A stretch of DNA of 64,000 bases, from contig CAVQRZ010000023.1 in the NCBI GenBank assembly GCA_963715335.1, positions 96,001 to 160,000 of the forward strand, read 5' to 3'. The notes beneath the pieces were generated by a model. That model searched no databases and was not told the origin of the DNA. It saw only the letters and a list, made by a program, of their open reading frames with translations. Every line of letters begins with the position of its first letter. Positions within the stretch are counted from its first letter, which is position 1. Positions 1 through 64,000 of this stretch are shown here, piece by piece. The DNA comes from an uncultured delta proteobacterium. Lineage in GTDB: Bacteria; Desulfobacterota; Desulfuromonadia; Desulfuromonadales; BM103. The translations under genes were made by a program, and so were the position numbers.

Positions 1-875
1 TCGCCACGGTGGCCGACGGCGTCGCTGAGATCATCAGGATGCACGGTGAGCGGATGCCCGTGATTACCGGCCCGTACCAGCGCCCGTCGCCAGATCCGTG
101 AGCGAACCAGCTGCCCGAACGCCGGGTGAAAGGGGCCGGCCAGCAGGTTTCTCTGCAGGGCGCTGTCCTGCTGCAGACCAAGCCGTATAACCGGTATATC
201 ACGCTGGCGACAGAGCAGCATCATGTCTGCGCAGAGCTCGACGGTTTGGTCCAGCGACCACGGCTGGTAGCCCCCGGCATGCCAGAGCTCCGCCAACGCA
301 GTGTCTGCGATCACAACCGTCGGATAGATTCTCAAAAAATCGGGTTTGAGTTCCAGGGCCTGGTGCAATGAACTCATGGCCTCCTCAACGCTGCCACCAG
401 GCAACCCGGGCATCAATTGGACGCCGACGTTGAAACCGGCCGCCCGACAGCGCCGCACCGCAGCAATACTCTCGGCAGCGCCATGACCGCGCCCCGCCTG
501 CATAAGCACGCTGTCGGAGAAGCTCTGGCAGCCGATTTCGATCGTCCGCACACCGCCTTTCTGCAATCGCTCGAGACACGCTTCGTCGAGAGCGTCCGGT
601 CGGGTCGAGATACGGATACCGGCCGCCCTGCCGGTCGCTATGAACTGACTAGCAGCAGCCAGGTAGAGCTGCTGCTGGCGTAGCGGCAGGAGAGAGAAGG
701 TGCCGCCGTAAAAGGCGATTTCACCGTTGCCGTGGTCCGGCAACATGTCGTCCAGCCGGCTGACAACCGCAGCAGCATCAGGGACATCGACCTGGCTGAC
801 AGACCTGTCCTGGGCACAGAAGAGGCAGCGGTGCGGACACCCTGCATGGGGGATAAAAACCGGATATATTTTCAC
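1..875 (-). CDS. Radical SAM protein, Elp3/YhcC-like (3' end outside window)
   Basis: Not in the ORF track. Reverse strand reads GTG AAA ATA TAT CCG... = MKIYPVFIPHAGCPHRCLFCAQ (CxxxCxxC), then AFYGGTF and IRISTRPD. Start overlaps the rnc stop (GTGA). Confidence 0.85.
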   Translation of the reverse strand, partial: MKIYPVFIPHAGCPHRCLFCAQDRSVSQVDVPDAAAVVSRLDDMLPDHGNGEIAFYGGTFSLLPLRQQQLYLAAASQFIATGRAAGIRISTRPDALDEACLERLQKGGVRTIEIGCQSFSDSVLMQAGRGHGAAESIAAVRRCRAAGFNVGVQLMPGLPGGSVEEAMSSLHQALELKPDFLRIYPTVVIADTALAELWHAGGYQPWSLDQTVELCADMMLLCRQRDIPVIRLGLQQDSALQRNLLAGPFHPAFGQLVRSRIWRRALVRAGNHGHPLTVHPDDLSDAVGHRG

Positions 876-1588
876 GAGTCTTTGTCCAGGAGCATCAACG
901 CCGCGGCTGCGGCCGCCTGTTCGGCGCTTTTTTTCGTCCGGCCCTTGGCCGTGCCATATGCACGCTCGCCGATCAACACCTCGACCTGGTAAACACGTTC
1001 ATGGGGTGGGCCGGACTCGTCTAACATTCTGTAGACAGGGAGTTCCTTGCGGGTTGCCTGCAGCAGCTCCTGCAAACGGCTTTTATGGTCCTGCCCGGCT
1101 TCGGCAGAGGCCTGTTTCAGCAACGGGACAAACAGCGGCAGGACAACCGATTTGGCGGCTTCATAGCCACCATCAACAAAAACCGCACCGAACAAGGCCT
1201 CCAGGGTGTCTGCAAGCAGACTCGGCTTTTCCCGGCCACCGCTGCCGGATTCACCTTTGCCCAGCAACAGCTTACGACCGATCCCGAGCGAGCCAGCCAA
1301 CCCGGCAAGGCTTGGCATGGCAACAACCTCTGCCCTGATCCGGGTCAGTTCTCCTTCATCAGCAGCTGGCAGCGCATCCATCAGGTACTCGCTGACGACC
1401 AGGTCCAGCACCGCGTCGCCGAGGAACTCTATCCGCTGGTTATCCGGGCCTGCGGCTTCAGGATACTCGTTGGCATAAGACTTGTGGGTCAAAGCATTGA
1501 CCAGCAGCGACTTGTCCCGAAAAGAATATCCCAGGGTCTTTTCCAGCTTCTGCCGGTCATCGTCATCCAGGCTGACAGGTGATTTCAT
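872..1588 (-). CDS. rnc: Ribonuclease III
   Basis: ALTHKS, NQRIEFLGDAVL signature, ADTLEALFGAVFVD, C-terminal dsRBD (KSRLQE...KKSAEQAAA). Confidence 0.97.
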   Translation of the reverse strand: MKSPVSLDDDDRQKLEKTLGYSFRDKSLLVNALTHKSYANEYPEAAGPDNQRIEFLGDAVLDLVVSEYLMDALPAADEGELTRIRAEVVAMPSLAGLAGSLGIGRKLLLGKGESGSGGREKPSLLADTLEALFGAVFVDGGYEAAKSVVLPLFVPLLKQASAEAGQDHKSRLQELLQATRKELPVYRMLDESGPPHERVYQVEVLIGERAYGTAKGRTKKSAEQAAAAAALMLLDKDS

Positions 1589-1778
1589 GAACAGATGTTT
1601 TCTCGACGGCTGAGGAATTACCTTGCCACACAGCTTAAACTACGATGTTCAAAGTCAGTCATATTACACCAACTCACCATATATATCAATTGCACCAAAC
1701 CACAAATTCATTATAGTATGGCGATTCATTTCAAGCGTGTGAATACACCATCCACCAGACGATCCAAGATACTGTTTT

Positions 1779-2426
1779 ATGTCATTTTTTATTACTTTGG
1801 AAGGGATTGAGGGGAGCGGCAAAACAACCCAGTTGCTGCGCCTTCAGGAACACCTCCGGACGTTGGGGCACCAGGTCGCCGTAACCCGTGAACCGGGAGG
1901 TTGCAGAATATCCGATGCCATCCGCACCCTGCTGCTGCACCCGGGGAATCACTCGATAGCGCCGCACACGGAACTGCTGCTCTACAGCGCGGCAAGGGCT
2001 CAACACGTTGCTGAGTTCATTATCCCGGCCCTGGGACAGGGCAAGATTGTCCTCTGTGACCGCTTCGCCGATGCGACAACTGTTTACCAGGGTGCAGGAC
2101 GCGGATTGGACATGGCCCAGCTCGAAACCATCAACCGGTTTGCCAGCAAAGGGCTGATCCCTGACTTGACACTCTTGCTCGACTACCCGGTCGAGGATGG
2201 TTTGCCTCGAGCGAGAGCGCGTAACCACAGGGACAATCTCGAAGCGGAGGGTCGTTTCGAGTTGGAACCTCTCGATTTTCACCAGCGAATTCGCCAGGGC
2301 TACCTCGACCTGGCGGCCCGCGAGAAACGGTTCCGGGTAATCGATGCACAGGGTGATGAGGATGCCGTTGCTAAGCGCATGATCACCGTGGTTGACCTCT
2401 TCCTGGCCGGCAGGAGATCGGCATGA
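1779..2426 (+). CDS. tmk: Thymidylate kinase
   Basis: FITLEGIEGSGKTTQ P-loop, TREPGG, LCDRF, YQG. Confidence 0.97.
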   Translation: MSFFITLEGIEGSGKTTQLLRLQEHLRTLGHQVAVTREPGGCRISDAIRTLLLHPGNHSIAPHTELLLYSAARAQHVAEFIIPALGQGKIVLCDRFADATTVYQGAGRGLDMAQLETINRFASKGLIPDLTLLLDYPVEDGLPRARARNHRDNLEAEGRFELEPLDFHQRIRQGYLDLAAREKRFRVIDAQGDEDAVAKRMITVVDLFLAGRRSA

Positions 2427-3391
2427 CCTTCGACCAGATCCTCGGCCATGACCGACAAAAGGAGATCCTGAGCCGGGCCCTGGAAAACGGCAGGCTTGCT
2501 CACGCCTACCTGTTCTCGGGTCCGGATGGCATCGGCAAGCGGCTTATGGCTCTCGCCCTCGCACGGGCTGTCGTCTGTCACGAGCAGCGCGGTTGCGGCA
2601 ATTGCCAGGCCTGCCGGAAAATAGACCATCAGAACCATCCCGATCTGCACGTCCTCGAACCGGACGGCAGTTCGATCAAGATCGAACAGGTCAGGGCCTT
2701 TCAGAAAGACCTCAACCTCAAACCTCTCGAGGCATCCCACAAGATATGCCTGATTGAAGAGGCCGACAGCATGACGGTCGGTGCTGCCAATGCCCTGCTC
2801 AAGACCCTTGAAGAACCACGCGGCGATACGCTGCTGATTTTGCTGACAGCCCACCCGAACCGACTGCTCGAAACGATTCGCTCCCGCTGCCAGCTTTTGC
2901 CGTTCACACGGCACCCGAACAGCAGGATTCAGGCGCAGCTCGAGAAACAGCTCAACATCGATCCGACGGAATCTCACATTCTGGCTGCGCTTTCCGAAGG
3001 CAGCTTCAAAAAAGCCTTCGGCAAAGACCGCCAGCTCTACCTGGAGGAACGCCGGAAACTGCTAAAAACCTTGACGGGGCTAACCACAGGCAGTATCTTG
3101 CCAATTCTGGATTTTGCCGAGCAGATCGCTGCCGACAAATCCGTTCTGCCCGATATTTTGGAAATTTTCCAGGCTTTTTACCGGGATGTTATGATGATGC
3201 TTCAGGGCCGCGGGGATGATGATCTCGTTAACCTCGACCTGAAGGAAAAAATCCGCAGGGTTGCCAACCGTGAGAACCTAACGTCAATTCTCGCCAAGCT
3301 TGACGCCCTGATCGAAGTCCGCCGCCAGCTCGACCGCAACGTCAACCGGCAATTGGCCATGGAAGTGCTGCTGTTGAAACTGGCGAACTGA
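2423..3391 (+). CDS. holB: DNA polymerase III delta' subunit
   Basis: AHAYLFSGPDGIGK, Zn-binding CGNCQAC, HPDL, ANALLKTLEEP, TIRSRC; follows tmk with ATGA overlap. Confidence 0.95.
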   Translation: MTFDQILGHDRQKEILSRALENGRLAHAYLFSGPDGIGKRLMALALARAVVCHEQRGCGNCQACRKIDHQNHPDLHVLEPDGSSIKIEQVRAFQKDLNLKPLEASHKICLIEEADSMTVGAANALLKTLEEPRGDTLLILLTAHPNRLLETIRSRCQLLPFTRHPNSRIQAQLEKQLNIDPTESHILAALSEGSFKKAFGKDRQLYLEERRKLLKTLTGLTTGSILPILDFAEQIAADKSVLPDILEIFQAFYRDVMMMLQGRGDDDLVNLDLKEKIRRVANRENLTSILAKLDALIEVRRQLDRNVNRQLAMEVLLLKLAN

Positions 3392-3441
3392 GCTGATCGC
3401 CAGGTACAGGATTTGCTCCCCCTACTTAAAAAAATGACCTT

Positions 3442-4509
3442 ATGATACGCATTGTCCCATTAAAATTTCAGCAGGCCGGTCGCCAGTACAATTTCAACGC
3501 CACAACACTTGAACTCAAGGCGGGCGACAAAGTGATCGTCGAAACCGATCGCGGTCGCGCCATGGCGAGCGTTGTCGTTGTGCCTCGGGAGATAGAAGAC
3601 AACAAAGCCCCGGAAGGCCTGAAAAGCATCCTTCGCATGGCCACGGAAGAGGACTTGGCACTGGCAGAAACCAATGCGGCCAGGGAAATGGACGCCTACA
3701 AATACTGCCAGGAACGGATCAAGTCCCGCCAACTGGATATGAAGTTGGTACGTGCCGAATACGCCTTCGACGGCTCGAAAATCATCTTCTTCTTTACCGC
3801 CGATGGCCGTATCGACTTCCGCGAACTCGTCAAAGACCTCGCTCATCATTTCCACACCAGGATTGAAATGCGTCAGATCGGTGTCCGTGATGAAGCCAAA
3901 CTGGTTGGCGGCCTCGGCATCTGCGGTCGGGAGCTTTGCTGCAGTAGTTTTCTCACCCAGTTCAACCCGGTTTCGGTCAAGATGGCCAAGGAGCAGGGGC
4001 TGGCCCTCAACCCGACCAAAATATCCGGCCAGTGTGGGCGTCTGCTCTGCTGTCTCGGCTACGAGTTCGAGACCTACTGTGCGCTTAAAAAAGGCATGCC
4101 GAAATGTGGCAAGAAGGTCTCCTGGCAGAATCGCGAATGTGAAGTCACATCCGTCGACATCCTGCGCCAGCAGATCAGCCTGCGAGACCAGGAGGGCAAT
4201 AGCTACCGCATAACCTTGAAAGAATTGCAGAGCGGACAGGCCGAGCAACCGGCGGCCCAGGAGCAAACCACCCCTGAGACCCATGCCAGTCGCCTGAGCA
4301 AACGCAGGCATGAGCCCCGCAAGCAATCGGGCAGAGGCCAGGGCTCTGCCGAGAAAACCGGCGAGCAGCCGAAACAACCTGAGGAAGAAAAGAACCAGCC
4401 TGAGCAACGGGCTGCGGGTGAGGACAGGAGCCAGAAGAAGCCTCGTCGGCGCGGCAGGCGCAGACCCCGTGGCGGCCGCAAACCGGGCCCGGGCAAGCAG
4501 GGAGAATAA
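3442..4509 (+). CDS. PSP1/YaaT (RicT) family protein with basic low-complexity tail
   Basis: RIDFRELVKDLA, RIEMRQIGVRDEAK, CGRELCC, KISGQCGRLLCCL; conserved tmk-holB-yaaT-metG synteny. Confidence 0.92.
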   Translation: MIRIVPLKFQQAGRQYNFNATTLELKAGDKVIVETDRGRAMASVVVVPREIEDNKAPEGLKSILRMATEEDLALAETNAAREMDAYKYCQERIKSRQLDMKLVRAEYAFDGSKIIFFFTADGRIDFRELVKDLAHHFHTRIEMRQIGVRDEAKLVGGLGICGRELCCSSFLTQFNPVSVKMAKEQGLALNPTKISGQCGRLLCCLGYEFETYCALKKGMPKCGKKVSWQNRECEVTSVDILRQQISLRDQEGNSYRITLKELQSGQAEQPAAQEQTTPETHASRLSKRRHEPRKQSGRGQGSAEKTGEQPKQPEEEKNQPEQRAAGEDRSQKKPRRRGRRRPRGGRKPGPGKQGE

Positions 4510-4514
4510 TACTC

Positions 4515-6050
4515 ATGTCGGATGCAAAGCCTTATTACCTGACGACTCCGATTTACTACGTTAACGATGTTCCGCATATCGGTCACGCCTACACGACACT
4601 GGCATGTGATGTCATGGCACGATATAAGCGCGCCCGCGGCTTTGAGGTCAGCTTCCTCACCGGCACCGACGAACATGGTCAGAAAGTGGAAAAAGCTGCC
4701 CATGCCAAGGGTGAAACCCCGCTGGAGTTGGCGGACCGGGTTGTCAAACGCTTTCAATCACTGTGGGAAAAGCTGAATATCTCGCACACCGACTTCATTC
4801 GCACATCACAGGAACGCCACAAGCTGGCGGTCCAGGAAATTTTCCGGACGATTGAAGCCAAGGGCGACATCTACCTCGGCGAATATGAAGACTGGTACTG
4901 CACTCCCTGCGAGACATTCTGGACCGAAACCCAGTTGCTTGACGGCAACTGCCCCGATTGCGGACGTCCGACCGACAAGCTCAAGGAGGAGTCCTACTTC
5001 TTTCGCATGAGCAAATACCAGGACCAGCTACTCGCTCATATCGATGCCAATCCTGATTTCATTCAACCAAAGTCACGGCGCAACGAGATCCTCAGTTTTG
5101 TTCGTGAGGGGCTGCGCGACCTTTCCATCTCACGGACAACTTTCTCTTGGGGGATCCCCGTACCGGACAATGAGAAACATGTCATCTACGTCTGGTTTGA
5201 CGCCCTGACCAACTACATCAGCGCTCTTGGCTACCCGAATCGGGACGGTGATTTCAGTAAATTCTGGCCTTGCGACGTTCACGTTATCGGCAAGGACATC
5301 CTGCGTTTCCATACCGTCTACTGGCCGACCTTCCTGATGGCTGCCGGGATCCCGCTGCCGCAAAAGGTCTTTGCCCACGGCTGGTGGACAGTTGAGGGCC
5401 AGAAAATGAGTAAAAGCCTGGCCAACGTCGTCGAACCGAACATGCTGATCGACAAGTACGGCGTCGATGCGATCCGTTACTTCCTGCTGCGTGAAGTTCC
5501 CTTCGGGCTCGACGGCGACTTCTCCCACAACGCACTGGTCCACCGCATCAACTCGGACCTTGCCAATGACCTTGGCAACTTGGTCAGCCGCTCCACGGCA
5601 ATGCTCAACAAGTACTTTAAAGGAATCCTGCCAAGCCCCTTAAAAGGTGATGCTATTGACGACATACTTAAAGACAAGTTTGTCAAGCAAACCGGCGTTG
5701 TCGACGAGCAGATGGAGGCTCTCGCCTTTAACAAGGCCCTGCAGTCGATCTGGGAGTTGGTCAGCGCCGCCAACAAGTATATCGATGACTCGGCACCCTG
5801 GACTCTGGCCAAGGACGAGACGCAGCGCGAACGCCTTGGCACCGTCATGTACAACCTGCTCGAAGCCGTACGCCTGATCGGCTTGCTGGTCACCCCTTTC
5901 ATGCCTGACACCGGCATCAACATTTGCAACATCCTTGGGATTGACTCCGCAGACCGGCAACTCGATGAACACGACAGCTGGGGGCTTCTGCAGCCAGGCA
6001 GTTCAATCGAAAAGGCGGCCCCGCTCTTCCCCAGGATTGAGACGGAATAG
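4515..6050 (+). CDS. metG: Methionine--tRNA ligase (short form, no C-terminal dimerisation domain)
   Basis: YYLTTPIYYVND, HIGH, TGTDEHG, YVWFDAL, KMSKS. Confidence 0.98.
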   Translation: MSDAKPYYLTTPIYYVNDVPHIGHAYTTLACDVMARYKRARGFEVSFLTGTDEHGQKVEKAAHAKGETPLELADRVVKRFQSLWEKLNISHTDFIRTSQERHKLAVQEIFRTIEAKGDIYLGEYEDWYCTPCETFWTETQLLDGNCPDCGRPTDKLKEESYFFRMSKYQDQLLAHIDANPDFIQPKSRRNEILSFVREGLRDLSISRTTFSWGIPVPDNEKHVIYVWFDALTNYISALGYPNRDGDFSKFWPCDVHVIGKDILRFHTVYWPTFLMAAGIPLPQKVFAHGWWTVEGQKMSKSLANVVEPNMLIDKYGVDAIRYFLLREVPFGLDGDFSHNALVHRINSDLANDLGNLVSRSTAMLNKYFKGILPSPLKGDAIDDILKDKFVKQTGVVDEQMEALAFNKALQSIWELVSAANKYIDDSAPWTLAKDETQRERLGTVMYNLLEAVRLIGLLVTPFMPDTGINICNILGIDSADRQLDEHDSWGLLQPGSSIEKAAPLFPRIETE

Positions 6051-6141
6051 ACCGAAGTGCGAGGTTTGAAGCGAGAGTGTGAAGAAACTCTTTTGATAAT
6101 TTCTCGTCTCGCACCTCGCGCTTCACGCTTCTGATATTTAT

Positions 6142-7533
6142 ATGAATAATTTACAGTCAACCCTCGTCGACTCTCACGCCCATCTCGATTCAAAGCCCTA
6201 CGCAACCGACCTGGACGATGTCATAGTGCGCGCCAAAGAGAATGGTGTCGCATACATCCTGACGGTCGGCTGCGACCTCGAGAGTTCCCGTGCCAGTGTC
6301 GACCTGGCAATTCGTTACCCGAATGTCTACGCCAGCGTCGGCGTCCACCCGCATGATGCCGACCAGGTCAATGAACAGGTCATGGCAGAACTGGCTTGCA
6401 TGATCGAATCGGTAGACAAGATCGTTGCCGTTGGCGAAACAGGACTCGACTTCTACCGCGACCGCTCACCGCGCGACCAGCAGAAAGAGGCTTTTCGCCG
6501 TCACATACAGCTGGCCAAAGAGACTGGCAAACCACTGATCATCCACGACCGCGACGCACATGATGAGGTCGTACGGATTCTGCGGGACGAACACGCCGCA
6601 GAGACAGGTGGTGTCCTGCACTGTTTCTCCGGCAATCTGGAGATGGCCCGCAAATGCGTAGAGATGGGCTTTTACATTTCCTTCGCCGGCCCCCTGACCT
6701 ACCCGAAGAATGACGCTTTGCGCAGTATCGCGGCAGCGCTGCCGGTCGATGTCATGCTGGTGGAAACTGACTGCCCTTACCTGTCACCGCAGAGCTGGCG
6801 CGGCAAGCGCTGTGAACCGGCCTACGTCCGCACAACTGCCGAGAAACTGGCGGAAATCAAGGGACTGACCATCGAAGATGTGGCTCGCATCACCAGCCTC
6901 AATGCCTGGCGCCTGTTCGGTATCGGTGAGATCGATCAAAGCACCAGAATCGCGTACGTCATCCGCAACAGTCTCTATCTCAACATAACCAACCGGTGCA
7001 CCAACAGCTGCACCTTCTGTGCAAAGTTCAGGGATTTCACAGTCAAGGGGCACCAGCTCTGCCTGGAACGAGAACCGACCGTCGAGGAGGTCATGCAAGC
7101 GATCGGCGATCCATCCTCTTACGATGAGGTCGTCTTCTGCGGCTACGGCGAGCCCCTGCTTCGGCTGGACCTGGTCAAAGAGATTGCCAGCTACCTGAGG
7201 CAGAACAACATAACGGTCCGGATCAACACCGACGGCCAGGCCAACCTGGTGCATGGCCGAAACATCCTGCCGGAGCTCGCCGGCCTGGTCGATTCGATCA
7301 GTGTGTCGCTCAACGCTCCCGACGCAGAAAGCTACCAGAAGATCTGCAGATCAGAGTTCGGCGAAAAAGGCTATGCCGCCATCAAGGATTTCCTCGCAGA
7401 AGCGGTACGGCACATCCCTTCCGTCACTGCCACGGCTGTTACCCTGCCAGGAATAGATATAGATGCATGCCGTAAGGTCGCCAAACAACTTCAGGTGGAA
7501 TTTCGTGAAAGAGTTTACAACGAAGTAGGATGA
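6142..7533 (+). CDS. tatD: TatD-family hydrolase fused to a TatD-associated radical SAM domain
   Basis: N-terminal DSHAH, GVHPH, GETGLD, ETDCPYL; C-terminal YLNITNRCTNSCTFC and VFCGYGEP. Confidence 0.92.
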   Translation: MNNLQSTLVDSHAHLDSKPYATDLDDVIVRAKENGVAYILTVGCDLESSRASVDLAIRYPNVYASVGVHPHDADQVNEQVMAELACMIESVDKIVAVGETGLDFYRDRSPRDQQKEAFRRHIQLAKETGKPLIIHDRDAHDEVVRILRDEHAAETGGVLHCFSGNLEMARKCVEMGFYISFAGPLTYPKNDALRSIAAALPVDVMLVETDCPYLSPQSWRGKRCEPAYVRTTAEKLAEIKGLTIEDVARITSLNAWRLFGIGEIDQSTRIAYVIRNSLYLNITNRCTNSCTFCAKFRDFTVKGHQLCLEREPTVEEVMQAIGDPSSYDEVVFCGYGEPLLRLDLVKEIASYLRQNNITVRINTDGQANLVHGRNILPELAGLVDSISVSLNAPDAESYQKICRSEFGEKGYAAIKDFLAEAVRHIPSVTATAVTLPGIDIDACRKVAKQLQVEFRERVYNEVG

Positions 7534-7662
7534 GCTTGTCAGCTCCTGACTTTCAAACGGGGGCAGGTTTCACGTCTGACTCCGCTTGATATCCTGTCGG
7601 TTTTGCTTGCCATGACAACGGTTGCGGGACAACCCTGCGGCTCTCAAGCCGACCATCAAGAC

Positions 7663-9903
7663 TTACTCGACCTGCTCCGGCGTCACCAGGTCACCCAGGA
7701 ACAGACTGCCATTGTGGACAAAGAAGCAGTTCTGAAAGCCCGCCGCAAGTTCAGCCAGCCGTTCTGCATAGTTTTCCTCATCACCGGCATTCGGTGTCGC
7801 CAGGCCCAACAGGACGGTATCGGCATGAGCACTCTCCCGATGCATGATTTCCAACACGCTTTCATCTTCTGATTTGAGTGTGATTTCAACGTCCGCGTCG
7901 ATTCGTATCTCCGGAATCAACTGTGCCAGGAATCGCTCAGTCCGCCCTTTCATGAGTTCGTTTGAGGCAATACTCAAGATCCTGATCTTGGCCTGCCGCC
8001 ATTCCGGATTACGGGTCAACAGATATGCCAGAAGCAGCATCAGGTCGCCGTTACGTCTAAGACCACCCCACCAGACATGAATCTCCTGGCGCTGGTCTTC
8101 TCGAAACGACATCAGGGGGTTGGTTTTGCCGATAATCAGGCTTTTATTGATATGTTTCAGTGCTCGAATAACCCGCAGGAACCTGACCAGTCGCGACAGG
8201 TCATCCGGCCAGCCAACCAGAACCGTATTACTGGCCAAACCGGCAATTCCGTTCGACTGGGTGACGGCGAGAACACCGCGCTCCAGGTCCTGAACAATAT
8301 TGACTTCGCCGAAAGCAACGATCCCATGTGCTTTAAGTACGGCATTGATCTGTTGTTCTCGTGCGAAAACATCGACATTGAGCTCGATAAGGTCCCCTTG
8401 GTAAAGCTCGCAGATCGAGACCACTCCGCGATTCTCGGCAAACCAGGCACCGAAGCGCACCAGATCAAGACGCTTCTCCACATTGCTGACAAATACCAGC
8501 ATGTGTGGTCGCCAGTTGCGGGCGGTCATCGGACGATTATTCAGTTTGACCAGCGCCCAGCGGATCAGGGCCTCGTAAAGGTCGCGCCAGACATCGCCCC
8601 AGGAATCCTTGCGCACGCGTCTTTTCAGATAGAGCCAGATCGCGAGTTCGACGGTCATGGCAAAAATGGTTGCTGGCCAATGGATCAGCAACATTACACC
8701 GAAACAGCCGAACCCCCCGAGCAGGCTCAAGGTCCAGTGGATATTCAAGGTGGGCCGCCAGGATGGGTTGCCGGAAAGATATTCCAGGGCGGAGACGAGG
8801 TTGACTGTGCCGTAAACGCTCAGGAAAAACATCGTCGCTACAGTGGCGACAGTATTCAGATCGCCGAGAAAAACTGCGGCCAGGCTGATTACCAGAGTGA
8901 CGATCATGCCCAATTTAGGTTCTTCTCCAGGCCCTGAAGACCCGGCGAGCCGGTGTGGCACAAGTCTGTCAAGAGCAAGGGCCTGAAGGGTCCGTGGAGC
9001 GGCGAGCATCGAGCCGACAGCAGAGGAAAAGATCGCACCCCATAGCCCCGGCAGAACCAGCCATGGCCCGAACAGGGCAATCCGGGTCCAGATCATCGGG
9101 TCGCTGTTGAGACTGCTTGAATCGGCGCTGAGATAGAGCAAGACCGGAATCGCCAGGTACACCACAAGGCCAACCAAGGTTGCTGCGACACTGCCACGCG
9201 GGATCGAGTGGCGCGGGTCGGCAAGGTCTCCTGACATACTCAACCCGGCCATAATGCCGGTGACGGCGGGGAAAAAGACGGCGAAGACAATCCAGAATCC
9301 GGCTGGGGTAAAAGTACCGGGAACTTCGGCCGAAGCCTGGATGCCCGGCCCGGTGAATACCCCGGAAGCAAGTGCCAGTAAAGACAGGGCAATCAATACC
9401 ATGACCGGAAGTTGAGCGCGCAAAGCAAAGGTGGCCCCACGGAACGACAGAATCGCGACCGCGAGGATAATGGCACACGCCGCAATCGACACAGGGATGG
9501 CCGGCCAGACAAATTTCAGTGATTCTGCAAGACCGAAGGCATAAAGAGTTACAGACAGTGCCTGGGAGACGTATAGCGGGAAACCGATAGCGCCGCCGAT
9601 TTCCAGTCCGAGGCTGCGGGAGATCATGTAATAGGCCCCGCCGACGCCAACGTGGCTATTCGTGGCAATGGCAGAGAGGCTTAAAGCTGTAAGCAAAGTA
9701 ATCAGGTTGGCAAGCAGGACGATCAGAATGGTTTTGAAAAGTCCGACCTGGCCGACCACCCACCCAAAGCGTAGGTACATGATGACACCGAGAATCGTCA
9801 GGATGGTCGGTGTGAATACACCGAGAAAGGTCCCGAGTTTTCCGGATGATGAAGCACTCCTCCCGAACATGCTCAGTCTATTTTGCGATTTGGTGGATGG
9901 CAT
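7663..9903 (-). CDS. Amino acid permease / SLC12A (cation-chloride cotransporter-like) membrane protein
   Basis: GTFLGVFTPTILTILGVIMYLR, GGAYYMISRSLG, FFPAVTGIMAG, NWRPH, and WW in the cytoplasmic domain. Confidence 0.88.
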   Translation of the reverse strand: MPSTKSQNRLSMFGRSASSSGKLGTFLGVFTPTILTILGVIMYLRFGWVVGQVGLFKTILIVLLANLITLLTALSLSAIATNSHVGVGGAYYMISRSLGLEIGGAIGFPLYVSQALSVTLYAFGLAESLKFVWPAIPVSIAACAIILAVAILSFRGATFALRAQLPVMVLIALSLLALASGVFTGPGIQASAEVPGTFTPAGFWIVFAVFFPAVTGIMAGLSMSGDLADPRHSIPRGSVAATLVGLVVYLAIPVLLYLSADSSSLNSDPMIWTRIALFGPWLVLPGLWGAIFSSAVGSMLAAPRTLQALALDRLVPHRLAGSSGPGEEPKLGMIVTLVISLAAVFLGDLNTVATVATMFFLSVYGTVNLVSALEYLSGNPSWRPTLNIHWTLSLLGGFGCFGVMLLIHWPATIFAMTVELAIWLYLKRRVRKDSWGDVWRDLYEALIRWALVKLNNRPMTARNWRPHMLVFVSNVEKRLDLVRFGAWFAENRGVVSICELYQGDLIELNVDVFAREQQINAVLKAHGIVAFGEVNIVQDLERGVLAVTQSNGIAGLASNTVLVGWPDDLSRLVRFLRVIRALKHINKSLIIGKTNPLMSFREDQRQEIHVWWGGLRRNGDLMLLLAYLLTRNPEWRQAKIRILSIASNELMKGRTERFLAQLIPEIRIDADVEITLKSEDESVLEIMHRESAHADTVLLGLATPNAGDEENYAERLAELAAGFQNCFFVHNGSLFLGDLVTPEQVE

Positions 9904-9954
9904 TGACAGTCTCCGCTAACAGAAATTAACGAGAGGATACCTTGAATGCTGCAA

Positions 9955-9987
9955 AAACAAAAGGGCGGCCTTAATGGCCGCCCTTTC
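9955..9987 (-). terminator. Intrinsic terminator after the cold-shock gene
   Basis: AAAGGGCGGCC-TTAAT-GGCCGCCCTTT hairpin with an A-run on + (U-tail on -). Confidence 0.75.
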
Positions 9988-10010
9988 AAAACTGGTCGAT
10001 ATGCTATGTA

Positions 10011-10211
10011 TTAAAGCTTAACGACGTTCGATGCCTGGGGGCCTTTCTGGCCATCAGTAACATCGAAAGAGACTCGCTCGTTTTCGGCGAGAGTCTTGAA
10101 ACCATCGCCCTGGATCTGGGAAAAGTGAACGAATACGTCAGGACCGTTGTCCTGCTCGATGAACCCAAAACCCTTAGCTTCGTTGAACCATTTCACTGTG
10201 CCTTCAGCCAT
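10011..10211 (-). CDS. Cold-shock protein (CspA family)
   Basis: [15 protein letters not shown] and DVFVHF (RNP1/RNP2), 66 aa. Confidence 0.97.
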
Positions 10212-10456
10212 CTTGAAACTCCTTCACTCCGGTTGGGAGGTGTTCTGTTGTGTATTTTCGTCTGCCGTAAATAATAAACCACTCAACGAAAGCTTGTCTG
10301 AGTGGTCTCTTCCAAACTGACTACCTTTAATCTGTCTGTTGAGCAACGAAATAGATACACAAACTTGTTATGATGCGCCCTTCTATCACAGTCAAATCAA
10401 AAAAAGCAAGTGTTTATTTATTTTTCATGAGGTTTTTCTTGCCTGGACTTCTGTTA

Positions 10457-11809
10457 CTAAACCCGCTCAGCCAGCAGGACAGATTCATCCCAGGCGACCG
10501 GTTTGACCATAACACATTGGCCGACCATTGACTGGTCCCCATCAATGCGCACATCCAGATAATTCCTCGATATCCCCTTCATCAGGCCGTTTATGGAACC
10601 GGTCTCAACGATCACCTCGAGCTCTGCATTGATAAACCCTTCGGCAAAAAGCTTATATTTCCGTTCGGCAAGGCTTCTTAATTTCTCAGCCCTCCCCTTG
10701 CTGACCTTGCCCGGAACCTGGTTGCTCATGGTTGCAGCCTGAGTTCCCGGACGTTTGCTGAAGGGGAATACGTGCAGGTCCGTAATTGGCAAGCCTGCTA
10801 TAAAATCGTAAGCATCGTTAAATTCCTGATCAGTCTCTCCCGGGAAACCGGTGATCACGTCCAGACAGATCGCAGCGTTCGGCAAAGCTGCCCTGACCTT
10901 TTCAATCAACCTTGAGAAGAAATCCCGGTTATAGGTACGGCCCATGCGCTGCAGGACAGCATCGTTTCCGGCTTGCAAAGGAATGTGTAAGTGTGGGCAG
11001 ACAATTTTCGAATTGGTCACTGTTTCCAGCAGTTCGTCAGTCAGTTCAGTGGGCTCAATGGAACCGAGACGAAGGCGGTGTATGGTAGATTCTGACTCGA
11101 CCCGTCTAACGAGGCGGTGCAACGTTGAGGAAGGAACCAGATCCGCACCGTAGCCGCCGACATGAATACCGGTCAGAACCACCTCCCGAAATCCGGAGTC
11201 CGCCAGTCCGTTGATCTGCTCGAGGACTTCATGCTCCGGTGCGGATCGACTGGCACCGCGAGCATACGGGATGATGCAATAGCTACAGAACGCGTCGCAG
11301 CCATTCTGGATCTGGACAAAAGCCCGGCTGCGTCCGGCAAAGGATATTGATGCCGGAAGACAGACTGATTCAGCCTGTCGGATGTCTGAGACTTCCACCA
11401 GGGTTGACGGGTAATCCTGCTGAAGAAAATCGAGCAGGCGCTGTTTTTCTTCGTTGCCAATCACCAGGCTCACACCGGGTAGATCGTGCAAGGCGTCCGG
11501 GTCGACCTGGGCGTAGCATCCCGTCACAATCACCCGGCATTCGGCATTCTGTCGCCGCGCCCGACGAATCAGGTTGCGCGACTGGGCATCGGTCGCACTG
11601 GTCACTGTGCAGGTATTGACGACTACCAGGTCAGCACCATCCTCAAAACGAACAATCCGGTAACCAGCCCCCTGTAAGGCCTCCTGCATCGCGGCAGACT
11701 CGAACTGGTTGGTTTTGCAGCCTAGCGTCGCAAACGATACCGTTTGTGAAGACGGGACGCGGGACGCAGGACGCGGGACGCGACTGTTGTCTTTATCGGG
11801 AGTAGTCAT
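10457..11809 (-). CDS. mtaB: tRNA t6A37 methylthiotransferase
   Basis: TLGCKTNQFES, NTCTVT, IQNGCDAFCSYC, VVLTGIH, GFPGET. Confidence 0.93.
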   Translation of the reverse strand: MTTPDKDNSRVPRPASRVPSSQTVSFATLGCKTNQFESAAMQEALQGAGYRIVRFEDGADLVVVNTCTVTSATDAQSRNLIRRARRQNAECRVIVTGCYAQVDPDALHDLPGVSLVIGNEEKQRLLDFLQQDYPSTLVEVSDIRQAESVCLPASISFAGRSRAFVQIQNGCDAFCSYCIIPYARGASRSAPEHEVLEQINGLADSGFREVVLTGIHVGGYGADLVPSSTLHRLVRRVESESTIHRLRLGSIEPTELTDELLETVTNSKIVCPHLHIPLQAGNDAVLQRMGRTYNRDFFSRLIEKVRAALPNAAICLDVITGFPGETDQEFNDAYDFIAGLPITDLHVFPFSKRPGTQAATMSNQVPGKVSKGRAEKLRSLAERKYKLFAEGFINAELEVIVETGSINGLMKGISRNYLDVRIDGDQSMVGQCVMVKPVAWDESVLLAERV

Positions 11810-11859
11810 AATGTCTGTTGAATTACCTTAAACTTCACTATCGGAAAACAAGAGGCCAG

Positions 11860-12993
11860 TTATTTGGTTTCCGCGTACCGCGTACCGCATTCCTCGTCCC
11901 GCGTCGCGGAGTTGCTGATCCAACCGCCACCAATCACCCGATCATCATCGTAAAACACCGCAGCCTGGCCTGGTGTCACACCGTTTTGCGGTTCGTCGAA
12001 ATCGACCCGCACCGTACCATCGTCCATGGCTGTGATCTTCGATGGAACCTCCTGATGACGATAGCGGATGCGACAGGCCGCCTCGAGTGTTCCGGTCGGA
12101 GGATCAATGAACCAGTTGACATCAGAAACAAGACATTGCGAAACACTGAGGTGCCGTTTTTCACCAACAATGACCTGGCGTTTGGCCGCATCGATACCAA
12201 CGACATAAAGCGGTTGCGGCCACGCGAGCCCCAGTCCGCGGCGCTGACCGATCGTGTATCGATATGTCCCCTGATGCCTGCCGAGGACCTGGCCATCGAT
12301 GTGGACGATCTCGCCGTTCATCGTCCCGGGGCCACGCTGTTCTTCAAGGAACCGGACGTAATTGCCATCGGGGACGAAACAGATGTCCTGACTCTCCGGT
12401 TTTTCAGCGACCTGCAAACCAAGTCGCACAGCGTGGTCGCGTACCTCATTCTTGGTCATGCCGCCGAGCGGGAAACGGACATACCGCATCTGTTCCCCGG
12501 TCAGCGTGAAGAGAAAATAAGTCTGGTCCTTGTTGCGGTCATGCCCTTTCCTGAGAACCATGCGACCATCTTCTTCGACCAGTTGGGCATAATGCCCGGT
12601 AACCAGGTAATCAGCCTGCAGCTCTCGAGCCCTGCGCAGCAATATCTCGAACTTGAGCAGCTGGTTGCAAAGCACACAAGGGTTGGGCGTACGACCGTTG
12701 AAGTAGTCATCACAGAAGCGGTCGATGACTGCCGCTTCAAACTGTTTTTCAAAATTGACGACATAAAAGGGTATGCCGAGAGACTCGGCCACCCGGCGGG
12801 CATCGTAGACATCGTCGAGAGAGCAGCAGGTGCCGAACTTTTCGCCGTGCTCCGCGGTAAAGCCGGAATAGTCCCAGATCTGCATGGTCATGCCGATCAC
12901 CTCACAGCCCTGCTCCTTGAGTAAAGCAGCAGCAACCGAGGAATCTACCCCGCCGCTCATGGCAACGACGACTCTTTTGCCTGGTTCAATCAT
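11860..12993 (-). CDS. mnmA: tRNA 2-thiouridylase
   Basis: [53 protein letters not shown]. Confidence 0.97.
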
Positions 12994-13105
12994 GTCAGAT
13001 CTGTACGAACACTCACGGGAATGATCAATAGGTAATATTCGTCCATAAGGAATTCAGAATACAGTATCCAGTATCAAGAAGAAAACCTAAAGTATAGGGT
13101 CTATA

Positions 13106-13154
13106 GGCTTCCGGCTTCTGGCTTCTGGCTTCTGGCTTCTGGATTCTGAATTCT
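13106..13154 (+). repeat. Heptamer tandem repeat (GGCTTCT), ~7 units, degenerate at the ends
   Basis: GGCTTCC, then GGCTTCT x4, GGATTCT, GAATTCT; a roughly complementary arm lies at 13049-13080. Confidence 0.85.
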
Positions 13155-13226
13155 CGGATACCCAACAAAGAAAGGGCATCCAAAAGATGCCCTCCTTTAC
13201 TTCAAGTCGATTCTTCGAAATGAGCT

Positions 13227-13595
13227 CTAACCATTCTGTTCTTTATAGTTTTTAATGGCCTCGTGCAAGGCATCTGCGGCCAGGTTCGAACAATGCATCT
13301 TCTGCGCCGGCAACCCGTCGAGGGCCTCAGCAACCGCCTGGTTACTGAGCTCAAGCGCCTCATCGATCGTCTTGCCAATCGCCATCTCCGTAACCATTGA
13401 AGATGTGGCAATGGCCGCGCCACAGCCAAAGGTCTTGAACTTCACATCTTGAATGACGTTGTTTTCGACCTTGAGAAAAATTTTCATGATGTCGCCGCAG
13501 GAGGCATTACCCACCTCGCCCACGCCGTTGGCATCTGTTATTTCACCCACATTGCGCGGGTTGGTAAAATGGTCCATTACTTTATCTGTGTACAT
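13227..13595 (-). CDS. iscU: Fe-S cluster scaffold IscU/NifU-N
   Basis: DHFTNPRNVG, CGDIM, FKTFGCGAAIA, KMHCSNLA. Confidence 0.95.
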   Translation of the reverse strand: MYTDKVMDHFTNPRNVGEITDANGVGEVGNASCGDIMKIFLKVENNVIQDVKFKTFGCGAAIATSSMVTEMAIGKTIDEALELSNQAVAEALDGLPAQKMHCSNLAADALHEAIKNYKEQNG

Positions 13596-13710
13596 GTCGA
13601 CTCCTTAATATTCACTGAAGACTTTCAACAGTCTGCCTTTAAAAAACGAGAAGTGCGAAGTGCGAGGTGCGAAAGGTCTTTTCGGGCTTCGCGCCACTCG
13701 CCTCGCGTTC

Positions 13711-14925
13711 CTAAATTCTCCTCACCGTTTCACAGGTCTCGCACCCTTCCGGAGTTTTTCCACAGTTATACAGGGGGCTCATATCGCGGAGACGCTGCAC
13801 GGTAGCCGGCAAGACCTCCAGGACCTTGTTAATCTCTGCCTCTGTGGTTTCAGGGCCGAGACTGAAACGCGTACTCGAGTGTGCCAGGGTCACTTCGACG
13901 CACATAGCTCCCATGACATGGGATGGCTCCAGGGAACCGGAAGTGCATGCAGAACCTGACGACGCTGCAATGCCAAACATGTCGAGGTTGAGGAGCAGTG
14001 ACTCTCCCTCAATGTATGCGAAGCTGACATTCAGGGTGTTCGGCAGGCGCTTGTCACGATCAGGCGTTCCGTTCAGCTTGATGTCCGGGACCTGACTGAG
14101 GACGCCATCTTCCAGGCGGTCACGCAGTGTGCGGACACGGCGGGAACAGGTTTCGAGTTCGGCGGAAGCCAGTTCACAGGCCTTGCCCAGCCCCACGATA
14201 CCGGCAACATTCTGAGTTCCGGCACGCCGGTTGCGTTCCTGGTGGCCGCCATGGATCAGAGCGGACATCCGCGTGCCGCGTCGCACATAGATTGCGCCAA
14301 CCCCTTTTGGTGCGCCAATTTTGTGGCCAGAAATCACCAGCAGGTCGACATTGGCTTGCTGCACGTCAACCGGGATCTTGCCGACAGCCTGTACCGCATC
14401 GGTATGAAACCGGATGTTGTACTTCCTGGCGATTCGGCCGATCTCCTCGACCGGATAAATGTTGCCGGTCTCATTGTTGGCCCACATCACCGATATCAGT
14501 ATGGTTTTGTCAGTAATTGCAGCTTCCAGGTCAGCAAGATCGAGCATGCCGTCCTTGTCTACCGGCAGGTAGCTCACAGCATAGCCCTGCTTTTCGAGAT
14601 ACTGACAGGTTTCAAGGACTGCAGGATGTTCTATCGCTGTTGTAATGATATGGTTGCCTTTTTCTTTCAGGGCATCCAGCGTTCCCTTGATAGCCATGTT
14701 GTCACCCTCGCTGCCACAGGAGACAAAGACTATCTCGGCGGCCGAGGCGTTGATCAACGCGGCAACCTGCTCACGCGCCTTCTCCAGGGCACCGGAGACC
14801 TGCCGTCCCGCCCAGTGAACGCTGGAAGGGTTGCCGAACTGTTCGCGGTAAAAAGGCAACATCACCTCCAGGACCTCTGGCCTGACCGGTGATGTGGCGT
14901 TGTAATCTAGATAAATGTTGCCCAA
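13711..14925 (-). CDS. iscS: Cysteine desulfurase
   Basis: IYLDYNATS, GNPSS, HTDAVQ, SGHKIG, SSGSACTS. TTG start chosen because GGAGG lies just upstream. Confidence 0.95.
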   Translation of the reverse strand: MGNIYLDYNATSPVRPEVLEVMLPFYREQFGNPSSVHWAGRQVSGALEKAREQVAALINASAAEIVFVSCGSEGDNMAIKGTLDALKEKGNHIITTAIEHPAVLETCQYLEKQGYAVSYLPVDKDGMLDLADLEAAITDKTILISVMWANNETGNIYPVEEIGRIARKYNIRFHTDAVQAVGKIPVDVQQANVDLLVISGHKIGAPKGVGAIYVRRGTRMSALIHGGHQERNRRAGTQNVAGIVGLGKACELASAELETCSRRVRTLRDRLEDGVLSQVPDIKLNGTPDRDKRLPNTLNVSFAYIEGESLLLNLDMFGIAASSGSACTSGSLEPSHVMGAMCVEVTLAHSSTRFSLGPETTEAEINKVLEVLPATVQRLRDMSPLYNCGKTPEGCETCETVRRI

Positions 14926-14949
14926 TTCCCTGTCCTCCACTTACAAAAT

Positions 14950-15387
14950 TTAATGGCTACCTTTTGTTTCCTTGAACTTGCCCCTTGCTTCCTGGGTCAA
15001 CTCTTCGAGAGTGATCGAGGCAAGGAAGTCGCGGATCTTCTCACCCAACCCATGCCAGACATTATGTGTGACGCAATGGTCATCACAAACGCAACCGCGC
15101 TTCTGGTCCATGCAGGCGACCGGGACCAGAGATTCCTCGACACTGTCGATGATCTCATCGACCTGAATCTCCCGCGCAGGTCTGGCCAGGAGATATCCTC
15201 CTCCAGGACCGCGAACACTTTTTACGATCTTGCCGCGGCGTAATTTAACAAAAAGCTGTTCAAGGTAAGTCAATGAAATACTCTCTCGCAGAGAGATATC
15301 GCGCAGGGATACCGGTGAGCCTTCGGAATAAAGATTCAGATTTACCATGGCCCGCACGGCGTACTGTGCTTTGGTGGACATTCGCAT
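14950..15387 (-). CDS. iscR: Rrf2-family regulator IscR
   Basis: STKAQYAVRAM, YLEQLF, SVRGPGGGY, Cys cluster CMDQKRGCVCDDHCVTH. Confidence 0.9.
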   Translation of the reverse strand: MRMSTKAQYAVRAMVNLNLYSEGSPVSLRDISLRESISLTYLEQLFVKLRRGKIVKSVRGPGGGYLLARPAREIQVDEIIDSVEESLVPVACMDQKRGCVCDDHCVTHNVWHGLGEKIRDFLASITLEELTQEARGKFKETKGSH

Positions 15388-15389
15388 GT

Positions 15390-16187
15390 TTACGCCTCGG
15401 TTTTTTCCTTTTTACGAGAATCCGTCGGGCTCGCGACTGATTTTGCCGCAGCGCTCCTGGTCGACGCAGCGCGTTTGACGGTCTTTTTCACAGCAGGTTT
15501 TGCTTGCGTCTCTCCAAGGCGGGACGTCAGGTCTTCAACTTTCTTTTCCAGAGCTCTAATTTGATCAAACAGGCAGCTGATCGCCTTGGCTTCGGGGTCG
15601 GGCAGATTGCCATGTTCGAGGTCGGGGCGTTGTTCCTCATCGACAACCTTCTTTTCCTGCTGCATCACGACCCGACCGGGGATGCCAACCACCGTGGCAT
15701 TCTGCGGTACTTCCTTGACGACGACCGAATTGGAACCGATCTTGGCACCCTTGCCGACGGTGAACGGGCCGAGAACTTTCGAACCGGACCCGATCACGAC
15801 ATTATCCTCGACAGTCGGATGACGCTTGACCTTGTCCCAGGTCACGCCGCCGAGAGTTACGCCATGATAAATGGTAACATTATCACCGATTTCGGCTGTT
15901 TCGCCGATGACCACGCCCATGCCGTGATCGATAAAGAACTTCTTGCCGATCTTTGCCCCGGGATGGATCTCGATGCCGGTGAAAAAACGTCCCAGGTGAG
16001 AGGTTAACCGGCCAAGGAAGTAAAGCTCGTGGGTCCAGAGCCAGTGTGCGACGCGGTAAAACCAGACCGCGTGCAATCCTGGGTAACAGAAAATGATCTC
16101 CAGGACACCACGCGCCGCAGGATCACGGTCAAAAACTGAATAAATATCCTCGCGAATTTTATCGAACACTTGCAGTATCTCCTCCAC
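15390..16187 (-). CDS. cysE: Serine O-acetyltransferase
   Basis: [39 protein letters not shown]. Confidence 0.96.
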
Positions 16188-16244
16188 ACCCCATCAGACA
16201 TGATTCGAGTTACATTATAAAAACACCGGCGAAACATCAGCCGG

Positions 16245-16293
16245 TTACCGAGCATGGTCTAGGGATAGCATACCTGAGTAAAACTGTCAATTA
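16245..16293 (-). promoter_or_regulatory. Putative IscR type-1 operator(s) upstream of cysE-iscR-iscS-iscU
   Basis: Minus strand TAATTGACAGTTTTACTCAGGTAT (16293-16270) resembles the IscR type-1 box of enterobacterial iscR promoters. A weaker second copy lies at 16267-16245. Confidence 0.6.
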
Positions 16294-16369
16294 ATTTAGA
16301 TGAAGGAATCGGATAAAAAAGGACCACTGAAAAAATCGCAGAGAAGAAAAGTTTCTCCGCGTATATACG

Positions 16370-17878
16370 TTACAAAAACAGCTGGTAGGCCTGGTTGCGA
16401 GTCTCTTCGACATACCGGTAACCGAGATTTTCAAGGAAGGCCTGCAGCTGCGGCTCCTGCCCTTTTGGTATTTCCAGGCCAACCAGGACCCTGCCAAAAT
16501 CACCACCCTGTGTGCGATAGTGGAACAATGAGATATTCCAGTCTGCGCCCATTGATGCGAGGAACCGTGCCAAAGCACCGGGCCGTTCAGGGAACCAGAA
16601 GCGGAACAAGCGCTCCCCGGTCACGTCAGGAGAACGACCGCCGACCATATAACGAACATGGGTCTTGGCCAGTTCGTCGTCAGTCAGGTCGATGCTTTCA
16701 AAACCTTGCTGCGTCAATTGCTCGCGAAAGGCCTGGCGCTTTTTATCGCCATCAATGGCTATACCGACAAAGATATAAGCCGATTCACGACCAGACAGGC
16801 GATAGTTGAACTCGGTAATATTCCTGTCACCGACAACTTCACGGCAAAAACGGAACAACGCTCCGGGTTCCTCCGGAATGGTGACAGCAAATAACGCTTC
16901 CTGTTTCTCGCCGATCAGGGTGCGTTCAGCCACATAGCGCAGGCGATCGAAATTCATGTTGGCGCCCGAATTGATCGCGACCAGCGACTGACCAGTCACT
17001 CCTTTGTCGCGTACATATTTTTTCAACCCCGCAACAGCAAGGGCTCCGGCCGGCTCAACGATTGAGCGGGTGGCCTGGTAAACACTCTTCACCGCACTAC
17101 AGATTTCATCCACATCGACCAGGATAATCTCATCGACATGCCGGCGACAGATATCGAACGTCAGTTTACCAACCTCGCGTACGGCAACGCCGTCAGCGAA
17201 GATCCCGACTGAATCGAGTTTGACGCGACGGCCGGCGGCCAGCGAGCGGGCCATGGCGTCACTGTCGACAGGCTCGACTCCAATCACCCTGATATCCGGG
17301 CAAAGCTCTTTGAGAAACAACGATACGCCTGCAAGCAGTCCGCCACCACCGACCGGGACAAAAACCGCATCGATCCGGCCGGCGCTCTGGCGAAGGAGCT
17401 CATCGGCAACTGTCCCCTGCCCTGCGATAACCAGTTCGTCGTCGAACGGCGGGATGAAGACCATACCGGACTGCGCGACCAGGGAGTCACAATGTTCAGC
17501 AGCTTCCGAGTAGTTGTCGCCAAACAGAACCACCTTGACGCCAAACGCCTTAACTGCTGCAACCTTGATGGCAGGGGTCGTCACCGGCATCACGATGGTT
17601 GTGTCAATCCCGAGCTTCTGGCCTGAGAAAGCGACGCCCTGGGCATGGTTGCCGGCTGAAGCCGTAATGATGCCCAAAGCTCTTTCTGCATCGCTTAAGT
17701 TGGCGATTCGATTATAGGCGCCACGAATTTTGAAAGAGAAGACTGGCTGCAGGTCCTCACGCTTGAGCAGCACGCGATTGTTCAGCAATTGGGACAGGTA
17801 GGCCGACTCCTCGAGGGGGGTCTCAATGGCAGCCTCATAGACCTTGGATGTCAGAATTTGTTTGAATAATTTATGCAT
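16370..17878 (-). CDS. ilvA: Threonine dehydratase, biosynthetic
   Basis: KREDLQPVFSFKIRGAYN, ASAGNHAQG, VGGGGL, two C-terminal regulatory repeats. Start trimmed to MHKLFK. Confidence 0.96.
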   Translation of the reverse strand: MHKLFKQILTSKVYEAAIETPLEESAYLSQLLNNRVLLKREDLQPVFSFKIRGAYNRIANLSDAERALGIITASAGNHAQGVAFSGQKLGIDTTIVMPVTTPAIKVAAVKAFGVKVVLFGDNYSEAAEHCDSLVAQSGMVFIPPFDDELVIAGQGTVADELLRQSAGRIDAVFVPVGGGGLLAGVSLFLKELCPDIRVIGVEPVDSDAMARSLAAGRRVKLDSVGIFADGVAVREVGKLTFDICRRHVDEIILVDVDEICSAVKSVYQATRSIVEPAGALAVAGLKKYVRDKGVTGQSLVAINSGANMNFDRLRYVAERTLIGEKQEALFAVTIPEEPGALFRFCREVVGDRNITEFNYRLSGRESAYIFVGIAIDGDKKRQAFREQLTQQGFESIDLTDDELAKTHVRYMVGGRSPDVTGERLFRFWFPERPGALARFLASMGADWNISLFHYRTQGGDFGRVLVGLEIPKGQEPQLQAFLENLGYRYVEETRNQAYQLFL

Positions 17879-18062
17879 GCAGGGATTCTGCCACGAAGAC
17901 CTGGAGAGACAAAGAAAAAACTGGCAGATTCGTCGTCCGTTAACGAACATAAGCCAATAATTTACAGCTTCTTTGCCAGGCTTCGCCATGACCCAGGATC
18001 GTAGGGCCAATAATGACAAGTGCCCGCCAGAAACAGAAGATTATTTCCACTTAATGATCGAC

Positions 18063-18076
18063 AACTGTATACAGTT
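18063..18076. promoter_or_regulatory. Perfect 14-bp palindrome AACTGTATACAGTT upstream of fumarase
   Basis: Seen directly; the TGTATACA core is typical of GntR/FadR-family operators. Confidence 0.5.
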
Positions 18077-18158
18077 TCGCTATACTTCAAAATCTGATTC
18101 TATCCGGGGTTCAGTCCTCCGGAGCATATATTTATTGACGTCATAAAGGAGAGAGATC

Positions 18159-19781
18159 ATGCCGGAATTCTTTTACCAGAACCCGTATCCCGTCGGTGCA
18201 GACAAGACCAGCTACTACAAGGTCGAAGGTTCGGAGAAGTATGTCTCCGTCGAAAGCTTCAATGGTCGGGATGTCCTCAAGGTCGATCCGGAAGCACTGA
18301 CTGTGTTGTCCAGCATTGCCATGAAGGATGTGTCCTTTCTGCTGCGCAAGGAGCACAACGAGCAAGTCGCCAAGATTCTGATGGACCCCGAAGCCTCCCG
18401 TAACGACAAGGGTGTGGCGATGGCATTCCTGCGCAACGCCATGGTTTCGGCCCAGTTCGAACTGCCGACCTGCCAGGACACCGGCACGGCAACTATCGTT
18501 GCCAAAAAAGGTCAACAGGTCTGGACCGGTGTTAACGATGCGGAATATCTTTCCAAGGGGGTTTTCAAGACTTACACCGAAGAGAACCTGCGCTACAGCC
18601 AGACCGTGGCCCTTGATATGTACGAAGAGAAGAACACCGGCACCAACCTGCCGGCGCAGATCGACCTTTACGCCACAGAGGGTGACGCCTACAAGTTCCT
18701 GTTCGTAGCAAAAGGTGGCGGTTCCGCCAACAAGAGCATGCTCTATCAGGAGACCAAGGCGCTGCTCACCCCGGAGAAGCTCTTTGACTATCTGGTCGCC
18801 AAGATGAAAACTCTCGGCACCGCAGCCTGCCCTCCTTACCATCTCGCCTTCGTCATCGGCGGGACCTCGGCCGACGCAGTCATGAAGACCGTCAAGCTGG
18901 CGACTGCCAAGGAACTCGACAATCTGCCGACGGTCGGCAACGATCACGGCCAGGCCTTCCGTGATATCGAGCTGGAGAAGAAACTGCAGAAAGCTGCCCA
19001 GGACCTCGGCATCGGTGCCCAGTTCGGCGGCAAGTACTTTACCCACGATGTCCGCGTCATCCGCCTGCCCCGCCACGGCGCATCCTGCCCGCTCGGCATG
19101 GCGGTTTCCTGCTCGGCTGACCGCAACATCAAGGCCAAGATCACCAGAGACGGCCTGTTTGTCGAAGAGATGGACCGCGATCCGGGCCGCCTGCTCCCCG
19201 AGCAGTATCGTATGGCCAAGCATGAGCATGGTCACAAGGTCGACCTCAACCAGCCGATGGAAGCCATCCTCGCCGAGTTGACCAAGCTCAAGTGCGGCGA
19301 CGCCCTGTTGCTCAACGGCACCATCGTGGTCGGTCGCGACATCGCCCATGCCAAGTTCAAAGAGATCCTCGACAGCGGCAAACCATTGCCCGACTACCTG
19401 AAAAAACACCCGATTTACTACGCCGGACCGGCCAAGACCCCTGCCGGCAAACCATCAGGCTCCTTCGGCCCGACTACGGCCGGCCGGATGGACTCTTACG
19501 TCGGCCTGTTACAGGAGAACGGCGGCTCAATGGTCATGATCGCCAAGGGCAATCGCTCGCAGCAGGTCACTGATGCCTGCAAGAAATTCGGTGGCTTCTA
19601 CCTCGGCTCCATCGGCGGCCCGGCCGCCTTGCTCGCCGAAGAAAACATCAAGAAGGTCGAGTGCATCGACTTCCCCGAACTCGGCATGGAAGCTGTCTGG
19701 CAGATCGACGTCGTCAATTTCCCGGCATTCATCCTGGTTGATGATAAGGGTAACGACTTCTTCAAGCAGTTGGGTCTGTAA
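18159..19781 (+). CDS. fumA: Class I (Fe-S) fumarate hydratase
   Basis: [39 protein letters not shown]. Confidence 0.95.
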
Positions 19782-19790
19782 ATCAGCCAA

Positions 19791-19866
19791 CAAAAAGCCC
19801 CGGGGATTTCCCGGGGCTCAGATTGTTGACGAACCCTGCACGTGATGCGGGGTTCGTTTTTTTTTG
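19791..19866 (+). terminator. Tandem hairpins / intrinsic terminator after fumarase
   Basis: AGCCCCGGG-GATTT-CCCGGGGCT and ACGAACCCTGCA-CGTGA-TGCGGGGTTCGT followed by a T-run. Confidence 0.8.
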
Positions 19867-19894
19867 CCTGTCAGGTGGAGTATTTATGAAGTTT

Positions 19895-20445
19895 AGGGCA
19901 ACAGATGGTTAATCTGTTGCCCTCGTTCTCTTATTTGAGATCCAAACACAAAAGTTGAAGAACAAAACCGTCGGGGTTGCCCGACAGCAACTTCATTTTC
20001 TTTGTAGCGACAAAGAAAGGAAGCAAAAGAAAGCTTGGCGCTACGCTGGGCATGTCTGGCTCGGCAGGGCGGCGACCTCAATGCAGAACGTTCTAAACGA
20101 TCAAGAGTCTACGCTTCACCCGCAGGAGCCGAGGCTCTTGAGAGCCTCTCCTGCTGTGGAGACTTGCGTTGATAGAGGTTGTTTTGGCTTTTCCCTGGTA
20201 GATCACACGGCAAGGTCAGGCCCTTTGACACAGGGCCGGATCACCATCACAGCGGGTTCTTGAAGTCACAGACATCCGGCAAAGGAGATGCCCTCCGCAA
20301 GGAGAAGGCACTTTTGCATACTTTTGTTGCCGGACAAAAGTATGGCGTCGGGCGGGACGCGACCCGCCGGTTTTGCTTTTAAGCTTTTCAAGAAAAGCAA
20401 AAAGGGCAACAGATTAACCATCTGCTGCCCTCTCTATCATGAATT
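19895..20445. repeat. Dispersed structured non-coding element, copy 1 (MITE/REP-like or ncRNA)
   Basis: Aligns along its length with 45948-46470. Bounded by inverted palindromes GGGCAACAGAT-GGTTA-ATCTGTTGCCC and GGGCAACAGATTAACCATCTGCTGCCC. Confidence 0.85.
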
Positions 20446-20546
20446 CAGGTTAAACTTTTACAGCAGCCCCGCCCCGGGGGTTTCCGGGTGTTTTTAATTT
20501 CATGGCGGCGAAGAGAAGACTATTGAGAGAAGACAAGCTGAGATAC

Positions 20547-22361
20547 CTATCGTCCCTGATAAAACCCGGCCTGGGCATTATAAAGACCGGCATAAGCACC
20601 AGCAAGCCGCAACAGCTCAGCGTGGGTTCCTTTCTCGATAATCATTCCATCATCCATCACATATATCCGATCAGCCAACTGCACTGAAGAAAGACGGTGG
20701 CTGATGATCAGCGCGCTACGTTGACCGATGACATTGCGAAACGAACGGATCATCTCAGCTTCAGCCAGAGGGTCGAGGGAACTGCTCGGTTCATCAAATA
20801 TCATCAGGTCAGCGCTACGGAACCAGGCCCTTGCGAGAGCGAGACGCTGCCACTCACCAATACTGAGCTCCTGACCGGCCTGAAAATGCGTGCCGAGCTG
20901 CGTATCAATGCCATCAGCAAACCGGTTTATGAACTGGTCCGCACCAGCAATTTTTGCCGCAGCAGTCAATTCATCAGCATTTGCTTCCTTCTCTGAATCT
21001 CCCAGCCATATGTTCTCGGAGATTGGCAGATCGAATTGTGCGAAATCCTGGCTCACAACACTCAAATGGCGACGCCATGACCTCGGCAAGAACAATTTCA
21101 GGTCCTTGCCTTCCCAGCTAACCTGTCCTTCATCAGGGTCGTAAAGCCGGCAAATTAATTTTGCCAGGGTTGTCTTTCCTGCTCCATTCACCCCAACCAA
21201 AGCGACTATCTCACCTGGACGTACTTCGAGATTCACATTCTTTAGAGTATGCTCCTTACGACTTGGATAAGTGAATGAGAGATCACGACAGACAAGCCCC
21301 AAGGCTGCCGGCTCCGGCACGAAACTTTGTCCGTTCTCCAGCTCAACCTTTACCGGTAGGTCAATCAAATCATAAAAATGTCTCAAGAACAGGTTGTCCT
21401 CATAGAGCCAACCCAGCCCCTGAAGAACATTCTGCAGAGCTGTCAAGGCTCTCTGATAACCTTGAAAATACATAACGATAACACCAAGAGTCATCGCCCC
21501 CTGGATCGCCACAAAAACCATCGCGGCCAGAGTTCCATATAGTGCGATTGTTGCACCGCCCTGCGCCAGGATGTCGCGCCTGACACGCCTTTTACTGATG
21601 TCGAGGCGCCCCTGACGCAACTTGTCACGCAAATCCCGGTAACGCCCACGGAATAAATCACCGATACCCAGCAGACGGATTTCACGAGCAAAATCAATAC
21701 TGGTCATCATCCAGTGGTAGAACCAGGCTTGCCGTTCGAGTTCAACCCGGTCTCGCTCAAAGGTATAGAGTTGGCGGGCATAGATAAGACGCACCAGCCC
21801 TGCAGGGACAGCGGCCAGAAGGAGAGCCAACCCAACGGCCCAATGAAAGGAGAACAACAGCCCGACGATACCAAAAAGTATCAGGAGGTTCTGCAGAGTC
21901 TGCTTCAACCCATTGACGATGTTGGCCGGACGTGACAAGGCGTCTTGTTGAGCAAGATGGAGGGTATTGTGATATGCAGGGTCTTCATAATAACCGAGAT
22001 CGACTGCAATTGACTTTTCGTGGATAAGGTCTGAGACAAAGTCAGAGACAGCCAGAGATTGTGCTTCCGTGACATATGCAGCGATACTGTTAATTGACGC
22101 AGTCGCCAACGCGACCAGGCCAGCAAGCCCGACCCAGATTAAAACTTGCGTTACCGCACCGTCACCTCTTTCAAGCAATGCGGCACCGAGAGAATCAACT
22201 ATCTGCTTCAGCAGCAACAACGCGAACACCGGCAAAGCCGTCTGTACTATCATCAACAACAGGCTTGCAAGAGTCCAGCGAGGGGTTGCTGCCCAAACCA
22301 GTCGCCAGGCACGGTGCAGATTGAAGATTCCTTTGATTCGCATTTTTATCGAACTATTCAT
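20547..22361 (-). CDS. ABC exporter, fused permease/ATPase (peptide-exporter type, no C39 domain)
   Basis: N-terminal TM helices, GVNGAGKTT, LSIGEWQRLALAR, IFDEPSS, ISHR. Start trimmed to MNSSIK. Confidence 0.9.
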   Translation of the reverse strand: MNSSIKMRIKGIFNLHRAWRLVWAATPRWTLASLLLMIVQTALPVFALLLLKQIVDSLGAALLERGDGAVTQVLIWVGLAGLVALATASINSIAAYVTEAQSLAVSDFVSDLIHEKSIAVDLGYYEDPAYHNTLHLAQQDALSRPANIVNGLKQTLQNLLILFGIVGLLFSFHWAVGLALLLAAVPAGLVRLIYARQLYTFERDRVELERQAWFYHWMMTSIDFAREIRLLGIGDLFRGRYRDLRDKLRQGRLDISKRRVRRDILAQGGATIALYGTLAAMVFVAIQGAMTLGVIVMYFQGYQRALTALQNVLQGLGWLYEDNLFLRHFYDLIDLPVKVELENGQSFVPEPAALGLVCRDLSFTYPSRKEHTLKNVNLEVRPGEIVALVGVNGAGKTTLAKLICRLYDPDEGQVSWEGKDLKLFLPRSWRRHLSVVSQDFAQFDLPISENIWLGDSEKEANADELTAAAKIAGADQFINRFADGIDTQLGTHFQAGQELSIGEWQRLALARAWFRSADLMIFDEPSSSLDPLAEAEMIRSFRNVIGQRSALIISHRLSSVQLADRIYVMDDGMIIEKGTHAELLRLAGAYAGLYNAQAGFYQGR

Positions 22362-22445
22362 AGATCCTATCCACATGGAGTCATTACATTTTTCACCAGA
22401 AACACATAAAAAAAATATGCATACTATAGCATTTAAATCATATAT

Positions 22446-22475
22446 TTGTCGTAACAACCATATTCGACATATAAT
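22446..22475 (+). promoter_or_regulatory. Putative sigma70 promoter of the scmC-peptidase unit with overlapping inverted repeat
   Basis: TTGTCG-N18-TATAAT in an AT-rich divergent gap; TGTCG...CGACA dyad. Confidence 0.45.
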
Positions 22476-22484
22476 AGCTGCCTT

Positions 22485-23372
22485 ATGTCTGATCGTGACA
22501 AAATATACGGGCAAGAACTTGCTATTGGCCCCCTCATCTACCACCTCTATGCGATTGATGAATGGGGCGCAAGTATTCTTCATGGAATCAGCACACATCT
22601 TGCCTGTAATGAAATTTCGAGAACGGCTGATCGAATAATATTATTGTTTCATAATGAGCCGGCAGCCTTTACTTCGAAAAAAGTTCCCGCCGCTTTTTCA
22701 ACCTGTGAAGTTGAAGAAGATTCGTGGTATTTCCGCAAAAACCTGATTGACACGACCTGGCAATCGGATCAATCAACCTGCACCTTCTGGTCAGCAGGGG
22801 TTGACACGTTAATCGGGCCCGTTCGTTTTCATCTTCCATGGAGCCTTGTTGTTGATGATCTTGTTGCACGGGGGGGAGGACTGATCCACGCCGGGCTGGC
22901 CGACCACGGAGGCTCCGGATATCTGTTTGCTGCCCCGCCAAGCGGCGGTAAGAGCACAACATTGGCAACAGCCCCAGCCGAGTGGATGATTATGAGTGAT
23001 GACGCTGCTCTCGTCTGGCCAGACGAAAATGGCTGGCTGGCCAGTCCCCTGCCATCCTGGGGAGACCAACTCAAGCCTGACGAGCCCTGGCCCTGGCCAC
23101 AGATGGCGCTTGACTCGACTTGCGCTCTGAGCAACATTTTGCAGCTTGATAAAGGCGCCCATGTCGAACTCGCCAGGCTGAAAGAGTCAGCGGCCCTCCC
23201 CTTTATCTACCAGGCTTTAAGTGAGTATCCCGTCATTATTCTGGCAAACATCAGTTATAGAGAAGAATACTTCCGTAGCGCAGCGCAAATGGCCCGCGTT
23301 CTCTCAACATGGCAGCTTACCCTGCCGAAGCATGGCGACATCTGGCACCTGCTCCAGCAGAGAACCAAATGA
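22485..23372 (+). CDS. scmC: HPr-kinase-like P-loop protein (SynChlorMet ScmC-like)
   Basis: GLIHAG, YLFAAPPSGGKST, MSDDA; context of rSAM, PqqD and peptidase genes. Confidence 0.7.
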   Translation: MSDRDKIYGQELAIGPLIYHLYAIDEWGASILHGISTHLACNEISRTADRIILLFHNEPAAFTSKKVPAAFSTCEVEEDSWYFRKNLIDTTWQSDQSTCTFWSAGVDTLIGPVRFHLPWSLVVDDLVARGGGLIHAGLADHGGSGYLFAAPPSGGKSTTLATAPAEWMIMSDDAALVWPDENGWLASPLPSWGDQLKPDEPWPWPQMALDSTCALSNILQLDKGAHVELARLKESAALPFIYQALSEYPVIILANISYREEYFRSAAQMARVLSTWQLTLPKHGDIWHLLQQRTK

Positions 23373-24010
23373 ACACACTAACCAACACCTTCATATACAA
23401 AGGCAGAAGCATGTGGCCATGTTTTCAGGAAGGCGACCTCCTGGTGCTGGCTGACATCGAATTCAACCAGATTCGTGCAGGCGATTGCATAGCGTACCAG
23501 AGGACCAGCGGCAGAAAAGCGGTGCACCGTGTAGTTGCGCTTCAAAGCTCACTTATCACACGCGGCGATTCTTTACCTTGCGTTGACACTGAATCGGTCA
23601 AATCGGAGCAGGTTATAGGGCGGGTTGTGAGTTTTTATCGCTTCGGCAGGCGGCATCAAGTTGTCGGAGGGTTCATAGGCAGGATTGTGGGTCTGTTCTA
23701 CCGATATGCAGGCCGTATCGATCCGCAAAGACAGGCGCGAGGCGGCTGGCTAGCGCGCAAAATCCGCTTTTTCAGCATGGCGATACTGAAAACAATTCAA
23801 TGTGATGGGAAAGCTGAGAGGCTTAAACTTGATGGGGCAGATGAATTGAAGGTGTGGACTATAGCCGGGAGGGTTATCGGACAACAGGATCAGGACTCAA
23901 GGCAATGGAAGATTGCCTGGCCATGGATGTTTTTGTTGAAATCAGGGAGACTTTTAAGATGGGGCAGAGGTCTTATTTTTCGCCGTTACCTACAGAACAG
24001 TAAACACTAG
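23369..24010 (+). CDS. S24/S26-family (signal-peptidase-like) peptidase
   Basis: GRSMWPCFQEGD (catalytic Ser), GDCIAY, VHRVV, TRGD. ATGA overlap with the upstream gene. Confidence 0.8.
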   Translation: MNTLTNTFIYKGRSMWPCFQEGDLLVLADIEFNQIRAGDCIAYQRTSGRKAVHRVVALQSSLITRGDSLPCVDTESVKSEQVIGRVVSFYRFGRRHQVVGGFIGRIVGLFYRYAGRIDPQRQARGGWLARKIRFFSMAILKTIQCDGKAERLKLDGADELKVWTIAGRVIGQQDQDSRQWKIAWPWMFLLKSGRLLRWGRGLIFRRYLQNSKH

Positions 24011-24179
24011 CTCCATTGCCACGCGTACAGTTACCCTGGTTTGACGCCCCTGACCCAGATGCGCATTGGGTTGGACCGCCAGGCGTGGGCGTAGTACCAG
24101 TCGCGCATTCACCGAAAATCGGCTGACATGAGTCAACAGACCTGACCATCGGCTCTTTCCATAAACGCTTATTACTCAT
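23973..24179 (-). CDS. Putative RiPP precursor peptide (68 aa, WxxP leader, four CxxG repeats)
   Basis: GAGGGGG RBS; co-oriented just downstream of two rSAM genes; Gly/Ser/Thr/Cys-rich core. Confidence 0.8.
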   Translation of the reverse strand: MSNKRLWKEPMVRSVDSCQPIFGECATGTTPTPGGPTQCASGSGASNQGNCTRGNGASVYCSVGNGEK

Positions 24180-24282
24180 ACAACAGCCCCCTCAAAAATG
24201 ATTTCCGCGATTATAGCCCTATCCGGGTATCTTGCCAACCCCCAGATTATGTAGCCAATCTGCAAGATGAGCCTCGACACCT

Positions 24283-25356
24283 TTAGCCTCTGCGCCTCTT
24301 TAACGGGAACAACCCTTGTTCAGCGGCTTGTTGACAGAACCAGTATGGTGCCAGCAGGTCACCGGAGAGCTGATAATTGGAGGCGACACAACTACCAAGG
24401 CAGTTTTCCTGCATCAAACAATCACGGCAAATCCCCTGAAGACTCTTCGGCAAGCCTTCCCTCAGGCCCATAAGCACCTGGTGGCTCTGCCAAATCTCCT
24501 TGAGCTTTACTGACATGACAGCACCCATCGACAGTTCCGGAACATGTTGACCAACACCACACAACGAGTAGGCCCCTGAGGGCAGGATGCCGAGCACGTG
24601 CATGATGTTACAGACCCCGTCATCCTCCCCGGAGATTATGCGTGAGAGAGGTCGGAAAGCATGTGGAACGCCCATTTGAATGGGGAGGCTGAACTGCTGT
24701 GACCACTTCTCAGAAACTTTTGCAGATATATCCAGGATCTCCTTGATACTCAAGGCATCTCCTTCATTAGAGAGGGTCTCAGCTCTCAGGACCGGTTGCA
24801 GCACGTTCAGTTTGACTGCGCCAGCGCCCAACCCCTCAGCCAGGGCAAAAAAATCAGGCAGTTGTCTTTTGTTCGATTGTTGCAAGGTCAAAATCAATTC
24901 AGGACGGAAACCCGCGCCAACCAATGCGCGAATCCCCATAATGGTTTTTTTAAAACCACTTTTGACGCAGCGAATCGCATCGTGGGTCCTGTCATTTGCT
25001 CCATCCAGGCTCACGGACACCCTGCTCACTCCGCTGTCCCGCATCAAGCTTGCCAGTTCATCATTAACCAACATACCGTTAGTCTCGACAATCGCCTCTA
25101 GATTGTATTCTCTCTGCAAATCAAGAAGCTCACGGAAACACGGATGCAGTGTCGGTTCCCCGCCAGTCCACTTGATGGCAGAAAGACCCAACGGGAGAGC
25201 CTGTTCGATGGCATGCCTCAATATTCGCGGCTCAAGGACAACTTGCTCATCCTGCTTTTGACGTTCCGGCACGAACCAGCAATGCCGACAAGCACAGTTA
25301 CAACCACTGGTCAGGTAAGCATAGAAGGTATTCAATGTCGGCACAGTCACGGCCAT
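24283..25356 (-). CDS. scmF: Radical SAM/SPASM peptide maturase (ScmF-like)
   Basis: YLTSGCNCACRHC, WTGGEP, ETNG, SVSLDG, SPASM cysteines CRDCLMQENCLGSC. Confidence 0.8.
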   Translation of the reverse strand: MAVTVPTLNTFYAYLTSGCNCACRHCWFVPERQKQDEQVVLEPRILRHAIEQALPLGLSAIKWTGGEPTLHPCFRELLDLQREYNLEAIVETNGMLVNDELASLMRDSGVSRVSVSLDGANDRTHDAIRCVKSGFKKTIMGIRALVGAGFRPELILTLQQSNKRQLPDFFALAEGLGAGAVKLNVLQPVLRAETLSNEGDALSIKEILDISAKVSEKWSQQFSLPIQMGVPHAFRPLSRIISGEDDGVCNIMHVLGILPSGAYSLCGVGQHVPELSMGAVMSVKLKEIWQSHQVLMGLREGLPKSLQGICRDCLMQENCLGSCVASNYQLSGDLLAPYWFCQQAAEQGLFPLKRRRG

Positions 25357-26456
25357 AACGATAGCCCCTCTGCTGCAAGTTTCTCCTGAAATCGTTTGAG
25401 ACAGGTCGACGGGCATGGCTGGTCAACTTTCCCGGTCGCTGTAAACGCCGTACCGGGACAGTTCCCGGTACAACTTGACTGCCATTCACACAGACGACAT
25501 TCGTCAAACTCTTCAAGCGCAATTTCCCACCGTTCACGCAACCGGCATAATGACTCGGCATTCTGCCAGACCTCAACCAGTGGAGTCTCTCCGACCTTGC
25601 CGAGGACCATGTGCGGCAGCATGACACAGGGGATATAAGCACCATCTGAACGAACCGCAAGGCTGTCGTAAATACAGCCACAACCGACCAGACGTCCCCG
25701 ACCCGGCACAGGAGTCCCAGACCGTCGTGCCTCCTCCATTTCACTGAACATACGCCAGTCCGCCAGAGGCCCTGCATTTGCGCGAATCCGCCCCGGATAT
25801 TGTTTGTCAAGGTTCGCCATGATTTTTATCGCTTTTAAATGCTCTCTGGTGTTAAGCAAAACACCCGTGCCGTATTTTGTCGAAGTCCCGAGCGAGGAAG
25901 CGGCATTGGTACTGAAAGAAGGGAGCCTCAGTTCTGTCAGCAATAGTCGTGCGATTTTCGGAAGGTCATCTATATTGCCGGGATGGATGGTCACTCTGAC
26001 TGTTACTGGCAGTTTGGTACTCTGCAAAGCTCTGATTCCTGATAACGCCGGCTCAAATGTTCCCTTACCGCGAAGACTTTCATGAATTTCTGCTGTCGAG
26101 CCATCCAGTGACACCTGGACCATGTCACACCGGCCTGTCTGCTGCAGGTGAACAGCAATTTGCGAGGTCAGGAAACTGCCGTTGGTCAACACGGAAAAAC
26201 GCATGCGATTGGCAACAATCCCGTCAACCAAGTCTAAAAAATCATCCCTGATCAACGGTTCACCACCCTGCAGGGTTACATTCATCACCTGGCAGTTTGC
26301 CAGTTCCTCGAAAAAGGTTAACCAGAATTCAGTAGGCAGGTCGGCGTAGATTACATCAGGGTTGTTAAGATAGTAACAATAGCTGCAGTTCGCGTTGCAG
26401 CGGCTGGTAATTTCAAGATCCAGAGAGCGTGGAGTACGCATCACTTGCGGAGACAT
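25347..26456 (-). CDS. scmE: Radical SAM/SPASM peptide maturase (ScmE-like)
   Basis: EITSRCNANCSYC, LQGGEP, QVSLDG, GCGC, CRLCEWQSSCTGNC, PCPSTC. TAATG coupling with the upstream PqqD gene. Confidence 0.8.
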   Translation of the reverse strand: MSPQVMRTPRSLDLEITSRCNANCSYCYYLNNPDVIYADLPTEFWLTFFEELANCQVMNVTLQGGEPLIRDDFLDLVDGIVANRMRFSVLTNGSFLTSQIAVHLQQTGRCDMVQVSLDGSTAEIHESLRGKGTFEPALSGIRALQSTKLPVTVRVTIHPGNIDDLPKIARLLLTELRLPSFSTNAASSLGTSTKYGTGVLLNTREHLKAIKIMANLDKQYPGRIRANAGPLADWRMFSEMEEARRSGTPVPGRGRLVGCGCIYDSLAVRSDGAYIPCVMLPHMVLGKVGETPLVEVWQNAESLCRLRERWEIALEEFDECRLCEWQSSCTGNCPGTAFTATGKVDQPCPSTCLKRFQEKLAAEGLSLWP

Positions 26457-26761
26457 TAATCCTGCTCCCAAACCCCTACAGCACCGAGGATTGCTAATGT
26501 CTCCATTAAACCAATGACCTGCTGGGCCGTCGAGTCATCAATGCCCTCGTATCTGTTCCTTAGGCAATCAACAACTTCACCCAGGCTACGTTTTCCATCC
26601 AGCAACTTCCATACGTCAACCGCCGTGCTGTTGAGCATCTGCACCTTTCCATTATCAGGGTCAAACAACAGCGCGCAATCATCGTCTTCGATGCGCAGAA
26701 CGAGACCTGGATTGACCGCCAGGCGACTGTCCATATCGATTTTCAATTCGTTGTTATCCAA
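26456..26761 (-). CDS. scmD: PqqD/RRE-family peptide chaperone (ScmD-like)
   Basis: VLRIEDDDCALLFDPDNGKVQMLNSTAVDVWKLLDGKRSLGEV is a typical PqqD pattern. Confidence 0.85.
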   Translation of the reverse strand: MDNNELKIDMDSRLAVNPGLVLRIEDDDCALLFDPDNGKVQMLNSTAVDVWKLLDGKRSLGEVVDCLRNRYEGIDDSTAQQVIGLMETLAILGAVGVWEQD

Positions 26762-26782
26762 AGGAATCCTTAATAGAAGAGA

Positions 26783-27070
26783 CTATTCTATTGGCAGCTT
26801 TACAACGAGACCGTGACGTAGAGCGAAACCAAGGATGGATCGAGTCTGTCGTTCAGCATCAGCCCGGTTGAGGTCAAAGTTCTGCAACAGGAAATTCAAA
26901 CAATCACTACGGTTAAAAAATCGTCCTTCAGGCAGCAACGACGCCTGCTCGAAGAGCGCCGCGGCAGCGTGATTGACAGTAACCATCACATCCCGATTAG
27001 CAATCAGCATAACTGCATCCTCGTCAAAAAATTCAATGAAAACATGAGGAGAGAGTTGGTAGCAATCCAC
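26783..27070 (-). CDS. Second, divergent PqqD/RRE-like protein
   Basis: 95 aa, EFFDEDAVML...VNHAAAALF...FDLNRADAERQTRSIL; size and pattern fit an RRE fold. Confidence 0.55.
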   Translation of the reverse strand: MDCYQLSPHVFIEFFDEDAVMLIANRDVMVTVNHAAAALFEQASLLPEGRFFNRSDCLNFLLQNFDLNRADAERQTRSILGFALRHGLVVKLPIE

Positions 27071-27100
27071 CAGGCGTACACCTTTCGAATATGATCCTTC

Positions 27101-27130
27101 ATGTTAGTTGTTTTACAAGTGGACTGTCAA
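27101..27130 (-). promoter_or_regulatory. Putative sigma70 promoter of the PqqD-rSAM-precursor operon
   Basis: Minus strand TTGACA-N18-TAACAT. Confidence 0.55.
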
Positions 27131-27169
27131 ATAAACGGAGGGATGAAATCATTCACCGCCAGAGAATGA

Positions 27170-27872
27170 TCAAAACCCTGACAGCGCCATCAGCAGCGGC
27201 AGGAGAAAGGTTGTCATCAGACCATTCAACCCGATCGCCAAACCAGCAGCGGCACCGGCAAGACGGTTGACCTCGAGCATTCTCGCCGTACCGATGCCGT
27301 GGGCGGACGTGCCGATCGCAAGCCCCATCGACACCGGGGAAGTCACACCGATGCGGCGGCAGAACTCCGGGCCGCAGACCGCCCCGAGACAACCGGTCAG
27401 AACGACCAGGGCGGCGGTCAGAGGCGCAATGCCACCGAGCTTGTCAACGATACTGATGGCAATCGGTGTGGTCACCGACTTCGGTGCCAGGGAGAGGATC
27501 ACCTCCCGGCTGCCACCGAGGAGCCAGGCCAGTCCGCAGGCTGAAATAATCGAGGCGAGAGAGCCGGCAAAGATGCCGGCCAGGATCAGTCGCTTGCGTT
27601 TCCAGATCTCTTCACGGCGCTGGTACAGAGGGACTGCCAGGGCAACCACGGATGGACCGAGCAGGAACAGGATCATGTCGCCGCCACGGGCATAATCACG
27701 GTATTCGATCCCGGTGCCTTTAAGCAGCAGAATGATTGCAACGATCGCCAACAGGACCGGGTTGGCCCATACGCTGTTGACGCGCCGGTAGAGGGTTTGC
27801 GCCAAGCAGGTAGACGACCAGCGTCAGGCCGATGCCGAACAGCGGAGTCTTGACCAGTTCAGCCCACATCAT
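27170..27872 (-). pseudogene. lrgB: LrgB/CidB-family protein with an apparent +1 frameshift near 27805
   Basis: LGPSVVALAVPLY, PKSVTTPIA, HGIGTARM. The natural N-terminus (MMWAELVKTPLFGIGLTLVVYLL) is in another frame. May be a sequencing error. Confidence 0.7.
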
Positions 27873-28212
27873 CGCTCCCCCGGTTTTCGAGTTTCTGGGC
27901 CAGCAGACCGGTGACAGCCATGACTACAAAAGTACTGATTATTGTTGCGACGGTAATCGGCAACCATTCTGCAGCGATCAGGTCACTGTAAACCATGACG
28001 CCGACGCCGGCCGGGACAAAGAACAGCGTCATGTTGGACAGCAGGATTTCCGCTGCCTCCTCGATCCATTTCACATCAACCCAGCCGACAATTAAACCAA
28101 GCAACAGCAGCCCCATCCCCATGACGTTACCTGGAATCGGTAAGCCCAGGGACCGGCTGATGATTTCACCACACAGCTGGAACAGCAGCAGGAATGTCAG
28201 ACCACGAACCAT
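27859..28212 (-). CDS. lrgA: CidA/LrgA-family holin-like protein
   Basis: LPIPGNVMGM, LFFVPAGVGV; adjacent to lrgB. Confidence 0.92.
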   Translation of the reverse strand: MVRGLTFLLLFQLCGEIISRSLGLPIPGNVMGMGLLLLGLIVGWVDVKWIEEAAEILLSNMTLFFVPAGVGVMVYSDLIAAEWLPITVATIISTFVVMAVTGLLAQKLENRGSDDVG

Positions 28213-28270
28213 GAGGCTCCCTCATTCTGGATACTGAATACTGAATTCTGAATACCAGTCACTCGACACA

Positions 28271-29063
28271 TCAGCCTTCGTCCTGGAGGCCTTCGATAAG
28301 CGCCTTGACTTCGGCGCAGATATCCTTCGATGCCTGGCTCTTCTCATGTTTGAGAAATTCCCTGAAACAGTGCAGAGACTCCTGAATCTGCTCCTGGTCC
28401 AGGTAGATATTTCCCAGCGTCAGGTAAGCAAAGGAGAAATCCGGATCGAGGGCTATGGCCTTGCGGCAGTATTTTTCTGCCTCGGCCAGATGCATCATTC
28501 TCATAGTGGAACTCGGCCAGGTTGAAATGGCCCTGCGGATCTTCAGGTTCGAGCTCGATGGCCTTCTCAAAACAATCGCGAGCTTCATCCGCACGTCCGG
28601 TCGCGAAACAGACATCGCCAAGTGAATAGAGGGCAAAAGCCGACTCCGGGTCCTGTTCGAGAGCCTGTCGATAGCACTCCTCGGCCTTGTCCATGCGCTC
28701 CTGATGAAAGTGGATCAGGCCGAGACTGACTCGGGCGTCGATTTGACCCGGGTCACGTAACAGAACATCCTCGTAGACCCGGCATGCTTCTTCAGGACGT
28801 CCCAGTTCAAAATAAACATCGCCCAGGTCAAATTGCAGATCATATTCTCCAGGAAGTTCTCCAACGACTTTCTCAAGCACTCTGGCCGCCTCTTCAAGAT
28901 GACCCGCCTCGACCAGGGCTTCCCCCAGGAAGGCACGGGTTTCGACGTCGTCCCCCTGCTCCTGCAAAAGCCTTTTGAGGATCCGTACGGCCTCTTCCGC
29001 CGCACCTTTTTCAAGCGCCTGCTCCGCCCTGCTTATGGAAATTTGTCCTTCATTCATCTGCAT
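28271..29063 (-). pseudogene. TPR-repeat protein with an apparent frameshift near 28492
   Basis: TPR motifs run through ORF 28344-29105 to AEFHYEND and resume as LAEAEKYCRKAIALDPDFSFAYLTLG in ORF 28271-28636. Confidence 0.7.
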
Positions 29064-30387
29064 TCTCCTCGTATTCTGTGTTAAGAACCGGCGCAAACTC
29101 TTCATTCAAGGTGTCAAGCATGTCCCACACTCCCCATGGCTCAGCCGGAATGACTTCAACCTCGACCTGCAGGTGGTCGGCAAGGTCGCGAATGGACACA
29201 TCGTCCAGGAACACATCTTCAGCTTCACGCAGCATGACATCCGGAACCAGCAGTATCTGGCCGAGTTCTGCATTGGCCAACTGCTCAAGCAGATCCTGGC
29301 CGGTCAGAAGTCCGGCCACGGTAACATCCCCGGCAAAGAAGCGATTCTCAACCGTATGCACCCGCAGGTCAGTACCGCATTTTTCGTTCAGTAAATCAGC
29401 AAACCAGCGGAGTTCCCCGGCAGCGGACACCCCGGTCACCAGGCTGACCGGCGGCAGCTTGAGCGGTTGCGCCTCTTTGATCACTGCCTCGGCCTGCATA
29501 CGAAACATCGGGACCAGGCCGACGCCATTCTCAATCTGGGACAGTTCTTCGTAGGACTCCAGGGGAGGAAAATCCTTTGCCGCCCTGAGATAGAGTTCGT
29601 CAGCGGCGAACATAAATCGTGTGCCGAGCGTTTCCAGCAACTCGGACTGTTTCTCCCCTATCCAATCTGCCAGTTCCAGAGCTTCGCCCCTGGTGTGGAT
29701 CCTCAATTCTGGAAGACGCTGCCGGTGCCCGGTCAATCCGACCGGGACAATCGCCAGAGATTTGACTCCGGGAGCAAGGCAGGACAGTTCTTTCAAGGTC
29801 TGCTCCAGGTGAACACCATCGTTAATTCCGGGACAGACAACGACCTGGGTGTGCAACTCTATGCCTCCATTGACCAGGGTCCTGATTATCGGCATGACAT
29901 CCGGTGCAGGTTTGCCAAGCAGTTTTTGCCGCAGCGTGTTATCGACGGCATGCACTGAGATGTAGAGTGGCGAGAGCTGCTTACGCAAAATCAGCTTCAG
30001 GTCATCCTCAGTCAGGTTGGTCAGGGTGATATAGGCCCCGTAAAGATAGGAAAACCGGTAGTCTTCGTCCTTGATGTACAGGGTACGCCGCATGCCCTGC
30101 GGCAGTTGGTGGACGAAACAGAAGATACAGTTGTTCCCGCACTGTTTCGGTTCCGGATGCGGCAACAAGATGCCGAGCGGCTCCTCGCTGTCGTGCTCGA
30201 TGTCGAGTTCCCAGATTTCACCATCGACGCGTTCAACTTCGATCCACAGCTTTTCGCGAGGTTCTTCGATCAGGTAATCAACCAGGTCATTGACCTGTTC
30301 GCCGTTCAAGCGAACCAGACGGTCACCGGGCTGCAACCCCAATTCATCGGCAATACTGCCGGGCTCTATGGCAAGGATTTCAAGCAT
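29050..30387 (-). CDS. DUF512 family PDZ + Fe-S/radical-SAM-like protein
   Basis: PGSIADELGLQPGD, CGNNCIFCFVHQLP, LYIKDEDYR, QIENGVG, VTVAGLLTG. Confidence 0.88.
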   Translation of the reverse strand: MLEILAIEPGSIADELGLQPGDRLVRLNGEQVNDLVDYLIEEPREKLWIEVERVDGEIWELDIEHDSEEPLGILLPHPEPKQCGNNCIFCFVHQLPQGMRRTLYIKDEDYRFSYLYGAYITLTNLTEDDLKLILRKQLSPLYISVHAVDNTLRQKLLGKPAPDVMPIIRTLVNGGIELHTQVVVCPGINDGVHLEQTLKELSCLAPGVKSLAIVPVGLTGHRQRLPELRIHTRGEALELADWIGEKQSELLETLGTRFMFAADELYLRAAKDFPPLESYEELSQIENGVGLVPMFRMQAEAVIKEAQPLKLPPVSLVTGVSAAGELRWFADLLNEKCGTDLRVHTVENRFFAGDVTVAGLLTGQDLLEQLANAELGQILLVPDVMLREAEDVFLDDVSIRDLADHLQVEVEVIPAEPWGVWDMLDTLNEEFAPVLNTEYEENADE

Positions 30388-30439
30388 AATGCAACCTGGG
30401 CAGCGATCTACCGCCTAAGACTTAAATCTTAGCCCTCAA

Positions 30440-30484
30440 CAAAAACAAAGGCCCCAAGCCGGTATTTCCGGCAAGGGACCTTTG
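30440..30484 (-). terminator. Intrinsic terminator after hfq
   Basis: Minus strand AAAGGTCCCTTGCCGG-AAATA-CCGGCTTGGGGCCTTT followed by a T-rich tail. Confidence 0.6.
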
Positions 30485-30515
30485 GCGCATACAGTTCGAC
30501 AATTCAGGGCGAAAA

Positions 30516-30749
30516 TCAGTCCCTGCCGCCATGCAGGCGGAAGCTGCCGTCGGCTGATGTAATTGACGTGATTGCATGTTTGTAAAGCAGCAGATCACCG
30601 TTACTGTCAACCAGCACGCAGAAGCTGTCAAACGATTTGACGTAGCCTTGCATTTTCTCGCCGGACATCATGGCGATGTCGACGAGGACTCTCTCTTTGC
30701 GAGCCTGGTTAAGATATTGATCCTGAATATTGAAGGGGGACTTAGCCAT
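30516..30749 (-). CDS. hfq: RNA chaperone Hfq
   Basis: NIQDQYLNQARKER, SFDSFCVL, LLYKHAITSI; canonical position after miaA. Confidence 0.93.
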   Translation of the reverse strand: MAKSPFNIQDQYLNQARKERVLVDIAMMSGEKMQGYVKSFDSFCVLVDSNGDLLLYKHAITSITSADGSFRLHGGRD

Positions 30750-30765
30750 AACAACCACTCCTTTT

Positions 30766-31704
30766 CTAAATGACATGGAAATTTTCAATCAACTTCTGGA
30801 TTGTAGCAAAGTCACTAAATGATTCAAGCCAAATTATTGATTTATCTTTACGAAACCAGGTTATCTGTTGTTTTGCGTAACGCCGTGTCGAGCGTTTCAG
30901 GTCTTCTACAGCTTCTTCATGAGACATTTCGCCGCGCAGCAACGCAAAGGCCTGCCGATAACCGATGGTTTTGAAGATTTTCAGACCAGGATCATATCCG
31001 CTCTGCAGAATCTGCTCAGCCTCTCCAAGCAGGCCCTGCTGGAACATCGCCTCGGACCGCCGGTCGATCCGTTCATAAAGGGCTTTCCGCTCACAGGCCA
31101 GGCCAATCTTCAGGACACGGTAACGCTCGGTCTTGAATCCGTGCTCATCCTGCAACTCGGAGAGGGGGCGGCCGGACTGGCGAAAAACTTCCAGGGCACG
31201 AACGATTCTGATCAGGTCGTTGGGATGCAAACGGGCCGCTGATTCCGGGTCAATCTCTGCGAGCTCTGCATGCAGGGGCGCACTGCCCTCCCGTTTTGCC
31301 CGGTCATGTAAATGCTTGCGCAGGTCCGGATTGGCGCCCGGGGCATCGAGCAGACCTTCCGTCAATGCCTTGATATAGAGACCGGTTCCGCCAACCAGAA
31401 AAGGCCGTTTGTTGCGCTGGCAGATGTCCTGCATGGCTGCCTCGGCAAGGGTGATAAACCGCGCGGCATGGAACTCCTCGTTGGGCCAAACCACGTCAAT
31501 CAGGTGATGCCGAACCCGCAGCTTTTCCTCTGGCGTCGGCTTGGCTGTGCCGATATCCAACAGGCGATAAACCTGGCGGGAGTCCGCGGAGATGATCTCA
31601 CCACCGAAGACCTCGGCAAGCGCCAGGGCCAGCTCCGTCTTGCCAGCTGCAGTCGGGCCGCAGATGACCGTCAGAGGGGAACGCATGTCTGTCGTATCCG
31701 GCAC
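30766..31704 (-). CDS. miaA: tRNA dimethylallyltransferase
   Basis: GPTAAGKT, SADSRQVY, DIGTAKP, VGGTGLY, YAKQQITWF. Confidence 0.97.
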   Translation of the reverse strand: MPDTTDMRSPLTVICGPTAAGKTELALALAEVFGGEIISADSRQVYRLLDIGTAKPTPEEKLRVRHHLIDVVWPNEEFHAARFITLAEAAMQDICQRNKRPFLVGGTGLYIKALTEGLLDAPGANPDLRKHLHDRAKREGSAPLHAELAEIDPESAARLHPNDLIRIVRALEVFRQSGRPLSELQDEHGFKTERYRVLKIGLACERKALYERIDRRSEAMFQQGLLGEAEQILQSGYDPGLKIFKTIGYRQAFALLRGEMSHEEAVEDLKRSTRRYAKQQITWFRKDKSIIWLESFSDFATIQKLIENFHVI

Positions 31705-31706
31705 AG

Positions 31707-33500
31707 TCAGCCCCTGTGAAAAAACTTCTCAACTTCACGTTTCGACAGACGGTGCGTAACGGGTCGACCATGAGGACAACAACTGCCAAAATCTATTTCG
31801 GCAAGATCTTTCAACAGCTGCTGCATCTCACTTGACGAGAGAGCCTGGTTGGCTCGCACCATACTGTGACAGGCCAGAACGGAGAGAACCCGTTCGATCT
31901 CGTCATCGAGTTTTCCGGCCCGCCCAATCACGTTGAGTTCTGCAGCAAGGTCGCGGACCAGTCGTTCGGCATCGACATCGGCGGCCAATGCCGGGACAGC
32001 CTTGACCGTGAAAGAACGGCCTCCGAAAGCTTCCACTTCGAACCCGAAGCGTGCAAAGTCATCGAGATGTTCGGCCATGACGGCGGCCTCACGATGTTCA
32101 AGTTCGATAACAACCGGGAAGAGCAGGTTCTGGCTTTCGATGCCGTCCGCCGCCAGTTGACTGCGCAAACGCTCGAAGCCTATACGCTCGTGGGCGGCAT
32201 GCTGGTCGATCAGGACCAGTTCATCGCCAGCCTGGCAAAGCAGATAGCTGTTGAGATATTGCCCTATCAGCCGCCAGCCATCGGGCATTGCAGGTGATTC
32301 GGATGACCATCCGGAGATTTCTCCTTTGACAGTAGAAATGGCCGAGATTATCGGTGTTCTGGCAACCTTCTCGTTGAATGCAGTCAGCGACTCCTGGATG
32401 CGTACAGGGTATTGGCCGAAGCCCGGACCTGGTGGCGATGCCGGCAACGGGGGCCTTTCGTAAGGCGTTACGCTGAAGGGTGCCGCAGGCGCAAAGGCCC
32501 CTTCATGCAACCTTTCCCGAAGCGCTGAGGTTATGAAATCGTGGACTTGTTGCTGGTTGCGGAAACGCACTTCGTGCTTGGTCGGATGAACGTTGACGTC
32601 CACAGTCTCCGGTGGCATGTCGATAAAGAGCACGGCAATTGGATAACGGCGCTTCTCAAGCAAAGTTCGGTATGCTTCCAGAATCGCATGCTGGACGACC
32701 CGGTCACGAACGAAACGGCCGTTGATGTAAGTATAAATCTGTGCTGTCGAGGAGCGGCTGACTCCCGGTGCGCCGAGCAGGCCGACCAGCATCTCACCGT
32801 TGCCGGAGTCGGCATCCACAGGGAGCAGGTCTCCGGCAAGGTTGCGCCCGAGCAGAACGGCGACCCGTTCCTCAAGACGGCCGTGCCGATAGGCGTCCAG
32901 GACGTTACGCCCGTTGTGCGACAGCCGAAAGTGAATATCGGAACGTGACAGCGCCAGGCGGGACACGACATCGGCTATGTGACCGAATTCGGTTTCATCT
33001 TTGCGCAGGAACTTGCGTCGCGCCGGTGTGTTGAAAAAGAGGTTGCGCACCTCGACAATCGTTCCTGGAGCGGAGCCAACGGCCTCAGCCTGGCGAATCG
33101 TGCCGCCCTCGGCATAGATCTGCCAACCTGATTCATCGTCGACCGAGCGGGTCGTCATTCTCAGTCTGGAGACGGAAGCTATGGCAGGCAGAGCTTCACC
33201 ACGAAACCCCATGGTGTGCAAAGCAAAAAGATCGTCTGCATTTTTGATCTTGCTGGTGGCATGTCTTTCAAGCGAGAGGAAGGCATCATCCTTCTTCATG
33301 CCGTAGCCATTGTCAGCAACCCGGACCATACTCTTCCCGCCTTTTTCAATGTCAACGAAAACTTCAGTCGCCGAGGCATCGATCGCATTTTCGATCAATT
33401 CCTTGACCACGGAAGCCGGGCGCTCGACAACTTCACCGGCGGCGATCTGGTTGGCAAGGTTTTCCGGGAGGATTTGGATTCGGTTGTTCATAGGCTTCAA
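31707..33500 (-). CDS. mutL: DNA mismatch repair protein MutL
   Basis: NQIAAGEVVERP, GFRGEAL, DVNVHPTK, DQHAAHER endonuclease motif, CPHGRP. Confidence 0.98.
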   Translation of the reverse strand: MKPMNNRIQILPENLANQIAAGEVVERPASVVKELIENAIDASATEVFVDIEKGGKSMVRVADNGYGMKKDDAFLSLERHATSKIKNADDLFALHTMGFRGEALPAIASVSRLRMTTRSVDDESGWQIYAEGGTIRQAEAVGSAPGTIVEVRNLFFNTPARRKFLRKDETEFGHIADVVSRLALSRSDIHFRLSHNGRNVLDAYRHGRLEERVAVLLGRNLAGDLLPVDADSGNGEMLVGLLGAPGVSRSSTAQIYTYINGRFVRDRVVQHAILEAYRTLLEKRRYPIAVLFIDMPPETVDVNVHPTKHEVRFRNQQQVHDFITSALRERLHEGAFAPAAPFSVTPYERPPLPASPPGPGFGQYPVRIQESLTAFNEKVARTPIISAISTVKGEISGWSSESPAMPDGWRLIGQYLNSYLLCQAGDELVLIDQHAAHERIGFERLRSQLAADGIESQNLLFPVVIELEHREAAVMAEHLDDFARFGFEVEAFGGRSFTVKAVPALAADVDAERLVRDLAAELNVIGRAGKLDDEIERVLSVLACHSMVRANQALSSSEMQQLLKDLAEIDFGSCCPHGRPVTHRLSKREVEKFFHRG

Positions 33501-33650
33501 AAGGTAAAAATTCGATTTTACTTGGTGTCTTGGTGTCTTTGTGGCAACAAATCTGCTACCACAGTCTTACATGCTAACAGAGGAAACTATTAAAGGTCAG
33601 CTTTCCGCCAAAAAAAACGGCCGGTCATACCGGCCATCTGTTGCCTGAAA

Positions 33651-34553
33651 TCATTTTTTCAGTTCCAGCTTGTCGAGCATGCTGTCGATTTCATCCAGTT
33701 CATCTTTGATTTTATCCCGGGGTGAGACGACGATCGATTGCTGCAGTAAACCGAGGTCGCCGGCCACGCTATGCGCTATGCGGTTGTCGATCATTTTCAT
33801 TTTGCACAAGTAGGCTTCAAATAGACAGTTATCGCTGATCGTATTGACCAGGCGCGGGACACCGCCAGCATAACGATGGATCAAGGGGATCACTTCATCA
33901 CCAAACAGTACCTGTCCGGCTCCGGCAATCTGCAGGCGGTGCTTGATATAGGAGGTCGTCGTGTCGACAGTCATTGACTTGAGGGTATACTTGACGGCAA
34001 CCCTCTGTGCCAAAGGTTCATCCAGGGCCAGGCAGTCTTCAAGTTCCGGCAGGCCGAAAAACACGATATTGAGAAGTTTTTTGCCCGGCACCTCGAGATT
34101 CAGAAGGCCGCGGAATTCTTCCATGAGTTCACGGCTCTGCAGCATTTGTGCTTCATCAATTAACACCACGGCACGCCTCCCCTCAGCCTCGATTTCCAAA
34201 AGCCTGGCATAGAGCTGTTTGAGGAGCTTGAGACGATCACCGGCTGGATCCCTGACCCCGAGCTGCAGGGCGATCCTGGTAAGGATCCACTCCGGGGTAA
34301 TGCCTGAATGAACCATCACCAGAAGCGAGGACTCGTAATGCTTTTCCGGCAGGTTGTCGAGCATGCGACGGGCCAGAGTCGTCTTCCCCGTTCCGACATC
34401 ACCGACCAGTACGGCCAACCCTTTGTTTGAATCAACGGCGTACATCAGCCGGATCAACGCCTGGCTGTGCTGGTCGCTGTTGTAATAAAAACGGGCGTCA
34501 GGCGCATTGGAGAAAGGTTCGCGCTCGAGTCCGTAATGTTCAAGGTAACTCAT
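33651..34553 (-). CDS. ExeA/MshM-family AAA ATPase
   Basis: YLEHYGLEREPFS, GDVGTGKTT, IDEAQ, GVPRLVN. Confidence 0.88.
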   Translation of the reverse strand: MSYLEHYGLEREPFSNAPDARFYYNSDQHSQALIRLMYAVDSNKGLAVLVGDVGTGKTTLARRMLDNLPEKHYESSLLVMVHSGITPEWILTRIALQLGVRDPAGDRLKLLKQLYARLLEIEAEGRRAVVLIDEAQMLQSRELMEEFRGLLNLEVPGKKLLNIVFFGLPELEDCLALDEPLAQRVAVKYTLKSMTVDTTTSYIKHRLQIAGAGQVLFGDEVIPLIHRYAGGVPRLVNTISDNCLFEAYLCKMKMIDNRIAHSVAGDLGLLQQSIVVSPRDKIKDELDEIDSMLDKLELKK

Positions 34554-34574
34554 AAACTGTCCATAAAGCTCTGG

Positions 34575-37114
34575 TTAGACATAAGACACGCGGTCACGGT
34601 CGCCCTGAGGACCGTCGTCATCGGATTCACCAAGACCCAGCTCACGACGCAGGTTTTTGATCAGCTCAGAAACGTTGCGGAAGAACGAATCCCTTTCAGC
34701 CACTAGCTGGAAAGCTTCCAGGGCCTCGAGAAGCTGACCATTCATCTGGTAAAGCATGCCGAGTTCAAAATTCAAGGTCATGCGGCCCTCATCACTCAGG
34801 TTATCCAAGGCCAGGCCTTGTTTGAAGATCTCCATGGCCAACTCGGTTGCACCGGATTCACTGTGGCATTGGCCGATCAAGGTTACGCAGTCGATTGCAC
34901 GAGACGGGTCATGGGAGGCTTTTTCAAACTCCGCTATGGCATCATCATAAAGACCCATTTCCTTGTAGGCAATGCCCAGGTTGAAGTGTGATTCCGTGTC
35001 TGCCGAATCGAGTTCCGAGACCGTGTTCTGAGTCAGTTCTTCATCAACCTTGCTGTCAGCACCGAAAGAATCGAGGAGATCGGTCGCGGCAAACAGATCA
35101 TCATCCCGGAGGTCTGTCATAAGATCTACGAAATCAACGTGTTCGGACACTTCTTCAGCAGTTTGCAGCCTTTGGTTGATCTCACCCATCATGGCGTGCA
35201 GTTCCGGAAGATCAGGGCAGTACTCCAACAGGGTCTGAACGACTCTTGTGGCATCCTCATAGAGTCCCTGCTGCAGGTAGAACTCAGCTTCTTCGAGCTC
35301 TGCTCCAACATTGAGAGAGGCAGCAAAACTCGATCTGTTGCCAGTTACTGCGGCGACTGCAGGAGCCGCTTCGTCGAAATCTTCGAGTTCATGAAGTTCT
35401 TCGAACTCCTCGAGTTCTTCAAGGTCTTCCACTTCATCGAGTTCTTCCAGCTCCTCGAGATCGTCCGGTCCATCGAGTGCCTCCAGGCCCTGTAGCTCTG
35501 CCAGCTCATCCGTTTCAACCGGCTCGTCAGTGCCAGTGTCGTCCAGATAAAGGCCTGCATCGAGGGCGGGGCCACGTTCGGATTCAAGGCGATGTTCTGC
35601 CCCGACGTCCACCAGGAGAACTGCGTCAACCCCGGTTTCCTTACTTTCACCAACGGTTTCTTCAGTATCGGACCCTGCCTGTCTCCCGCCGCCGAGTCAT
35701 CAGCAAAATCATCGTCGAAATCGAGGGACAGGTCGCCCATATCGTCAAAGTCGATTTCCACTTCTACTTCCACTTCGACATCAGCATCGGCAGCCGGAAC
35801 AGTTTCAGACTCCATCTGAGGCGGCCCAGGAGAATCCTTGACTGCGTCATCGACTCCAGCGAACGGTGCTTCAAGGTCAAGATCGAGCAGGATGTCTGCG
35901 GCCGCGACCTTCTCTGCCGGGAGGCCTTGTTCCTGCATTTCAGTACTGAGTGACGGCACTTTGAGATCGGGGGAAGCTTCCTCGCCAATCATGTCCAGCT
36001 CTTCTACATCATCGATCGCTCCGTCGAGGACGGCATCATCGGCCGTCTCCTCGGGAAGATCAGAAGAGGCATAAGATCTGTCCAGGTCATCGAACTTCGA
36101 CTTATCACCAACCGCCTCGTAGATGGCAGAAAGCGTATCGGCAACAACCGCATCATCGGCTAAAGACTCTTTCAGCTCTTCGTAAAAGCCCTTGAGAGCC
36201 GCGACGCGACCTGCCCGTAAAAACGCGTTTTTCCAGCTTTCGAGGCGGTCGCGGGCACGCTCGAACTCACCGAAATCGATACAAACCCTGACATAATATT
36301 CACGGAGATCGAGATCCCCCTGGTTAATTTTCAAGAGATGTTTGAGGGTGAGTCGGGCGTTGGCAAAATCCCGGCTGGCAACGTAAGCTTCAGCCAGGCA
36401 CCGATTTACCTCCTGGTCTTCAGGGGCTTGTTTGAGCAGCTCCTTGAGAAGCGATATGGCCTTCTCAACCAAACCATTGCCAACCAATGCGGCAGCCAGC
36501 GGTAGACGCGACGGCCCATCTTCCGGGCAAATGTCCAGAAAGCGGTCGTAGAGCTTTATAACCTTTGCATGCTCACCCTTGGCGGACAGGGAGGCAATAA
36601 GCTCATGAAACCGCTCCAAAGCCTGGTCGTTCTGACCGGTGATCATGTAACATTCTGCAACCTTGGCCAGAACGTTGAGATTGCCCGGATCCAGTTCGGC
36701 CATCTTCTCCAGAACTTTGAGGGCTTCATGGTGCATCTTGTTCTTGTCATAGAACGAGATCAGGTTGCGATACTCGGTCAGGGCGTTGCCAACCAGCCCC
36801 TGTTTTTCATTGAGTTCTGCGAGACGATGGTAGAGATCGACGCGTGACGAATCGATCTTCTGCATCTGTTTGTAGACCGCAATCGCCTTGAGGTAGAAGC
36901 CCGTTTCCGTGTAGTGCTTGGCAACGACTTCGTATTCCTTCAATGCATCCTCGGTGCGATTATCACGACTGAGAAGTTCGGCAAACTTCTGCCGATTGCG
37001 CACATCCTTGGGAAAAGCGCCGACCAGTTTCTGGTACTCACCGATCGCTTTCGGCAGCTGCCCTTTTGCAAGGAATTTCTGTGCGCTTTCGAGGAGTTTG
37101 TCTTTACTTGCCAA
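34575..37114 (-). pseudogene. Large TPR protein with acidic linker, split by an apparent frameshift near 35680
   Basis: N-terminal TPRs (KDKLLESAQKFLAKGQ...) and C-terminal EEAEFYLQQG / ESHFNLGIAYKEMGL lie in different frames. The acidic linker continues across the junction in the downstream frame. Confidence 0.7.
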
Positions 37115-37241
37115 TGGATTCCCCTAACGGGTTAATAGCAAAAGATTTAAATGTGTACTTTATATGAATAAACTTGAATGTGTCAAGCAAACAAACCTGC
37201 GCGAAGTGATGAGTTTTACTTAAAAAACAGCTAAGTAGACA

Positions 37242-38642
37242 TTATTTGCAAGTCAGCACCTTAAAGCTCAGCCTTGCCATGATCGATGCATACTCTTCCG
37301 CTTTCTCTGCGTAATTCTGTCGCCCCATCAACGCGTAGGTAAAGTGTTTGCCCTCCTCCACCCCGGGCTGGTCCAGCGAATTGACGTCAAACAGGTAACC
37401 GGCAAAAAGGGTCTGCACTTCAAACATGTAGAGCAGAGCGCCAACCGTCTCTGCAGTAACCTCGGGGATAGTGATCGTGCAGTTCGAGCGCTGGTTTTTG
37501 ACCAGCGCCGCTGCGGTTGCCTGCTGTTCGACACGCAACAGCTCCCCCATGCTGTGTCCCGCCAGGTACAACATCTGCGGTGACGACGGATACTCAGGAA
37601 AAGGCAGGTTCTGACCAAAGCTCTCGACACCGATGAAGGTGACAACCTTATCGAAAGGCCCTTCGACGTAAAGTTGCACCTGCGAGTGCTGGTCCGTGGT
37701 GCCAAGGGCGTTCACAGGAGTCGGTCCGGTGTGAATCACGGTTCCGTCCATCGCGAATTTCTTGCCGAGACTTTCTGCCCAGAGCTGGCGAAACCAGTCA
37801 GCGATGTCTCGCAGGCGATCGCTGTAGGGCATAAGCACGGAAATGCCCAGACCTTTCCGGTACGCCAGATACTGCAGTGCGGCATTAAGATAGGCCGGGT
37901 TTTTCTGCAAGTCTTCGGCACAGACATGACGTGAAAATTCAGCCGCTCCCTTGAGCAGTCCGACGATATCGACACCAACGCACGCCAACGGCAGCAGGCC
38001 GACCGGGGTGAAGACACTGAAGCGGCCACCAACACCGGCCGGGATGGCAAAGCTGCGATACCCTTCCCGTGCCGCAAGCTCGCGCAAGGCACCGTGCTGC
38101 GGATCGGTAATCATGACAAAATGATCACGGAATGAGTCACCAACCGCCGCCTCGATCCACTCTCGCGCAACCAGAAACTGGCCGGTCGTCTCTACCGTAG
38201 ACCCCGACTTGCTGATCACCAGGAAACAGGTGCGAACCGGGTTACAGAGGGAAAGGCTGGTGGCAAAACCATCGGGGTCAACATTGTCGAGAACGAACAG
38301 ACGCGGCAAGCCGTTGCGTTCGGTTTTGCTCCGCAGGTTGTGACCGGGACACAAAGCGTTGAAAATTGCTGAGGTACCAAGGGCAGACCCACCGATACCA
38401 AGCACGACCAGGTCATCAAAATCGCTCTGCACCTGCTGGGCAAAACCCAAAATTTCCGCTACCGATTCAGCCTGGTACGGCAAATCATAAAATGGCAGCT
38501 CACCATTTTTGCGACGCGACTGGATCTGCTGGTGGTACTCTTTCGCCTTTGCCGCCAGGGTGGTTATCTCTTCGTCAGCGATGCCATACTCAGGACCTAT
38601 GGCGCCCACCATCATATTGGTGTAATCAAGGGTAATTGTCAT
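37242..38642 (-). CDS. pgi: Glucose-6-phosphate isomerase
   Basis: GIGGSALG, ISKSGST, VGGRFS, QLWAESLGK, DQHSQVQ, DQPGVE. Confidence 0.96.
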   Translation of the reverse strand: MTITLDYTNMMVGAIGPEYGIADEEITTLAAKAKEYHQQIQSRRKNGELPFYDLPYQAESVAEILGFAQQVQSDFDDLVVLGIGGSALGTSAIFNALCPGHNLRSKTERNGLPRLFVLDNVDPDGFATSLSLCNPVRTCFLVISKSGSTVETTGQFLVAREWIEAAVGDSFRDHFVMITDPQHGALRELAAREGYRSFAIPAGVGGRFSVFTPVGLLPLACVGVDIVGLLKGAAEFSRHVCAEDLQKNPAYLNAALQYLAYRKGLGISVLMPYSDRLRDIADWFRQLWAESLGKKFAMDGTVIHTGPTPVNALGTTDQHSQVQLYVEGPFDKVVTFIGVESFGQNLPFPEYPSSPQMLYLAGHSMGELLRVEQQATAAALVKNQRSNCTITIPEVTAETVGALLYMFEVQTLFAGYLFDVNSLDQPGVEEGKHFTYALMGRQNYAEKAEEYASIMARLSFKVLTCK

Positions 38643-38684
38643 ATTTCACTCCAGTTGCTTCTGTAAATACAGGGGGAATCAGGG

Positions 38685-39404
38685 TTATCTCCGATCGAGG
38701 TTCTTCAATCGGTTCACTTCCGATTTTGTCAGAATTCGCGTCTGTCCGGGGGCCAGGTCTCCAAGAGTCAAAAAGGCGTAACCGATACGGACCAGTCGGC
38801 TGACCTGGTAACCCAGGGCTTCGCACATGCGTCTGACCTGGCGGTTGCGACCCTCATGAATACACAACTCGAGCCAGGTGTGGCCGCCGCGCGTACGCAC
38901 CTTCTCGACCCGGGCAGGGGCAGTTATACCGTCATCCAGCAAAACACCTTGTGCAAGTTTGATTTTCACCTCGTCAGTCAACTGGCCACGGATCTTTACC
39001 AGGTAACGCTTATCTATTTGGTGACTCGGATGTGCCAGGCGATTGGCAAGATCGCCGTCGTTGGTCATTAACAAGAGTCCGGAGGTATTGATATCCAGTC
39101 GCCCGACAGGGAAAAGACGAACAGGCTGGTCCCGCACCAGGTCTGTGACAACGCGGCGTCCGTCAGGGTCATTCAGTGTCGTCACGACTCCAAGGGGTTT
39201 GTTAAGGAGAAGATAGGTCAGCTCTTCGGCAGCTCTGACAGGCTTGTCGTCAATCAGGACCTGACAGCTCTCCACGTCCGCCTGGTCGCCCAGTTTGGCA
39301 ACCTGACCATTGACGCGGACCCTTCCCGCGGCAATCAGTTCTTCAGCGCGACGCCGTGAGCAGTAACCGGCGGCGGCAATTATTTTCTGCAGGCGTTGCT
39401 GCAT
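38685..39404 (-). CDS. rluB: rRNA pseudouridine synthase (RluB/RsuA family)
   Basis: S4 domain RLQKIIAAAG-SRR, PVGRLD, EGRNRQVRRM. Confidence 0.88.
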   Translation of the reverse strand: MQQRLQKIIAAAGYCSRRRAEELIAAGRVRVNGQVAKLGDQADVESCQVLIDDKPVRAAEELTYLLLNKPLGVVTTLNDPDGRRVVTDLVRDQPVRLFPVGRLDINTSGLLLMTNDGDLANRLAHPSHQIDKRYLVKIRGQLTDEVKIKLAQGVLLDDGITAPARVEKVRTRGGHTWLELCIHEGRNRQVRRMCEALGYQVSRLVRIGYAFLTLGDLAPGQTRILTKSEVNRLKNLDRR

Positions 39405-39458
39405 AATCAGATCTAAGGAACGCCCCTGTTGATCACAGACCGCAGAAAAATCTGCGGA

Positions 39459-40427
39459 TCAATGGGTTATGGCGGCAAAAAGCAATCGGTGCAGAATCTC
39501 CGAAAGCTCCGTATTGTCCGTGCCTTTGGCATACATGGCCGTCAGGTCCGAGAAGACTCCACAGTAATGATTGACCAGACGGGGCTTATCTGTAGCAAGG
39601 TTGAAGACCAGCTTTGCCTGACCTTCCTGGTGCAGGGTTGCAAGCTCTTTGGCGTGATCCAGTTCGACGAGGCCGTCTTCGTAACGCAGGTGAGTTGTCT
39701 TATAGTTTTTTCCGAGTGTCCAGTTGGTATCGACCATTCCGTAGCAGCTCCGGCCCTGCTCGGCGAACTTGTAAATTCCAAGGCCCTGGACCTGGGCGCA
39801 ACCCAGAGACTGGATAACCGTCATACGGCCATTAACCAGTTTCATTGATGCCGCGTCGATAAGACGTGACAGAGCACTGAGGCCGCTGACACCACTGTCC
39901 GTCCAGGCGCCTGCCTTGCCGACTGCACCGAGGGTCAGTTTGCCATCAATGTAATAGGGGTCAGCAAAGCAGGTATTGAAGCCGAGCAATTCACCAAGAT
40001 CGAAATTGCGTGATTCCCGCTGCTCGCGCCACCAGTCGACTTCGCGCCCGTAGGCCGGATGAAAAGCTGTATAAAGGGGTAATTTACGGGTCCGGGCGGC
40101 CGTTATCAGGGCATCCATTTCCGACTGGCTGGTACAAAGTGGTTTTTCCACAATCGCAATCCTGTCGGACTCGATGACCCGCATTGCCACTTCGAAATGG
40201 GAATATGTGGGCGTGGAAACAAGGAAGGCGTCCGCTTTCGACTTTTGCAGCATTTTCTCCAGGTTTTCGTAGAACTGCACACTCCCCGGGAGCTCTTCGG
40301 CCTTATTGGGATCAAGGTCATGGGCATCCACCAGTTTGATCCCTGGAGTATGGGTAATGGCCTGCATCTGGTAGTTGGCGATCTTACCGATTCCGATCAG
40401 TGCAATCTGCATAGAATCTCGCTCCAT
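39459..40427 (-). CDS. Gfo/Idh/MocA-family oxidoreductase
   Basis: IALIGIGKIA Rossmann motif, STPTYSH, VEKP. Confidence 0.85.
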   Translation of the reverse strand: MERDSMQIALIGIGKIANYQMQAITHTPGIKLVDAHDLDPNKAEELPGSVQFYENLEKMLQKSKADAFLVSTPTYSHFEVAMRVIESDRIAIVEKPLCTSQSEMDALITAARTRKLPLYTAFHPAYGREVDWWREQRESRNFDLGELLGFNTCFADPYYIDGKLTLGAVGKAGAWTDSGVSGLSALSRLIDAASMKLVNGRMTVIQSLGCAQVQGLGIYKFAEQGRSCYGMVDTNWTLGKNYKTTHLRYEDGLVELDHAKELATLHQEGQAKLVFNLATDKPRLVNHYCGVFSDLTAMYAKGTDNTELSEILHRLLFAAITH

Positions 40428-40552
40428 CCATTGATGATTTCAGTTTTCATTAACAAGTTTGTTGATCAAGTGAAGCATATTTCACGAAGTTTTTCACTGA
40501 AAAACATTACCGGGGGCCCGACACGGATCACGACTTACGATTTCGTGCTTAT

Positions 40553-41650
40553 TCAACCCAACAGCGCATCAATAGCGTCGAAGTTGAAACGCTTGTCAGC
40601 CAGTTCCTTGATCAGGTCAATCTTCTGGGTGTCTGTGGCGTTGAGCTTGGACACGTCGTCATTGATGATATTGTAGACTTCCGCCGTATTGCAACTGACC
40701 CGCATATACGGTATGCCGCTTCGGTCAAGGATCTTCTGGGTAATCAAACTGACCTGGGCCAGGCCCGGAATCAGCAATCCGGCCAATAAGTGATGATATT
40801 CCGGAATGTTATAGATATTCGCCAGAGTTACGAGCAATTCATCCCTGCTGCTGGTGACGATCACCAGGGAAGATTCACACAGCATCTCAGTGACCCGCTG
40901 GGTCGAAGCGGCACCGATCTGCACATGATGAACAATCTGCCCGGCAACTTCCGGGTTGCCGTGCAACTCGACACCGAGCACCTGGCTGATACGCCGCAGG
41001 GTCGGATTGGCAAGGATCGGCTGGTAATTGAACCCACCTATCACCTTGAAAGACTCCTTGGCAAAGGCCAGGGAGAGGTAATGCAAAGTCTTTTCGCGTT
41101 TATCGGGAATAATCTTGTTGGCCAGGACAGCCCTGACCTCGGCACCCTCCTGCCTGAACAGGGCCATGTTCATGTAGGCGGCGTCGACGACATTGCCGAT
41201 ACCGCCACCGGTCACCATGAGAACCGGGGCGTCAGCCAATCGCGCAATCCGTGCATTGGATAAACCGATCACCGATCCGACCCCGGTGTGCCCTGCCCCC
41301 TCTATGATGAGAAAATCGTTCTTGCGGTCGAGTTCCTCGATTGCATGGAGGATTTTCCGTTCCTGGTCCTGGGCGGAGATTTCACCGTCGAGGATTTTCT
41401 GCGTATCCCCCGGCATCAGGACGACGGGCGACATCAACGCCAGGTCGTCTTCGAGGCCAAAGACTTCTGCCATCAAAGCCGCGTCCTTGTCTGTAACCAT
41501 CTTGTTTCTGGCCACGGTCGGTTTCGGACCCAACGGCTTGATGAAGCCGACCCGCGCGTATTTCTTGCGGGCCATATACATCAATGAGAGGCTGGTCGTG
41601 GTTTTACCGCTGTTCTGGCCGGTTGCGGCGACAAATACCTTGCGGGCCAT
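40553..41650 (-). CDS. AAA_26/BioD-like + DRTGG protein (phosphotransacetylase N-terminal-like)
   Basis: VAATGQNSGKTT, GFIKP, IEGAGHTGVGSV. Confidence 0.75.
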   Translation of the reverse strand: MARKVFVAATGQNSGKTTTSLSLMYMARKKYARVGFIKPLGPKPTVARNKMVTDKDAALMAEVFGLEDDLALMSPVVLMPGDTQKILDGEISAQDQERKILHAIEELDRKNDFLIIEGAGHTGVGSVIGLSNARIARLADAPVLMVTGGGIGNVVDAAYMNMALFRQEGAEVRAVLANKIIPDKREKTLHYLSLAFAKESFKVIGGFNYQPILANPTLRRISQVLGVELHGNPEVAGQIVHHVQIGAASTQRVTEMLCESSLVIVTSSRDELLVTLANIYNIPEYHHLLAGLLIPGLAQVSLITQKILDRSGIPYMRVSCNTAEVYNIINDDVSKLNATDTQKIDLIKELADKRFNFDAIDALLG

Positions 41651-41741
41651 AAAATACTCCATAAAAAAAGACGTGGCGAGTGGCGTGTAGCGCGTAGCGA
41701 GGAACGGCTCATGGCTTTTTCTCGCTACACGCTACTCTACT

Positions 41742-42317
41742 TTAATTCCTGTCTTTCACCAGTTTCGAGATCGCCTTGAACTGGTCGTGGGTCGATTCCT
41801 TCAACATCTGGAACAGGACTGTCTCGGCAGTCGTCACAACGGCACCGGCCTGGGCAGCACTGGCAACCGCGGCCAGGAAATCCAGCTTGCTGCGCGAGCA
41901 GATGGCATCGCGCACCAGATGCACATGGTAACCATCCTCGAGCAGGCCGAGGACCGTCTGATAGACACAGACATGGGCTTCCATGCCGGTCACGATGACC
42001 TGGCTGCGACCGGTTCCCCTGATTGCCGTCAAAAAATTCGGCTCACCACAACAGCCGAAACTGACTTTTTCTACCACATTGTCGCCGCAGGCATCGGCCA
42101 GTTCCGCGACGGTATGCCCGATCCCTTTAGGATACTGTTCCGTAGTGACGATCGGGACCCCGAGCAGCTTGGCCGCCTCGACCAGCATGGCAACCGTATT
42201 GAGCAACCGCAGATAAACCTTGTGCGGCATTGCCGGCACCAGGCGCTCCTGAATATCGATCACCACCAGGACCGCCTTGTCCGCTTCCAGCTTGAATTTC
42301 CCCATATCAGTCGACAT
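41742..42317 (-). CDS. Isochorismatase-family hydrolase
   Basis: VIDIQERL, TEQYPKGIG, KVSF, GMEAHVCVYQT; AGGAG RBS. Confidence 0.9.
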   Translation of the reverse strand: MSTDMGKFKLEADKAVLVVIDIQERLVPAMPHKVYLRLLNTVAMLVEAAKLLGVPIVTTEQYPKGIGHTVAELADACGDNVVEKVSFGCCGEPNFLTAIRGTGRSQVIVTGMEAHVCVYQTVLGLLEDGYHVHLVRDAICSRSKLDFLAAVASAAQAGAVVTTAETVLFQMLKESTHDQFKAISKLVKDRN

Positions 42318-42401
42318 TAATAGCTCCTGTGATCTGGATTGACCTTCTTCATGCCTCGCACTTCGCACTTGCCGAGAGGCTTTTCCCGCACGGGAAACCT
42401 T

Positions 42402-42878
42402 TTAAGGATACACCCGCATCACCTGTTCGGCAACGCAGGCCGGCTTTTCCCTGCCCTCGATCTCAATGGTCAGTCTGTAAACAATCTGCGCTCCCTTACT
42501 GACCCCTGCTGCCGATTGTACTGCTGTTCTGGCACGAATCCTGTCTCCGCACAGTACCGGTGCCGGGAAACGCAGCTTGTTCAACCCGTAATTGACTCGC
42601 AGGCGCATGCCGGGATAATTGTTCGAGAAAAAATCCGGATGATTGCTCTGGGTCAGGTACGGCAATAGCGACAGGGTCAGGAAGCCATGGGCAATGGTCG
42701 TGCTGTAAGGGGATTCTTTCGCAGCACGGTCGGGATCAACATGAATCCACTGCTCGTCGCCGGTCACCCTGGCAAATTCATCGATGCGCTGCTGGTCGAT
42801 TTTCAACCAGGGTCCGACGTGAACTTCCAGGTCGACCAGCTTTTGGTATTTATCGATCAACTCATCTGTTAACGTCAT
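42402..42878 (-). CDS. MaoC-family dehydratase
   Basis: FARVTGDEQWIHVD, IAHGFLTLS, NYGLNKLRFPAPV. Confidence 0.9.
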   Translation of the reverse strand: MTLTDELIDKYQKLVDLEVHVGPWLKIDQQRIDEFARVTGDEQWIHVDPDRAAKESPYSTTIAHGFLTLSLLPYLTQSNHPDFFSNNYPGMRLRVNYGLNKLRFPAPVLCGDRIRARTAVQSAAGVSKGAQIVYRLTIEIEGREKPACVAEQVMRVYP

Positions 42879-43146
42879 GCGCAGTCCCATCCTCAAGCGT
42901 GTTTCACAGCAATCTTAAATAACGTTATTCGGCAAACCCTGCAAGCCAAATCAGCCGCCGTCAAGATAAAGATAATTTTCCCCGTTGCTGATAAACCTTG
43001 AGCAATTACGCTTATTTCTCGATAATAGGCAGAAATCGACCATCTCCGCAAAGAACGCAATCGTGGGAAAGCAAGATCGCGATCATGGCAAGCTCGGCAG
43101 ACGGTCTTTTCAGGTCGTCAGCTTTATTCACAGCATGAGGTCCATC

Positions 43147-45003
43147 ATGTCACAAAATGACAAAAGCAATCACCAGAGCCAGGCACATCCGATGAATCGA
43201 GCCACGGACAAAGTCGTGCCGAACAAGTATATGCTGACGATCAAGGATGTCGCCAAGCTCCTGCATCAGCGTAGCAGGCTCAGCGACGAGCAATACCAGA
43301 TGGTTCTCGAGCGCGGCGATGCCCAGGCGGCCAGGTTGAACAGCCACCTGAAAACCGGCAAGGTAAAAAAAGATGTCTACCTCGCGGAACTCGCATCTCC
43401 GGCCCAGATCATTACCTCATTCAACCTGGAGATTCCGGCGACCCAGAAGAAGTTGACTGAAGATGTCATAACCGAGCTGATCGCCCAGGCCGCGGGGATG
43501 GAATACATCAAGATCGACCCGCTCAAGCTGGAGCTCGATGTCGTCACCGACCAGATTCCCCGCGCCTTCGCCCTGAAGAATCTGGTCGTACCGATCGATG
43601 CAAAAGAAGGCGTTGCGACCATCGCAGTGGCTGATCCATACAATATCAGGCCGATCGAAGACCTGCAGCATGCCCTGGGTATCCAGATCAGGCGCATCCT
43701 GGCCTCGCGCAGCGATGTCCTGAAAATTCTCGAGGAGTTTTTCGGCTTTCAGGCCTCGGTGAGGGCCGCCCAGTTGGATATGGGGCTACGCTCGGAGTTG
43801 TCAAACCTTGAACAGCTGTTCAAGATGCGCGGCCGCGATGAAATCGAGAGTAGCGACCAGCACATCATTTCCGCCGTTGAATTTCTGCTCAAATACGCCT
43901 TTGATCAACGGGCCAGCGATATCCATATTGAACCGAAGCGCGAAAAATCGATGATCCGTTTCCGCGTCGACGGGGTACTGCACAACATTCACACCGTGCC
44001 GATCAACCTGCACCCGGCCATGATATCGCGCCTGAAACTGCTTTCCCGGCTTGATGTCGCTGAGAAACGCCGCCCCCAGGACGGACGCATCAAGACGGAA
44101 CATATGGGCAAGGACATCGAACTGCGCGTCTCAACCCTGCCGGTCGCTTTCGGCGAAAAGGTAGTCATCCGTATTTTCGACCCTGAGATTCTCATGCAGA
44201 AACTCGACCGGATCGGCTTTAACGAGCGCGAGTATAAACTCTACAGTTCATTCATCAGAATGCCGCACGGCATCATCCTGGTAACCGGCCCCACCGGCAG
44301 CGGCAAAACCACGACCCTCTATTCGTCCCTGAAAACCATCTCTTCGCCGGAAATCAACATTATCACCGTCGAGGATCCGATCGAGATGGTCATGGAAGAC
44401 TTCAACCAGGTCGGAGTCCAGGCGGCGATCGACGTCACCTTTGCCACCGTCCTGCGCAACATCCTGCGCCAGGACCCCGATGTCCTGATGATCGGTGAAA
44501 TCCGCGACCGGGAAACCGCCAGTAACGCTGTGCAAGCGGCCTTGACCGGCCACCTGGTTCTCTCGACTCTGCACACCAATGACTCCCCCTCTGCGATCGC
44601 CCGGCTCCTGGATATCGGCATCCCGGCCTTCCTGATCAGCTCCACGGTCAGCGGCATCATCGCCCAGCGCCTGCTCAGGACAATCTGCCAGGAATGCAAG
44701 TTCGAGAGGGTCCTCAGCGATGACGAAATGGTCTACCTTGGGCTGGCGAAAAAAATATACAAGGTCTGGCAAGGCAAGGGCTGCGACGCCTGCCGTGGCA
44801 CCGGCTACAAGGGGCGGACCGGGATCTTTGAGGTTCTTGAGATAACCGAGCGACTCAAGGCCCAGATTACTGAGCAGACCGACATGACAAAAATTTATGA
44901 GATCGCCAGAGCGGACGGGATGGTCAGCCTGCGCGAGTTGGCCATTCAGAAGCTCCTTGACGGGCACACGACCTTCCAGGAGATCGTTTCCGTCACCGGC
45001 TGA
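43147..45003 (+). CDS. GspE/PulE/PilB-family ATPase
   Basis: ASDIHIEP, RPQDG, TGPTGSGKTTTLY, EDPIE, LRQDPD, TGHLVLSTLHTN, tetracysteine motif. Start trimmed to MSQND. Confidence 0.92.
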   Translation: MSQNDKSNHQSQAHPMNRATDKVVPNKYMLTIKDVAKLLHQRSRLSDEQYQMVLERGDAQAARLNSHLKTGKVKKDVYLAELASPAQIITSFNLEIPATQKKLTEDVITELIAQAAGMEYIKIDPLKLELDVVTDQIPRAFALKNLVVPIDAKEGVATIAVADPYNIRPIEDLQHALGIQIRRILASRSDVLKILEEFFGFQASVRAAQLDMGLRSELSNLEQLFKMRGRDEIESSDQHIISAVEFLLKYAFDQRASDIHIEPKREKSMIRFRVDGVLHNIHTVPINLHPAMISRLKLLSRLDVAEKRRPQDGRIKTEHMGKDIELRVSTLPVAFGEKVVIRIFDPEILMQKLDRIGFNEREYKLYSSFIRMPHGIILVTGPTGSGKTTTLYSSLKTISSPEINIITVEDPIEMVMEDFNQVGVQAAIDVTFATVLRNILRQDPDVLMIGEIRDRETASNAVQAALTGHLVLSTLHTNDSPSAIARLLDIGIPAFLISSTVSGIIAQRLLRTICQECKFERVLSDDEMVYLGLAKKIYKVWQGKGCDACRGTGYKGRTGIFEVLEITERLKAQITEQTDMTKIYEIARADGMVSLRELAIQKLLDGHTTFQEIVSVTG

Positions 45004-45115
45004 TCGGCAGAGAATACTTTTTCACGTAAAAGTTAAGACAAAATTTCTATACCAGATTGACTTCCTGCTGAATCGTGATTCTGTTTAAAGACAGAGCCAT
45101 TTCAGGGAGGCAATC

Positions 45116-45886
45116 ATGCGTCGATACAAGCCGTTACTCGCCATTACTATGCTCATCCTCGGCATTTTCCTGCTGCAAATCTCCATTGCGCCGCCAGCCG
45201 TTGCCCAGATGGACTGGCTGAAGACCGGCAAAGACCTGCTCGGCACAGTCGGTGCGACGCCAACGAACGAAGCTTCCGATCTGACCAGCGGTGAGATCGC
45301 CAGCGGCTTGAAAGATGCTCTGCGGGTCGGCACTGAAACGGTGGTCGCACAGCTCGGGCAGCAGGATGGCTTCAACGCCGATCCGGCGATTCACATCCCG
45401 CTGCCGGACAGCCTCAAACAGATCAAGTCGGCCCTCTCAGCGGTCGGCATGTCGTCGATGATGGACGATCTCGAACTCAAACTGAATCGCGCTGCCGAAG
45501 CGGCAACCCCGCCTGCAAAGAAGCTGTTCCTGGATGCGATCACAGCCATGACCCTCGAAGATGTCAAAAGCATCTACAACGGCCCGGATGACGCTGCCAC
45601 CCGCTATTTCCAGGACAAGATGTCTGCACCGCTTGCCGCAGAGATGCAGCCGATCGTCGAAAATGCCTTAAACCAGGTCGGTGCGGTGCAGAGCTACGAT
45701 GCGGTTATGGGTGAGTATGCCAGCATCCCCTTCGTGCCCGACGTCAAGGCGGATCTGAACAAGTATGTCGTCGACAAGGGGATGGAGGGGATTTTCCACT
45801 ACGTCGCTGTAGAAGAAGCCGCGATCAGGAACGATCCGCTGAAACGGAGCACGGATATCCTGCAAAAGGTGTTCGGTGCCAAATGA
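45116..45886 (+). CDS. DUF4197-family exported protein
   Basis: Signal peptide, GLKDALRVG, LNRAAE, EEAAIRNDP. Confidence 0.85.
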   Translation: MRRYKPLLAITMLILGIFLLQISIAPPAVAQMDWLKTGKDLLGTVGATPTNEASDLTSGEIASGLKDALRVGTETVVAQLGQQDGFNADPAIHIPLPDSLKQIKSALSAVGMSSMMDDLELKLNRAAEAATPPAKKLFLDAITAMTLEDVKSIYNGPDDAATRYFQDKMSAPLAAEMQPIVENALNQVGAVQSYDAVMGEYASIPFVPDVKADLNKYVVDKGMEGIFHYVAVEEAAIRNDPLKRSTDILQKVFGAK

Positions 45887-45947
45887 GACAAGAAAGGCAG
45901 CTCCAGAAGTAAGAGCCGCCTTAAGTCTGCTGACAAAGTTCATCCAA

Positions 45948-46470
45948 AATTCGTGATGGAGAGGGCAACAGATGGTTCATCTGTTGCCTTTTTCCATTGG
46001 ACGTTGGAATTCAAAGACAAAAGCAAAACCCGGGGGTTGCGCCCCCCGACTGCGCCTTACTCTTTTGCTGGCCCAAAAGAGTAAGCAGAAAAAGGCCTGC
46101 GCTGCGCTGGGCATGTCTGGCGCGTCAGGGCGGCAACCTCAATTCAGACAGGGCTATCCGACCAAATGTCTACATTTCCCCCGCAGGTGACGAGGCTCTT
46201 GAGAGCCTCTCCTTTCGTGGAGATTTGCGTCGATAGGGGTTGTTTTGGCTTTTCCCTTGTAAATCACACGGAAAGGTCAGGTCCTTTGACACAGGGCCGG
46301 ATCCCCATCACAGCAGGTTTTTGAAGTCACAGAAATCCGGCAGAGGAGATGCCCTCCGCAAGGAGAAAGGCACTTTTGCATACTTTTGTTGCCGGACAAA
46401 AGTATGGCGTCCGGCGGGACGCGACCCGCCGGTTTTGTCTTTCCGAAAAAGCAAAAGGACACAGATGAAA
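45948..46470. repeat. Dispersed structured non-coding element, copy 2
   Basis: Same orientation as 19895-20445 and highly similar. Left end AATTCGTGATGGAGAGGGCAACAGATGGTTCATCTGTTGCC is nearly the reverse complement of copy 1's right end. The right terminal palindrome is degenerate. Confidence 0.85.
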
Positions 46471-46498
46471 CGGCCTTTTATCATGTTTCTATGTACTT

Positions 46499-47122
46499 TT
46501 AGCCCCACAGTATCCTGCCTCCGACGAGAATCAACAGACACCCCAGAATTCCCTGGATCACCGGACGGTAGCTCAGGAACAGTGGTTGGAACGTCCGACT
46601 CGACACCAGGCAGGCAACGCTCGTGTACCAGACCAGCGAAATCAGGAACATCGAGATATTCAGGAATACTTTGCCCCACAATGGAAAATCCGGACCCATC
46701 ACCAGGGTGAAGAGACTCAGGTAAAAGGCCCAGGCCTTCGGGTTGGTCAGGTTGGTCAACATGCCGGTCCGGTAAGGCACCATGGCTGACGACCCGATCG
46801 GCTTGTCCGTTGCTTTCGGAACAAGCTCACTGCGGCGGGTTCGCAACATGCCCAGGCCAATCCAGGCCAGGTAGCCGCCGCCGACAAACCGCATGATCTC
46901 GGCAAAGTGCGGTAGCGAGTGGACTAACGGCAACAAGCCGACCAGACCGGCGAAAGCAAAGATCCCGCTGCCGGTGGCCACCCCCATCGATGTCAGAACA
47001 CCTTCACTCCGGGAACGGTTCAAAGCAGTGTTGGTCACGAGGATAAAGTTTGGTCCTGGTGAAATGATAGCAAGGGCGAAAACCCCCAGAAAAGTAAATA
47101 TGGCCGGCCAGATTGATTCCAT
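46499..47122 (-). CDS. LysE/RhtB-family transporter
   Basis: ISPGPNF, GGGYLAWIG, TNLTNPKA. Confidence 0.92.
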   Translation of the reverse strand: MESIWPAIFTFLGVFALAIISPGPNFILVTNTALNRSRSEGVLTSMGVATGSGIFAFAGLVGLLPLVHSLPHFAEIMRFVGGGYLAWIGLGMLRTRRSELVPKATDKPIGSSAMVPYRTGMLTNLTNPKAWAFYLSLFTLVMGPDFPLWGKVFLNISMFLISLVWYTSVACLVSSRTFQPLFLSYRPVIQGILGCLLILVGGRILWG

Positions 47123-47205
47123 GGCGACAGTTTAGCGATAGTTGTGCAGGAAACAAGAGAAATTGCATCACAAATGTTTTATGTGGCCGCTATCACAAAT
47201 AACAC

Positions 47206-47238
47206 AAAAGCTCCGACCGGGAATCAGTCGGAGCTTTT
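47206..47238 (-). terminator. Terminator downstream of ssrA (bidirectional-type)
   Basis: AAAAGCTCCGAC-N9-GTCGGAGCTTTT. Confidence 0.8.
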
Positions 47239-47246
47239 GCACAGGA

Positions 47247-47598
47247 TGGTGGAGGTGGCGGGAATCGAACCCGCGTCCGAAAATCTTTCACGTCAGGCGT
47301 CTACATGCGTAGTTCGTGTTTTGCTTAACCCGTAAGAGCTCCCACGAACAGGATATTCTTGCGGGGGAGTCCGCTTAAGTTTCGCCTTCACGCCACGGAC
47401 ACTCGCGAAGACTATCCCACTAAATTAGCGTCTCAAAACCCACATGGGCGATGAATCAGGAGACGAGGCAGCAATTAAGCTGCCAGTGCGTAACGAACGT
47501 CAGTGTCGGCGTTTGTTAGTGTTGGGCTTTGTTACGGAGCCAGCCCACTCCGGCATGCAACCAGCGCTTCCAATCCCCGTCGAAACCTTGGCACCCCC
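47247..47598 (-). ncRNA. ssrA: tmRNA
   Basis: 5' GGGGGTGCCAAGGTTTCGAC; 3' GGTTCGATTCCCGCCACCTCCACCA; tag ORF 47510-47475 encodes ADTDVRYALAA*; adjacent to smpB. Confidence 0.96.
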
Positions 47599-47714
47599 TT
47601 TAAGTTCGGAACCGAGAGGCGCGAGGCGAGTGGCGCGAAAAGGATTATTCGCACTTCGCACTTCGCACTTCAATAGTCTCATATTTATTGCTATAAATCA
47701 ATCGGTTAAAAGAA

Positions 47715-48170
47715 CTATCTCGAGTGATCTCTCACCGCACGGCTGGCCTCTCGATCAGCCTGCTTGCGCTTGAGAGTCTCGCGCTTGTCGTAAAGCTTCT
47801 TACCGCGACAGACGCCGATTTCAAGCTTGGCGCGACTGTCTTTGAAGTAGATCTTGGTCGGCACCAGGGTCAGCCCTTTTTCATCGACTTTTTTGCTCAG
47901 TTTGTCGATCTCGATGCGGTTCAGCAGCAGCTTGCGTGAACGCAGCGGATCGTGGTTCTCGCGGTTGCCCTGCTCATACGGGCTGATGTTCATGTTGTCG
48001 ACGAACACCTCGCCATTGCGAATCCGGCAGTAAGATTCCTTGATGCTGACCTGCCCCATGCGAATCGACTTGACCTCGGTCCCCTGCAGAGCAAGGCCCG
48101 CCTCGAATACTTCGTCAACGAAGTACTCGTGGTAAGCCTTCTTGTTGTTGGCGATAATTTTTATACCCAT
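47715..48170 (-). CDS. smpB: SsrA-binding protein
   Basis: [35 protein letters not shown]. Confidence 0.98.
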
Positions 48171-48308
48171 AATTAACCGAATCGCGAGGTGCGAAGTGCG
48201 AACCGCGAGAAATCTTTCTCTAGACCAGCATGTTTCAGGATGTCTTAATCGTAAAAGCCGAATAACAAGTTTTTAATAATTATCCTGCCTCGCGCCTCGC
48301 ACTTCGCG

Positions 48309-48758
48309 CTACGGGACTTCATCCCTAAGGATAGCAACGATTTTAGGCATATATGCCTCTTTCGACAAGGCGCTGCTGCCAACCCGGAGGATGACGAAAC
48401 TGCCGATCATGAAGAAAACCCCGAATATCGCCGAGAGCAGGTTCGGTTCGAGGCCGACGTCCAGCTTCTCCCCCACGGCCTTGCCGACCAGAGCACCGAG
48501 CACCAGGGCGATCAGCGGGACGATGTAGAGCAGAAACGATGACTGCAGAAAAGACCGGGTCGTGGTAGCGATCCGTACATGGTCACCCACCTCCGCCCCA
48601 AGATCGTTCCTGACCTCGATCAGGCGGGTGTGATTATCATCACCGATCATGCAGCTGCCACTGGTCGCACAGTGCTCACAGAGACTGCTCTTGCGGCACA
48701 TGACCACAGCGGTGGCCTTGCCCTTCAATTCAACGACTGTTCCATTTTCTTCTATCAT
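48309..48758 (-). CDS. RseC/MucC-family protein
   Basis: MIEENGTV, CEHCATSGSC, GAEVGDHV, LYIVPL, two TM helices. Confidence 0.85.
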   Translation of the reverse strand: MIEENGTVVELKGKATAVVMCRKSSLCEHCATSGSCMIGDDNHTRLIEVRNDLGAEVGDHVRIATTTRSFLQSSFLLYIVPLIALVLGALVGKAVGEKLDVGLEPNLLSAIFGVFFMIGSFVILRVGSSALSKEAYMPKIVAILRDEVP

Positions 48759-48818
48759 GTCATATATTTACACTAGTAAAAACAAAACTGTCTTAACGAT
48801 GCCGAGCCTCGCACAACT

Positions 48819-49496
48819 TCAGTCTACCACATCGGCCTTTTTTACAAGAGGAGGGACCTTCTTTTCAGGCGGAGTCACCATGCCGCCGCTGATGATCAGC
48901 TTGAAAGCCTCTTCCACCGTCATTTTCAGCACGATCAGGTCTTCTTCCGGGACCAGGATGTAAAAGCCCGACGTCGGATTCGGCGTCGTCGGTACAAACA
49001 CGTTGACCAGGTTTTCAGCGGTCACCCGTTGCACTTCACCCGTGGACTTCCCTGTGACGAAAGCGACCGCCCAGATCTCCTTGCGCGGGTATTCGATCAG
49101 GACCACTTTGCGGAAAGCCCCATGGTCGCGTTTCAAAACTGTATCGGAAACCTGTTTGAACAGCGTGTACACCCCCTTGACGAGCGGGATCCGGTCAACC
49201 AGATTTTCCGAAAAAGTCACCAGGGAACGACCGAAGATATTCGCTGCCAGAACACCGACCAGCAAAATCAGCAGAAACGTAGCCACCAGGCTGATGCCTG
49301 GCACCGGGATCCCGTACAGCACCTCAGGCCGCAGGATTTCAGGCAGAACTGAGATGAGCAGGCTGTTGATGAAGCGGAACAGCCAGCGGATCACCAGGAC
49401 GGTCATGCTGATCGGCACGACCACCAGCAGGCCGGTCAGAAAATATTTCTTCAGCTTGTGACGAAACAGCCGGTTGAACGCAGAAAGTCGAGCCAT
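48819..49496 (-). CDS. DUF502-family membrane protein
   Basis: YFLTGLLVVVP, VLIEYPR, VFVPTTPNPTSGF, IISGG. Confidence 0.9.
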   Translation of the reverse strand: MARLSAFNRLFRHKLKKYFLTGLLVVVPISMTVLVIRWLFRFINSLLISVLPEILRPEVLYGIPVPGISLVATFLLILLVGVLAANIFGRSLVTFSENLVDRIPLVKGVYTLFKQVSDTVLKRDHGAFRKVVLIEYPRKEIWAVAFVTGKSTGEVQRVTAENLVNVFVPTTPNPTSGFYILVPEEDLIVLKMTVEEAFKLIISGGMVTPPEKKVPPLVKKADVVD

Positions 49497-49543
49497 AAAA
49501 CCTCATCGGACAGGGGTTGCCAGCGGTGTATTATAGAGGCAGC

Positions 49544-50816
49544 TTAAGATTCCGGCAAGACGTTCCGCGCACCAAGGTAAAGATGGTTGACCACAGCGTT
49601 CTCACCAGCAGCACAGAGAGCCTCTTCGAGTTCGGCCATGGAGGGCAAACCGGGCAGGCTGACGATCTGAAAAGAGGCGTCGCAGCCAACCGCAAGCTGC
49701 CCTGTCCTCCCCTGCAGTCCCAGCGCACGGGAGCCTCCCAGGGTTGCAATTTCCAGCCATTTGCGCGGGGCAACATCACCGTCAAACCAACTTCGCGCAA
49801 AAGCCAGTTCATCCCAGATCGACAGGCTCGTTGTACTGGCCAGGCTGTCGGTACCCAGAGAGAGGGGCAGACCAGCCTTCAGGTAGGCTGCGACAGGCGC
49901 CTTGCCGATATTCAAGGCGGCATTGGAGCGCGGGCAGAGAGCAAGGCTGCAGGCTTGGCTTTTGAGCAGGGCGATATCTGCTTCATTTACCTGTACGCCA
50001 TGCACCACGAGATCATTCTTGCGCAACCGCCCTGCCCGGCATAGAGCCTGGACCGGGCTGCAACCGGCAGGAGGCTCGGTCGCGGGGTCCCAGCGCGCAG
50101 CGGCATAGAGTTTTTCTGCAATGGCCCCCTTCCCCTCCTGCATAAAAAGGGTTTCGTCTGCAGATTCAGCGAGGTGGATGCTGCTTTGCAGCGCCTGCTC
50201 CGAGGCAAAGGCAAAGACCTGGTCCATGGCAGAGGCAGACAACGTATAAGGGGCATGAGGAGAGAGGCCCCAGTTCAACGCCGGTCCGGGTCGTCTGCAG
50301 AGCATTGACCTGATTATGGCCAATCGGTCGGACACGACGCCTGAATCGTGCCCAAGGACCTCCGCAAACACCTGCCCATACAATGGTGATTCCCGATAAG
50401 CATCGACTACCGGCAAAGTTGTGAAGATGTCGCCAACGGCGCCGGTCCCTGACCTCAAGGACTCTTCCAGGCCGCTGGCAAGAGACTCTCTGACCTGCTT
50501 GACGTCAACAGTGCGGCGCACCCTTACCAGCCGGAGGATCCAGTCGACAAAGTCTTCGGGTGCTTCAGCCTCATCTGCGGCAGCGGCCCAATCAGGGAAA
50601 GAGCTGAGCTCAAGGTGGGTGTGTGCGTTGACCATCGGCGGCATCAGAACCACATCACCGAAATCAGTCTGCTTCGCCCCGGCAGAAGTCCCTGTGCAGC
50701 TCGGAGCGCGAGCCGACAGCAAGAATCCGTCCGTCAGCAACGAGCAAAGCCCCGTCTTCAATCGGCGGGGCCGCTATCGGCAGGAGATACCTGGCCGTGT
50801 AGAGAGAAAGTGCCAT
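49544..50816 (-). pseudogene. Metal-dependent amidohydrolase/deaminase with an apparent frameshift near 50695
   Basis: NAHTHLE, PHAPY, HLAES, LGTDSLAS. The typical N-terminus MALSLYTARYLLPIAAPPIEDGALLVADGRILAVG starts at 50816 in a different frame. Confidence 0.7.
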
Positions 50817-50827
50817 AGCAGAATCGA

Positions 50828-52495
50828 TCAGGCACACGCCGTGGATGGCTGCTCACTGATGCCGGCGCACAGCGACTCGACGTGCTGCAGGAGTTCCTGA
50901 ATATCCTGCTGCAGAACGATGGTGCATTGTTCGTCGAGCACCGACCTGAGAAGATCATCCGTGGTCAGCGGGTTGGCCAGGACAACACGCAGCACAGTGA
51001 CCTGTTGCCCTGAACTGAAAGTCTGCAGCCGGGTTCTCGATACGAAGGTTTTACCGGCTTCACGTTGGTCCTTCTGCAGCAGTTGGTTGACCTGGTCCAG
51101 ATGCTGGTTGATCTGATCACGCTGTTCGTCCGTCGCCTTGCTCAGGGCATCCTGCACGGCCGCCGGGCAATACCGATAAGTCAGGATGTTCAGTTCCGGG
51201 GGGCTGGTCAACTCGAAATGGGGGTGCTGGCGAATCATTTCAGCAAAGACTCTCGCCCTTTCGATCCCCATATCGATCAGCAGTTCATAGCCCTTGCGGC
51301 CGATGATCGACAAGCCGGCATGGACCAGCAGCGCCTTGCCGGGGCGGGACCCTTCCAGCGTGTGGCTGCCGAGGTCCTTGGAGCCGTGGCGCAAGATGTA
51401 ATTGGCATGATGCTCAATAGCGGAAAGAGCCGTGGGGTCCCTGAAAACAACCATCCCCGCCCCCATCGGCACATACAGCTGTTTGTGGGCGTCGATCGTT
51501 ACCGAGTCTGCACCTTCGATACCACCCAGGAGGTGACGATGGCGTTCCGAGAACAGGGTCGGCCCGCCCCACGCCGCATCGACGTGGAAGTGGCAACCGG
51601 CCTCTGCGGCCAGCGCCGCCATCTCTGCGAGCGGATCGACATTGCCGGTCTCGGTGGTACCGGCGATCCCGACCAGGGCCAACGGGCGGATATTTTCCTG
51701 GTGCAGGCGTTGTAACTCGGCTCTGAGGCTAGCCATATCGATCCGGTTATCCGCATCGGTGTCGACCAGGACCAGGTTGTCACGTCCCAGGCCGAGAAGG
51801 TCGACCGCCTTGCCGAGGGAATAGTGGCCACGGCGGGAGACCAGCACCGCCAGGCCTTCGCAGCCGAGGTGTTTCAGGGCACGCGACAAGCCTTCCTGGG
51901 CGATGCCCCGGAAAGAGCCGGATGGGGCACAGAGACGATTCCGGGCAACCCAGAGCGCAGTGACGTTGGCAATGGTCCCGCCGGAACAGAGAGCGCCGAG
52001 CGCATACCGGCTGTCATGAATCCAGCGGTCATAGAAGTTATCGGCGCCGCAATAGACCAGGCGATGGAGCATGGCGAGCACCTGACGTTCCAGGGGGGTA
52101 AAGGCCTTGGAGGTTTCGACCTTGACCAGGTTCTGGTTCAACGCTGTCATGATTCTCGAAAGCGGCAGCATGAAGTACGGCAGGGCCGACGTCATGTGAC
52201 CGATAAAACCGGGGGCTGCGGTGTGCACCGACTGGGCGACCAGGCGCTTTTTGACGAATTCGGTATACTCGGAAACGTAGGTCGGCTCTTCCGGGATCGT
52301 CGAGTCCGAGAAATCCGCCTCGATCTCTTCAATGCTGCGCTCAATAGCGACGATATGAGTTTGCAGGAATCCGGCCAGATCCACGGAAATGGCCTGATCA
52401 ATCTCGCCGAGAGTTGATTCAGGCGCTTCGGGGACCGTAAAGATCCGGTAGAGGCTTTCCAGTGTGGCGCGTGCTGTTTCGCGAGTCTTGTGCAT
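50828..52495 (-). CDS. panP: PLP-dependent aspartate 1-decarboxylase PanP (group II decarboxylase)
   Basis: FIGHMTSALP, NQNLVKVETSK, HVDAAWGG, DAHKQ, TLEGSR; directly downstream of panB-panC. Confidence 0.88.
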   Translation of the reverse strand: MHKTRETARATLESLYRIFTVPEAPESTLGEIDQAISVDLAGFLQTHIVAIERSIEEIEADFSDSTIPEEPTYVSEYTEFVKKRLVAQSVHTAAPGFIGHMTSALPYFMLPLSRIMTALNQNLVKVETSKAFTPLERQVLAMLHRLVYCGADNFYDRWIHDSRYALGALCSGGTIANVTALWVARNRLCAPSGSFRGIAQEGLSRALKHLGCEGLAVLVSRRGHYSLGKAVDLLGLGRDNLVLVDTDADNRIDMASLRAELQRLHQENIRPLALVGIAGTTETGNVDPLAEMAALAAEAGCHFHVDAAWGGPTLFSERHRHLLGGIEGADSVTIDAHKQLYVPMGAGMVVFRDPTALSAIEHHANYILRHGSKDLGSHTLEGSRPGKALLVHAGLSIIGRKGYELLIDMGIERARVFAEMIRQHPHFELTSPPELNILTYRYCPAAVQDALSKATDEQRDQINQHLDQVNQLLQKDQREAGKTFVSRTRLQTFSSGQQVTVLRVVLANPLTTDDLLRSVLDEQCTIVLQQDIQELLQHVESLCAGISEQPSTACA

Positions 52496-52499
52496 GACG

Positions 52500-53354
52500 C
52501 TACGCCTGCTCCATCAGGAGACCGTTGTCTATCAACCTGGTCTTGCCGACCTTGACCGCCAGAAGCATCACCGACTTCCGGTCAATCACATCAACCTCCT
52601 CGAGCGTCTCGGCGTCACAGATTTTCACATAATCGATTTTCAGGTCCGGTTCCGATTCGAGACGACCGATCGCTTGTGCCACAACAGTTGACGCCACCCG
52701 TTCACCGGCCCTGACCATGGACATCGACCGGTTCAAAGAGTCGATCAGAGCCAGCGCCTGTTGCCGTTCGCCGGCAGAAAGATAGACGTTGCGGGAACTC
52801 ATGGCCAGACCATCAGGTTCTCGGACGATCGGCATGCCGACGATCTCCACCGGCACGTTGAGATCGGCCGTCATGCGCCGGACAACCGCCGTCTGCTGAA
52901 AATCCTTGCAACCGAACAGGGCAAGGTGCGGCATAACGATGGTGAACAGTTTGGCAACGACCGTTGTCACGCCGCGGAAATGGGTGGGACGGCAAGCCCC
53001 CTCCAGGGAGCTCGTCAGGGGGCCTTCGACGGTGACATAGGTGGCGTATCCATCCGGGTAGATCGACGCCGCATCCGGGTAGAAGATCAGATCGACGTTG
53101 CATGCGCGGGCCATCGTCTCATCGCGGTCGAAATCGCGCGGGTAACGCCCGAGGTCCTCGCCCTGGCCGAACTGGGTCGGATTGACGAAAATCGACAGGA
53201 CCAGCAGATCTCCCCGTTTGCGCCCTTCCCGCAACAGCGAGAGATGGCCCTCGTGCAGATAGCCCATGGTTGGCACGAATGCAATCGTCTGCCCTGCTGC
53301 TCTTGCGACCAGGCAGCGCTTCTGCATCTCTTTGATATCTGTGATTGTTTCCAT
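52500..53354 (-). CDS. panC: Pantoate--beta-alanine ligase
   Basis: VPTMGYLHEGH, SIFVNPTQF, RPTHFRGV, GLAMSSRN, TRLIDN. Confidence 0.97.
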   Translation of the reverse strand: METITDIKEMQKRCLVARAAGQTIAFVPTMGYLHEGHLSLLREGRKRGDLLVLSIFVNPTQFGQGEDLGRYPRDFDRDETMARACNVDLIFYPDAASIYPDGYATYVTVEGPLTSSLEGACRPTHFRGVTTVVAKLFTIVMPHLALFGCKDFQQTAVVRRMTADLNVPVEIVGMPIVREPDGLAMSSRNVYLSAGERQQALALIDSLNRSMSMVRAGERVASTVVAQAIGRLESEPDLKIDYVKICDAETLEEVDVIDRKSVMLLAVKVGKTRLIDNGLLMEQA

Positions 53355-53428
53355 AAAACTCGTGGCGCGTAGCGCGTGGCGAGTAGCGCGATGTCATAAC
53401 GCATAAGTCGTGCCACGCGCCACGTCGT

Positions 53429-54241
53429 TTAAAAAGAATGCTCCGGTCCGGGGAAAATCCCCTCCTTGACTTCGCGAATATAATCGTCGACGCCCTGGCG
53501 GATGGTGCCTGAGACATCGGCGTAGCGCTTGACGAATTTCGGCGAGTACTTCTCGCAGAGGCCGAGGATGTCATGGATCACCAGCACCTGGCCGTCACAG
53601 TCTGCGCCGGCACCGATACCGATCGTCGGGATTATCAGTTCAGCTGAGATTTGCGCTGCGAGTTTGGCCGGAATCCCCTCGAGGACGACTGCGCAGGCGC
53701 CCGCTTCGGCGACAGCCCTGGCATCGGCCAGCAACTGGCTGGCACGGGCCTGTTCACGCCCCTGGACCCGATAGCCGCCCATGCGATGCACCGATTGCGG
53801 GGTCAGGCCAACATGGCCAACGACCGGGATATCCATGGCAACGATGGAGCGAATCGTTTCCGCAACCTGTACGCCGCCTTCCAGCTTGACCGCATGAGCA
53901 CCGCCTTCCTTGATCAGGCGACCGGCGTTGCGACGGGCCTCGACCAACTCGACCTGGTAAGAGAGGAAAGGCATATCGGCAACGATCAATGACTTTGAGG
54001 CACCCCTGGCAACGGCTCGGGTATGATAGATCATCTCTTCCATGGTTACCGGCAGGGTGTTTTCATAACCGGCCACCACCGAGCCGACGGAATCGCCGAC
54101 CAGGATGACATCGACGCCGGCCTGGTCCATAAGTCGTGCAAACGGGTAATCGTAAGCTGTCAGGACAGCGATCTTTTCTCCACTGGCCTTCATGGCTTGC
54201 AGGTCCGGTATCGTCCGGCGTTTTTTCTGTTTAGCGCTCAA
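53429..54241 (-). CDS. panB: 3-methyl-2-oxobutanoate hydroxymethyltransferase
   Basis: LTAYD, LVGDS, VKLEGG, GHVGLTPQ, IGIGAG; AGGAGG RBS before TTG. Confidence 0.97.
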   Translation of the reverse strand: MSAKQKKRRTIPDLQAMKASGEKIAVLTAYDYPFARLMDQAGVDVILVGDSVGSVVAGYENTLPVTMEEMIYHTRAVARGASKSLIVADMPFLSYQVELVEARRNAGRLIKEGGAHAVKLEGGVQVAETIRSIVAMDIPVVGHVGLTPQSVHRMGGYRVQGREQARASQLLADARAVAEAGACAVVLEGIPAKLAAQISAELIIPTIGIGAGADCDGQVLVIHDILGLCEKYSPKFVKRYADVSGTIRQGVDDYIREVKEGIFPGPEHSF

Positions 54242-54279
54242 ACGGTTAACCTCCTGATATAACTTTACATTCTTTCAAC

Positions 54280-54309
54280 AAAAAAGCCCCCCGAAGCGAC
54301 ACGGAAGGC
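54280..54309 (-). terminator. Leader (attenuator) terminator upstream of panB
   Basis: Minus strand GCCTTCCG...CGGGGGGC followed by TTTTTT. Confidence 0.7.
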
Positions 54310-54358
54310 AGTCACAAGCCGCGGCAACCGGTGCCGGACACTTGTTTTGCTGTTACTG

Positions 54359-54385
54359 CCGTCCCGGTCACGTGGATCCAGGCGG
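54359..54385 (-). ncRNA. pan RNA motif (cis-regulatory candidate)
   Basis: Minus strand CCGCCTGGATCCACGTGACCGGGACGG, a stem with bulged A residues, upstream of panB. Matches my recollection of the pan motif. Confidence 0.75.
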
Positions 54386-54541
54386 TATGTCCGGGCCCCC
54401 TGTTTCAGTTGCGGCTCCGGCACATGTTCCGGGCCTGAAACAACAGGGCCAAAAAAGCGTTCTACTCTATAACACAGGCCTTCGACGGAGTCCAGCCGGA
54501 TTTAAAAAACACCCCCCTGGCCACCTGCGCTTCGCCAACCT

Positions 54542-55120
54542 TTACTTCTTCAACAACGCTGTGCCAGCACTGTAAGCATCAGCTGCCTTGCCACCCAGCG
54601 ACCAGTACTCCCGGAGACCGCCCAGGTAGACCAGCGGATCAAACTCCCTGGCATCGGCCTTGCCGCTGTCATTGAAAGCGCTCTCGCAGGCGTGTATCTC
54701 GACGATCTCCGCCATCACCAGGCGATAGTCCCCAAGCTCGACTTCACGCAGGTAGCGGCACTCAACATTCAGGGGCGAATCAGCCAGCAGAGACACCCCT
54801 GCAACAGTGCCGGGAGCAACATCCAGACCGGTCAACTCATGTTTGTCTGCCGTGCTGCCGGAGACGAGTCCGCAGGCATCCGCAGCGGCCGCAAGCCTGG
54901 CGGGGACGAGATTTACGGAAAAAACTCTGCTGGCCATGATGTTGGCGTAAGTTTTCCGGCCATGGTGCAGTGATACGGCGATAGTCGGGGGGGTCTTGCT
55001 GACAATGCCCACCCAGGACGCCATCATCAGGTTGATCTTGCCCTGCCGGTCGCTGCTGCAAATCAGCGTGGCCGGCTGGGGGAAAAACGTCACACACGGA
55101 CCGAGTTGTCGCTTTTTCAA
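54542..55120 (-). CDS. Flavin reductase-like protein
   Basis: FPQPATLI, NLMMASW, FSVNL, PLNVEC. TTG start after a GGAG RBS. Confidence 0.88.
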   Translation of the reverse strand: MKKRQLGPCVTFFPQPATLICSSDRQGKINLMMASWVGIVSKTPPTIAVSLHHGRKTYANIMASRVFSVNLVPARLAAAADACGLVSGSTADKHELTGLDVAPGTVAGVSLLADSPLNVECRYLREVELGDYRLVMAEIVEIHACESAFNDSGKADAREFDPLVYLGGLREYWSLGGKAADAYSAGTALLKK

Positions 55121-55175
55121 TGCATACTCCTTAACCGAGAGGCGCGAAGTGCGTAGCGCGAAAGGGCCTCCAAGA

Positions 55176-55227
55176 CACTTCCCACTTCCCACTTCCCACT
55201 TCCCACTTCCCACTTCCCACTTCCCAC
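55176..55227 (+). repeat. Perfect heptamer tandem repeat (CACTTCC)7-CAC
   Basis: Seen directly in the gdh-flavin reductase gap. Confidence 0.95.
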
Positions 55228-55243
55228 GTCTCGCACTTCGAGA

Positions 55244-58200
55244 TTAATCCTCTATCGACTCCAGCGCCCGCAGCAGCACCATGTATGGACTGGTACTGGT
55301 CGGTGGAGTGGATCTCATGCTCTCAAGCAGGTCGAGGAAATAATTGACGCGCTGGCGTTTTCCGGACAGGAAGGTCTCAGCATCAAGCCCTTCAGCAACA
55401 ACAATTCTGGTCAGGTTGACAGTCTGACGGATGAAAGCGCTCTGCAGGTTTGCGACGGCCATGCGGTCCCATTTGTCGTGCGGTGAAAAGTCCCTGAGGC
55501 TTGCCATGATTTGCGAGGTTTTCAGGCGCAGGCGCATTTTAGCCATCGCCGTGGTCACAGACAACAGGTCGGCACCGGTATTCTCGGCGATATAAACGGC
55601 CGGGAGGAATCCGGCGAGATAACGGAAGCTGGTCATTTCAAGAGCCATCCCTGCAGGGAAACCCTCTTCGGCCAAAGTGCCCGCCGCATCCTTGCAAAGC
55701 TGCCATTCATCGGTCGGCAGCAACTCTTCCAGATGGGTGCGGAATATCTCCAGGCACTGGCTGTATCTCTTGACATAACCCTTGTCGAGACAGATCGGCA
55801 GACCCTGCTCAATGGCCTGGTGACACAACCCGGCCAGGGCCTTCTCCAGGCCGATCAGCAGTTCGTACTGGCGACCGGCGGCCAGCTTGTTGTCTGCAGC
55901 CATAATCCTGCCGCGAATGGCCGCTCCGCCAAGGACTTCATCGAAGACCAGGTAGGCGACGACCCCCTGGACAAGGGTTGCACCGGCCTGACGCACCAGG
56001 GTGTTCAGGAAGGCGCATCCGGCCTGGTCGACGATCCGGTTGGTTATCATGGTAGCGATGATCTCACGCTTCAGCGGGTGGTGGCTGATTTGGGACGCAA
56101 AGCGCGTGCGGGTTTTCTCAGGGAAGTATTGCTTCAGAAAAACCTGGGCGGCCTCCTGGTCAGGGAGTTCGCTTTCAAGCAGGGATTGGTAGAGGTGCAT
56201 TTTGCTGTAGGCCAGCAGGATCGATAATTCAGGACGCACATACCCCTGTCCCCTGGCGACCAGCTCCTTACGCGAGGGGAGAAATTCTCCCTGGCGGTCA
56301 AGCAGGCCGGCATTCGCCAGGCGTTCGCCCAGGTCAATAAATGGGTCGCTGTCCCGCTGCGAACGCAGAAGGTCGAGCGACAGGCAAAGGCTCTGCGTGT
56401 AATTGTTGGCCAAAACCTTGTCGCAAACCTCATCGCCCACTTCCTGCAGCTGCCGGTTGCGCGTCTGCTCGGTCTTGATAACTCCCGCTTCGCGCAGCAC
56501 CTGGTAGAAGATCTTCATGTTGACTTCGTGGTCCGACGTGTCGACACCTGCCGAATTGTCGATGGCATCGGTGTTGATCGATCCTCCGGCCATGGCGTAT
56601 TCAACTCTCGCCAGCTGGGTCAGGCCCAGGTTGCCACCTTCACCGATCACCCTGGCCCTGACTTGCGCGGCGGTGACGCGGACATTGTCGTTGGCACGAT
56701 CACCGACATCGGCGTTCTTTTCCGTGGAGGCCCTGACGTAAGTACCGATGCCACCGTTCCAGAGCAGCTCGACTTCGGCCGTCAGCAGTCGTCGCACCAG
56801 TTCATCCCCTTCCATGGTGGTGTGTCTGACGCCGAGCCATGCGCGGACTTCGGCCGAGAGAGGAATATCCTTCGAAGACCGCTCCCAGACTCCGCCCCCC
56901 CTGGAGATCAGAGCGGCGTTGTAATCCGCCCAGGTCGAGCGGGGCTTGTCAAACAGGCGCTTGCGCTCTTTCCAGGATCGGGCCGGGTCGGGATCCGGAT
57001 CGATAAAGATATGCATATGGTTGAAAGCTGCAAGCAAGCGTGTATGTTTCGACAACAACATGCCGTTGCCGAACACGTCGCCGCTCATGTCACCGATACC
57101 GACTACGCTAAAGTCCTCGCTCTGGATGTCTTTCCCCAGCTCCCTGAAATGGCGCTTGACACATTCCCAAGCCCCGCGTGCCGTGATCCCCAGCTTCTTA
57201 TGGTCATAACCGACCGAGCCGCCGCTGGCAAAGGCATCGCCGAGCCAGAACCCGTAGTCAATGCTGACCGCATTGGCAGTGTCCGGAAGGTGTGCCGTGC
57301 CCTTGTCTGCGGCAACCACCAGGTAAGGGTCGAAGTCGTCATACACAACCACGCCCTTCGGCCTCTCAATTTGGCCTGCGACACGGTTGTCAACCAGGTC
57401 GAGCAGGCCGCGCATCAGCGTGATATAGGCCAGCCGCGACAGCTCGGCACCCTCCTCCCTGGTAGAGAAAGAGTTCTTGACCACAAAACCGCCCTTCGAG
57501 CCGACCGGGACGATCAGTGAGTTCTTGGTCATCTGGGTTTTCATCAGGCCCAGCACCTCGGTGCGGAAATCGTCCGGACGGTCCGACCAACGGATACCGC
57601 CGCGCGCAACCTTGCCGCCGCGCAGGTGAATCCCCTCCATGCTCGCCGAATGCACGAAAGTTTCGTACATTGGCCGCGGGAACGGCATATCGATAATGCC
57701 GATGGCGCTGACCTTGAAAGAAAGGAAATAATCCGGGTCATCGCGACGCAGGAAGAAGTTGGTCCGCACGGTCGAATCGATCAGGTTGAACATGCTGCGC
57801 AGGATGCGGTCTTCATTGATGTCGCGAATCTCGTCAAGGACCTGCGAAAGCTCCATCCTGACCGGCATCAACGCTTCCTCTTCCCGTTGCAGAGCATCCT
57901 GCCAGACCGGGTTCGGCTTGAAACGCGCTTCAAAATACTGGTACAGGAGCAAAGCCGCCCGGGGGTTGCCGATCAGAGCGAAGGCAACGCGACGCTTGGT
58001 AAACGGGTTGCCCAGTTGAAAATAGTAACTGCGATAGGCCCTGAAAACATCAATCTGCTGCCAGTCGAGTCCGGTCAAAACGAGCAGGCCGTTGAGATAG
58101 TCGTTTTCCACCTTTCCCTTGCGCAACCCGTTGAGGATTTCAAGAAACTTCTCCCGCAGCGACGACAGCGGCAAGGCTAGCGGGTGACTGTTGCGAATCG

Positions 58201-59995
58201 CGAAGCTCTTGATGTAGACGGTCTGCTCCTCGACCTCGACGATCAGGTCTACCTCGTCGACGACGACCAGGTTGAGGTTTTCCAGGAACGGCATCAGTTC
58301 ATTCAGATAACTTTCCCTGAGGCTGTAGAATTGCAGACGAAAAAACTCATGACGCTCCTGAAACGGGCCCCATAGGTCGAATCCGTCTTCACCGGTCTCT
58401 AGCACCCTTTCTATGGCCCGCACATCCCTGATTGCAAAGCGTGGATGGATCAGGTCTTTGTATTCATGCGAGAAGGTGTTGATGTACTTTTGCCACAGCT
58501 GCAAGCCGTCACCTTCCCCGGTGCCGCGCTGGAGCAGCAGGCGAAGTTTTTCATCCCATGGCCTGGCCAGGTCCGTCAGGACCTTCTGCAGCGATTCGAT
58601 GTCGATTTTGACCTGCTCGCCCTGCGGGACGATATGGAAGTGCAGGCTGACGTAGTCGGAAAAGAAGTGGATCACCCGTGACGAGATATGCTCGGCATTG
58701 AGAAAACGGCCGAGATATGATTCCATGCGCCGCACTGAATCACTGCTGTAATAATCGCGGGGCATGATCACCAGCAAGGTTATGCCGCGCAGGCTGAGAC
58801 TGCGGGTCACAACCAGTTTGACCGATTGTTCGCGCTGCAGGCTGATGAACGAACGGACCAGCCGGTCAAGTTCCGCATCGGTCAGGAAGAACATCTCCAC
58901 TTTCGGGAAGGTATTGAAGATCTCTACGAGCTTCCGGTAGTCGTAACTGTCAGTCGCGACATGCTGACGGGTCAGAGCAGTCAGCAATTTATCTCTTAAC
59001 GGCGGAACATTCGTCGCCAGTTCATTGACACTGTTCTGCGAGAAAAGTCCGACGAATAAGTGTTCGATCCGCTTCCCGACCTTGCCGCATTCGCGGAAAC
59101 CGAGATAGACCAGGTTGTCCTGCTTGTAGAGCGGGCTTTTTTCTTCGAGTATTTCAACAACCAGCGGGTTATTGCGGGCGAGCAGTTGCTTGGTCCCTGC
59201 AGTTGGCTGCAGGATCTTGCCGCCCCGGCCTTTTGACAGCAGGGTTTCTGGCAGCCAGCCGACAGGCGGCTCGACAATCTTCGCCTGGCCGGCGTTCCCT
59301 TTGGCTGCCGAAGTCTCGATCGAGGCATAGCCGAAACAGATAAAATTACCCTTGAGCAGCCATTCGGAAAAATCTTTCTGTTCCCGGTTCTCCGCAATCT
59401 GTGCCAGGCTTTTGAGCTTCTGTTCAAGCATCCCGCGCTGATTGCCTACGGCCAGCACAACCTTAAAAACCCGGCGAACTTCCTTTTCTATCTCTGTGGT
59501 ATCGAAGTCGCGGACACCTTCGAACTGGACAAGCAGAAAAGACTCTTTGAGATCGGCTTCGGCATTGTCTCCGAGCGCGACCAGCAACCCCTTCCTGCGC
59601 TGCACAGGCAGGATCGGGTGGGAAATAATCATAGCCCGGTACGACAGCTTGCGCAGGATGTTTTTCAGTGAATCGACCAGGTATGGGACATCAGGTGTAT
59701 TGACCAGCAGGAAAGAGGACCCGCTGTTGCCGGGAGTGAACCGGCACACCTTGACATCCTCGTCACGCTGGCGAAGAAATTCATGAAAAGCACCCAGCCA
59801 TTCCAGCAAGTCGTCGACAGGCAGCTTGAGGAGGACCTGTGAATGGCTGTATACCAGCAGGGCTTCGGCCAGGGCCAGGATTGAGTCTGCGTCTGTGCGG
59901 GAGGATAATTTTTTCAGGCGACGACGGATCTCTGCGATCCTCTCCTGAAGGGTCTTGGTAAAGTTTTTGCCGTGCTCTTCAATGATGACGTCCAT
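55244..59995 (-). CDS. gdhB: Large NAD-specific glutamate dehydrogenase
   Basis: ARGGIRWSDR, YLVVAADKGTA, FASGGS, GIGDMSGDVFGNG, LWNGGIGT, EGGNLG, DNSAGV. Start trimmed to MDVII. Confidence 0.93.
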   Translation of the reverse strand: MDVIIEEHGKNFTKTLQERIAEIRRRLKKLSSRTDADSILALAEALLVYSHSQVLLKLPVDDLLEWLGAFHEFLRQRDEDVKVCRFTPGNSGSSFLLVNTPDVPYLVDSLKNILRKLSYRAMIISHPILPVQRRKGLLVALGDNAEADLKESFLLVQFEGVRDFDTTEIEKEVRRVFKVVLAVGNQRGMLEQKLKSLAQIAENREQKDFSEWLLKGNFICFGYASIETSAAKGNAGQAKIVEPPVGWLPETLLSKGRGGKILQPTAGTKQLLARNNPLVVEILEEKSPLYKQDNLVYLGFRECGKVGKRIEHLFVGLFSQNSVNELATNVPPLRDKLLTALTRQHVATDSYDYRKLVEIFNTFPKVEMFFLTDAELDRLVRSFISLQREQSVKLVVTRSLSLRGITLLVIMPRDYYSSDSVRRMESYLGRFLNAEHISSRVIHFFSDYVSLHFHIVPQGEQVKIDIESLQKVLTDLARPWDEKLRLLLQRGTGEGDGLQLWQKYINTFSHEYKDLIHPRFAIRDVRAIERVLETGEDGFDLWGPFQERHEFFRLQFYSLRESYLNELMPFLENLNLVVVDEVDLIVEVEEQTVYIKSFAIRNSHPLALPLSSLREKFLEILNGLRKGKVENDYLNGLLVLTGLDWQQIDVFRAYRSYYFQLGNPFTKRRVAFALIGNPRAALLLYQYFEARFKPNPVWQDALQREEEALMPVRMELSQVLDEIRDINEDRILRSMFNLIDSTVRTNFFLRRDDPDYFLSFKVSAIGIIDMPFPRPMYETFVHSASMEGIHLRGGKVARGGIRWSDRPDDFRTEVLGLMKTQMTKNSLIVPVGSKGGFVVKNSFSTREEGAELSRLAYITLMRGLLDLVDNRVAGQIERPKGVVVYDDFDPYLVVAADKGTAHLPDTANAVSIDYGFWLGDAFASGGSVGYDHKKLGITARGAWECVKRHFRELGKDIQSEDFSVVGIGDMSGDVFGNGMLLSKHTRLLAAFNHMHIFIDPDPDPARSWKERKRLFDKPRSTWADYNAALISRGGGVWERSSKDIPLSAEVRAWLGVRHTTMEGDELVRRLLTAEVELLWNGGIGTYVRASTEKNADVGDRANDNVRVTAAQVRARVIGEGGNLGLTQLARVEYAMAGGSINTDAIDNSAGVDTSDHEVNMKIFYQVLREAGVIKTEQTRNRQLQEVGDEVCDKVLANNYTQSLCLSLDLLRSQRDSDPFIDLGERLANAGLLDRQGEFLPSRKELVARGQGYVRPELSILLAYSKMHLYQSLLESELPDQEAAQVFLKQYFPEKTRTRFASQISHHPLKREIIATMITNRIVDQAGCAFLNTLVRQAGATLVQGVVAYLVFDEVLGGAAIRGRIMAADNKLAAGRQYELLIGLEKALAGLCHQAIEQGLPICLDKGYVKRYSQCLEIFRTHLEELLPTDEWQLCKDAAGTLAEEGFPAGMALEMTSFRYLAGFLPAVYIAENTGADLLSVTTAMAKMRLRLKTSQIMASLRDFSPHDKWDRMAVANLQSAFIRQTVNLTRIVVAEGLDAETFLSGKRQRVNYFLDLLESMRSTPPTSTSPYMVLLRALESIED

Positions 59996-60096
59996 TGGCA
60001 GCCTCTCTGGAAAGGTTTGTGTCAGGTATGGACACAAGTCTAGGCGAAGACCGTCACAATGCAACCCCGGGCAGCTGACAAAACAAGTTATTGCAG

Positions 60097-60975
60097 TCAG
60101 TTGCCATGCATGACGATATCAGCGTCGCGGCGCAGTTCAGAGACCCACTGCTCCAGCAACTTCGCGCCCCTGGACTTTTTCAGGAAAGCAATGATTTTGT
60201 TCCTTGAATCATCGATGGTCGGCGGCGCCGGGATCTCGTGGGCCGTTACCCTGATCAGGTGGTAGCCGTAAGGCGTTTTGACCGGGTTGCCAACTTCGCC
60301 GACAATCTGGCTGAAGGCGGCATCAGCAAAAGCAGGATCGACATCCTCGCGTCGAATCAGGCCAAGTTCACCGCCGCCCGGAGCACTGACACAGGCCGAG
60401 TGCCGCCGGGCAATTTCAGCGAAGCCTTCCTGTTCTGCACGAACCTTGAGAGCCTTGGCGTGCTCCAGAGCCTCTTCCGGGGCGTCAGGATCGATCGGCA
60501 GCAGGATATGACTGGCCTGGATCCGCTCCTGATCGCGCAGCTGGTCCGGGTGGTCGGCAAAAAATCTTCTGATTTCGTCTTCACCGGGCTCCTCCACAGC
60601 GGCCAGCCTGCGCGCAGACATCTGGTCCACGGTGACGTCCTTGCGCACCATCCGCAGGAAGGAAGCTTTGTCCAGGCCACGCTCTGCCAGGCGGCCCCAG
60701 AAATCTTTCGGGTTGCCCATCATGCGCAGGATTCTGGCCGTTTCCGCTTCGACGGCAGCGTCATCGGCAACCAGGCCTTCCGACAATGCCGCCTGGAAAA
60801 TCAGCTCTCTGGCGATCAGACGCTCCAGGGCCATGGCCATTAATTCGGCAAGAGACTCCGACGGCACCTCAGCGAGAGTGGCGTGAAAATTTTCCTGGGC
60901 CAGGCTCTGCATCGCCGCATTGAGGGCCTTGTCATCAATCGGCGAGCCGTTAACGGTTGCGATCCGTTGTTCCAT
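60097..60975 (-). CDS. Parvulin-type peptidyl-prolyl isomerase (SurA/NifM-like)
   Basis: IATVNG, ASHILL, SACVSAPGGGELG, KTPYGYHLI. Confidence 0.88.
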   Translation of the reverse strand: MEQRIATVNGSPIDDKALNAAMQSLAQENFHATLAEVPSESLAELMAMALERLIARELIFQAALSEGLVADDAAVEAETARILRMMGNPKDFWGRLAERGLDKASFLRMVRKDVTVDQMSARRLAAVEEPGEDEIRRFFADHPDQLRDQERIQASHILLPIDPDAPEEALEHAKALKVRAEQEGFAEIARRHSACVSAPGGGELGLIRREDVDPAFADAAFSQIVGEVGNPVKTPYGYHLIRVTAHEIPAPPTIDDSRNKIIAFLKKSRGAKLLEQWVSELRRDADIVMHGN

Positions 60976-61774
60976 CCTGTACTCCTGTTTCATCTGCCTC
61001 CAGAGCATTGGCCAGGCGGCCAAACTCCTCCAGTGCCAGTGTTTCACCGCGACGACGGGGGTCGATATCGGTCTCTGCAAAAGCACGGTCAACCTGTTCA
61101 GGTTGCCAGCCTGAGCCGAGCAGGCTGTTGCGCAGGGTTTTGCGCCTCTGGGCGAAAGCGCCACGGACGAGTCGCCTGAATCGCTCTTCATCGCGCAGCT
61201 CGACGCGCGGCTCCGCTAAAGGCGTGAGGCAAAGCACGACGGAGTCAACCTTCGGCGGCGGAAAAAAGGCTTTCGGCGGCACCTTTACAACCCTGTCAAT
61301 CTGAAACCAGGTCTGCATCAGGACGCTCAGGATGCCATATTCACGCGAGTTTTGCTCGGCAAGCAACCGCTCGCCGACTTCCTTCTGGAACATCAGGACC
61401 AGGCGTTGGAACGCCTGGCGATGTTCAAGCACGCGAAATAAAATCTGGCTGGAGATATTGTATGGCAGGTTGGCAATCAGCTTGTAGGGAGGGGTGCGCA
61501 GAAGGTCCGCCCAGTCGAGACGAAGGACATCGCCGATAACGATGTCGAGGTTATGATTGGTGCGCTCCTGCAAGGTGGCAGCGAGGTCGCGATCAATTTC
61601 AACCGCCAGGACCGGCAAACCGGTCTCAAGGAGACGGTTCGTCAGAGCTCCTGCCCCCGGCCCGATTTCCAGTATCCGGTCACCTTCCTGAAGTTCCGCA
61701 GCATTTACGATGCGATCCAGCACGTGCTGATCTCGCAGGAAGTTCTGACCGAACCGTTTTCTTGGACGATGCAT
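60950..61774 (-). CDS. rsmA: 16S rRNA adenine dimethyltransferase
   Basis: KRFGQNFL, EIGPGAGALT, ANLPYNISS, MFQKEV, PPPKVDS. Confidence 0.97.
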   Translation of the reverse strand: MHRPRKRFGQNFLRDQHVLDRIVNAAELQEGDRILEIGPGAGALTNRLLETGLPVLAVEIDRDLAATLQERTNHNLDIVIGDVLRLDWADLLRTPPYKLIANLPYNISSQILFRVLEHRQAFQRLVLMFQKEVGERLLAEQNSREYGILSVLMQTWFQIDRVVKVPPKAFFPPPKVDSVVLCLTPLAEPRVELRDEERFRRLVRGAFAQRRKTLRNSLLGSGWQPEQVDRAFAETDIDPRRRGETLALEEFGRLANALEADETGVQDGTTDRNR

Positions 61775-61817
61775 AAAATAAGTGGCTCGAAGTGAGAGGC
61801 GCGAAAATGATTACGTT

Positions 61818-62339
61818 TTAATCGCGCTTCGCATCTCGCGATTCACGATCCTTGAACTTACGATGCCACCGCCGACGCGGCCAGCGGGGCACCCGCCAGT
61901 TCTTGACGATTGGCACCATGCGCAGGGTTACGAAATAACACAGCGTGCCAAGAATGAGCCCGGAGATGATACCGCCGACCCACAACGGATAGATGATATG
62001 CCAGCCGAGATCGGCGTAGGCGCGCCAGGTAAACTCGGTCGGCAGCGATGCCCGGGGCATACCAAGCAGGATGCGTCCCATTTCGTATTCGATTGCGTAG
62101 ATGACCGGCGCCGTCACCGGGTTGGTCACCCAGACGCCAAGGATTGCCGCGAGGCGATTTTCCCGCAGCAGGTAGGCAAACAGCAGCGCAATTGCCATCT
62201 GGAAACCAAAGGTCGGCGTCATCCCGATAAATATCCCGAGCGCAACACCCTTGGCAATTTCATCCGGTAGCCCGCGCAGGCGAACGAAGCGAACCAGCAT
62301 CAACTTGGTTTGTCTGATGAACCCGACGCCACGCCACAT
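61818..62339 (-). CDS. DUF2062-family membrane protein
   Basis: PDEIAKGVALGIFIG, WVTNPVT. Confidence 0.85.
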   Translation of the reverse strand: MWRGVGFIRQTKLMLVRFVRLRGLPDEIAKGVALGIFIGMTPTFGFQMAIALLFAYLLRENRLAAILGVWVTNPVTAPVIYAIEYEMGRILLGMPRASLPTEFTWRAYADLGWHIIYPLWVGGIISGLILGTLCYFVTLRMVPIVKNWRVPRWPRRRWHRKFKDRESRDAKRD

Positions 62340-62368
62340 CGTTCAAATCGCTCCGTTTTCGCTTTGAA

Positions 62369-63385
62369 TCAGGTTACACCAACCATATCCAGAGGCCAAC
62401 TCGAAATGGCGTTCACCTTGTCATCTGCATGTTGTCCATTTTCCAGGTAGTAATCTGCCGGGACACCAAGCATGGCGGCATTGTCCCCGCAAAGCGATGG
62501 GCTCGGGAAATAAATCCGGACGCTTTGCTTCTCGGCCAATTCGTGGAATCGCAACCGCAGGCCCGAGTTGCAGGCGACTCCACCGGCAACCACAATCCGT
62601 TCCAGCCCTTCCTGTGCCGCGGCACGCAGGGTTTTGCGGGTCAAAACTTCGACCACCGCCTCCTGGAAACTGGCGGCGATATCAGCCAGGTGCCGGTCAT
62701 CGATCTGTTTGCCGGCACTTTCGATATACTGCAAGACCGCGGTTTTGATGCCGCTGAAGCTGAAATCAAAGTTCGGCTTGTGCAGCATGGGGCGCGGAAA
62801 GGCAATCGCGGCCGGGTTGCCCTGCCCGGCCAGCTTATCAATCAGTGCCCCGCCAGGGTAGCCCAGACCGAGCAGTTTGGCCACCTTGTCGTAAGCCTCC
62901 CCAGCGGCATCGTCCAGGGTCTGGCCTATGATCCGGTAATGACCAATACCGTCAACCCGGTAAAGGTGGGTATGCCCGCCGGAGACCGCCAGGGCCAGGA
63001 AAGGAAACTCAGGCGGGTCCTCGAGGAAAGGGGCCAGGATATGCCCCTCCATGTGGTGCACGGCGGCCAGTGGGATATCGAGCGCCCAGGCCAGGGACTT
63101 GGCAGTAGAAAGCCCGACCAGCAGGGCTCCGACCAGGCCAGGTCCGCGGGTAACCCCGATGCCTTCAATTGCATTGAGGGTTACTCCGGCCTTTTCCAAA
63201 GCGGCATTGACCACCACCGAGACGGCTTCGACGTGCTTGCGTGATGCGAGCTCCGGGACGACGCCACCATACCGGGCGTGGACATCCACTTGCGATGCGA
63301 CGATATTCGAAAGCACGCTGCGGCCATCGCGAATGACTGCCGCCGCGGTTTCATCACAGGATGATTCGATACATAAAGTCAGCAT
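62369..63385 (-). CDS. tsaD: tRNA t6A threonylcarbamoyltransferase
   Basis: IESSCDET, GGVVPELASRKH, HMEGH, SGGHT, DDAAGEAYDK, DNAAM. Confidence 0.97.
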   Translation of the reverse strand: MLTLCIESSCDETAAAVIRDGRSVLSNIVASQVDVHARYGGVVPELASRKHVEAVSVVVNAALEKAGVTLNAIEGIGVTRGPGLVGALLVGLSTAKSLAWALDIPLAAVHHMEGHILAPFLEDPPEFPFLALAVSGGHTHLYRVDGIGHYRIIGQTLDDAAGEAYDKVAKLLGLGYPGGALIDKLAGQGNPAAIAFPRPMLHKPNFDFSFSGIKTAVLQYIESAGKQIDDRHLADIAASFQEAVVEVLTRKTLRAAAQEGLERIVVAGGVACNSGLRLRFHELAEKQSVRIYFPSPSLCGDNAAMLGVPADYYLENGQHADDKVNAISSWPLDMVGVT

Positions 63386-63459
63386 TGCAATCGGGGGTCG
63401 GGGGCTGGGGGCTGGGGGTCGGCAAAAGACTTTCTAGTCCCCAGCCCCCAGCCTCCGCC

Positions 63460-64000
63460 TCAAAGGAGGTTGGCGGCCAATTCGGCCAGACAGGAGCGCT
63501 CGCCTTTGGTCAGGGTCACATGGCCGGCAATTTGCTCGCCTTTGAACTTATCTACGACGTAGGTCAGGCCGTTGCTGGCAGAATCAATATAAGGGTTGTC
63601 GATCTGGTACGGATCCCCCGTGAGGATGATCTTCGTGCCTTCACCGGCACGGGTGACAATCGTCTTGATTTCATGTGGCGTCAGGTTCTGGGCTTCGTCG
63701 ACGATCATGTACTGTTTCGGAATGGAGCGGCCGCGGATATAGGTTAAAGCCTCGATTTCGAGCAGGCCGAGGTCAACCAGTTCCTTGTAGCCGCGCTTGC
63801 GCTTGCTCCCCTCTTCTACAGCACCGAGGAGCAGCTCGACATTATCGAAGATCGGCTGCATCCAGGGAGACAGTTTTTCTTCGAGGTCTCCAGGCAGAAA
63901 GCCGAGGTCGCGGCCGAGCGGAAAGACCGGACGGGAGACCAGCAGGCGGCTGTAGCTGCCTTCATCGGCTGATTTGCTCAAACCGGCAGCAATCGCCAGC
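63460..64000 (-). CDS. PhoH-family ATPase (5' end outside window)
   Basis: LGFLPGDLEEK, YIRGRS, DEAQN, TRAGEG, GDPYQID. Confidence 0.9.
   Translation of the reverse strand, partial: LAIAAGLSKSADEGSYSRLLVSRPVFPLGRDLGFLPGDLEEKLSPWMQPIFDNVELLLGAVEEGSKRKRGYKELVDLGLLEIEALTYIRGRSIPKQYMIVDEAQNLTPHEIKTIVTRAGEGTKIILTGDPYQIDNPYIDSASNGLTYVVDKFKGEQIAGHVTLTKGERSCLAELAANLL

Follow-up and report, generated by a model that had tools for sequence, protein, structure and literature searches.

A SynChlorMet-type cassette in an uncultured Desulfuromonadales bacterium is a probable RiPP pathway with a cysteine-repeat precursor

What does a cassette with two radical SAM/SPASM enzymes, two RREs, a kinase, a peptidase and an exporter make of one short peptide? 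The question is raised by a block of eight genes in an uncultured member of the Desulfuromonadales (BM103), which we analysed within a window of 64,000 nt (GCA_963715335.1, contig CAVQRZ010000023.1, positions 96,001-160,000 of the forward strand). The cassette is genuine and intact: all eight open reading frames were found in the order and on the strands given by an earlier, sequence-only reading, and none shows a frame break. That reading had grouped them into three units; gene order and strands stand, but the precursor gene has its own sigma70-like site, so that the units are possibly four. Housekeeping genes flank the cassette as proposed, i.e., a class I fumarate hydratase (fum; 18159..19781, + strand) on the left and an lrgAB/cidAB-like pair, lrgB-lrgA (27170..28212, - strand), on the right, both of them conserved landmarks outside the pathway. 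The supposed AT-richness of the intergenic DNA holds for the spacers 22410-22484 (27% GC) and 26762-26782 (33%), but not for 24180-24282 (50%) and 27071-27169 (41%), as four flanking spacers have 41, 41, 45 and 50% GC. The compositional contrast is clearer in the genes: the whole block has 50.9% GC against 55.5% in the genome, and GC3 lies at 0.45-0.57 in all eight cassette genes compared to 0.61-0.77 in all eight flanking genes checked.

The divergent promoter region between the exporter and kinase genes (22362..22484), which includes the 27% GC stretch, contains sigma70-like sites at 22446-22475 (+) and 22452-22423 (-) that are consensus matches only. A further sigma70-like promoter is predicted upstream of the RRE-radical SAM unit (27101..27130, -; TTGACA-18-TAACAT). 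Its TTGAC and TAACA(T/G) element recurs after the lrgB stop codon in the filled-site genomes inspected and is absent from four empty sites. An Rfam search returned four weak matches, each under its gathering score, and the cassette lacks genes for immunity, a receptor or a regulator.

The putative substrate is a 68-aa peptide encoded at 23973..24179 (-). Its gene is the 3'-most of the minus-strand unit and overlaps the stop region of the peptidase gene by 38 nt. All indications are that it is a real gene: differences among relatives fall mainly on third codon positions (529, compared to 326 and 292 at the others, over 794 codon pairs), and databases independently call the same ORF as a gene. 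A promoter is predicted at 24210..24238 (-; TTGGCA-17-TATAAT, sigma70-like, 11/12 matches), and 11 of the 15 precursor genes of the clade have a site with the same 17-nt spacing and 8-11 matches, whose end lies 27-35 nt ahead of the start. The leader comprises residues 1-23 (24111-24179) with the motif W7-x-x-P10, and the predicted core, residues 24-68, contains four C-x-x-G units at C25, C39, C51 and C61. Without modification, the calculated monoisotopic mass is 6922.11 Da for the precursor and 4232.79 Da for the core. Across 27 non-redundant relatives the W-x-x-P leader is kept throughout, and a Gly follows the leader Trp at a distance of 16 residues in every case. With A, I, V or T two residues ahead of it, this Gly site fits a signal-peptidase-type (-3,-1) pattern. 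Likewise, a Ser or Thr stands five residues past the first core Cys in 27/27, and a Gly at +3 of each of the 110 core Cys. No aromatic column is conserved in the core, and ten of the 27 cores lack F, W, Y and H; aromatic crosslinking of the cyclophane/triceptide type was rejected, as no aromatic residue is conserved in the 27 precursors. Phosphorylation of a C-terminal Ser, as in most lasso pathways, was rejected as well, since no precursor among the 27 ends in Ser.

The sequence-only reading had counted the lack of a conserved small ORF beside homologues as a point against itself; such an ORF is present. Searches with a profile built from the family's precursors only (A1) pick up small ORFs next to canonical ScmE loci of bacteria outside the family; in the cassette's own genome, the profile matches a single ORF. 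The ScmA model TIGR04252 gives no match to the window's precursor at E<=10 and matches 10 of 15 related peptides weakly (7.6-24.8 bits), none of them over the cut-off of 35. In the ESM Atlas, the clusters nearest to the precursor consist of hypothetical proteins without a name (0.92-0.93).

The proposed SynChlorMet (Scm) identity of the gene set holds, with a gradation among its components. The radical SAM/SPASM enzyme ScmE (369 aa; 25347..26456, -) scores 447.2 bits with TIGR04250 (cut-off 400), and the best NCBIfam matches of the other three lie below their cut-offs. These are TIGR04251 for the ScmF-like radical SAM/SPASM enzyme (357 aa; 24283..25356, -; 382.4 bits, cut-off 400), a full-length match and the best by far (next model 143 bits); TIGR04248 for the ScmD-like protein (64.5 bits, cut-off 100, E 7.9e-18); and TIGR04249 for the ScmC-like protein (67.5 bits, cut-off 125, E 1.2e-18), which is thus a homologue and not an equivalog member. 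For ScmF the start at 25356, preceded by a Shine-Dalgarno-like GAGGGG, is most likely, as homologues align from residues 1-5; a 377-aa version was rejected in its favour.

Scm components co-occur in one conserved cluster, and the window's cassette shares with it the two radical SAM/SPASM enzymes, a PqqD protein, ScmC and a Cys-repeat precursor; an S26 peptidase and an ABC exporter are also frequent neighbours of canonical ScmE in the phylum. In contrast to canonical Scm loci, the intact family copies of ScmE score 407-459 bits, compared to 507-654 for 19 of 20 other matches in the phylum, and form a separate clade (100/100 branch). The leader reads W-x-x-P here and Y-x-x-P in 12 precursors outside the family, and the family adds an RRE restricted to it, a conserved divergent layout and a fixed chromosomal site with allele replacement. 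Because TIGR04252 leaves the precursor unmatched, the link being made through profile A1, we classify the cassette, by sequence comparison, as a family-specific variant of the catalogued Scm cassette and not as a plain member. The system had been put forward as undescribed. This does not apply to the cassette type, which, like the ScmA model, is already in NCBIfam, but it does apply to the chemistry. A literature search, with most subscription papers outside its reach, found no published work on the SynChlorMet/Scm cassette, and the term Scm is absent from the available supplement text of PMC10288494.

Both predicted RREs were substantiated. The ScmD-like protein (101 aa; 26456..26761, -) matches Pfam PqqD with 48.8 bits (cut-off 23.4). 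The second, divergent RRE (D2, 95 aa; 26783..27070, -) has no match in Pfam or NCBIfam at E<=0.1, but aligns to ScmD in hhalign (probability 95%, E 3.7e-8). Its predicted model (pLDDT 83) resembles best the RREs of lasso B1 proteins, i.e., TbiB1 (5v1v, TM 0.75) and 6jx3. Of 201 genomes of the order, 13 carry D2, and these all belong to the window's family.

The ScmC-like protein (295 aa; 22485..23372, +) had been read as HprK-like, which invariant motifs and structure matches support: its profile matches the HPr kinase structures 1jb1 and 2qmh at 5e-6, and H135, G155, K156, D172 and D173 are invariant in 20/20 aligned sequences. It is probably a peptide Ser/Thr kinase. According to the accessible text of PMC10368454, the related kinase BsfK phosphorylates an internal Ser, aided by an RRE, and needs the first P-loop Gly for full activity. 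The match to the BsfK motif supports a kinase role for ScmC, and the presence of Ala150 at the position of that Gly weakens it. The predicted S24/S26 peptidase (213 aa; 23369..24010, +) proved to be a soluble S26 enzyme of the Sec11/SipW type (TIGR02228, 52.8 bits, cut-off 51.85), with SEC11C and SEC11A as best PDB matches (1e-12). Residues S14, H53, D67 and D73 are invariant in 18/18 sequences, so that the Ser-His-Asp triad is kept, and the catalytic Ser lies at residue 10-24 without a preceding hydrophobic segment in all 18, i.e., without a membrane anchor. We consider this protein the probable leader peptidase. The ABC exporter (permease and ATPase, about 600 aa; 20547..22361, -) matches Pfam ABC_tran (2.8e-31) and ABC_membrane (1.6e-4); its NCBIfam matches are all below cut-off, and no C39 peptidase domain was detected at E<=0.1. 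Its homologues in related cassettes are 53-74% identical. Its start is most likely 22361 or 22343; a 683-aa version starting at 22598 was rejected, as it would run into ScmC and the alignments with homologues begin at the very N terminus of the 22361 version.

Taken together, a short ribosomal precursor with a conserved leader and a variable core adjoins an RRE, and we consider it very likely that the locus is a RiPP pathway using the 68-aa precursor. In the pathway we propose, the precursor would be made from its own predicted promoter, and its W-x-x-P leader would bind both stand-alone RREs, of predicted lasso-B1-type fold, which would present it to the enzymes. ScmC may phosphorylate a Ser or Thr within the peptide; the likeliest is T30, five residues past the first core Cys. 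One or both radical SAM/SPASM enzymes may join core Cys to nearby carbons as thioethers. The peptidase would then cut after G23 in the cytoplasm, as the (-3,-1) pattern suggests, and the ABC transporter would export the 45-residue core. To this whole chain, including the thioether chemistry, we assign a probability of roughly 0.5.

The radical SAM products themselves are thioethers with slightly better than even odds. Here, the argument turns on the Cys ligands of the two enzymes. Invariant are C19/C23/C26 together with C249, C266, C310, C313, C319, C323 and C341 of ScmF in 25/25 sequences, and C20/C24/C27 together with seven SPASM Cys of ScmE in 32/32; ScmE also aligns to the SPASM Cys of CteB. 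In CteB, the seven-Cys pattern keeps a site on AuxI free for a Cys of the substrate, whereas in SuiB and PqqE the fourth AuxI ligand has another source (both from the accessible text of PMC6231123). The seven invariant SPASM Cys of both enzymes, a pattern like that of CteB, support thioethers. The reading is weakened because the seven-Cys motif is a generic SPASM signature and because C261 and C348 could fill the AuxI site in ScmE of the clade (C261 in 17/32 aligned sequences and 12/12 of the family clade, C348 in 10/12). It is weakened further because the ScmF model (pLDDT 92) resembles SkfB, PqqE, anSME, SuiB and CteB about equally, at sequence identities of 14-22%, and the fold search does not discriminate between thioether and non-thioether reactions. 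The simplest link would be that of the Cys sulfur to the Cα of the invariant Gly at +3, giving up to four small rings. This exact linkage is less likely than not; the +3 Gly could instead serve a turn in a disulfide-bonded repeat.

That repeat leads to an unlikely, though serious, version of the same RiPP pathway, in which the Cys stay free, disulfide-paired or metal-bound in a C-x-x-G fold, and the radical SAM enzymes perform other chemistry (C-C crosslinks, epimerisation or dehydrogenation) on the Gly/Ser/Thr/Ala-rich core, or thioethers come from just one of the two. A Cys spacing of 10-15 residues and a repeat number of 2 to 9 across Scm precursors would suit a structural repeat, ScmE of the family clade may lack an open ligand site, and the identity of only 25% between ScmE and ScmF suggests two different reactions. 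However, no target besides Cys, Gly and one Ser/Thr is conserved, and the cytoplasm of an anaerobe would be reducing, with no disulfide catalyst encoded. A rather improbable variant concerns the phosphate, which might be transient, i.e., eliminated to a dehydro residue or used as a handle for the radical enzymes, leaving a final product without it. Kinase activity followed by elimination occurs in lanthipeptide synthetases, and the strict conservation of one Ser/Thr at Cys1+5 would agree with such a role; the cassette, however, has no lyase domain or gene. The closest characterised kinases, in the accessible text of PMC10368454, leave the phosphate on the product.

A little more improbable still is a peptide that is the source of a small PQQ- or mycofactocin-like cofactor, excised by the peptidase. 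Among solved structures, PqqE is one of the closest to the radical SAM enzymes, and the RREs are of the stand-alone PqqD type, but the precursors have neither a conserved Glu/Tyr pair nor a C-terminal Val-Tyr and vary in their C-terminal residues. Moreover, the cores are repeats, the cassette has an exporter, no client oxidoreductase adjoins it, and it is often lost and exchanged. Last, the radical SAM proteins might be cofactor-maturation enzymes of the AhbD/NirJ type beside an incidental small ORF, which the sequence-only reading had named as an outcome that would speak against a peptide pathway. AhbD and NirJ models are indeed their second-rank matches, but the AhbD models score 112 and 143 bits and the Scm models 240-330 bits higher, the small ORF evolves under coding selection and is inherited together with ScmF, and the cassette has two RREs. 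This explanation is largely refuted already and the most improbable of all.

The RiPP pathway we favour combines features of several known systems. With sactipeptides and ranthipeptides (CteB, SkfB, StsB) it has in common RRE-dependent radical SAM/SPASM enzymes with seven SPASM Cys and a Cys-rich core. Cys-Gly links have a precedent in the sactionine StsA (accessible text of PMC10288494), and two radical SAM enzymes, TrnC and TrnD, occur in the thuricin CD pathway (accessible text of PMC3132745). Unlike sactipeptides, the core consists of tandem C-x-x-G units rather than a nested hairpin, the cassette has a kinase and an S26 peptidase, and thioethers are a prediction. Phosphorylated lasso pathways (BsfK/BsfB1; TbiB1) share the Y/W-x-x-P-x-L-type leader, a stand-alone B1-type RRE and the HPr-kinase-like peptide kinase with its His, P-loop Lys-Ser and Asp-Asp. 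In contrast to them, the eight cassette proteins include no match to a lasso cyclase C or B2 protease, radical SAM enzymes take their place, and the precursors lack the C-terminal Ser. Signal peptidases follow a (-3,-1) rule of small residues at these positions; the peptidase resembles the Sec11/SipW type (S26B) in its Ser-His-Asp-Asp pattern and in a substrate that fits this rule, but differs in lacking an N-terminal membrane anchor, in an unrelated basic C-terminal half and in being encoded in a peptide cassette.

The cassette or its remnants are present in 17 of 44 family genomes, beside fum/lrgB in 13 of the 17, and at the same chromosomal site in six genera; the family's homologous loci keep the same gene order. 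Three genomes of one genus (g1) carry three different cassette lineages at this site. The lrgB tree unites four genomes of this genus (100/99), while the fum tree is weak and places G007 apart from the other g1 members (88/97). For ScmF, ABC, ScmC, S26, precursor and RRE, approximately-unbiased (AU) tests reject the clades G000+G007 and G000+G008 (p-AU 5e-3 to 1e-47); for lrgB, it is the reverse groupings that the tests reject (p-AU 1.5e-5 and 1.5e-97). The rows of these trees are metagenome bins with some pseudogenes and uneven base composition, and the AU hypotheses were framed after the ScmF protein tree was known, with genus labels assigned independently of it. Vertical descent of the cassette within g1 is thus rejected by the AU tests. 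The trees show that precursor, ScmF, kinase and peptidase travel together during replacement, and that the cassette is old in the family, resides mostly between fum and lrgAB and has had its place taken, by recombination, by versions that stem from other genera. A recent self-mobile island was rejected, given that the cassette genes include no integrase or transposase, that no direct repeat flanks them and that six genera share the site. ScmE has no match in a plasmid collection at E<=1e-40.

The cassette type is catalogued and widespread; its chemistry is undescribed, and its alleles are exchanged at one site. The locus is compact and intact, its precursor has four units, and 27 natural variants are at hand. 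This makes the chemistry directly testable at residue level, with a cut predicted after G23, a phosphate on T30 and links at C25, C39, C51 and C61. The locus bears on how a single peptide is handled by two radical SAM enzymes together with two RREs, and on whether an S26 peptidase can serve as a cytoplasmic leader peptidase. At its boldest, and distinctly unlikely as a whole, the cassette would represent a new RiPP class: an exported phosphopeptide with tandem four-residue Cys-Gly thioether rings and a second radical modification, each enzyme with its own RRE, a soluble Sec11-type leader peptidase, and alleles swapped between genera at one site as strain-identity signals or bacteriocins of anaerobic Desulfuromonadales. 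The same-site exchange itself points to an ecological, strain-specific role and would fit an extracellular product, for instance a bacteriocin or a signal.

The eight genes named by the sequence-only reading are present in the window in that order and on those strands, without frame breaks. An ABC exporter (20547 to about 22361, minus strand) is followed by the plus-strand genes of an ScmC-like, kinase-like protein (22485-23372) and an S26 peptidase (23369-24010). On the minus strand lie the precursor, a 68-aa ORF (23973-24179), an ScmF-like radical SAM enzyme (24283-25356), the radical SAM enzyme ScmE (25347-26456), an ScmD-like PqqD protein (26456-26761) and a second, divergent RRE of 95 aa, termed D2 (26783-27070). 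The starts of the ABC and ScmF genes were taken downstream of the mechanical ORF starts, making both shorter. The peptidase extends ~15 residues beyond the ends of its relatives, and its gene shares 38 nt (23973-24010) with the convergent precursor gene. The flanks are housekeeping genes as described earlier, i.e., a class I fumarate hydratase gene (fum) on one side and lrgAB-like genes on the other. The block has a GC content of 50.9%, the genome one of 55.5%; GC3 lies at 0.45-0.57 in each of the eight cassette genes versus 0.61-0.77 in eight flanking genes. The proposed AT-rich intergenic DNA held for two of four internal spacers, which clearly exceed the four flanking spacers in AT; the other two do not. 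Close relatives of the cassette carry the labels Desulfuromonadales or Desulfuromonas. At 28271-29105, a TPR-like protein seems to be divided between two frames (the ORFs at 28344-29105 and at 28271-28636), possibly by a frameshift or an assembly error.

A non-coding, MITE-like element of ~540 bp (19895-20432) separates the fum terminator from the ABC gene; it has palindromic ends of 27-30 nt in inverted orientation and no Rfam match above the gathering score. Within its own genome, 28 matches span both ends, itself included, the others being 76-91% identical; matches of at least 300 nt number 56 on 22 contigs. A partial copy (about 45962-46442) is 82% identical over 495 nt, and two relatives, G006 and G008, carry related copies at the same site.

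HMM searches upheld the SynChlorMet (Scm) assignment, with all four Scm models being the best NCBIfam matches of their proteins. ScmE scored 447 bits (cut-off 400), ScmF 382 (400), ScmC 67.5 (125) and ScmD 64.5 (100). AhbD-type models reached only 112-143 bits, which favors peptide-modifying over cofactor-maturation enzymes. ScmE matches were found in 12 of the 44 genomes that represent the window's family (E<=1e-80) and in 21 of 401 genomes sampled across the phylum (E<=1e-90), own genome counted in both. A precursor model, TIGR04252 (ScmA), already exists in NCBIfam; it does not match the window's precursor and matches 10 of 15 related peptides weakly, none above cut-off. As the family copies moreover form a separate clade (support 100/100) against three outside rows, we class the cassette as an Scm variant and not as an ordinary member of that type.

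At the sequence level, the precursor is a real gene. Thirteen aligned family ORFs share invariant K4, W7, P10, G23 and four C-x-x-G units. Over 794 codon pairs between the window gene and 12 relatives, differences number 326, 292 and 529 at codon positions 1, 2 and 3, and the DNA differs in 235 of 379 same-residue codons. The expected small ORF beside homologues was also found: searched against 6768 stop-to-stop segments of fetched loci, a profile of the 13 precursors picks out small ORFs that neighbor canonical ScmE genes from outside the family; in the window's genome, it matches one of 50,570 segments. In 11 of 15 clade precursor genes, 27-35 nt separate the start from the end of an upstream sigma70-like site (17-nt spacer), which suggests that the substrate is expressed separately and more strongly from its own promoter. 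One cassette carries two tandem, divergent precursor genes (L020:10367-10800, G040), and a precursor-like ORF in G305 (L043:1211-1684) has a core enlarged by Thr-Gly and Asp/Arg/Trp-rich repeats.

Our set of clade precursors comprises 27 non-redundant sequences, of which 15 come from loci and 12 from the 16 database matches (three duplicates of loci and one N-extended call were excluded). All 27 place Gly exactly 16 residues downstream of the Trp, with A, I, V or T two residues before that Gly, and carry Ser or Thr at Cys1+5; Gly follows at +3 of all 110 core Cys. None has a C-terminal Ser, and the 27 share no conserved aromatic residue. Twelve outside precursors have the leader motif Y-x-x-P and Gly at +3 of 59 of 62 Cys counted from the first C-x-x-G, a figure biased upward by this counting and by the picking of these precursors by motif or profile. 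Since invariant core residues are limited to Cys, Gly at +3 and one Ser/Thr, the simplest reading is Cys-to-Gly sactionine rings. We put the probability that the core Cys carry thioethers at about 0.55; Gly(+3) as the exact partner is a more tentative assignment. Cys-Gly links are described for StsA, in a hairpin pattern (PMC10288494), and thuricin CD is reported to be made with two radical SAM enzymes (PMC3132745). Both enzymes here retain CxxxCxxC and seven SPASM Cys (ScmF 25/25, ScmE 32/32). In CteB, such a seven-Cys pattern is described as leaving AuxI free for a substrate Cys; the motif is generic, however, and SuiB and PqqE are described as filling AuxI otherwise (PMC6231123, PMC10452713). 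The main rival explanation holds that the C-x-x-G units form a structural repeat, with the radical chemistry acting at other sites; structure comparison of the ScmF model did not discriminate between reaction types. ScmE and ScmF may differ in cluster ligation and reaction, because family-clade ScmE has an additional C261 and mostly also C348.

D2 has no Pfam or NCBIfam match at E<=0.1, and 7 of 12 members match PqqD weakly. Its alignment matches that of ScmD (probability 95%, E 3.7e-8), and its model (pLDDT 83) best matches lasso B1 RREs (TbiB1, E 1.9e-5, TM 0.75). Among 201 genomes of the order, it was detected in 13, every one of them a member of the window's family, and the 69 relatives found in databases form a closed set. 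Two or more RREs are also present at some outside loci, one of these RREs being fused to ScmE, so it is plausible that each radical SAM enzyme is served by its own RRE. In L046:8066-9505 (G424), a 480-aa fusion places ScmD at the N-terminus of ScmE, and a second PqqD precedes ScmF.

The ScmC profile matches HPr kinases, and H135, G155, K156, D172 and D173 are invariant in 20/20 proteins. The lasso kinase BsfK, described as needing its RRE and phosphorylating the internal Ser3, has the same His-to-Lys spacing (PMC10368454), whereas the first P-loop Gly is Ala in the window protein. T30 is the candidate phosphorylation site. The S26 peptidase (S14, H53, D67 and D73 invariant in 18/18) has its best PDB matches in SEC11A/C and no membrane segment ahead of the catalytic Ser. 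Signal peptidases follow a (-3,-1) rule, which I21-F22-G23 fits; cleavage is thus predicted after G23, giving a 45-residue core. No C39 domain was found in the exporter, which fits a separate leader peptidase.

Cassettes or remnants occur in 17 of the 44 family genomes. Thirteen, spanning six genera, touch fum, lrgB or both (G000, the window's genome, and G002, G003, G005, G006, G007, G008, G011, G021, G027, G028, G034, G041), three carry a cassette or remnants elsewhere (G033, G039, G040), and G001 is counted in neither group. In seven genomes (G016, G020, G024, G025, G026, G030, G031), fum and lrgB are adjacent without an insert, the junction sequence having been inspected for four; the remaining genomes have another arrangement or are uninformative at this site. 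Within the window's genus, the cassette of G000 is intact; those of G007 and G008 contain stops or frameshifts between intact flanking genes. Only end fragments remain in G005 and G006. The cassettes of G033 and G041 are also broken, and sequencing error is possible for G041, as its fum is frameshifted too. On the G003 contig L024 (G003:C11, 1-8305), lrgB and fum ends enclose a cassette that is rearranged and contains two sets of RREs as well as two precursors that differ from each other; a further, normal cassette lies elsewhere in that bin.

The lrgB tree unites the four rows of the window's genus (100/99). In the ScmF, ScmC and S26 trees, G007 joins G011 and one G003 copy (G003a), G008 joins G021, and G000 tends toward G027, G028 and the other copy (G003b); the second G003 copy lies on a short contig with ends like those of the window's genus and may be bin contamination. 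In each of the six cassette trees, AU tests rejected both G000+G007 and G000+G008 (p 4.9e-3 to 1.2e-47). The three-row genus clade was rejected in the ScmF tree (1e-43) and, weakly, in the ABC tree (0.035); on lrgB, the reverse pairings were rejected. These are single-gene trees, subject to metagenome bins, pseudogene rows, compositional bias and a poorly resolved fum tree. The RRE pair and the ABC gene, which place G007 with G008, share this history only in part; by these trees, the cassette is therefore a mosaic in which ScmF, precursor, peptidase and kinase form a core inherited together. Neither an integrase nor a flanking repeat was found for the cassette, so homologous recombination through the conserved flanks is the likely route of exchange.

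The Scm cassette type is already catalogued in NCBIfam, and a literature search, with most subscription papers outside its reach, found no paper on it; its kind is thus known but chemically uncharacterised. To this, the present copy contributes an additional RRE confined to the family, predictions for individual residues that draw on a closely related set of precursors, and the exchange of alleles at a single chromosomal site.

Follow-up and report, generated by a model that had tools for sequence, protein, structure and literature searches.

Gene organisation of the locus

The window, by which we mean the whole 64,000-nt stretch of DNA analysed here, contains a 68-residue reading frame within a compact gene cassette. 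On the minus strand, the genes run in the order second RRE-like gene, ScmD, ScmE, ScmF and the small reading frame; ScmC and an S26 family peptidase oppose them on the plus strand, and an ABC exporter lies beyond. These genes, and the features assigned within and upstream of the small reading frame, are as follows.

20547..22598, minus: ABC exporter (permease and ATPase), without a C39 peptidase match
22485..23372, plus: ScmC, HprK/PEPCK-like P-loop protein, predicted kinase (TIGR04249, 67.5 bits, cut-off 125)
23309..24010, plus: S26 family peptidase, Ser-His type, candidate leader peptidase (TIGR02228, 52.9 bits, cut-off 51.85)
23973..24179, minus: ScmA-type precursor peptide, 68 aa
23988..23999, minus: module 4, Cys61-x-x-Gly64, within the antisense overlap with the S26 gene
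24018..24029, minus: module 3, Cys51-x-x-Gly54 (translation and alignment)
24054..24065, minus: module 2, Cys39-x-x-Gly42 (translation)
24096..24107, minus: module 1, Cys25-x-x-Gly28 (translation and alignment)
24111..24179, minus: predicted leader, residues 1-23, with a Gly two residues before the first module Cys; putative cleavage site
24150..24161, minus: W-K-E-P, putative (Y/W)xxP RRE recognition motif; Pro invariant in the family alignment A1
24187..24193, minus: ribosome-binding site GAGGGGG, 7 nt before the ATG
24210..24238, minus: sigma-70-like promoter site between ScmF and the precursor gene, 11 of 12 consensus matches
24283..25416, minus: ScmF radical SAM/SPASM protein (TIGR04251, 382 bits, cut-off 400; 7 auxiliary-cluster Cys)
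25347..26471, minus: ScmE radical SAM/SPASM protein (TIGR04250, 447 bits, above the cut-off of 400)
26456..26761, minus: ScmD, discrete PqqD/RRE protein (PF05402, 48.8 bits, passes; TIGR04248, 64.5 bits, cut-off 100)
26783..27070, minus: second, divergent RRE-like protein (profile match to the ScmD alignment, probability 90.6, E 1.3e-6)

Each of the ScmC, ScmD, ScmE and ScmF models is the top NCBIfam match of its own gene, and the cassette genes searched are single-copy in the genome, the ABC gene excepted. ScmF matches TIGR04251 over its full length (E 2e-114), the next family scoring 143 bits. The second RRE-like protein belongs to a group in which 7 of 12 members give a PqqD match, the best at E 0.001. 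ScmC has a PEPCK-like fold and matches HPr kinase weakly (E 3e-4); its invariant residues are H135, G155-K156-T158 and D172-D173, and the His, the Walker A motif and the DD pair are present in 24 of 24 sequences. By analogy with HprK/PEPCK enzymes, we take these residues to be a putative intact phosphotransfer site. The S26 protein keeps the G-x-S-M-x-P serine motif in 21 of 22 sequences, and His replaces Lys in 21 of 22; its hydropathy profile contains no strongly hydrophobic segment and no clear membrane anchor. The terms S26 and signal peptidase are absent from the available portion of a 2023 review of RiPP proteases (PMC10885120). The true start of the ABC exporter is probably downstream of the longest-ORF start. 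As judged by these profile matches, the cassette is a complete SynChlorMet set with two RREs, two radical SAM/SPASM enzymes, an HprK-like kinase, an S26 peptidase and an ABC exporter.

An LrgB/LrgA (CidB/CidA-like) pair is located at 27170-28212, directly upstream of the cassette. On the other side, at 19800-20470, lies an intergenic element of approximately 650 bp with 57-nt inverted arms and palindromic ends. Many copies of this MITE-like or REP-like element, 80-95% identical, are spread over at least four genome contigs among the matches listed. A search of 19700-27400 against Rfam gave 0 matches.

The small reading frame is conserved as a gene

The minus-strand translation of 23973-24179 gives the peptide quoted in a preliminary description of this DNA, and the plus strand is interrupted by stops; that description had the peptide right but left its strand unstated. 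Similarly, the overlap with the peptidase gene that it mentioned is real, though it had not said that the overlap is antisense, tail-to-tail and 38 nt long. The corresponding gap in 7 other S26-adjacent precursor genes ranges from +21 to -8 nt, compared with the 38-nt overlap here. The WxxP leader motif was found in the translation as W7-K-E-P10, and the GAGGGGG ribosome-binding site was confirmed at its place upstream of the ATG.

Of the 63,236 stop-to-stop segments in the genome from which the window comes, a profile of the precursor family matched this reading frame only, at an E-value of 1.3e-14, with the next segment at 0.088. The profile of alignment A1, described below, likewise found it as the only match in the 3.3-Mb genome. 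Comparison with 10 homologues gave pN/pS values of 0.32-0.55, as uncorrected proportions with synonymous sites near saturation, and third codon positions were the most changed in 10 of 10 comparisons. The frame is open in 11 of 11 genes and the other frames are mostly interrupted. A promoter-like site similar to that at 24210..24238, ending 27-36 nt before the ATG, was found in 10 of 13 precursor genes of the clade and in 0 of 70 other cassette genes, by a rule that was fixed after the sites had been seen and in 13 genes that are kin; the mean in 1000 shuffles was 0.03. No terminator-like site was found at the convergent junction of the precursor and S26 genes.

The reading frame is short and overlaps another gene, and its exact peptide sequence is absent from a collection of 15 billion proteins, features that would also fit an antisense frame open by chance or the remains of a decayed gene. 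This explanation is extremely improbable in view of the pN/pS values, the frame that is open in all 11 genes, the ribosome-binding and promoter-like sites and the homologues found at 79% and 71% identity. These comparative data indicate that the reading frame is under selection, looks like an expressed gene and belongs with the cassette. Codon-level selection, the positionally conserved promoter-like site and the tight co-occurrence described below support the earlier proposal that it encodes the precursor of the adjacent radical SAM cassette, an assignment that we regard as almost certain from the sequence comparisons.

Precursors of the same type accompany ScmF in other genomes

A first set of loci was collected around ScmE (13 of 233 genomes of the order) and ScmF (34 of 401 genomes of the phylum). 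A leader-plus-CxxG pattern applied to this set yielded 43 peptides, 42 of them unique, since the L001 and L019 peptides are identical. A precursor homologue was detected in 40 of the 50 loci, a circular count since the profile was built from the pattern's own peptides; for 2 of the 10 misses, the precursor was located on another contig of the same genome. Because of this circularity, alignment A1 (38 rows: the window peptide, P0002, P0003 and 35 of the other 42 seeds) was tested on an independent set of metagenome loci chosen by ScmF alone, being the best 80 of 375. An A1 match was present in 56 of these 80 loci, with 33 of 41 at a locus length of at least 5 kb, 23 of 27 at 8 kb or more and 11 of 12 at 12 kb or more. 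ScmE was located beside ScmF in 26 of the 27 independent loci of at least 8 kb, and L091, L144 and L163 contain ScmF and a precursor without an adjacent ScmE. When genome contigs were scanned with a single sequence, only 1 locus was recovered, and plasmid sequences gave no ScmF match at E 1e-30.

Within the window's family, the precursor was found in 14 of 44 genomes, which are kin and not independent samples, and all 14 carry the cassette: 12 have an ScmE match and 2 have a full but frameshifted cassette. The remaining 30 genomes, many of them incomplete assemblies, have neither ScmE nor the precursor. The GC content of the cassette (20547-27070) is 50.9%, lower than in its two flanks (53.8% and 54.8%) and in the genome (55.5%). 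This low GC content and the patchy presence within the family are consistent with gain and loss of the cassette.

The NCBIfam model for the SynChlorMet precursor, TIGR04252 (SCM_precur_ScmA; 49 positions, cut-off 35 bits), gave no match at all to the window peptide, and neither did Pfam or any other NCBIfam model. The preliminary description had anticipated that standard annotation could miss this gene, and this proved correct. TIGR04252 matched 17 of the 38 A1 rows at E-values up to 10, among them P0003, which is 71% identical to the window peptide. The A1 profile retrieved 1,714 representatives at 50% identity with E ≤0.001, not all of which are true members. Among its best 150 matches, 139 have the leader and are at most 300 aa long, and at least 3 long leaderless matches resemble unrelated repeats. 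When the window peptide, P0002, P0003 and these 139 were combined (142 proteins, leaving out 11 that were long, N-terminally extended or leaderless), TIGR04252 matched 58 at E ≤0.05 and only one passed its cut-off, P0135 (36.5 bits), which had been found via the A1 profile. Since TIGR04252 passes 1 of 142 relatives and misses the window peptide, the family appears to be far larger than catalogued. The window peptide is thus ScmA-like by homology and position and not a member by the curated model, and the locus as a whole is, on gene content and homology, a divergent member of the named SynChlorMet RiPP system. A search of the ESM Atlas returned only unnamed hypothetical clusters.

The existence of the TIGR04252 model rules out the notion that no SynChlorMet precursor had been identified before. 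Relatives also appear in the literature, where the part of a 2023 supplement available to us (PMC10288494) lists at least 6 peptides that, judged by eye, have the same leader and CxxG repeats. They are entered as 'Other Uncharacterized, Singleton' beside radical SAM pairs (ACD90945/6, BAI60956/7, EFK06542/EFK06501, PKN39435/6, PLX72413/4 and RQW89553/4 in PMC10288494). The accessible main text of that paper contains neither 'Scm' nor 'TIGR04'. There were 0 matches in 2 supplementary files of PMC9062424, whose network files may lie outside these, and 0 in 1 small supplementary file of PMC12710340, whose large datasets lie outside it. Searches for SynChlorMet product chemistry, ScmE/ScmF and ScmA/TIGR04252 found no relevant paper within a coverage that leaves out most subscription journals. 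Three of the singleton rows presumably come from founding SynChlorMet organisms.

The precursors combine an RRE-type leader with repeated CxxG modules

The family leader begins with basic residues, followed by (Y/W)xxP, two hydrophobic positions and often a Gly at position -2 from the first module Cys (17 of 42, 61 of 139 and 31 of 61 precursors in three sets). The distance from (Y/W)xxP to the first CxxG is 18-21 residues in 39 of 42 precursors. Binding of a WxxP leader by a discrete RRE has been demonstrated experimentally for StsA and StsC, according to the accessible part of PMC12710340. In the window, a modelled complex of ScmD and the leader scored 0.42 compared with 0.01 for the best of 3 controls, with contacts agreeing by at least 85% between runs and a partner pLDDT of at least 55. 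Of 157 solved pairs, 116 reach the mark used for such models, as do 2 of 215 mismatched pairs; at scores ≤0.60 it is reached by only 18 of the 157 solved pairs and by both mismatches. The co-folding check proposed in the preliminary description lends weak support to binding, as the score falls in the low range shared by both mismatches; the pass may also be explained by likeness to RRE-leader complexes that have already been solved. We consider it very likely that the leader is bound by an RRE.

The preliminary description had noted four Cys residues that each begin C-x-x-G. This is correct for Cys25, Cys39, Cys51 and Cys61, and a fifth Cys, Cys18 in the leader, had been overlooked. Cys18 was considered as a fifth module and rejected, because only 5 of the 42 unique precursors have Cys at this position and 9 have Leu. 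The last three modules continue with S-G, N-G and N-G, in agreement with the (S/N)-G continuation reported earlier, and the Cys-to-Cys spacings across the four modules are 14, 12 and 10. Conservation of (Y/W)xxP and CxxG in homologous loci, proposed as a check at the outset, was borne out for both motifs.

Across the family, Gly occupies position +3 from the core Cys in 98% of 214, 96% of 881 and 83% of 295 modules (three sets), percentages that are inflated because the sets were selected by a CxxG pattern or profile; the overall Gly content of the cores is 23% in the first set. Ala or Pro is present at +6 in 73%, 77% and 53% of modules. Positions +4 and +5 hold variable small residues, and there is no conserved acceptor with a beta or gamma carbon (Asp, Glu, Asn or Thr) at a fixed offset from the Cys, of the kind that a ranthipeptide would have. 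No residues of the module other than the Cys and Gly+3 come close to invariance. Successive Cys residues lie at varying distances, mostly 9-14 and most often 10-11, and the Cys-to-Gly distance is fixed, suggesting that the link is formed inside a module. Many precursors (16 of 42) have an odd number of Cys, which disfavours obligatory disulfides. The suggestion that the peptide might be a multi-core precursor was rejected, because a conserved inter-module cleavage motif was not seen.

The number of modules per precursor ranges from about 3 to 21. P0006, P0029 and P0090 bear the leader, are 214-280 aa long and contain 16-21 CxxG modules, making them protein-sized substrates. P0018 has nine CxxG modules fused to a C-terminal T9SS type A sorting or FlgD-like domain (32.1 bits, cut-off 23), and this predicted fusion hints at surface display.

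ScmE and ScmF are distinct SPASM enzymes

The CxxxCxxC motif is kept in every ScmE and ScmF sequence. Seven SPASM Cys residues were found in 48 of 48 ScmF and 29 of 30 main-clade ScmE sequences, a set with an open site on auxiliary cluster I that looks necessary for a sactipeptide or ranthipeptide synthase but is not diagnostic. Seven-Cys SPASM sets also occur in enzymes that do not form thioethers. ScmE and ScmF form separate clades. At six active-site-proximal positions, taken from the available portion of PMC10288494 and mapped onto ScmE and ScmF by motif adjacency, ScmF is nearly invariant (48 sequences) and four of the ScmE positions vary, suggesting that ScmF makes the constant modification. 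By the same mapping, ScmE and ScmF each match StsB at 2 of 6 positions and both are without the Lys that StsB needs at position 5. The ScmF structural model (pLDDT 89.6) has a SPASM fold and resembles SkfB, BlsE, anSME, CteB, SuiB and PqqE at 14-22% identity. These closest solved structures include thioether and non-thioether enzymes, which the fold searches could not separate.

A divergent ScmE clade (L075-L085, L086 and L088-L090), 27-32% identical to the window's ScmE, also accompanies ScmF. Of its 15 sequences, 14 contain an eighth auxiliary Cys; its active-site residues differ too, and to judge by these residues the clade may carry out a different chemistry.

Proposed maturation of the precursor

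Conservation and linkage speak for the precursor role, and from the sequences we infer each of the chemical steps that follow. The precursor would be transcribed from its own promoter and ScmD would bind its WxxP leader. The two radical SAM enzymes, of which ScmF is the likely core catalyst, would then take an H from the Gly+3 of each C-x-x-G. While bound at the open site of auxiliary cluster I, the sulfur of the Cys would be joined to Gly+3, giving a sactionine in each module and a product with four separate four-residue rings. ScmE may either help ScmF or introduce a further change of a more variable kind, and Ser/Thr residues of the core may be phosphorylated by ScmC. Finally, the soluble S26 peptidase would cut after Gly23 and the ABC transporter would export the product.

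We favour a Cys-Gly+3 sactionine because the Cys-Gly distance is fixed, the auxiliary site is open and StsA and CrpA provide precedents. The thioether rings suggested in the preliminary description are a reasonable, if putative, reading. Against the sactionine, characterised enzymes are all distant (14-22% identity for the best solved structures), ScmE and ScmF are without the StsB Lys at position 5, seven-Cys SPASM sets are shared by enzymes that do not form thioethers, and the window's ScmF, ScmC and ScmD score below their family cut-offs; the invariant Gly could also be a structural turn in a repeat fold instead of the acceptor. A divergent ScmA precursor with four separate four-residue Cys-Gly+3 sactionine rings, and ScmF as the likely catalyst, is overall the best explanation and one that we place slightly on the probable side. 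For the Cys-to-Gly+3 thioether in each module, taken by itself, the balance is even.

The Cys thioether might instead go to another residue, such as the Ala or Pro at +6, a Ser or Thr at +4/+5 or a neighbouring module, or ScmE and ScmF might perform two different radical reactions on each module, as the preliminary description had proposed. The frequency of Ala or Pro at +6, the separate clades of ScmE and ScmF with their differing active-site-proximal residues, the presence of ScmE beside ScmF in nearly all longer independent loci (26 of 27) and the eighth auxiliary Cys of one ScmE clade, suggestive of a different chemistry, all point in this direction. However, near-invariance is limited to one pair per module, the Cys and Gly+3, two radical SAM enzymes can act jointly on one modification, as in thuricin CD, and L091, L144 and L163 have a precursor and ScmF without an adjacent ScmE (these loci come from ScmF-picked sets, and ScmE may lie elsewhere). 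We judge this explanation rather unlikely. A further alternative is that the Cys residues remain free or pair as disulfides within a small metal- or Fe-S-binding repeat fold with a structural Gly, and that the radical SAM enzymes carry out epimerization or C-C chemistry elsewhere. Relatives with 16-21 modules (P0006, P0029 and P0090) look more like a structural protein than an antibiotic, and the sorting-type domain of P0018 fits this too; yet both main-clade enzymes have the seven-Cys SPASM set with its open site, Cys numbers are often odd and the module is without a conserved second metal ligand, so that we hold this fold to be quite improbable.

A wider proposal extends the Cys-Gly+3 sactionine to the whole system: SynChlorMet would be a RiPP class much larger than its catalogue entries suggest, in which ScmF staples every C-x-x-G as a Cys-Gly sactionine (3 to ~20 rings), ScmE carries out another radical reaction, the core is phosphorylated by ScmC and the soluble Ser-His S26 protein acts as a type of leader peptidase absent from the 2023 review of RiPP proteases. 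In this full form, the proposal is doubtful. The topology of a chain of 3 to about 20 four-residue Cys-Gly rings was not found in the available parts of the literature examined.

Comparison with known systems and significance

The locus has the same gene set as the catalogued SynChlorMet system (TIGR04248 ScmD, TIGR04249 ScmC, TIGR04250 ScmE, TIGR04251 ScmF and TIGR04252 ScmA). Compared with the catalogued system, the window's clade adds the second RRE and the WxxP leader, and ScmC and the S26 gene are flipped so that they face the precursor. HprK-like kinases occur in lasso clusters as well. Lasso clusters also share a YxxP-type leader and a discrete RRE, as described in the accessible text of PMC12710340, and differ in that the core here is a Cys-repeat and none of the 8 cassette genes matches a lasso cyclase or B2 protease.

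StsA/StsB/StsC, as far as the available parts of PMC10288494 and PMC12710340 describe it, resembles the window locus in its WxxP leader and discrete RRE. StsA carries proven Cys-to-Gly sactionines made by a SPASM enzyme, the link proposed here for the window locus. StsA differs in its CxCxCx4GxGxG hairpin core and single radical SAM enzyme, and against the StsB model, which has a cut-off of 625, ScmE reaches 91 bits and ScmF 73. CrpA/CrpC from Methanococcus voltae (TIGR04463; available text of PMC13692751) is similar in having repeated C-x-x-X in a Cys-rich substrate and a seven-Cys SPASM enzyme. CrpC is a thioether synthase that forms thioether crosslinks (PMC13692751), and its CxxxCxxC and seven-Cys arrangement is shared by ScmE and ScmF. 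In contrast to the window locus, CrpA/CrpC uses a C-x-x-Q/D motif and forms ranthionines; its substrate is a large protein, its RRE is fused and there is only one enzyme. Thuricin CD is a likeness of another sort, with two radical SAM enzymes in one thioether pathway: in the accessible part of PMC12093266, TrnC and TrnD form a complex acting on two precursors, and two such enzymes can jointly make one modification.

The locus is a complete and compact set with a short precursor of four modules, the radical SAM enzymes ScmE and ScmF, two RREs, a predicted kinase, a peptidase and an exporter. With a defined leader, a predicted cleavage site and a candidate acceptor, its chemistry is open to a single co-expression experiment. 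As the existing ScmA model misses nearly all relatives, a rebuilt ScmA profile would annotate many small genes that are currently called hypothetical. If the Cys-Gly+3 rings are real, the enzymes would offer modular, sequence-tolerant stapling of short motifs.

Variant loci

In L173, L174, L028 and L066, ScmE and other cassette genes are frameshifted, by decay or assembly errors, and in the first three of these the precursor is intact despite the frameshifted cassette. A trio of RRE, ScmC and precursor on the strand opposite to ScmF was found in L118 (7132-8795) and L155 (1311-3017). Precursors in L070 (10205-10693) and L016 (8145-8504) have a long (Thr-Gly)n or poly-Gly linker separating the first from the later modules. 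L070 also has a second precursor copy with a disrupted frame near 1557-2184, and L086 contains parts of two cassettes with three precursors.
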